DNA of 54,132 bases, filler included, from Catajapyx aquilonaris (taxonomy: Eukaryota): NCBI GenBank assembly GCA_000934665.2. It is 2 parts of 2 records of this genome, joined end to end, with 100 filler letters (N's around TTAATTAATTAA, not from the genome) between each part and the next. Parts side by side here need not be neighbours in the genome. Positions count along the whole stretch, not along the records: positions 27,053 to 54,132 come from JYFJ02005132.1; 1 more part is not named here. One strand, 5' to 3'. The notes under the pieces are model-generated. The model did not search any database, was not told the origin of the DNA, and saw only the letters and a list, made by a program, of their open reading frames with translations. The position numbers were made by a program, and so were the translations under genes. Each line of letters begins with the position of its first letter. Position 1 is the first letter of the stretch. Positions 1 to 54,132 of this stretch are shown piece after piece.

Positions 1-1298
1 ATTCAGCGCATTCTATTTATGTTAGAAAATGTGGTTCCCAACTTCTACTCAAAAATGCACCTCACATGCACTTTTTTCGGAAATCCGTCTAGACTATTAG
101 ACTTTTAGAGGAACTTCTTCACCATCCAGAAAAAATGTCATTGCTTATTTTTCTGCATACTGCCAGCAATTATTATTTATTTAAAAACTTATTATGATAT
201 TACTGCCAAGAACAGGAGTAGTCTGACGGTGTCATCTTGGTGGCTGTGGCAGGTTAAATATTGTAAAGTGACGTTAATTTGTCAACCTCGCTTTACCGAT
301 AAGGCTGCAACGCGAATGGGTTTCCTTTCCTTCCCAAAAGTAATGCATCGAGACAATGATACATGCTTTTGATACGAAACATGGACAGTCGCATGTTAGA
401 ATGAACAACTGTAAGGTAATTAGATTGTCATGAAACGTCACCGAAAAACCTTATTCAGTTTGTTTTTGCAATTTGTCATCATCTGCATTTGCATTTAAGC
501 ATACGCTTTACAAATTATCTTTTCGTTTGTTCATTGTCCTCGGCTGCAGTGAATTTGTGCTGAGCTTTATCATTCACATTCCCATGAATTATTTGCCTTT
601 ACTTTAAATAAGTAATAAATTTGTTAAGTTTAATTCCATACTGACTGTCACGCAAAGTACTGCATCATTAAAATAAATGGTAGATCATACACAAACTAGA
701 AAGCATCAGTAACACATTGAAAAAACTCGGAAAAATAATGTTCCTTTCAAAATACTACAGGTTAAAGCTCTTGAAGTATGTTGTAGGGTTATGTTTAGGT
801 AGGTACTTTGGCCCGAGGGAAATGGGACCATGATTATACTTGTTTTTGCGCTTGTTTCACGCTAGCATATGGAGCTCCATATGGAGTGTCAATTTTACGC
901 CAAAAGTTGTTGTGATACCTGCCTGAAAACGGTAACAACGGGTGATGACACTTTTCATGGCATGTAATGTAATAAGGCGAAAACGATAGCGCCTATTAAT
1001 AGCCAACAGAATTTAGCATTAGGGTTTGAACAATGCCCTTATTTTGAAGGGCTATTTTGATCAAAAGAGCATGTTGAAAGAAATTAGCAGTCGCATTTTA
1101 AAACTTCACGTGGTATCATTAAACGATCCTATATACCCTATACAACGTTAGGCACTTCACCAAGTAAACTGGCGAAGTGCAAATTGAACTCTTGAATAAT
1201 TAAGCTACTTGTAGTACTGTAGTAGGCTACCTAGTGGAGACTAATTAAACAAATTGCATCGGACTCCATTTCAAATCTGCTGCTGATGAATGACAAAC

Positions 1299-4200
1299 CT
1301 TTCTGGTGGAGCGTCTGTTGAACACTTTCCGAAAAGTCATCGGATGCCTGATGGCCAGGAATCTGTCCACACTCATTGCCATGATGGTGAACACACTGGC
1401 TCCAACTGCTACTCCTGAAAATAATGCAGTGAATAAATTGCCATTGCAGTCTAATTACTGTGCGGTTTTATACCAAACAATACAGTATTGTATATTATTA
1501 ACAGGAACAGGCCTACCTTATTACTGTCATTATGACGCCAATATTGAGCATTTTAAATACTCGATAGCTTGTTAAGCTACGGGGAGAAATAATTTTCTCC
1601 CATAGCTAAAACAATGTATAATTATTGTAACAATGTTTTTCGCCGCAGAAATTGAAAAAAAAAACATTACGTTACACTTTTAGTATTGCTTTGTTGCAAA
1701 TTGAACTTTTATGCAGATCTGTGCAACACATCTATGTTATATGCTGTAATTTTGAGTGGCATTCCCCACGTGGGCCTAATAACATTCCACAACAATGAGT
1801 GTGTGACGCACTGAAACTGCATGCCATGCAAAATTGCACAAGAGTACCCAGTACACTGATAAAGTGAGCATTCATTTTGCTGTAACAAAGCCTCTCTGAT
1901 AATATAATTATTTTTCGAATTATTACATGATCTCTCGTGGAATTTCACTTCGATTTAGAGTGAGCTTTTCTGCATCCATGGACGCATTTTATATCACACA
2001 ACTTGTGTCGAGTGTTGATATAATAATTATAACCATGTCACTATTTTTTCTGTGAAAATTTCCTCCGAATCATAAGATTGCTGATAATATATGACATTGA
2101 CACAGCATTCAACAGGTAGGCTTGGTGGCCACAGGGCGGTCTCCATGCAGTCTGACGGCTACATTTTCAATAGGAGCCGCATACGGGAGTGAAATTACAC
2201 GCGAGGCTAATATCCAACATTTGAAGTCGAGTCGGGGATATGATTCGGATCGAATGACCTGTAGGATAATAACGTAGTAAGTAGCCACAAATGAGGATAT
2301 TCACAGCGACTGTCACATGAACTCATAGAGTGTCAAAGACAGGATATAGCCCACAGTTAATGCGCATGATGACAGGGTTGTCTCATTACTGTCCTGTTTT
2401 CCTTTCGACCAGGCAACGTGCTTAACAAGAGAGGCTCTTGGTTAGCGAACCGTCCAGGATAATTCAAGGCCATTTCTATGTAGAGATGGCGATTTTCGAG
2501 AGTGGACGTAACCCACGTGGAAAATATGTTTCGTAATACCCTGATAAAGAAAAATTGGGGTTTTTTCCTGTAATGGCACAAAGAGAGGGCTGTTCGTAAA
2601 AAAAAAATTGAGAGCAGAGATGCTCTAATGAGTTGCTGTAGCAGAGCGGGGTAGAAAAAGCATTATGAAACTTTCACCATTTGCTTATATTGGGCTTACG
2701 GAAAGTTCTTAAACTCGTGGTTTTGATTTGTTAACCGCTAATTTTAGCCTTGCTGCTTAATAGAGTTTGCTGCTGCGGTTTTTGGCCATTTTTTAAACCA
2801 CTATAGGCTCGTAATGGAGAAAATAGTGATACTAATATAAATATTCCGAAAAACGTTTTTTTTGGTCAAAAAGTTATTAACAAGGAAACTTTTCAAGAGC
2901 GAAGTGGATCAGTTTCCTCAAAAATTATGTCCTATCGGGTTCAAATACTTTTGGCCACTTTATCCTGGTCTTGCAGCAACCCTTCACACACGCGCACGCA
3001 CCCACACCTCCTTAACGTGGTGTCTGTGCGAAGGGTTGCTTCAAGACCAGGATAAAGTGGCCAAAAGTATTTGAACCAGATAAGTACTGCCGTACTGGGC
3101 ATTATTCCATTATGCGCAACAGAAATGTGCATCGAATATCCTCTTCCGTGACCAAACACAAGCCACATAATGTGAGTTATTTGCTAGGTTGGTAATCCAT
3201 TGTAAGTGTTAAGATTTGCGCCAAATCTTATACACGAAGTAATTAATGACATTTCTTTGCACCACCGAGTTCATACCTTGATTGATCCAACCAACCTTTT
3301 TACTTCTCAACTCTCTGAAAAGACCCATGGACCCATATGCGCCAAAAATATGCTCTAATCTCGCACCCTTACAAATTGGGAATTAAACGGCAGGCAACTA
3401 TGTTTATCCAGCCCTTCTGTTTATTAAAAGACAACCCCTGTTAATTACACGACGATGGTGTTGAACCTCCCAGAAATATGAGCCAAAAAAACCCCTTCTG
3501 TTTACAATGAGTGGGTGAAAGTGTAGTAATCCTGTATCCCACGTTACAACTCTAAAAATATGTCCAATTAAGCTGGAAGTACGTCACAGCAGCCAAGCTC
3601 ATCTACCATGAAAAATTGGCTTCGCGCTTCTCCATATTGCCGTGACGTCACAAGCGTCACCTTGGGAGCCCAACCTTCATTCATCTAAGAGGATAGGAGG
3701 ATTCTGGAGTATAGAGGGCCAGAGCTGCGCGGGGGAACACAAACAGTCCAAATTTAGAGTGATAGGTTTGTGTGGGGGTGGTCTCATCTCTTTTCGCGGG
3801 TGGAATCTTTGCTTTGCGTCGGGGTAAGGCCTGCCTACACCTGGCACAGGGTTGACTTATGTAGCTCTTTTGGTTGGCCGTGGCCTTTTTGCGGTCTGTG
3901 GATATCCACGGTGACACCGGTTACCAAATGTGTGTTTCTGGTCTGCCTAGTCCCTAGTGAAGTAATTTTTTAATGTTATGAATTCGGTTGGAGGCAAAAT
4001 CCGGGCTGAAAAGAATAATGCAGTCTAATGTTCTGAGCCTTTGGTTCAGTAAAATAATGACGTTGCTTGCAGCTTTTCCGCTGGCTGAACGTAACCGAGC
4101 AGCCGAGCCCGGAATTTCATATTAGATGGATATAATGAAACTGAGAATCATTTATTAAATGTGAATAGGAGGTACTCACAAATTTTCGACGCAAAGTGAT

Positions 4201-7200
4201 TACGTGAACCAGCGGTTTAGGTTTTTCATAATAGGTAGAATAAAGAATCGGATGGAGCATTTCACGCGAATATGGGCTTATGAACAGTACAGTAAACGCC
4301 ACATGCGGTTTAAAGTGATTTGAAACTTTTTTTGCGACAACTTGAGTTGATTATCCGGGTACACTGCGAACCCAACCTTTTCTGCTTCACTGGTCATTCT
4401 ATATCGATTTGCTACCGGTTTATGGCACTCTATAGAGTTTGTTCAGAAATGGTTCTGTTGAAGTAAATGGTCAGTATTAGGCCCGGAACGGAAATGAAAC
4501 AACAATGATATCTCAGGGAAAAATGATGAGTTTTTCTCCCAATTTTCGCATGGACAGCAGGTTCTTTGATGCCCTTTACTAAGGCACGCTGTAACTCTCC
4601 AATTGCCGTTCAGACGTCAGATGTAATTTAAAAATTAATGGGGTTTGTCATTCTCACAATCTCATTAACCAACATGAAAAATGCAGCAGGATGAAAGTCT
4701 AGATTTTCTCATGATTGAATAACTCATTGTGCGATACAGTCCTTGCTGTTTATAGAGTCCGACAGTCGAGTCAGTTTTCTGCTCACGAAAGTTGAAATCT
4801 TCTTGAGAAATGTTTAAAACAAAGGGATTCCTTAAGGCATAATGCAATATTTATACAGTACTTACAGCTCTAATATTTCTAAGCAATTCCATTGTGTCTC
4901 GGATTTCAGGTCTGATCATATAGAGATGAATAATAATTAATAGACTCTTCAAAAATAATGCAACTAAGTAACTCTTTTATAAATGGATAATATTTTGATC
5001 ATCTGAAATTGATGAGAAAGGGATTAGGTTATCAGTCATTTTCTAAACCTAAAGTAATAAATGCACTGCTATATTACAGCGTGGGCAAGAAAGGCTAAAT
5101 GCACCAAAAGCTGCCGGATACAAAATAAATAGCGATTTTTCTCAGCCCAGGTCCAATATCTGGTGGCCATTAATAACCTGTAATGTTCCTCCGTCGCCAG
5201 TGCAGCATCTTTTTTGAAGGAAAAAAGTCATCTACCTCAAGGCATTACTGTCCCAGCACCTATAAATATCCCAACTTTTCCGTGATACCAGCCAGACTTT
5301 GTGCCGCAGGTGTGATTACCTACCTTTCTGACGAACTGCAGTAGTTTCTATACACTTTTTTCATATTTCAGATAAAAAGCATAACAAGTTCCGCGACCTT
5401 TTCCAACGAACAAGTTAAGGGTCGGTTTCACTGTTGTAAGTTTTCGTTGCATTTGAAAGAAGTTTCGAACGTTATTCGTTATGCACTGAGCGACACTGAG
5501 GTTGAATTTTGTCGAGCACTTTGTTTCTATTCAAGGGAGGTCTCCGTTCAAATATAAATCGAAAGGCCGTTGGGGAATGTTAGTTGGCAAGTTTGGGGGG
5601 CTGAAAGTTTGCTGTTGTGCCGTATATTTCAAGGAGCAGACGTTCTGGGGGAACTACACTCAGACATTTAGCACAGAGACGGTCGAGATTACGTGCACCG
5701 GCAATCACGAAAGCTCCTGGATTTATTTGCTTTGCAGTGCAAACAGTACCGCGTGCACAAGTGCTATACAATCGTGTCATAATGGTCCGCTGCAGCTATT
5801 CATACCTCTGCAATGGGCAGTTAAAAACGTCATATCATGTTTACAAAATATGGCGCTTTTCACTATTTTTGCGGCGCGTTTGTTGAATGATATATTACGT
5901 CTGGCTTGAAAGTAAATCTTCATTCAAGCTTTCTCCCCACACAAATAAGCCTGGTGAGACATCATGATTGTTATTCGCTCTTTTGCATTTCCGACCTTGG
6001 CACGATCTAAAATGCAGCATTTTAATTAATTATCATTCGTGGAACGTGTTTGCTCGTGTCTACAAAATCATTTCCATTTTAGTCCTTCCCCCGAGGACTG
6101 ATCGATATGCCTACACAAAAATGCAACACACCGCAGCATCATCTTGTTCCGACACACCCTGTAAGATACTGGAATATCAGAGCGACTTATTAGAGCCATG
6201 CACATGACATACCTCAGGGCATGTCAAATTTGGCTGGAGAGAGACACGTATTCCCAGTTAGGATCGAAATAATAAGTGCCTCTGGGAGCTTAAATTGCTG
6301 CTCAGGTTCTGCAGTTGATTTCAAACGACCCCTCGACATGTGAGATAGATCTTTAAGACAAAGTTCTGCTCCGTTGCCTGCACGCTTTTGGGCCTCTCTT
6401 GTCTCCATATTGTGCCCTTAAATGAATTTAGGAGTCTCGGCGAATAGACCCTATTCGATCCCAATGCAATACTATACAGTACGTGCTGAGCACTCATCCC
6501 CATTACCTTCCTAGATGAGACCGAGCCTCATCACCAAATCTCTTTACTCGCTTTCATCACAGTTTAAACCTGGCATATGGCTGTCAGAGGCCGGGACTAC
6601 ATAGGGATGGAGCAAAAAAGGTATGGACTAGATGCAGAATCTTCATGAGATTACAACTTCATTTTGCTGCATTTTGCCAAAGAATCTTTGACGTCAAGTT
6701 TTCTTTACGAAAGGGATAGCGTTTTTGCTTTCCCTTTCGTAAGAATACTTTCCCAGAGGAAAGGCACTTCAGGGGGCATTTAAAATAAAAAATATTCTCA
6801 CACATGGTACCGACCGGTACCGACTCTACAATTCTGAGTTCTGATGAGAAGGGACCAGAATGATGCTACTAACTTACGCTTCATTGCATTTGAAATATAT
6901 GGTAGAGTCTCTATAGCTGAAGGGGACGACAAATGGGATAATTTAGCGACGTCTGCCAAACACCGTTGCGTAATGTTTTCCAGTCCCTTGTATAACATCA
7001 TGGCCATCTTGAATTTCTCTGGCTCCTTCAAGGAAGAGTGTTATATCCGACAAGCACTTAAACTTAATGAAAAAGTTAAATAACAGGACAACTGAGCCAT
7101 AAGACTCTTAGTCGTAATTTACCGTATACAGTAGTAGCACTGCAATATTACTAAAATAATAATCAGCTTTTTTATTTCAAGAAATGTACTAAACATATGT

Positions 7201-10200
7201 GTAACATTGCTGTTATTTTATTACCAACTCAGGAGTAACCGATAATAAAATAATGTACTGTAAATGAGAACTGCTTACACATTATAAAGCAATTTTCAGT
7301 TACAAACAACTGCAAATCGTTGGTGTCCGTCGCGTCGGTCTCAATATATTTCTAAGCTTACACATTTTTAAAAGGCGCAATTTTTCTTCACCCCAGGACC
7401 ATTGCGTCGTTATTCTTAAAACATTCAATTCTGTGTTTCCCCCCCCCCCCCAAACATTTCACCTCAGATAATTTAGAAAAACTGCGGCAAAGTATAATAT
7501 GAAAGCATTATTGATGCGTCTATATTTTCCTAGATAAAAAACGGATTCGGATATTGAAAGCTTGAAAGCAAGAATCATCAGTCTTCCAACAGCTGACAGA
7601 GAACGAATCGTCCTTGAACCACTTTATTGCTTTATCTTAAATGATAGACAGCCAATGCATACTGTTTTTTTCACAATATACTGATGTTGTCCGGAGATTA
7701 TTTTTCAAAATATGTTTGGTCGGGAAAATGAACTGAATAACACGTCATGCACATCCTATAGTCTACGTACTTGTTGCAGTGCAGTACGCATGCCATATGT
7801 GCCGCCAAATGCGCAATTTTGGATACATCTGTCACACACAATGGGAGTAGCCTGTAACATTGCTGAAAAAAATGTGACTGTAATCTGTAAAAATAAATGT
7901 ATGCAGCCAGGGGCAAGGAATAACAGAAAAGCCGCTTTTTAACAATGCAGTTATCATTATGAAAATCCAAATTAAGCTCCATTTCGGCGTTCCATAATGC
8001 TGGTAATAGCAGAGTTCTCCCTTCAAACTGTAAATCTGTGGTAGTACTGTTAAGGAAGTTACATAAGATATTCATAGTGATAGGTTAATTGCGTGTAATA
8101 TACGGCAGCACTTTTTGCGTATTGCACAGATAACGCATTTCTGCTGTTTGGATATAAAATGTGAAGAAAAACTATTGGTATGGAAATAATGTAGATAACT
8201 CCAAGATAACTCTCTATATCCTGACACCGTGACCTGCATCTGCCACAAAAAATATTTTGGCATTAAAAGCCTATGCAGCAATAGCGCAACACTTTTGTGC
8301 CGAAGTCTGAAAATCACGTAAAAATCTTATCTCGCACGCTTCACGACACATCGTCGGACTTCCACGCCAAAAGATCTCCTTTATGTCCCATTCCGCTTCG
8401 CAAATCGACTCCAACTAGGGCGTCATATCCAACAAAGTCGTAATAACAGCACTGCTTTATACTAGAATTTCTAGGAAATGTGCGTTGCTTGCATTGTTTG
8501 GGAAATGGCTTCCATGGGAAAGCCCAGAACAAACGAAAAATGGCAGCCTCTCTCCTCTAGATAATGAAAGCAACTCCCATCAGGACGTAGTGAAAACTTC
8601 TGTTTATGTCACGCCGGAACACGACTAATTACTATTGGGAATATGAAACTGCGCTGATGCTTTTTCGAAGTAGCGGAAAAAATTAACGCGGTAAACATGT
8701 TTTGTGTAGCTCCAGGCTTCAATGAATGCGTGCCTCCATAGCGATGAAATGTAAAAGAAATTGGCATTAAAACCTGGCTGTTACCAGATCCGGGCGTTAA
8801 TTAAGCTGATGGATCGGCGCAAATCCAATTTGCCGTGTTTTCTGATCAGGAATATTTGTGGACTACTTCATCGGTTATAATTGCGGTGATAGTGTCAAGC
8901 TGCTATGACGTGAATGGAAGAGTCCCCAGATTGCCACTAATTGTTTCCCAACACCATATTGTTCCATGAAAACCAAGGATCGCAGCGGGTGTTACAGTAG
9001 GCCTAATAATGTGTCCAGCTCTAGTTCGTTATAACTATAAGCCTAACCCTGCAAATTAGCCCCATGGAAATAATTAAGCTTGTACATTACATGATACTTG
9101 GCTAGTGAAAAAAGAGCCTTTGGGGACTTATGGCTGAACTACACGGCCACTGCATTAATGTAAGTTACTCATGTCACATCAGCCGCATAGTACTTGATTA
9201 ACTTCTGAAAGAAGAGCATTAAATAGAGTTCAAAAGACTTACCTTGCAGGTAGTAGGTGAGTTTGCACATGACTTCTCCGTAGAGCCAGAGGCGATGTAC
9301 CGATTGGCCAACTGCCATAGGCATGCAAATTAGGGTCACGAGAAGGTCAGCCACAGAGAGATTTACCAGGAAATAGTTGGTCACGCTGAAAGAATGAAAG
9401 AAGCATTCCAGTTTTACATTGTCGAAAAATTAACACCATCCAGCATAATTTCCGCAGGATCCGCTTAATTAATAATCCCTAATTAATAGCGAATTAAGGC
9501 ACTCGTAGTTTCTCCTAAACTTTCCTAACCCGGGCTGGGAGGGATAATATTCTTGGGGGAGTTTAGAGTCTGCATTTGGAAAGTGATAATACTGTATGCC
9601 GCACTTAACATGTTGGATTTCAAATTAGGCCTTTATAATCGCTTGGAGTGCAGATAAGGCCAATCAAATAATTAAGTAGGATTATTTTTGTGTAACAATA
9701 CCGCGCGATTAAAATAATTTCTTATAGGTGGCAAATATAAGTATTCGAATTTTGAAGCAGAATCAGAGGATGTATTACAACATTACTCTTTTGCTACCCT
9801 CAACGAGCTATTTCCGCTCGTCTTCACTTGTATATTTATCTTTACCCGAAATCCATTACCATGCCCTGCAGGCCGACTATTTACGCTATTCTCATGTGAG
9901 GAACTTGTATGACTCAAATTTATGAGCAGTTCATGAAATGTTTACATACGTTGCCCGACATGATTGAAAGACATGCGCTGTTATTAGGCAAAGTAGAAAA
10001 AATATTGCACTCATTTGCAATGACTTTTGTAAAAGCTCTCACGAACTTAAACCAAGCCATTAGGTCTAGCTTAATAACAGTGTCGTATACAAACGGTGGG
10101 ACTGTAAGCACTCCCCTTGATAAGTACGGAACACTGGTTGCAAGGTATCCATTTCAAAGCCAATTTCCAGGTTTGTTTTGCAGCATGTTTAGGTGAAAGC

Positions 10201-13200
10201 AAAAGTGCCATTACGTTACTCTGATTTCAATAATTATACTAATGGGGATTGGTATTATTGCGTTATTTTCACGGTTATTTTACAAGAAGCTGAAATAGTA
10301 TTGACGAGATATTTTATTATGAAAATGCTGTCCGTCAGGCTTTAAAAAAAACATGTAGCATTTCTTGCGAGGAGCAATTTTGGGTAAGTCAAGCCCTACA
10401 CATGCATTTTCTTCTATTGTCCTGCAGAATAACAATGTTGGCTTGTCTGAAAATTGGGTGATAGTAGTTGTGGTTCAGTTTGGATGGATTGTAATGCAGA
10501 ACACGCCAATAGCAAATCCCGAAGCAATGCATGGACGTGGATTGGCAGCAGTTCTACAGTATTCCCTCCTGTGGGTTATAGGTATAGGCTTATATATGAA
10601 CGTGATTGATGAATGCTAAACGTGATGCCATGTATTATTCTCAGACTGGAAATGCTCGTCGGGCAAACCCTTTTGCCTTCCACATAACCGACTGATTAAA
10701 CCTGGCAATGTCTGAAATTAACAAGAACTTAAATTAAATGTAGACTTAATTTTGATTATGAGAAGGATCAGCACAAAGGTCGACGTCATTGTTGACTGAC
10801 ACTTACATAACACTTTCATCAGGTTTTACCCTATCCAAGGGGGATTATGACGCAAAATTTTATCTCATTATCAAAATCGAGCCTGGAAATTGCATTTAGA
10901 ATGGGGCAGAGGATCACTGCATCCGGAATGATTGAAACCCTTTTTTTTTTCCTCCTCCGCACCCTCACAACTAATTTATTTTCGTCAATGAGTAGGAGCA
11001 GAGGTTGTGGGCTCTAGGGCATACTTCCAGCCCTTAATAATCTGAATTCCAGGCCTCGCCTCTGGATTCTTAACTTTCCCACTTTTCCTATACTTGACTA
11101 GCTTTAAATGGATTCCAAACGCATGCAATTACAACCTCTTGCCCCCAAAAAAACAGGCCTGAGTCAAGCAATTAATTTATCACAAATTACCTCTAATTTA
11201 CAGCTGGTTAGAAAACAATAATTTTTAGCTATTCTGACAGGTGTGTGTTATGTTGTAGACATCTGTGCAATAGTATGACAGGTGTGTCATATTGTGTGAG
11301 TGCTTGTGTCAATACAGCTGAAGGGAGATAGAGTTATTGCGTAAATTAGTGAGTAGAACACTATACATGTTGTTGGAAACATTTCAACTTTTTAATAATG
11401 AATGGGTCTTTTAGTGTGGTAATTGCGTGCGTCAAACAATATGGCCGTGGATTACTCCAGAGATTGCATTCACATGAATTCCACTGAGGATTGTTGTGTG
11501 TTTATTTAAAACGCTCTCCATTTATCAACAACTGCCAGCGACAATAATAATAGGACAATTTACAACAAGTAACCTTTACGTTAATATCTCAATACCCAGC
11601 GTACAGAATCGAGGCCAACTTGATTTTTGCTCCGCATTAATGTCACTTTTTTATGCCAGCATTATCGAAAAGAAAGAAATAGTACTTCAAATGTGGTGTA
11701 ACTCAACCTATTCCCTTCGCAGTAAAGCAGGCTGTAAGACCCCTGAATCGTTCAGAAAGATTAAAAACCTCCGATATTCTTCAGATCATTATGTGTGGAG
11801 ACTGGTACGAAATGAAAGATATTCGGTGGTTTCTGAGGTTGTAAAAGATGAACTCTGGCCTCATAGAGGAGGGTTGCCTTTTTATGTGTTGTAAACGACG
11901 ACTAGCTTGATCCTAGACGGGTCTATAAAAGGCTATGTCCATGGACATGTGGGGGTCGCCTAATGCATCGTAACAAACTTGATGAAGACATAAAAGGAAA
12001 AGAATGACTTCGGACAATTCAGGTCCATTTTCGCGAGGGAGCGTCAAAAAATACATTTAGAAAAAACCCCTCAAATTTCCGACAGCGCGAATCCATTGAT
12101 ATTCATGAAGGCGAAGGGATTGCATATTGTCCATTGTCCGGATTATGCGGACGAGGCTTCTGGTCCGGAATACTGAAAGACATTCTATAATAGTCAATTT
12201 TATATACGACAGTGTCTTCATGCTTCTCTTTTAGGCTGAAATGAACAGTAAATTTTTAAAAATGACTTCAGCAAAATAAAGTTCGTGCAGCTTACCGGCG
12301 TAACAATGTTACAGGGTGTTACATTATTCCTCGTTACTTCTATTTGTTGGCCTCACCCAGAGCTCAGCTGCGTCCAATGTGATTCTAAATTGATTTTTTC
12401 CCCGCTTCACGGATAAATATTTTGACAACGTGCATGGAAAAACGGTGATTAGACCTGACTAGTAAGCTAGTTACGTCTGAAATGAAACCGGAATGCTTCT
12501 GTCAGCCCTGCTGATTGCAATTTATAGGTCAGTAATTTATGGAAGTGTGCTCATGTCACACGCACCTGTAGTTGTAAAGCAATTTATTCCCACAGCAGGC
12601 GGTTACTGGTAGCTCCTAAATTGTTTCAATTTGTACACAGAAGGCACAGGCTCAACATATTTCAACTTATTTAATTATTTTTCTAGAAAGTATGGCAAAA
12701 AAAACAGGGGACCTCTCGTTCCCTTGAATGATTCAACTTTTCATGTTGACATTCTGAATGCGACTGCTGGGGTCTCGAAAAAATAACTTTGCAAGTGCAG
12801 CACATCCCTAAGGCAAACTCCAACTTTTTCCACTTTGTCGGTGGTAAATGGGCCCAACAAGATTGTAAATTAGAGGCACTCTGGCATGAAAAATAATCCC
12901 ACAGCTACTAGAAATGTCCCCCCAGGCCTACCTTCTTCTATAACAGTGTTTCCATGACATTCCCAAACATCCTGAATCGAACAAAAAAATTAGCCAAATT
13001 GTCTATTTCCAAATCTATAAGTCGTAGATGTTAGAAGGATCATTAAGTCCAAAATCCGCTGACTATGCTGTTGGTCAGCCTATGGCAGGCCTTGTTAGAA
13101 TCGATTTGGAAGCAAGTGGCTCATCTTGCTTGGTCAGGTTCCACCTCATCGGTCGAGTACTTTTAATTACGATGGACGCTAATTAGGTTGTGCAGAAGAG

Positions 13201-16200
13201 CTTAATGTCATCATCTCTTTCCCACTTACACGTCTCTTCAGATCGATTTGAAGAGAAATTAGGGCCACCAGGTATATGGAGTAGCTTGTTTGTGCGGGCA
13301 GCTCAAGAGGCCTTTCCAAGTCCATTTGTGATTGAAATGCGCTGCTGTGTAGTATTGTATAGCTAGGATCTGCCAGTCATTTCATTTTGTTTACCTAAAA
13401 AGCTACAGTGAATAGGAAAGAGTTGGTACGTACTGCAAGGCCAACATGTAACGAACCCTTGTAAAATTGCGATGCATTAGGCCCTCTCTACTTATGACTT
13501 GATGGAGAACCGTTATCACCAACCACTCTATAGCCACTCTCTCTGACGAGGCCTCAGACAGCTCCGATATGATCAATAAAATTTTGCCAAAAATTCATGA
13601 AATTTTACACTTCTTACGTTTGTTAGTGAAAGACCGAATATTCGGACTGATTGCCAAAATACTGCCTTTATAACCCCATGATGGCGATGATATGGGCTAA
13701 TCAAATTAATTCCCGCCTTGGACGATGAAGGACGAATAAGTCAAGAAAGTTTGGGTCCTATAGTGTCCAACAGATACTCCCTGCTGCCCATCTCTGCTAG
13801 GGAGTGCATGCATGACTAATTGGCACACATGCCAACAAGCGTACCCTGGCAAAGGGAGGACGGTAATGCAACTTAATCGAATTATCAGCCGCATCTATCA
13901 TGACTCTCCTTCCGTCAAAGCTGGGATGCCCACATTAGTCGTGACTGTCAGACTCGCTTTGAGAGACAGACTACCATAGGTTTCAGGAAACAGTCCAACA
14001 GCTTCAAGCCAGGCTTCCTCTTCCTCAATTGTACTTGACGTCCTCATTATTCTAATGATATTGTACAATGTACATATATCCGAAAGCTCCTGCTTATTTA
14101 GCCGACCGTACTGATCAAAGGAGGAAACAGTCCAGAAATGTGACCATATCTCTCCAAATTGGATGGATCTATTCAGAGAGACTTGTCACTATACAAGGTT
14201 TTGTGGTGCACAGAGCTGAGGGTGATAGACTGTACTGAGCTGGATTTGTGTACATCAGGTTAGACCAAAAGTGCGCATTTGCGTCAGGTAGATCGATTTC
14301 TAGGCTGTTTCTAAGACCTAGGACTGTAAGTGCTCTAATAGATTTCGGTCCTTTGGGTGCTTCTAAATGGAAAATGTGATCTTTTAAAGCTATATTTCCG
14401 GAAGAAGGTGCGCGTCAAGAACTACATTACACGAATGTTTAACAAAATGTGATAGCTTCGTATGTCAAGTAGCTTACAGTATGGTGTAACCTTCTGTCAC
14501 CGTCTACTCTTGACATAACTCTATATGAGTTTGCTGTTTCGCTTTGTAAGCTTTGACTTGTCCCTGAGGTTGTATCGCTTACCATTCTTGAAAACATCCC
14601 TAAGCTATTTCCTCGGATAATTAAATTGGCCTTTCACTGGCTCAAGAGAGGAACCTGTATGCTACTGAAAATGAATAATTACGAACTGCATAGCACCTCA
14701 CAGCACATTCGGGGAATACGCGTACATGACGTGTAATAGGTGATTAAATTACTGTCTTAAATTATTAAATTGCAGCTTGTGCAGGTATACCTGCAAGAAT
14801 TTATCCAGTAACGTACTCCAGGTAAATCAGTAACTCTCGGTCTATTGGCTCATGTGTGTAAAATAAATGAGAAACATAAACGTAAAAATGTCAAGCCAAC
14901 AGTGACGGTTACAAAGCGGAATCGATATGGAGAAATGGATGGTCCGCAGCCAGAGGAAACGGTTTTAAAGAAACATAGTGGCCAGCACGGCCGAGGAGTG
15001 TCTGAATGCCAATGTTCGACAACCTCATGAAGCTATTGCATTAACCATTCAGTTACATGACTACTACGCTTCGCCTCCAAGGTTCTTCACCATTCAAGCC
15101 TCCTCCCGGACGTGACGTCACATAACCTCTCTTCTGACCTTACGACGCTTTAAAAACTTAAGTGTTTACATCTCAGAATCGGGCAATCATATAAGGTGTA
15201 CCTCAAACCAAAGCGCACCTGCTTCTAAACCACCTACCGGTTTTTAATTAATAGCAGAGTGTGGACTGCCACGATACTTTGGCTACCTCTGTACCTGACA
15301 TCTAATCACGTTTCTGCGGTTACATGAGGCTGCTTCCGAAGTGATTTCTTGAGTGTTGAAGGCAAATTACCCAAACACGGAAAAACTAAGCCGTGAGAAT
15401 ATCGATTGTCAGAAGCCTCTGTTGAGGGCAAGAAGAGCTTTCAGTAAGACTTTGTGTTGCAGGAGCGATGTGTGTGATACACCTTTTCCGATTGGATGGG
15501 CTCAATTCGCGAATACGGGTCCAATCGAATTTTCTGGCTTGTCGACTATCGGAAATGCTCCGGCTTGTAAGATATGCTGCAGTTTGGCTTTTGAACTTGG
15601 AAGTCGCGTTGTGAGTGCGATTCGATCCAATGGGCCAAATTGTTGAATCTTCGATTGCACGGGATTGAAAATGGTTTGTTCCCAGACCCCAGTGCAGTGT
15701 GGTAAAAATTTTGTGGTCATCAGGCAATGAGGGTGTGATCTATGTAGATGAGCTGAAGATGATGGTGGACTTACCTCTTCAGGGACTCAATTTTAAAAAT
15801 TATTTCATTGTCAAAGGAGGTTTATTATCAGGGTAAATGTAATATTATCATTAAAGCGCAAACGAGAAGCTTTTTGACTCAAAACAAACATGGGGTAGCT
15901 ACCGATTAATATACTTTGTCATCACAATACTTAAATTCATTGATGTCAATCAAAAGTGCTCCTGTTAATTACACAGGATGTTCACGCATAATTTTATCAT
16001 CTATAAGCAACTAATATGCATAATTATTAAAATTGCAAATGATGCATTAATAGTTCTGACCTTCACCTCACAGGCTCAATAGTTTTCTTTCCATATGTCC
16101 AAATCAGCTATTTTCAAACTACCCCCCCCCCCTCCCGTCCTCTAATTCCCAGCTTCAGAATGACCTGAAATGCAACATTTGGGAGTTGAACAAACCGAGT

Positions 16201-19200
16201 GTTGATTTAAGGATTTGTTAGTAAACCAGTCGTGCGTAACGCCCCAGGGAGCCGTAAATATTTTCACTGGGTGGCAAGCTGTCTGTTTGGAGTAGCAAAT
16301 TGCAGCGCTGAAATCCGACCTTTCATGCAGGATGAAAAAATATATTTCTCTAAAACGAATCTGACCACTGCTACCTTGTCTCTTTTATATAAGACTCATT
16401 TTGGAGCCTGTTCTTTCGGTTGACATTAACCGGCAGTGTTGTCCTAGCAATTTTCCCGCCCTGTTTCTCTACAATGTTAGCTGGGTGTGGCTCATCTTTC
16501 TGTGTTTTGGAGACATGAAATATGCCCTCTTTCTTTCTTTAACTAACCTTGAATATAACTTTCCAAACAGAAGGGACGAGGAATACACGGGCATCAATTA
16601 CTCACGTAATAAAACCATGACTTCTCAGGTGATTCCCTGACTTAAATGCTGATTATTATTACCTCTATGCTGAAAAATATTTAGGAACATGGAAGGACAG
16701 TTATAGTTGGCACCACTGACAGTCTTCATTAGTAAGTTTCAGGGTGGGAATGTAGTTATATTATTCGAAATGTTATGTCCCGTAGTTAAAGGTTTTGGGC
16801 TCCCTGATGTAAAGTTAGGCTTCATATTGACTCCCATGAACTTAACTTAACCGCTTTCGGGACGAACTAATTAAATTCTGTATTATCACAAAGTTAGATA
16901 ATGGATGGGAATCGTCCGTCCTACTAACAAGCCATATTATGCTATTGCTGTGTTACGTTATTGAGCAGGCAAAACTTTCCTTAGCTGTTGGCGAAATTAA
17001 ATTCCTTTCCAATAAGTTATGTGAAACTATACAACGATGCAATATCAACATTTGGATAATTGCGACCAGAATAAATTATTCTGAGAACATGGCGTATATC
17101 ATGATTAAAAATCAGTCCATGGCAGAATTACGAGAAAAGAAATCCAATCTGTATTCATTTGTCGTATTTTGATAGCCTAATAGCCCATTAGTCTTCTCAA
17201 GATAGTAAATATCAATAATCAGATTCGTTCCGATTCATTACTTTTTGTGAAGCAATTTTAGTCAGCTCTCGTCCAATGTCTAAGTGTATTCAGATTTCAG
17301 AACAATATTTGAAGACGATACTGAAAGATGTACTGTATCAGTTTTCAGGCCAGTATTTAATATCATCGCGCCCACATACATCGGAGGCCCTTCTATACAT
17401 CCTCTCTTCGAAATTATTAATGATAGCAGATGCTCATATCAGATTTCGACAGTACCTCCATTTTTCGATCAATGTCGTGGATCCAATAAGGCACAAAATT
17501 AATCTTGAAATTTTCGTGTATAAGCCCAGATTTGATACAAACACGGAAAAACATTTAATATTTTTGTTACGTAGAAAATTGCAAAATACTTTTAATTTTT
17601 ATTTGTTAAAATTGGGTAGCTCATATGGGATAGTTTGCATATTATTGCTCGATGCGTTGCGAACTTGTTGACGAAGCTGACTGGCGGGAGTGGGAGTAAA
17701 TCTATGAGATTTTTTTATCAATAAGATGTGAACTGAATTATGTAACATGATGTATAAGAGAAACCAGAGGCTCTTTTGGAGCGCGTGTGAACTTTCTCCT
17801 AGATGAGATTTACTCAAATGTACACTACAGTGTGTGAATATGACATGTGATTTTCATACTTCCACGAACTCATCCCTTACATCAGGGATGTTAGAACTTT
17901 TGTTTATATTTCTCAGAATCTGCGTGGATTCTATAAACCAGAATCTTGGTTCTTGGCATTTGAACTAAGTTTCTGGACCAAAAGGTCTAAGGTGAATTTG
18001 CAGTCAAACCTCATCGGTATCGGTAAATCTATCAAAGTACTGACATGCACATATACACTTATTGTCTAGTTCAAGAGCCATCGGTTTTGGAGCATGTTTT
18101 GATACATTACATCGGAAGCTAAGATTTGCATTAATTTTTAAAATATAAAATATTCCAGTTTGAAATTACAGGCAATGATAATATATGCATATTTGATTTC
18201 AAATGTAACTATACAGTATGCTGATATTTGGGATCATCATTTGTATATATTTATTCCGCCATTTTGCCATATTCATGTGTATGCTAAACATGGACATGTA
18301 GCCTATTTAGGGCATTGTTTGCGTTATTTAGTGTTTTTCCACATGCAGAAAGAATGCTGGCAATGGACAGTTTAGAGCATTCGTTACTGTTCAAGTGCTT
18401 CCTTTCCTCTACGCAACATTTCGAGAGAACAATTTTGTATCCCAGTGAGATGGGAAAGGTTGGGTTTCAGTGACGCATATCATGCACACATAAGCATTTT
18501 TTTTCTTCTGAGCCGCAGTTCGTTGGAATGAAAATGTGGGGAATTAATTCGGATTAATCTGGTAATGCAAGTGAAGCCATTGGCAAATAATACAGTGCAA
18601 GATTGTGTGCCTTTCAACTTCTGTCTGATACTTTTTACGTGATTGGTAAAATATTTTAGAGGAGTTTTCAGAATAATATTGTCAACAACTTAGTTTTTAG
18701 GCACATTTTTTGTGCACATTTGTTTCCAAACTTGAGTGACTTTTTCTATAAACTAATCATTACTCTGCTTTTTTATGCTAACCGTTAAATATGAACTACG
18801 TTACAGCCGTGACAGCTGAATGAAATGTTAATATAATCAAATTAGTAATAAAATTTTCGGATAATTAGAGTAGCATCTGATGTGCTCAGCTTAATAATGT
18901 ACTAGAGTGAGTGGTGTTGATCAGATGTGACAGTTACAATTTGTCACTGGGCATGAATGATGCGCTGCACACAATGCAATTTTGTAATGTAAATACCGTA
19001 TTATAGAGTTCATTCTTTTTTGTAACGAATCTACCTCTGCAATGAGTCAAACGTTTTATTGCAGATTTGTGTTTATTATACCTGGTAATCCGGAAATGTT
19101 TTCTGCATGGGTGCGCATCAGGTGAATAAATAATTAGTGGAAAAATAATTGGTTAAAAGCTAAGCAAATATTTGTAGCTCTCATTTATTTGAATTAGGTA

Positions 19201-19877
19201 AATCGATTCTATCATGTGCAAATTGCCACTTTGTGTATCTGTTTTAATTCATATTTAATGCTTCATACATAAGCAACTAATGTACTGTATAGTTACAGTA
19301 GTTACAGGTTACAGCTTAACGGATTTAATAATGTGTCTTCTGAAAAACGAACAACACATATTTTTAAAGGAAATAACAACTTCTTTTAAAACGTCTTGAA
19401 AGAAGGACGGCTACTTTACATTCATCGCCAAAATTCATAATTTTGATTAAAGTAATATAGCAGCAGGTAGGCAGATTGCTTTGCTAATGTGTATGATTTA
19501 ATGACCTAAATGTTGATCTGACTCATGTTGCTCAAATGCACCAAATATTCAACTCCAAAACACGCTAGACCTTCAAAAAGACGACCTTAAAATAAACCTT
19601 CCACGCCACATAAATCATTTTGAAATTTCATATCAGAAATGCTACTTTACCTGCGTAAGTAATGATAGCGCTGCACAACCAGGATGACCAGAATGTTAGA
19701 AATGGTTGCCACGATGAAAAGAGGCACATAAATGGCTATGAGAATAGCATTGTGCACTTCGTGGTAAATAAACTGACTAGTTTTGTACGCGTTCATTGTC
19801 TCCAAAAAGGACGAGTTGGTATTGTTGGAAAAATTGGCCGAGATTGTCCACAGATCTTCCGGAACTGCACCCACCAT
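1299..19877 (-). CDS. Class A peptide GPCR, orexin/allatotropin-receptor-like (5' part, TM1-TM3 and ICL2; 3' exons lie left of the window)
   Basis: Three phase-compatible GT-AG exons: 19651-19877 (GCCATGG start; N-glycosylation sequons NFS/NNT/NSS; TM1 ...LIAIYVPLFIVATISNILVILVV), 9243-9385 (SVTNYFLVNLSVADLLVTLICMP...WLYGEVMCKLTYYLQ) and 1299-1414 (GVAVGASVFTIMAMSVDRFLAIRHPM...). Total 486 nt in frame. Introns are 10265 and 7828 bp. Confidence 0.9.
2935..3080. mobile_element. Palindromic MITE-like element (~146 bp) in GPCR intron 2
   Basis: ~50-bp near-perfect inverted arms GGTTCAAATACTTTTGGCCACTTTATCCTGGTCTTG... / ...CAAGACCAGGATAAAGTGGCCAAAAGTATTTGAACC, with TA at 2933-2934 and 3081-3082. 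Confidence 0.7.
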
Positions 19878-22751
19878 GGCTTTTTATAGCATGTAATCAC
19901 TCACTCTAGACTGTTATTCTGCACTTGTTCGGTCCCTACGGCACCGCTCAGATCGTTAGAACCTTACTGCAGCTCCGACCAAAAACAACTAAGCCGAGAG
20001 AGGGGGCTCCCAAAAAACTTTTTCCCGCCCACCAGCATCCCACGCCTTTGTTACTGTCCCTTTCCACACGCATGCGCTTTCCTTCCGCGCACTCTCAGAT
20101 TTTACCATCTTGCTTGGATGTTGGCCGATAGATCTATGGTCTGCTGTGATTAAGTCGAGGGCTCAGGTGAAACAGAAGAGAGGCGGGTTGCCACCGTCTC
20201 AACCAAAGTAATCACTGGATATATGGACTGCTGCTGGCTTTAAGCCATGTCCAAAGGACGGTAATAAAGCCTTGTTGCATAAGGCACCGGTACTTGATAT
20301 GATGGCATTGATCCACGACAAGTTGATTTAGTTTACATATTGAACGGTTTGATGAGATGATAGCAAATATAGAGTCTGTAAGTGTAATGGTGAAACTGTA
20401 GGCTACACCTTTGTCTTGGGGCAAAGTGACACTACTTTTCTTCTAAGTTTTTAAGTTCTTGTGTAGGTATCAACCCATAATTGCACCACTCCACTAGTTT
20501 CTCTGGACTCAGCTACTAATCGCTTTTTTTCACAGTCAGCTAATATTAGGACGCTAGCCAGGATATTGAATTCGTGCTTTATCAGCCATGTGCTGTGGCT
20601 TGTTATTCCATGGTCAAGTTGTTCACAAGTCAAATGAAAATAGGATATGATGGTGTACACTTTAGCTAGTTACATGCTGCAATGTCAATTGGTGTAATAA
20701 ATCAATAAATTTAAAGTGTGTATTGATATTATTGACCGCAGGCCAATATGAAGTTCGCAATAGGCTATACTGTGTATAGCCTACTGGTACTCAGGTATAA
20801 TTTCTCAGTAAATTAAAATCATTTGTTTGAATATTTGTGTACGGTTAATGTACAAAACAGTAGAATGACATTTTGGTCGAAATTGAGTTTGGCATTGCGT
20901 AATATGGTTCCTGATGCGTACTTTCCAGTGGTCACATCGATTTTATGGTAGGTCATCGGTTACAACCCCTAATTGACATCTGAAAAAATCGGCTCTGCAT
21001 AATGCAGTCATAAAACGACCAACTCCCAAATCTCAAAAATCATTACGTTGTGAGTCTGATCATCCTGTGCTTCACCCTTCATTTGGAAATATATGCTTTG
21101 TTCGAAATGCCACAAGAATTGAAAGATCATGACAAGCATTCATTCCAGGCCTTGTGATAAACGGAGGTTTGAGGGGTTTCCAAGGTATCCTTTCAATCCA
21201 TTTTGTAGACATGAACAAACGTGATCCGCTTTACACCCCACGGCTTTCATTCAACTCCGCTTCTTTTGACGCCCATCCTATACAGGATGATCCAATAGAC
21301 TGAGGAGAGGACATTTCATATATTAACCATCACTTTACTATATTTCCTCAGAATGAGTTAATTTAAGTAGCTGTTAAATTTAAGTTAACTGTTAAACAAA
21401 AATTATTAATTTTGTACGTATTTTTGCACTTTATTTCCTTCTGCCATTAAATAATTAGCATCTGGATCTGAATTTTTGCTACACCTTGTATTGCCTCCAG
21501 TACCAAAGGGAAAAAAACGAAACGGAAAAATCATTACGGCAAATTCTCCAAATCCCCATAGATTCCAGCACAATAGATTCTTCTAATAAAGAGTACTCTG
21601 AGGAAGATTTCTAAAGGGTGTAAGGACTCAGGTGTGAAAGAAAATATTTTTTTTATTCTTCAGCTAGGATCCACTAATGGAATTTGTTGCAGAAAACTTT
21701 GAATCACCAATAGGACTAGCTTTTACCAACTTTTCCCTTTACGCGCGTGCAAGCGTTTTCAAACTTTATAGAAACTTATATTTACGCCCGTAAAATAAAT
21801 CACACGAGGTCTTATCTTCATCAGCTTAACAGCACCTTTACTGCAGTATCATGCAATTTACTCTCCCCATTTCAAAAAAAAAAATCGATTGAAGCCATAA
21901 GTTATTGCACAACCACACGTTGTGTTTATACTTCCAAAATAAGCATGCTCCATCATCCTTGGTCCATCGTTTCATGTTTGTGAAAGGCAATGTAAAGGTG
22001 TTGGAGTGCTGAATTCCCCTAGGTACAGTCGTCGATAAATAGCCCTCACTTGTGTGCTCCAGTTTTATTGACTTCCATGGGAATGGTTACAACAGCAAGC
22101 ATTGCTGTCATCCAGGATTACCTTATGTCATATTGATTAACTTATGTACTTTATCATATACCAATGTTGTAGTAACCTGCAGTGTTAAAATGGTTAAGCT
22201 TTATTAGCTTACGTATGAGTAAGCTCTCAAAAACTAAGTAACCGTGATAATATTTTTTGTAGTCAGGCCTTTGTGTAGTTTGCATGCTCTACAGGATTTT
22301 ATTTTGACACACGCGGGATGGGGGTTTTTTAAACATTTTTATCGCTCAACCATAGTGTTAATATTGATTCCAGACAGGACTCGTCGCGTCGGTCGCCCCT
22401 AAAAAAATGCACATGTATGGCAGGCATTCTATCATCATTTGATATGCATTAGTGCACGACCCCCGGAGGATATATTTTGCCCAAAAATAGAGACTGCCCT
22501 GTATAGTTCACCTCATTCAGATTATTCCACGTAAAAAAAATTCCCAGATCCAGGCCATTATTTTGTTGTCAAGGACAGCTCCAATCCCCTATCTACCACT
22601 TGTGTAATGTCCCTCATAGTTGCTGCGGGAGCACAGATAAAAGAATCCATCTGCTTTACGACCTCTATTGGTGTCAAGCTCAAGAACAGTTACCATTCGG
22701 ACCACATGAGCATATAAGATGAGCTTGACATGTATTGCATTGCTGCTCCCG

Positions 22752-25375
22752 TTAGGATCGATGGTTGAAAATCGATGAGGGATCAGTGAGAAGACGCTCG
22801 GAGATGAAAGGCGTAAATCCTTGGGGTCCTGCCTCGTATCTGCAAGTAAACCAACCTATTAGTTGAATCCGATTACACTTGGTGGGCGATTTTGTTTTTT
22901 TTGAAAAAGAGATGCTTACGTGACAGTCACTAGAACGTTGTCTGGACGAAGGTAAGAATAAAATCCGGTGACAACACCGTCCTTTGACGATTCTTCACGA
23001 TTCATGTATAAGCCGCTCTTTAGGTCCTCGACTTCATAACGAAAACGATAATCTTTCTGAAAAAAAAGGTACCATCATCAACGTCGTTGCCACATTTTTC
23101 TCCAAGAGGTAGGTATACGAAGGACTTGTTGGACAGGTTAACCTGAGTACCTGCCTAGTGTTCTTCAAATAAACGGACTTTGGACTTTATTTTGGTTGTA
23201 GCAGCCGCAGCTGTGCTACTTGTTCTAGTGTATATGGCATTGTCACTTAAAATTCTATAAGCCTACTCACCTCTGGCTCTGTTGACTTAGCCATTTGAAG
23301 AGGCAAACGATTATGCTCGTTCACTTCACTTCCGGACGCTTCAACCACAACTGAATCTAATTCCGGTTGTGAGTAGCTGGTGACGAGAGAAGGAGGTGGA
23401 AATGTTTCAGCCTCTCTGCAAATATTACGGAATGGCACATGTTACAATAAATCAAACACACTTGTCTCATTAAATGGCCTTTAAACTTCCCCTTATTTAA
23501 TTAATTATAACACTAAGACCCAAAAATAATATTATTATTCTAACTAACACCGCAATTAAACGCCTCACTTACGGTAAAATGGTTGTACCAGTAGTCGTTG
23601 TCAAGTCATCCTCCGATTTCGTCCAACTCTGAAAAACAGCAAAATTGTGCGGTAAAGATGTCTGGCTATGAACCTGTTACTGTCTAGAAGTCTGGATATT
23701 GCGAAGTAAAAAATAACAACACTCAATAATTACAGTTGCATTGTGTTACTCACCACTCACCAGCAACGTTTAGCTCTATTGTAACTGTGATTTATTATAG
23801 ACTACTGATAGACTATGAACCAACAAGTCACGCTTCCATTTCATTATGTTTGACGGGAATGCAAGAGTCTGCACTCGATTGCAAATGCAGAATTGAGAAA
23901 GCAGTTGACAAACAACTCTGGATTGTATCGGTAGGCCTACAGGGAGTTATGGTGCTGCAATAAAACAGCTCTCGTCCCTTTAATACGGAGGGACCCGCTT
24001 AGTCTCAGGAAGAGAAGAGCTATATGTCAGAGTCGGTATTACCGGCTCTGCATTTGGTCCAGGCAAGAAACTTCGAAAATTCCTGGCACGAACGCGGGAC
24101 AGACTGAACAATAGGAGCTAATCTAACAACTACACAGAAAGTCCTCATTATACGATCAAGTTGCTTGGTTTTGATAATGAGATGTAAAAGCGACAAATTA
24201 TTTAGCAAGAAACGAGGATTGCCTGCACATGCATTGTTAATCTCTCTGAGCTGGAGGCGGATTCTCATCAGGGGAAGAAGAGGGAATGGAGGAAGGTATA
24301 CAACTGAATACACAATATTAAAGCAGAATGGACTCTCTGACATTGTAAGAAGACTTTTAATTTCCGGTAGATCATGAAGTTCTGTATGGGCAGCTGAAAT
24401 AATGACTCCTTTTCGCTGGGTATCCACTAATTTAAATTACTCTCTTTTATATACGAGCCACAGTTGGTCTAATAATGCCTCTTATTATAATGCACGTATC
24501 TATTTCCAGCTATCGATGTTAGGGCTAACGACCCAACTGACTCCGTATAGCATACAAAAATCTCTATACAGTACAGTACAGTATAATCCTGCATTACTTG
24601 AGTATTACTGACAGAGCTCAAAATCAGTACAGCCATTGGCAAAATTTTTATGTATAGGTATATGTTGTTGTCTTAATTTACCTGTGCTCAGGACTGTCGC
24701 ACAGTTAGTAACGAATCATTGCAGTTTGACATTTAAAAACTCGTGGTAAATTAACGGGAACGAAACCTTTCGTCGCCTGATACCCAAGGCAACTGTAAGT
24801 CAATAGGTCACGAGGCGCCACAACACTCGATCGCAATCACGCACCAAATTCCCTGTGGCGATTAACTCCCTGACTACTTTCCTGTCATTCGCACTCATCA
24901 GAACGTAGCTATATGCCTCAAGTACTTCAGCACTCACACACAAAGCGATACAAAGGCATAATAAGAATCCTTCACAGCTTTGACGTTAATAACTGCAGCC
25001 ATCTGGCAGCCCCAAAGAGTTGTCGACAAAAAGTTCAACTGGAAGTCATCAAAGATCGAACTTAATTAAAAGCTCCAAGGGTTTGATCGAATGGGAATCT
25101 GAGTGCGAACCTTGCCAGCAGAACCACCTTCTTCAGTATGCTTTTCCGGAGCTAACTCCAATATCCCCTCGATAATTAGGCCTCCAAAGTTTAACTCAGC
25201 GCAGGCAACGAACTCAATTAGTCATCTTCTGTGTATATATGCGGGTTATATAGGTTGAGCTACTCACCATCGGAATAAGATCCATGGTCGATTCTTCCAC
25301 GCCAGAATCATCCAAAGGAGCTGATTTGCAGCGCAGGAATGTCATAAGCAGACAGAGCACAACTTTGACATCCAT
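22752..25375 (-). CDS. Cuticular protein with Rebers-Riddiford chitin-binding domain (CPR family, ~177 aa)
   Basis: Exons 25268-25375 (signal peptide MDVKVVLCLLMTFLRCKS-APL), 23573-23628, 23271-23415, 22920-23056 and 22752-22839. All junctions are GT-AG and phase-compatible (534 nt including stop). The domain reads KDYRFRYEVEDLKSGLYMNREESSKDGVVTGFYSYLRPDNVLVTVTYEAGPQGF, matching the R&R consensus Y-x-F-x-Y...G-x-YSY-x-x-PD...V-x-Y-x-A...GF. The exon 1 linkage is less certain than the last four exons. Confidence 0.85.
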
Positions 25376-26530
25376 TTTTCCTGGGCTGTCTATTTACCAG
25401 GTCTCAACTCTCTTTTATGCAGGGGACATCGTTACTAGTGCATTAGTTTATCAGAGAGCTTTATAATGGATAGGTAAAAGTACGACCCTGACACTGGTTG
25501 GCCTTCAGTGGACTACATGTAAAAATCATCAACACAAAGGAGCGCAATGGATATTTTTTTGACATTGGCTGCAACTGTTTTGGTACGGTACAACTAATGA
25601 GCCTACCTACAAAATATTGCACAGAGAACAATAATATTTTCAACGTGAATGAGTCTGTGCTTGGACGCAGGGCGATCAAAACTGTCATATGTTCATAACT
25701 TCAAAGTTCACGTACGACTATACTCTGATTTTTGTAAGGTCCGAATGACAGCATTGTTGTTTTATTGCTGTAGTAATAATTATAACTAGGCACCAACTTG
25801 CCAAAATTAGGCAAAAAATTAGGCAAAAGTGCGAAAGTGGAGAGGGAGAGGGAGAGACCCTCACCAGGCAGCAGCATCGAAGCGACATCCGACGGTAATG
25901 TGCAGAAGTAGAGAGTCGGGAGCAAGCAGGTGGCGCCCGGAATGGCCGAAATGGGAATTCCGTGGAAAGGCCGCGGTCGGCTTTTTATGCATTATTTTTA
26001 GTTTTACCAAGTTCCCTGGCACCTTTTCAAAAAAAAAAAGTTTATTGCAAATATAGGAAACACAAGCAAAATTTTGACACCACTCCCAAAGCTGTACGCC
26101 GTACAGTGCGGAAGGAGTTGTGGGAATAGTCGGATATTAATAATATCAATTATGACAAGTTACAATATGACTGACCAATATCCACTAATGCGAGATTTCA
26201 AACGTTTCGGGAGCCTCCTTTCCATAAGTATGGGATGAGGTCACGTCAATACGCGTAGTCTGACCTCCATGTGAATCTCGGGAAACGGGTGGGCACTTGC
26301 AGGTGGGTAGTTCAAAGTGCAACTCAGTTGTCGGATCCACTTCAGTGTGGCGCTTTAGAGGTGGGAAATATGCAGCACTGAAGAAGAGTGGAAGTAGGCG
26401 AAAAATAGTGTAAATGACAGAAAGATCCCTCGAAAAGGAGTGAAGAAAAAGAGGTCGAATAAGTAAAAAAAGTAGGGTGGTCATAATTTTTGTAAGAAAT
26501 ATTGTTACTTCCATAATACACTCAGAACTA

Positions 26531-26952
26531 CAGGGTGGTTGTGAAGTAACTGCCTTTGGAAATGTGTAATAAAATTGTCAAATATTGCTAGATTTTCATG
26601 AAACAAGTTTTATTCTGTACCTTACAATGGGAGAATTTAAACTCCCGCCAGTATGCAACGCCACGGTCCCAGGTGGCAGCAGCAGTCCCGATACCAGTAA
26701 AAATGGCGAAGCTGGCGTCCCGTTTTGAAGTCGGGGGTCGGTGGTTAAAGTGCAGAGATGGTGGCGATACATACACGGACCTCGTGCCACAGTTCACCCG
26801 AGGACCATAAAGAACTGCCATTCGAAGCTGGTGAGCACGGGATCCGTGATGGACAGCCATAGGAGTGGTCGTCCGTCGACATCGAGGACAGAGGAAAACG
26901 TGGCACCGCGATGGTTCGCCCATAGTGGCTTTATGGTCCTGGGGTGAACTGT
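26531..26952 (+). mobile_element. Tc1/mariner-superfamily DNA transposon remnant (left end plus degenerate transposase N-terminus), truncated by the assembly gap
   Basis: Terminus TA|CAGGGTGG at 26529-26538. A frameshifted peptide MAKLASRFEV... / TIKNCHSKLVSTGSVMDSHRSGRPSTSRTEENVA resembles the HTH linker 'TGSV.D..RSGRP...RTEEN' of mariner-type (DUF4817-like) transposases. Confidence 0.75.
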
Positions 26953-27052
26953 NNNNNNNNNNNNNNNNNNNNNNNNNNNNNNNNNNNNNNNNNNNNTTAA
27001 TTAATTAANNNNNNNNNNNNNNNNNNNNNNNNNNNNNNNNNNNNNNNNNNNN
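26953..27052. other. Artificial 100-bp scaffold gap (44 N + TTAATTAATTAA + 44 N)
   Basis: Symmetric N run around an all-frame-stop linker at 26997-27008. Confidence 0.97.
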
Positions 27053-27447
27053 CCCCCCCACCAATATATATAAACATATGAAAGTTTGTCAGGGCTACCT
27101 AACTCACTTTAAGACTACTGACGTCATACATGCTGCTGATTCCGGGAAATTTGAGAAAAGTCTGAAAATCGCCCCCCCTTTTTTAAAACTGTAAATAGCC
27201 AAAAATTCATGTTATTTTCGGTGGGGGTTGGTGGAGGGGGGAGGGGGGGTCTTTTACTAACTGTAAGTTTGATATACTGCCTACAACAGATGGCGCTTCT
27301 AGGTTTTTACCATACTTCTCACAATTTATCGATCTCCCCCGTGCGAAGAACGGGTTCTCCTCCTAGTTGGTCACATTTCCTAGTTTGATCTCTCTAAGCT
27401 AGTCCATTGCATACAACAAAAATACCAGTAGGGTTTTTGACCTACTT

Positions 27448-27503
27448 CCCCCTTCCCCCCCCCCCCCNNNNNNNNNGGGGGGTGGGGGGGGGGGGGGGGG
27501 GGG
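27448..27503. other. Small gap (9 N, 27468-27476) between poly-C and poly-G tracts; low-quality sequence
   Basis: C-run, N-run and G-run seen directly. Confidence 0.9.
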
Positions 27504-29813
27504 CGTGGACCCCCCAAATTTCTAGGTCATCAAACACGCGTGCCAAATAGTGTCCCCCTTACGAAAAAAAAAAAACACGCTTATAAATAGATCAATCTAC
27601 GATTCAAGTACCAGGCCAAATATATTTTTTTAAAAAAAATCGGCGCGAAATATGACGTCACTTCCTACAACTGCAATCGTCGCCATTACGTAATACAATG
27701 ACGTCATTTTCACACCGATATTATTAGTAGTTGTCGATAGTATCGTCACTCAAAAAAAAAAAATGTGAAGGGCCTAATATATACATATTTTTTTGGTGAC
27801 GCGTGTACTTTTGCTCCTTTTTCTTTCCAACCCTTCATGACACACATTCTCTTCCCCCTTCTTCCCCCTCCTTCCCCTTCCACCTTAGTTGTAGAGAAGT
27901 TTCACTTTTCCCAGACTTTTGCTTCAAAAAACTTGGGACAGTCCCTAGAAACACTCCTTGGCAACTGCCTGGGTGTGAATCACTGCTCAAAAATACAAAT
28001 AGCGGTTGTACTTAAATTACATGGGGGGGAATACAAATCCGCTCGGCGTATGACCTCTGCGGATGAAGAGTAACGTATTAAAAGCGCAATTGCTGCTACG
28101 GCAGGTGACGGTCCAGGTTAGGATCCCACGAGGGGCGTAGCGTTATTCCTCGCTTGAATGGCAGCTGCTAAATTATTATCCGCAGCTTCCTGAACAGCAC
28201 TGCGCAGTCGCTACCTTCAATTAAATATGAACAGAATAAGTACAATTAGCTCATGCACACTGAATGTGTAACGATGATATGAAGCTGCAGGTGGCTGTAA
28301 GTAATCATTGCGTTTAACATGGCACTCCGCCGCCCTGCAATCACATGATGAGATGTTTTATATCCCGTGCATAATTTCCCCCTGCAAATTTGCTAAAACA
28401 GTCGTGACACTATTACACAACAGCTTTGCAACACCAAGTGAGATAAATAACATTTCTTTCCCACATTCCTCAATCGGCCAGCAAAAATTCTGCGGATTCC
28501 ATAATATTGTGTACATGCTTCAAAAAATACGTGCACACACACACAAAAAAAAGTCCCATCCTTCATGGCTAAAATGGCGGAACAATGTTGAATTGTACAA
28601 GCCCCACGCATTATCACATCCTCCTATCCTTCAAAACCTGCAACCGGCCTCAACACAATGCCAGCAGGCTAGAACCATAAGTAGGCCTTGAGGGGAGGTA
28701 GTGGGGGCTGGGACATTTTGTTTACAATTGACCTAGATCCATAACACCCCCCCCCTTTGGGGCTTCCACCACTTCTCAAAAGTAGTAGTCGTGTGCCTCT
28801 AAATGTTGGGTCCCTCATTGTTGCATCGGAACGAGGGTTTAACAATCAGGCGCTTGGCACTGAAAAAAGGAACCTCGAACCCATGCCAACTCAACAGGCA
28901 TGCAAACAAACATGACCATTCAAAAAAATACATGGCATCAACAAATCGGCCTGAAACGCAAAGAGTGACATGAATCACTTTACAAAAATTAGTAACTGCA
29001 ATTAATATTAAACTGCTCGGGACGGGAGGTTAAACTGTAATATAAGCAAAATATTAATGTACATATTTGACACTAACCGCAGAGTTCAAATGTCGTACGC
29101 ACTATATCCAGCCCGATTAACCCATGCTTAATGCTGTTATCAAACCAATTGCGGGCGTTATCAGAGACAGCACTGATAAGCCGCACATCACATACTTTGT
29201 TGTCACATGCAGTTTCTATTGCACCCTCGGAGGTAAACAACACTGGCAACCATGTTTAATTATTTTAAAACCTGCTGGATGGTGTGCATATTTATACAAT
29301 TTGATTACCAGCGTTTTTCACTTGTAATACAAAATTGGCTATCTCGGGTGAGATTGTCATGACCTCAGTTCAAAGCCCGGTTGGCACGTGCCACTACAGC
29401 AAATGCAACATGTCCACTGAAAAGACAAGCGTTCAACTCAAGGTCGTACCACTGGCCGGACCATTTTCTGAATAACTTTGCAGCACAATATGCGACTCAT
29501 GCAATCATGTTTACGCAACAGTCTCAAAAAACCCGTTTATGTACGACACGGCACATGCCAATATAACGCACTTCCACAGTGATAATCCCTCCTCATCCCA
29601 CAGTACTTCCCATACAAAAATGTACAGTTACTCCAGCTCTCTCTTCATGTGTGAAAAAAAAAAGGTGTACACCCATTCGCCATCCCCCCCACCTTTTTAA
29701 GCCTCACTATCAGCATGTTGCACAAACTCCACCTGTTTCACATGTCAATTAGCCCACTTACACTGTACTACACCTCTAATATTAATCGCAGCAAAAACTG
29801 TGCCTAAAGTACC

Positions 29814-30090
29814 CAAACACACTGCGGACATACTGTCATGTCATCAACAAGTGCAACAATATTCAATTGACAGTTCGTTGCTCTTGCACAAATGCAGATA
29901 TTTGTACTCTACGAATGTCATGCATGCAACTTTAGTACTATGCTAATAGATCAGCACAAGCTTGCTTACATACACCTGGTTTTAACATCAATCTTTGCTT
30001 TGGGACGTAACGTACTCAAACACATTGCGGACATACTGTCACGACATCAACAAGTGCAACAACAGAATGACAGTTCATTGCTCTTGCACA
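29814..30090. repeat. Diverged ~75-bp direct repeat (29814-29890 and 30017-30090) in MED13 intron 1
   Basis: Both copies read CAAACACA(C/T)TGCGGACATACTGTCA...CATCAACAAGTGCAACAA...TGACAGTTC(G/A)TTGCTCTTGCACA. Confidence 0.85.
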
Positions 30091-30330
30091 TCTTGCGCAA
30101 ATACTGGTGCATTGTACTAATGCCATGTATGCATTACCTTTTGTATTTTCATGCTAATAGCTATTAGATAAGTACAGGCTTGCTTACGTACACCGGCACG
30201 ACCAGTGACTTGTCGCACACTTGAGCAGTTGGAATGACAACCTTGAATGCTCCAAATAGTAATGACTACGGGATTTTGGGTCTTACGCCTGTCGCTACAT
30301 GTCATTACTGCTACACGTTGCCATTACTAC

Positions 30331-30517
30331 TACACATTGCGGTTACTGCCATGGTTGCGATTACACATTGCGGCTACTGCTAGGGTTGCGATTGCACATT
30401 GCGGTTACCGCCATGGTTGTGATTACACATTGCGGTTACTGCTACGGTTGTCATTACACATTGCGGTTACAGCTACGGTTGTCATTACACATTGCGGTTA
30501 CAGCTACAAGTTGTGAT
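30331..30517. repeat. 31-bp minisatellite, 6 copies
   Basis: Units start at 30331, 30362, 30393, 30424, 30455 and 30486; consensus TACACATTGCGGTTACTGCTACGGTTGTGAT. Confidence 0.92.
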
Positions 30518-30886
30518 TACAGCTACTGTTATTGACAAACAGTTGATGCCGGAGTATAGTGTATGCCTGGTATGCATACAATTACAGCTCTTCATCAATT
30601 ATTTAGCAGATCCATTGCAGGATCCCATTACATGTAGGTCTTACGCCTGATTACCGCTACATGTTGCGACTGCAGCTACTGTCATTGGCACAGTTGATGC
30701 CAGAGTGCACTCTGCACCTGGTACGCTTAGAATTACATCAATTCGGCAACCGCCATTGCGACATCCCACAACAAGTGTGTCGTCTACATCCCACGTACGT
30801 CCGACACACAAGCTGTCAGCCCCATTAAGTGCAGCTAGGCCTACCCCCGAGTGTTTCCTTGCACCCAAAAGCGACCATATCCTTAC

Positions 30887-30955
30887 CAACGCAAAGAAGT
30901 TTGTGTGGCAGTCCTCCAAACTGGCGCCGTTGGTCTGGTGGCTGGGGTGCGTCAT
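30887..30955 (-). CDS. MED13: Mediator subunit 13 (skuld), first coding exon only
   Basis: MTHPSHQTNGASLEDCHTNFFAL followed by a phase-0 GTAAGG donor. Matches the conserved MED13 N-terminus 'NGASLEDCH.N.F.L' as recalled from human and fly proteins. No downstream exon was found in the window. Confidence 0.88.
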
Positions 30956-31582
30956 GGCTGCAGCACATCCATCCTTTTAACCCGAAAACAGGAGGGGTGG
31001 GGGGGCAACGGCGGCACTCTTCCCAACAAGAACTTGTTAACACACACAACCACACACACAGGTAGAATATCTTTTTCTTCCGAAATAGAGGGAAAGTGTT
31101 CCAGTATAGGCCTGGTAGGGTAGGGGGGAGGGCAGGGGGTGATTCGAACACACACTAAAAAGCCTTCCCCAATGGCGCGGGGGAGGGGGAGATGATCACT
31201 TCACTTCACAGCTGCCCTCGTCCGCAGTCCAGGGCATGTCCACTGAGGACCACATCCGCCATTCCATGTTTGGAAACCGTGCAAAACGGGAAGAGAAGGA
31301 GAGGGGGAGAGAGAGAGAGAGGACTATCTCTTCACCTTTCTCCCCAATGGCGACCCCGTAATGGCGGCACTGGGTGGAGGGGGAAGGCGGGCGGCGGGAA
31401 GAGGAGGCTAGAAGGGGGAAGGGGGAAGGGAAGGGGGAGGGATGACGTATCTACGTGAAAAAAAAATTGGGGGGGAAAACGTATGGCCCATTCTGATTGG
31501 TCGGGGAGGAAGCGGGCGGAAGGTGGCAGCACTGTCCAGTGGGCATGGACTGCAGGCTGGGAGACTTGGGGGAGGATCAAAG
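30956..31582. promoter_or_regulatory. GC-rich bidirectional promoter/5' UTR region between MED13 and mRpL50
   Basis: Divergent ATGs at 30955 and 31583. The region is G/CpG-rich, with an inverted CCAAT box (CTGATTGG, ~31493-31500), a TGACGT motif (~31443) and a YY1-like AAGATGGCGGC overlapping the mRpL50 start. Confidence 0.7.
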
Positions 31583-33505
31583 ATGGCGGCGCTCTGGACG
31601 CGAGCTGTGCTTACGAAAGGAGGAGGAGGAGGAGGGGCGGCCCGTGTGCTGGCCCGCAGGGGGAAGTCGGATCAGGTTAGTTGGTATAGAGAACAAGGGG
31701 GTTCTCAATGATAGCTGCAGTGGTGCCACACCGGTTGGCACGATAGTCGGCTGGTAAACAAGCGATGCACTTATTTCCAACGCTACCGAATGGGAGATAA
31801 CAAAATGGCAACGCGCGCAACATGTACTGTTGCCATTTATGATAAATGCTGTATAGTGGACACCGGTCGGCTGGTAAAAACGATGCACTTATTTCCAACG
31901 CTACGGTTGGGAGGCAACAAAATGTCAACGCGCGCAACATGTACTGTTGCCATTTATGATAAGTGCTGTATAGTGGACACCGGTTGGCACGAAAGTCGGG
32001 TGGTAAAAGCGATGCACTTATTTCCAACGCTACGGTTGGAAGTTGGAAGAGAACAAAATGGCAATGCGCGCGACATGTACAGTACTGTTCGCATTATCTA
32101 TGATAAATGCTGTATAGTGGACACCGGTTGGCACGATTTTCGGCTGGTAAAAGCGGTGCACTTATTTCCAACGCTACGGTTGGAGGAGAACAAAATGTCA
32201 ACATGTATTTAGGCATTTTTCAATGATAGCTGGTTGACTCTATCAAAGGGGGTGTGCTACAACACTTGTTCTGGAAATAAGTGCTGCACTTATTTCCAAC
32301 GCTACGGTTGGGGGAAGGGGGGAACAAAATGGCGGACTTTTGCGATGTTGCGCAATCGAGTTCGCGCAGATAGTACGGAGGAGGAATTTCGCGACGTTGC
32401 CAAGGTTCTGGAACGAACGTCAGAGGCTAAAGTTGTTGCCACAGCAGTGGAGCTGCGCGATTCTGGGTGCGCACGCGATTGCGCTCGTAAATGTTTTTAA
32501 AAAAACCAAGCACGCGATGGTGATTCGAGTACACTTTTTCTCATCGGACAGCCTGGGAAATGAGGCTGAAAACCCCCGACACGATTCTAAATTGACAGCA
32601 ATGACGTTGACTCATTTTCCATTGCCAAATTTGACCTTGGCGGATACAGTGTGCCCAGAACAACCGGAAGTGGCTGGTCACCAGAAGTTTTGATCATGTT
32701 GAATCCGAATCCGAAAACCGTTTGTTGTTCTCTCATGCGGTTTAGCCTCTGATACCTGTCCACAGACGGACAGACTTTTTTTTAGATGAGGAAAAGCCTG
32801 AAATTAATCTGTAGTATTGACATAATTATTTGCAGGTGTCGCAAGCTGCGTCGGACCAGGTTGATCAAGACAACGAGGATGTCCTGCCTCCGCATGCCAG
32901 GATTGAAGGAAGGATCGATTCATTTAAAGCAAGAGGGTACGCTCCTCTGTAATGCGTTACACCTGCGGTTCAATGATTGTAATTATTTCTGTAGGTTTCT
33001 CCGAGCTATAAGGTCGTACACTCCGCCGCCTCAGGCCAAAGAGAAGGTGGTGCAGATTTACGAAAAGGTGTGTGGACGGAAGGCGGCAGCTGATTCTCGG
33101 TTGGATGACGTGAGGACCAAGTTCAAGGTGCTGGACTCATGCGCGGCTGAGTTTGGTGGCCATTCGGTTCCAAACTCGCAGCTGCACCTTGTGGACACTG
33201 TTGCGGAACTGGCGAGGTTTTATGCGATGGAGGTGGTCACTAATTCACCGCTGGATTCGATGAAGAAGATGGAACTACCCAAGAATCTTCATATACAGTA
33301 TGAATATCAGCGGTTCCATCCAGGTGAGCTGCTGACAAATGTTACAATAATTACAGTACAGCACAATTAATTTCGTTACGTTGTTTCAGATACCGACACG
33401 CTCTTCGGCGGCATCACCGCCTTTCCGAAATCATCCACCATCGTCACAGGCGTCAAAGCTAAAAAGAAGTACCGTGGCTTCAAAGCAAAGACGTCATGGC
33501 CTTAA
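31583..33505 (+). CDS. mRpL50: Mitochondrial ribosomal protein L50 (mL50), ~212 aa
   Basis: Exons 31583-31675 (MAALWTRAVLTK...ARVLARRGKSDQ, transit-peptide-like), 32836-32936, 32995-33323 and 33390-33505; 639 nt in frame. Arthropod mL50-type motifs: SFKARGFLR..RSYTPP, GHSVPNSQLH, LPKNLHIQYEYQRFHPDTDTLFGGITAFPKSSTIVTG. Confidence 0.88.
31729..32335. repeat. Tandem repeat of ~117-144-bp units (4 copies plus a partial) in mRpL50 intron 1
   Basis: Units start at ~31729, 31861, 31978 and 32122, with a partial at ~32285. Shared core TGCACTTATTTCCAACGCTAC...AACAAAATG(G/T)C. Confidence 0.9.
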
Positions 33506-33655
33506 TTTGGTTGAAATATAAATCTTTTTATTGTAATTCAAGTGATATAATACATAATGATTAGAATGAAAATGTTGAGAATGAAGCTTTGACTAGCGGT
33601 TTGAAAAGAAAATGACTGAAAACAGTTCGCTGTGAAGAATTTTTAAAACATTTTT

Positions 33656-44510
<10,855 letters not shown>

Positions 44511-44659
44511 CCTCACACCATCTTCATGCCCCTGCAACGCTCAATTTGACGTAATTACAGTTGTGTACAGAGAGAAAAATTATTATAAACGAAGGAAAAA
44601 AAAAGTGGAAAATAAAAAGAAAACGTCATAACACGCTGTGCGATACTCATTTGTTCAAA

Positions 44660-44760
44660 AGTTGCCAGATGAGTTTACACGTGACAGCCGTAGATTTTAC
44701 AACCAATCAGAAGCGGGCTGTAGATCCAGTTAGCCAATAGAAACGCACGTGAGGAAACAA
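44660..44760. promoter_or_regulatory. Probable BLTP2 promoter: two CCAAT boxes and two E-boxes
   Basis: CCAAT at 44703 and 44734 (31 bp apart) and CACGTG at 44678 and 44746, ~170-240 bp upstream of the BLTP2 ATG. Confidence 0.5.
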
Positions 44761-45289
44761 ACTGGAATGTGTTAACTTCAGATAAATAATTCATTTTAAT
44801 GCTGCATTTTGGCCATATTTTTGTTAAATATTAGGTGTTAATTAATAGTTTCATTGCATAGTTCGCGAAATTTGAACTTGTCGGTTGATGGCATAAGGCG
44901 GGTAAATTTAAATTATGTTAATAAATTGTCATGCAAATTGGGACGAAAAATACAGAGACAATTAAATGAAGTGATAACATCTTTATTAAAAACAATCTCA
45001 ACATTTCAGTATCTGCACTTTGAATTTATGTTTGCACAGTACCGGAAATTAACTTCTACACGACGTGATGGGTATAAAATAATTATAAAATGATGGTGTG
45101 CAAATACAACTGTACTTAAAATATTAATCTATTTTCATCACCATTTCCTGCCAACTTCTTTTATCCAATACACTTTTGGGCAACCTTCCATTACTCATAT
45201 TTACAGCTCACTTCGTCACTTTAAAAAAAAAGTGCAGATGTAACACCTTGTCTTCATCGTATAAATAAAATTAAATGTAATCCATCTTT

Positions 45290-46846
45290 TCATGTGCAAC
45301 CACACTTTTTGACTACCATGTTTGCGTACTTTTTGAGTATGACGTTGAAATCTTCGTCAAAGTAGAGCACTGAAACGGAGGCAAGCTTGGTGGGCGTACA
45401 TACAGCAGGTCCATACATGGTGGGATACATCAAGTGGAACAGGGTCTGAGCTATTGCGTGGTTGGTCGCATTGAAATGCGCATGCAATGGGAACGTGCAG
45501 ACTCCGGAGCAGAAGTAGGCCGTGTAGCCCTCAGGAGCGATGATCCAGTCCTCCCAGTTCAAGTCATGAAAGCTCACATACAGCATGCGACGCTGGCACA
45601 GCTTCTCTTGCTCCACCGTTATGTACGCTGGAATGCAAAATACCATAATATGTAATTCACCATCATATTCATCACGGCTTTTCCCAAAAAACTGGGGTGA
45701 CAGCGGATAATGCTACCCTCCTACATGAGGCATGCCAGGCATTATTCTATATGTATCATACTTATGTAAGGATTGTCCACCGGTGGGAGTTCAGCATCCT
45801 CTTCCCTCCGACTCCGACTCCTGGGCTCATCTTCCTGGGCCACCGTCCCCCGACTCCCCTGGTTCTGGAAGTAGCACACCAGGAAAGGCTTGTCGCTGAT
45901 GCCCACACTCTCCGGTGCAATGGTCTCGCCAGCCGACTCCTGCTTCTCAACGGACAGCACCAGGCCCCAGTTGACTTGTGGAAAAGCCAGCCACTCCCGC
46001 ACCGCTTTGGTCATATCAAACTGGAGCCATCCCGCATGATGCCCACTCACATTCAGATGGCCGATGGGTTGGAACACAACATCACTGGAAGAGGGGTTCA
46101 TATATGTTAAAGACAATCCTATAAGTAAAATAGCCCATTTTAAGGAGCTACTAAGAGCTATACTAATAAGGTGAACACTAACTCAACAGTCCATCCCGGC
46201 ACCATCTGCTGGACCTCCAGACGCAGTGGTTCGGTGAAATTGGACCCATCTTTGTACATCCTTAGCTCTGCTTTCAGAAGCTCATATCCTGGAGGAATTT
46301 GACTGGTGTCAAACCACAGCAGCCCCTCTTTGCCCTCAGGCCCAAATTCACCTAAACAAAAGAGAAAAATGAGTCAGACAATGCCCCCAAAAATAACCAG
46401 CCTCATTAGACCCCCCATTTTGCATTACCTTGACCTTTGTCCCTGAAGCTGATGACCAAACTGCTCTTCTTCAGCACCTCCTCTTCATCCCTGGAGCGAC
46501 TGGAATGGTGGTGGTGGTCAGAGTGTCGCTCATACTCATGCTCATCTTCGTCCTTCATGAACCGGTAGACGTCCATGAGGTAGTTGGACGCAGGGTCATC
46601 CTTGTCCCCTCTGCTAGACGCCCCTTGACCCATTGCTTTTGGTCTTGGACGCCTCTGGATCCCAAGCACCTTCAGCATCTCCCTCTGAAGCCTCCTGAAT
46701 TCCCGGGTGCTGCTGACCTTCCCGACCTCCGTCTGACCTTTCCCATTATCCACGTATATCCCCGATCGACGGCTCCGTCGACGTCCCCCACTGGTCAACA
46801 CCACAAAAACCAGAAGGAGAGACGCGAAGAAGGGTCCAAACAGCAT
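45290..46846 (-). CDS. TGF-beta family ligand, gbb/60A (BMP5-8)-like, divergent, ~415 aa
   Basis: Exons 46429-46846, 46183-46351, 45762-46084 and 45290-45627 (1248 nt in frame). Signal peptide; gbb-type [12 protein letters not shown]; prodomain motifs KAELRMYK and GWLQFDMT; furin site RSRSRR; mature domain [25 protein letters not shown]...NATNHAI...SVLYFD...[17 protein letters not shown]. Confidence 0.92.
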
Positions 46847-48450
46847 GGTTGTTGGGGAAAGAATGACTCAAAGTTTGGAAATTCCCACCTGGGCCTTTGT
46901 ATAGTCTGCAAGGTCAAGGGTGGGTCATACTGCTGGAGGGGGTTCAAGGGGAGAGATATTTTTGGGAACAATTAGCAAACAGGGTCGAACTTATCTCCCA
47001 AGAAAATCCCAAGGCCAACAGACCAAAAGGGGAATGCTGTCAGTTTGGTTCCAAATGTTTCTTACAAATGGAGGACTCTATGATAAAAACTGGTTTTTGC
47101 ATACAGAAAATTTTTCTGGAAAAGAACAACCTTTCCAGTTGTAATAATGGGTACAATCATCAAAGACATGTGGTACATAAAAATTTATTGTAGTCGCAAA
47201 CATAAACCGTCGCATTACAATGAGCAAACTTAACCCGCATTACATAAATGAACCTGGAACATGTTTAGCATGTGAAATTAATTAATAATTGCACAGTACA
47301 TATCAGTAAATGATAACACTTTTGCCCTTTTTTCGGTGGGCTTTTGACGCAACCGAGATTTAGCAGCGTGTATAAATAATTTAAACATGCCCATCTGCCG
47401 TAGACAGGAATGTTCCGAGCCTTATCCTAAAAATGGAGCAAACAAAACAAAAAAAAAAGGTGTATGTACAGTACTTACTGGCTACAGGAATGAGTTTTTA
47501 ATTCGTGACACTGGATATTCACCGTATGTGATACGAGTGCACCGCAAAATGCACGACACGACATACCTTATTTTTTTTTAAAAAAAAGCACAATGTAGGC
47601 ACTCATTAAAATAGCACAGCCCCCATGACGTTTTACGAGGAAGAATCAGGGACAAAAATCACAATACTTCTCCCCCTATCGATAAAGCTTTTATAGGAAT
47701 CAAGCAAGCTGCTTGATGGCAATTAGAGCGAATATGGGGCACGAATTGGGTAAATCTTCGCAAAGATTGGAACAAATGGTCATGATGTAATGTCACATTA
47801 AATTGTATTTCAATACGTACACTCAGCCATAAAAAGTTACTGACTTCGACGATCCTTCCCGTAAGAGCATCATACATTTATACTGCTACCAATACTTGCG
47901 GATATTGACATAATTCTGAACATTCGGGTAGTTGAAAAATTGCGTACCGAAGCTTACAGTCACACACACCAGTCTAGGAGTGTCAGTAACTTCTTGTGGT
48001 CTCAATATCAATGCATTTTACGTCACAATAATTACCGTACTGGTCCATTGTGTGCGCACAATAATTATGTATACACAGATATGACATTTTCAGAAGCTAA
48101 CCGTCAAGAATTCGCTCGAGAGGATGCCTCTCAACAACAATGCTTTAACAATGTCTTTTAAAAATTCCTGAATTACCATGTAACATGCAATAATTATTAC
48201 ACATTACATTTTGTAAAATTAATGACACACCAAGTATTCTGCATGGAATATTTCAACCTTTTTAACTTAGATATGACTAGGATCACAACATTGTGCAATT
48301 ACGCAATAATTAATCATCATGCATGAGAAAAATACCCTCCTGACAAATGTTCGTTTAAAATAGTTCACAAATACTGTTAATCACAGAGGTGAGCCACACC
48401 AGTTTGCATATCAAGTTAAATCCACGTTGGCCGAATTCTCGTGACCAATC

Positions 48451-51400
48451 TCAATATCCTGCCGCGTCTCCCTGCTTGCGGAAGTCTGCGTTTGCATAAA
48501 CCCAATCCGAATCTGTCGAGACTCCGTTGATTATTGAAGCCCAGTGGTCAAACAGCTCCATTTTGTGGCCCAGCTTCCGAAGCCCTTGTAAATATTTCTG
48601 AAGCAGAAAAGAGGGGAGGGGGGAAAAAAACACACTCATTGGTGATCATGGCCGAATGGAGCAAGTAATTACCTCATTGAATCCTTCTTCATACTGAATA
48701 GTCATTGGAATGAGTTGGTGGTGCAATCGACGAGCATCAATCGCTTGCTTCAGGTCATCATGAAACCATAAGTACCTCATCGCCATCTGCGGAAAAATAC
48801 CGTATTAATTAGCTTACATCCGTGTTATGCATATTTATGTAATTAATGTTACATGGAATCCAAATAACTTACAAAAGCAGTAGTGGAAGTGATTTTGGAT
48901 CCTCCAGCAGCTCCGACAACTAGCTTTGGTCTGCCATCCTTACCGACAAATATCGCAGGACACATGGAAGACAGCGGCCTCTTTCCTGGTTCTATGTAAT
49001 TTGCAGCTGTGGGAGGAAGGTTGAAGTAATTCGTCATGTTTGGGGCTGAGAAGTCGTCCATCTCGTCATTCAGGATTATGCCAGTGTGTCTCGAACGAAG
49101 CATCGATCCGTAACTGAAACCGAGTGAATCATCAGCAATATGACAGCATTTTCTGAAAAAATTGCTACTCACTACAAATTAACAGTAGACGTAGCGGACA
49201 CAGCGTTTCCATCTTTATCTATGACGGACATGTGAGACGTCCCATGTTCCTCAGGCTGCTGGTAATTCTCCACCCCGTAATGCTCCGGATCACTGAAGGT
49301 CCTGGTGTCGACTATGGACTCTCTGATAATGTCCGCATATTTGGGCGAAGTCAGATTGTCCATTAGTCCGGCAACACTCACAAACTCGGCGTCCCCAAAC
49401 TCCATCCGTCGGGCGTACGTGAATTTAAAAGCCTCCACAATCCGGTGGTATGTCAAGATAGCCTTTTCCTCCGTGTCCATATCAGACGGAGACATCCCGT
49501 ACCCCTTCAGTATATTGAAAATAAATGCCATCAAAGTCCCGCTTCCAGACAGCGGAGACGTATATAAGGAGAGATCGCCGTGAAGCTGTGCCGTGATTGG
49601 CTCCTGCCATTTCACTCTAGAATCAGGAAATAAAATGGATGAGCACTGGTTTTTTAGCGTTACTCTAAGGCCAGGTTTCACCATGGTTTTAATAACGAAT
49701 GGCCATAGCAACCATTGTTGGCACCATTCAAAAGTAAGGCTATTTCCAGATGAAACTGGGATTTGTATAACCTGCTTTGTGAAACCCGGCCTAAAATCCG
49801 CAACTCACTTGTAATTGGCCAGATCCTCCTTCGTAACGATGCTCCCCATTTCCTGAAGGTCTTCAAGCAGCAAGTTGGCCAGACTTCCATTGTATATGGC
49901 ATCTCCGCCTTCCAGTGCCACCACGTCAAGAGTCGTGGCCAGGTCCATCCTCGTAACCATGTCACCCTCTTTCCATACGGTGCCAGTCTTCGGATTGACC
50001 AGGATTTCCTTCATGGTAGGCGAGGACATGATGGCCTCCTTCTTCACGTTCATGGCATTGGCTGCGTGGGGAGTCACCTTGAAACCCCTGCGACACAGCT
50101 GAGACGTCGGGTACACCACCTAGAAAGCATCATCGTGAATGAAGCAGCCCCAGGGAAGGTTGCGGACTAACACACCTGACTCCATGGCAGCTTTCCGTAT
50201 CGCTGATGCGCCTCCCAGTAGCCCCGTAGCTCCCCCGGCACAGCTATAGACAACGGGCCATCCTGCGCGAGGCTTGAATTTCCTTCGTACATGTCCCTGT
50301 ATGCCGCAGATGGTGCTGTCTCTCTGGCGTCCAATGCTACAGATAGGTTGCGGTCTCGGAGGTAAATGATCATCAGAAAGCCGCCGCCAATTCCCATACT
50401 CTGGGAAACCACCACACCCAAGCACAGCATCGTGCCGACCGCTGCATCCACCGCATTACCACCATCCTTCATCAGATTGCTGAAAGAACAGGCTGTCAAA
50501 TTTGCATCCACAGTTTGAGCCAAGTAATCCGCACCTGCCGATTTCTGAACAAGGCTGTGCGTCTGAGCTGACGGCAGCATGCTTAAACCTATGGAGGGTC
50601 GAAGGTGAAGGGTGGTACCTCGGAGTTTCACTGACAAAGAGGGCTAGTCCGATAATCAGTCCCACAAGAAGCAGAGTCAGCAGCACGCCCACTATTATCA
50701 GCCGTTTCTTGCTAATTGTTACACTGGAAAAAGATGAACAGTAAAGTCACGTAATATGTTAAGCTACGCACAGAGTACATATATCTAACTAGCAAGGCAA
50801 CTTGTGAAACAACGCTCCCAAAATATGTAAATACAGTTGCAGCTTTTACAATAAGCATGTGCCTGTTGACATCACAACATAACGTACAACGTTCATTCAT
50901 TCATTACACTCACGGCATATTCCCAAGATGGGGTTACCAGCAATTACCAGGCCTGTATGTATAATCATATCAACCTATCCATTATATCCTTTGCGTGGCC
51001 TGAACAGTCACTGAAGGATTCATTAAACTGGTCATACGAGATGGTCACGTGGATTGCACCTGGTCATCGCTGGTAACCCCATCTTGGGAATATGCCATGA
51101 GTGTAATGAATGAATGAATGAACATAACGTACAACAATAAAGCAAAAAAACATAAGCGACCCTACGTCACTTCCAAGCAGGTCGTACATGTAACGTTAAA
51201 AACCATGGTCTATGTACTCCTACATGTAATGGTTAATCCTGATTTTCCTGGTCAAAACATACTTCAGTTTAGGGATCATACGCCTTCTGGACTTCCTCGG
51301 ATTCTTCCTCCGGACGGCAATGGAATCCAGGAGGAGATTTCGAGTTGCGCTAACTCCTTCCTCAATATCCATAGAATCTGAATCAGTGTCTTCCATCATG

Positions 51401-51456
51401 GTCATCATGGTCAGGCGAACTTCTCCACAGTTTTGGTTCCGTTCTCTCTGCCTCAT
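48451..51456 (-). CDS. Gamma-glutamyl transpeptidase / glutathione hydrolase (type II membrane protein), ~647 aa
   Basis: Exons 51263-51456, 50535-50723 (TM anchor), 50176-50479, 49809-50119, 49173-49616, 48873-49113, 48673-48786 and 48451-48597 (1944 nt in frame). Motifs [33 protein letters not shown] (catalytic Thr), [18 protein letters not shown] and GAAGGSKI. The first exon assignment is less certain. Confidence 0.93.
49669..49791. mobile_element. MITE family A copy in a GGT intron
   Basis: TAA|GGCCAGGTTTCAC...GTGAAACCCGGCC|TAA. Internal AGCAACCATTGTTG...GTAAGG is shared with the 41137 copy. Confidence 0.78.
50891..51120. mobile_element. Insertion with ~60-bp inverted arms ending in (TTCA)n/(TGAA)n, flanked by a 15-bp direct repeat
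   Basis: AACATAACGTACAAC at 50876-50890 and 51121-51135. Arms TTCATTCATTCATTACACTCACGGCATATTCCCAAGATGGGGTTACCAGC / GCTGGTAACCCCATCTTGGGAATATGCCATGAGTGTAATGAATGAATGAA. Confidence 0.8.
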
Positions 51457-51984
51457 CTGCACATTAAGTGTTTCATAGCACACAAATCAGCAAAACCATC
51501 GTTTTTTAAAAATTTTGATAGTCTGTCATGAAGCCCATGAGAAATACTGTACAAGCGATTGGATAAGAATATAGAGGACATGCATTTCTGTTCCAGGTAA
51601 TTACGTCTACAGTCGTCCAGAATAATATTAGCAACACCGTATTAGTCGGTAATTTACAAACCAATTATATCAGTGTTAAAACGTTACACTGTCACCATCA
51701 ACATTCCTACCCTGTACATGCATTTATAGCAGGTCGTACATTGTTAGTCAGCTCGCAACGAACGCTAAAATGAATGCGGAAAAGCAAAGAAAATGTTACA
51801 ATGAACCTGCATGCACAATCCACCCGTAATATTAAAACCGCAGATAATGAAGGCCCCAAAAAAAGAGTACCGTATGAGCACAGTACTTCCGTAGCAAATC
51901 ATGCAGTTTCATGGTGCCCAGATATGCCAGAATTATTTTTAATAAATTAATTTTTTACGCATTTTTTTTTTCATGAACAACTGA

Positions 51985-52125
51985 AGGTGCGTTTACATGT
52001 TAGCAATTTGATCGTGTGATGACATCGCCAGCGGTAACATCGCTGCTTAACCAAAGTATTGTTTAAGGCAAAAACAGATTGTTACTTTCACCTCATTGCT
52101 CGGCGGCTCACATGTAAACGCACCT
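51985..52125. mobile_element. MITE family B copy
   Basis: TGA|AGGTGCGTTTACATGT...ACATGTAAACGCACCT|TGA: 16-bp perfect TIR and a 3-bp duplication. Confidence 0.78.
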
Positions 52126-52164
52126 TGAATAACAAATCTTACATATGCTGTATCATGTAGTATA

Positions 52165-53032
52165 CAGGGTGGCCGGTAAATGGCGCACAAGCTTCAGGTA
52201 GCGAGATTCCTTGTGAAAAACCAGTATATGGAAGTGAAGGTCATATTGCTCTACGAGGCCTGGTTAGGGCTCACGAGGTCTCCAAAGTTTGGGCCCAATC
52301 ATGACTTCACATCCGCCTGCGAAATTCAAACACTACCGTATCGCTACCGTCCGCGGTGCGTTGCCAGGGGTTGCCAAGTTGACATCCCCCACATTTCCAC
52401 ACAACAATAATATATAATAATAATAATAATAATGGATACCCCGTGATAGGCCCCTTGGGCCTCTTAGGGGATCATCTTTTGAAAACCCGACTTTAATCAT
52501 TTGCCTGTAATGTGATGGATTTGGCTAGTGGGAGGAAATGGGAGAACCCCGAGAAAACCCACGCGAACACGGAGAGAACCCATTGAAACTCTATCCACAT
52601 AAGTATCCTCCGTCCGACCCGGGGATCGAACTCGGGACCTTAGAGGTGGAAGGCTGTGGCTCTAACCACTCAGCCACCGTGTCGCCCACGATTTCCACAC
52701 AACAATGGAACCGTATAAACTGGCTGGGACGTTGCCAGGCATTGCCATACCATCGTCGCCGCGTGCCTGGCAACGTCCGAGGGAGTTTATACGGTTTCAT
52801 TGTTTGGTGAAAATGTGGGGGATGTCAACATGGCAACAAACCGTGTACTGTAGCGATACGGTATTGTTTAAATTATGCGGGTGGATGTGACGTCATGATT
52901 TGGTCCAAACTTTGGAGACCTCGTGAGCCCTAACCAGGCCTCGTAGAGCAATATGACCTTCACTTCCATATACTGGTTTTTCACAAGGAATCTCGCTACC
53001 GGAAGCTTGTGCCCCATTTACCGACCACCCTG
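52165..53032. mobile_element. Mariner-type palindromic MITE (~570 bp once the nested SINE is removed)
   Basis: TA|CAGGGTGG...CCACCCTG|TA. The arms (52165-~52408 plus 52707-~52740, versus ~52762-53032) are reverse complements over almost the whole length. Confidence 0.9.
52409..52690 (-). mobile_element. tRNA-derived SINE with a V-SINE-like central domain
   Basis: Minus strand: GGGCGACACGG, A box TGGCTGAGTGG, B box GAGTTCGATCCC, central GTTCTCTCCGTGTTCGCGTGGGTTTTCTCGGGGTTCTCCCATTTCCTCCCAC, a 3' stem-loop and a (TTA)n tail. 16-bp TSD ATTTCCACACAACAAT at 52393-52408 and 52691-52706. Confidence 0.9.
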
Positions 53033-53122
53033 TATAAAAGGAAAAGTTTGTTGGTATGTCCCATCGCCCCTCTACCGCCTGACTGCCATAGCAACAGGGG
53101 GGTCCGGGCCCATAGCAACTTC

Positions 53123-53388
53123 CCCCCGATGGTATCTCCACCTTATCGTGGTGGTGGGGTTTGCGTTTCTCCCGTGACCCCAAGAGCTATGCCGGCCGTA
53201 GCTTCGTCTACTGGTAGGGCCACCCAAGCCGGACAGGTCTTTGGGATAGGAGACAGACTAAGAGAGATGCCAGTCTTTCCTCTCTTCTTTCCCCTCTTCG
53301 TTTCTCTCTCTATCTGTCCCACCTTTGCTTCTTCTTACAGCCAGATAGCCATAGTTGCTTTGGCTTCTTCCAAATAAACCAAACCAAA
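53123..53388 (+). mobile_element. Short non-autonomous retroposon (266 bp): structured LINE-5'-like head, pyrimidine linker, 3' stem-loop and (AAACC)n tail
   Basis: 14-bp TSD CCCATAGCAACTTC at 53109-53122 and 53389-53402; tail CAAATAAACCAAACCAAA; no ORF and no A/B boxes seen. Confidence 0.8.
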
Positions 53389-53511
53389 CCCATAGCAACT
53401 TCATCTTTCCATGCGAAGAATGGGCATCTTGCTATTACTAGCTTAATACAGATTATGTTACCCGTTATCTAGGCTAATTAGTACAACTCCATGTGTCTCT
53501 CTCTGATTTAC

Positions 53512-53699
53512 CTCAACCAGACCCAGACCCAACGTTCACTGTCCTCGCTCTCATCCCGGCCGTGCTGTACTCTACTGATCTGCGCCCCCTCCTCCTCCCC
53601 GCTGTGGACCCCATTCTCCTGCTGCTGGCAGCACCTCCTCCTCCTCTTCCTCGTCTCCGAATCTCCCGAAGGATGAGACCAAGTGGGAGTCTGAACCAT
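53512..53699 (-). CDS. Possible alternative first coding exon (or 5' UTR exon) of the GGT gene
   Basis: MVQTPTWSHPSGDSETRKRRRRCC...WVWVWL ends in AG|GTAAAT, phase 2, which is compatible with the GGT TM exon acceptor at 50723. Confidence 0.35.
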
Positions 53700-54132
53700 A
53701 CTTCTTTGGCATATGGCAACAGACCCGATTGCGTCATCCACCTACGTTCCCTTCCCTTTAATAAGCGGACGTCTCCTGGCCTCTGCTATGCGTGTTCGGG
53801 TGTCTGGTACGGCGAGGGTCGGTCATCTTCGCAGAATTTGAGTGACGCAAAATGCCTGATCAGTTATGCAGGACTTGGAAAGAGTCGGAATCGCCACGAA
53901 TCAGTTCATGGAAGCCACCATCTTGGATCAGGGTGGACAGGTGCAAGGCCAGGTGGATGAAGCAGGGTGGCCAGATCAGGGTACGCGTACCGAAACAAAC
54001 AAACAAACAAACAGTTTTCTACACGTCTACGTAAAGTCCGTTTACTGAAAGAATGAACACACGTCACAGTTGCCCGCCCCAACCCCACTGCAACTCCTTC
54101 CTCCCCCCCAGATCTTCCGTAGATAGTGCCAA

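Follow-up and report, generated by a model that had tools for sequence, protein, structure and literature searches.

The window analysed in this work (the whole stretch of 54,132 nucleotides, filler included) contained a four-exon gene on the minus strand (46846..45290) which, upon exon joining and translation, encoded a 415-residue proprotein of the BMP5-8/Gbb class. The downstream neighbour was a gene for a Hobbit/BLTP2 lipid-transfer protein (33829-43537, minus strand), and the upstream neighbour a gamma-glutamyltranspeptidase gene (48849-50643, minus strand); an ORF for a mitochondrial ribosomal protein L50-like product was located at 32786-33370 on the plus strand. The joined exons formed a 1248-nt coding sequence with an intact open reading frame, and introns 1, 2 and 3 (77, 98 and 134 nt respectively) all showed GT..AG borders.

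Exon 1 (46429..46846, minus strand) began with the ATG at 46846-46844 and encoded a hydrophobic N-terminus that by eye resembled a signal peptide, followed by an Arg-rich stretch and the first part of the prodomain (Pfam TGFb_propeptide, E 1e-13). Exon 2 (46183..46351, minus strand; E 3.8e-06 for the same profile) encoded a further part of the prodomain, and exon 3 (45762..46084, minus strand; E 8.3e-13) the prodomain end, the furin site and the first residues of the mature peptide. The cystine-knot TGF-beta domain was encoded by exon 4 (45290..45627, minus strand; Pfam TGF_beta, E 1.7e-32), which ended in the stop codon TGA (45292-45290). The layout was that of a TGF-beta proprotein: TGFb_propeptide (PF00688) in the three upstream exons, an RXXR site and an N-terminal signal sequence (by eye). 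The predicted proprotein-convertase RXXR site, R-S-R-S-R-R (residues 284-289 of the spliced translation; 45805..45822, minus strand), aligned with the basic cleavage region of relatives, and a cut at this position would yield a mature peptide of 126 residues. The query also retained N-A-T, the glycosylation sequon conserved in BMP ligands (45464..45472, minus strand); its N52, A53 and T54 were invariant in 120 of the 120 matches listed. The Arg-rich segment of exon 1, R-R-R-S-R-R, immediately followed the putative signal peptide (46760-46800).

Five public runs from two studies matched the stretch, and four of them (X1, X2, X4 and X5) were compared as contigs, a form in which rare variants are lost. 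X1, X2 and X4 were DNA runs from one sample, possibly the source of the assembly, while X5 belonged to another study. The DNA contigs of X1, X2 and X4 over 45223-45690 left 45401-45403, the codon at the inter-chain Cys position, unchanged. In X5, a 692-nt contig comprised 45065-45627 and 45762-45890 with 0 differences, skipping the intron, and a 393-nt contig joined 45888-46084, 46183-46349 and 46427-46455. The three X5 joints corresponded exactly to the modelled introns (45627>45762 in contig 25; 46084/46183 and 46351/46429 in contig 27, the latter appearing as 46349>46427 with the cut at +2, which backs the exon 1 donor 46429|GT) and were absent from the DNA runs. As the X5 contigs were spliced, they were taken as transcript-derived, the kind of run not being on record. 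Since DNA and spliced contigs agreed and all three introns were removed as modelled, the gene is real and intact, it is transcribed, and its transcript carries the Val codon. An error of sequencing or assembly at the Cys position can be dismissed for practical purposes: GTA lies three bases away from TGY, and contigs from three DNA runs match the X5 contig from the separate study. The first-pass annotation had called a base-call error unlikely and had pointed to reads and RNA as the check; with the same Val codon in the contigs of four runs from two studies, such an error is excluded.

Three allelic variants were found in the coding sequence of the DNA sample: a synonymous one in the last Cys codon (45296), an Arg to Trp change in the prodomain at a CpG (45999) and an in-frame 9-nt insertion in exon 1 (near 46790-46799), the last in one DNA contig of run X4. 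A short interspersed repeat was located in intron 3 (45654-45710); the depth of DNA contigs reached 288-395 near 45670 as against 21-38 in the adjacent bins, approximately tenfold, and many contigs from other places ended there in loose sequence on both sides.

The exon 4 translation matched TGF_beta (PF00019) over profile positions 2-104 of 104 and contained the six knot Cys at canonical spacing (mature residues 25, 54, 58, 91, 123 and 125, falling in KLC, YFC, GVC, AVC and CGC). The closest PDB chain in a phmmer search was BMP6 (2r53_A, E 5.1e-45), query residues 7-110 being aligned with chain residues 12-115 without gaps. The A-V-C-T-P-T of the query lay over the P-C-C-A-P-T of BMP6, which places Val (codon GTA, 45401..45403, minus strand; mature residue 90) at the first Cys of the pair, next to knot Cys 91; this codon differed from TGT and TGC at all three bases. 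The seventh, inter-chain Cys, which gives the disulfide-linked dimer, was thus absent and replaced by Val. The column was C-C in 120 of the 120 listed BMP5-8 matches (longer proteins), and the difference is therefore real and not alignment noise. A six-Cys mature domain with Val (GTA) at the first Cys and unchanged spacing had been described from the sequence beforehand, and the ungapped BMP6 alignment confirmed it; the open reading frame, likewise described as intact, ran through 415 codons over four exons whose splice sites are used.

After BMP6, the PDB matches were BMP7 (1.4e-43), BMP2 and GDF5 (about 4e-34 each), and sequence comparison showed the query to be closer to BMP5/6/7/8 and 60A than to BMP2/4/Dpp or the remaining subfamilies. 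The best database identities among the matches listed were 62-69%, to BMP5/BMP7-like proteins. Pfam, PDB matches, database identities and trees agreed on the BMP5-8/Gbb class, to which the ligand had been assigned in the first-pass annotation. The query retained the NAT sequon and the RXXR site as well as every one of the six knot Cys, and it conformed to alignment A1 at 16 of 16 invariant columns; compared with BMP5-8 proteins from other phyla, its mature domain showed 64-69% identity. Searches for a close orthologue returned no match above 69% identity among longer or near-length proteins; among 1.84 billion cluster representatives (3179 matches, E <=1e-3) identity did not exceed 67%, and the ESM Atlas matches were generic BMP7/TGF-beta clusters only. 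An AlphaFold2 model of the mature-domain monomer, built from a 60-row alignment, was weak (mean pLDDT 59.1, pTM 0.37); the order of secondary-structure elements in this low-confidence monomer fitted the family, with two finger strand pairs and a helix at 53-66.

The region surrounding the lost Cys was considerably altered. The loop V-P-K-P-C-C-A, invariant in 120 of the 120 listed matches, read Y-G-P-A-V-C-T in the query, with Tyr (45413..45415, minus strand; position 71 of the 111-residue exon 4 product) four residues before the lost Cys, where canonical ligands have Val. Other near-invariant positions were also changed (M51F, V59A, V63F, R101A and the terminal H111T), including V59 and V63 of the wrist helix, which were A and F in the query. 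The 25 residues preceding the first knot Cys had a net charge of -5, compared with a median of +2 in the representatives, of which 1 of 136 was equally acidic. This acidic N-terminal arm of the mature peptide, which maps to 45763-45804 together with 45598-45627, may lead to weak heparan sulfate or matrix binding; the pI predicted for the mature peptide was 5.2. The divergence as a whole (long branch, altered loop, wrist helix and acidic arm) fits a changed function and mere tolerance equally well.

The frequency of the Cys loss was surveyed in the best 150 of the 3179 matches to 50%-identity cluster representatives. The column was C-C in 127 of these 150 and X-C in 23, the replacing residue being R, S, K, G, L, N, Q or Y; X-C was also present in 3 of 52 near-length matches (60 were returned, the remaining 8 being already among the representatives). 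The named X-C sequences came from nematodes (Soboliphyme, Ascaris, Plectus and Mesorhabditis), a tardigrade (Paramacrobiotus), mites (Panonychus and Brevipalpus), a barnacle (Pollicipes), a bivalve (Tegillarca BMP7) and Meara stichopi (Bmp5-8). Parsimony placed between 5 and 11 state changes on the trees, at least 4 of them forced by the starred, well-supported branches, so invertebrates have repeatedly lost the “obligatory” disulfide that links the two chains of BMP5-8 ligands. Two unnamed representatives were observed in arthropod surroundings: P0358 (G-C) was sister to a C-C copepod cluster, P0250, with Calanus and Neocalanus members (97/99), and P0376 (N-C) fell inside a starred clade with Drosophila and Sitodiplosis 60A. 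From their sequences and positions, both are apparently further independent Cys losses in arthropod Gbb-like genes.

Comparable losses are in print. C. elegans TIG-2 (BMP-like) and TIG-3 are described as lacking the inter-chain Cys, with Lys in its place, and were modelled as dimers (Ciccarelli et al. 2024, PMC11210861). The BMP7 proteins of Pinctada, Crassostrea and Tegillarca are likewise reported to lack it, with non-covalent dimers given as possible (Yan et al. 2014, PMC4264221), and RNAi of mollusc BMP7 is reported there to produce a shell phenotype. The titles listed in a literature search included no arthropod report of a Cys-less Gbb, though one may exist in print. The first-pass annotation had given vertebrate ligands alone (GDF3, GDF9, BMP15 and Lefty) as precedent, which was overstated, the same loss being frequent within invertebrate BMP5-8 proteins, as seen in the 23 of 150 representatives and as described for TIG-2 (PMC11210861) and mollusc BMP7 (PMC4264221). 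What it took for convergence on an atypical mode is therefore a change that recurs in the subfamily. Judging from the representatives surveyed, invertebrate BMP5-8 ligands have lost this Cys time and again and probably tolerate its absence well, and the inter-chain Cys is no strict criterion of BMP5-8 membership. The loss in the query is a real but fairly ordinary variant and no unique invention; as it has already been described for TIG-2 and mollusc BMP7, the gene is a useful comparative data point that should not surprise a specialist. It contributes an arthropod case that is expressed and in which the loop surrounding the site is unusually remodelled.

In the phylogenetic analyses, the query fell within the BMP5-8 clade, separated from the outgroup, whose rows were unnamed and were assumed to be BMP2/4-like, with SH-aLRT values of 80 in the mature-domain tree, 91 in the quick full-length tree and 100/99 in the careful full-length tree. 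The mature-domain tree contained 133 rows (17 of 150 were dropped for having domains shorter than 98 residues); the query was found there in a poorly resolved BMP5-8 clade, on an end branch of 0.69 compared with a median of 0.2. In the careful full-length tree its end branch was 1.72 versus 0.79. The basal position within the BMP5-8 clade given by the quick full-length tree was dropped because an AU test revealed a better tree than the one on which the quick search had settled: holding the query with arthropod-plus-tardigrade rows raised lnL by 38.8 (p-AU 0.946).

The careful full-length tree, of 36 rows, grouped the query with Pollicipes P0266 and the unnamed P0328, both X-C (99/95). The same group was present in a tree made from the prodomain only, in which the trait column and the whole mature domain were left out (SH-aLRT 83), and addition of P0321 gave a four-member X-C group (SH-aLRT 92, with a warning that long branches meet). 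The barnacle grouping was not recovered in the mature-domain-only tree. Tyr at -4, common to the query, Pollicipes P0266, P0328 and P0299/P0321, was present in 4 of the 23 X-C representatives and in none of the 127 C-C ones. Forcing the query into a 12-row clade with insect 60A cost 10.7 lnL units (p-AU 0.018), with long branches in play; 4 rows of this “insect” clade were named, and the p value is optimistic because the clade was picked after the tree had been seen. The placement points, tentatively, to an ancient Cys-less lineage separate from insect gbb, and long-branch attraction may also explain the grouping.

These tree neighbours, a Pollicipes pollicipes “bone morphogenetic protein 7-like” protein (XP_037072067.1, P0266), P0328 and P0321/P0299, were the nearest to the query, which they resembled in being X-C, in having Tyr at -4, in prodomain motifs such as L-L-W-F-D and in a hydrophobic residue replacing the Glu of G-E-C (L in the barnacle pair, V in the query). 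They differed in a mature-domain identity of about 60%, in the residues replacing Cys (S, Q and S, compared with V in the query) and in keeping both P-K-P before the site and the basic cleavage region. Insect Gbb/60A proteins (Halyomorpha, Copidosoma, Drosophila and Sitodiplosis) had the BMP5-8 class, the proprotein layout and the phylum in common with the query, and the Copidosoma 60A-like protein showed the highest full-length identity to it (38%); all of them were C-C, whereas the query was more diverged, had the acidic N-terminal arm and was placed apart.

Outside the arthropods, TIG-2 was similar as a BMP-subfamily ligand with an intact cystine knot and a replaced residue before the knot Cys (Lys, as described in PMC11210861), the difference being that genetic data exist for TIG-2 and the query is known from sequence and transcripts. 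Nematode representatives were X-C at the same column (P0324 Ascaris, P0330 Plectus, P0355/P0380 Mesorhabditis and P0246 Soboliphyme) but with K, R or Y in place of the V of the query, and since nematodes formed a separate clade in the trees their loss was probably independent. The mollusc BMP7 proteins are BMP5-8 homologues with six Cys and proposed non-covalent dimers (as described in PMC4264221); Tegillarca BMP7 (P0314) was G-C at the column. They belonged to a lophotrochozoan clade, sister to the C-C Sinonovacula BMP7, and kept the canonical P-x-P loop before the site, which was lost in the query. Vertebrate GDF9, BMP15 and GDF3 lack the same Cys and are given as forming non-covalent homo- or heterodimers (as cited in PMC11210861) but belong to other subfamilies; the query being clearly BMP5-8 by sequence, this resemblance is a functional analogy only.

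Considering these data together, the locus is probably a functional, transcribed arthropod gene of the BMP5-8/Gbb(60A) class whose product would be a furin-cleaved BMP agonist, acting as a non-covalent homo- or heterodimer, with the Cys loss as a tolerated, recurrent change. By analogy with TIG-2, mollusc BMP7 and GDF9/BMP15, the signal peptide would be removed and the proprotein would dimerise in the secretory pathway, after which cleavage at R-S-R-S-R-R would release the cystine-knot ligand. With Val in the place of the inter-chain Cys, only non-covalent contacts would join the two subunits, whether in a homodimer or in a heterodimer formed with a further BMP (Dpp or Gbb, for example), and the ligand would signal via BMP type I/II receptors.

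The long branch, the many near-invariant positions changed, the failure to find an orthologue above 69% identity and the one non-synonymous CpG variant in the prodomain could also be read as signs of a decaying or neutrally evolving duplicate, that is, a nascent pseudogene which is still transcribed. This seems very improbable, given that the 415-codon frame is intact over four exons with canonical splice sites in use, that the core motifs persist along with the RXXR site, the sequon and all six Cys of the knot, that the mature domain still resembles the BMP5-8 proteins of other phyla to the extent given above, and that the observed indel variant is in frame. An alternative close to the idea of the first-pass annotation, which we consider possible but rather unlikely, is a neofunctionalised Gbb paralogue: an old pancrustacean duplicate with an acidic arm and a dimer interface remodelled at Tyr -4 and at the hydrophobic residue replacing the Glu of G-E-C, serving as obligate heterodimer partner or as modulator of Dpp/Gbb. 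The Cys-less barnacle grouping recovered by the full-length and prodomain-only trees, and again with P0321, argues in this direction, as do the presence of Tyr at -4 in all members of the group, the long branch, the acidic arm and the cost of placement with insect 60A, a result at odds with the species tree should the host be a hexapod. There is also a precedent in Nasonia Gbb2 and Drosophila Screw, described as fast-evolving Gbb paralogues serving dorsoventral patterning (PMC4218986). Nevertheless, tblastn with three BMP5-8 proteins found no second TGF-beta domain in the window (all other matches had E >=1), the meeting of long branches means that the grouping may be long-branch attraction, the mature-domain-only tree did not show it, and the test against the insect clade, of which only 4 rows were named, gave an optimistic p value. 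As for antagonism, Lefty-like antagonists differ in more than the inter-chain Cys.

An extended form of the paralogue proposal is conceivable, and we regard it as unlikely: an old pancrustacean lineage of Cys-less Gbb paralogues, common to barnacles and lost in insects and marked by the two interface residues, would have had its interface re-engineered for reversible subunit exchange, the product being an exchangeable Dpp/Gbb heterodimer partner and, given the acidic arm, a poorly matrix-bound, long-range form. Should the grouping with barnacles hold, the query would be part of a so far unrecognised lineage of arthropod ligands, one that would lend itself to studies of non-covalent dimerisation and heterodimer exchange.

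As regards the surroundings of the gene, one exon of the neighbouring Hobbit/BLTP2 gene had arthropod proteins as best matches (Cryptotermes 67%, Timema 65%, Diploptera 63%, ticks 57-59% and Penaeus 55%), in line with the arthropod origin stated for the gene in the first-pass annotation. No tandem repeats were found near the BMP5-8 gene. Elsewhere in the window, a run of N was observed near 26950, and the segment at about 31677-32212 contained ORFs on both strands whose peptides repeat internally, pointing to a tandem DNA repeat with a unit of approximately 100-150 nt.
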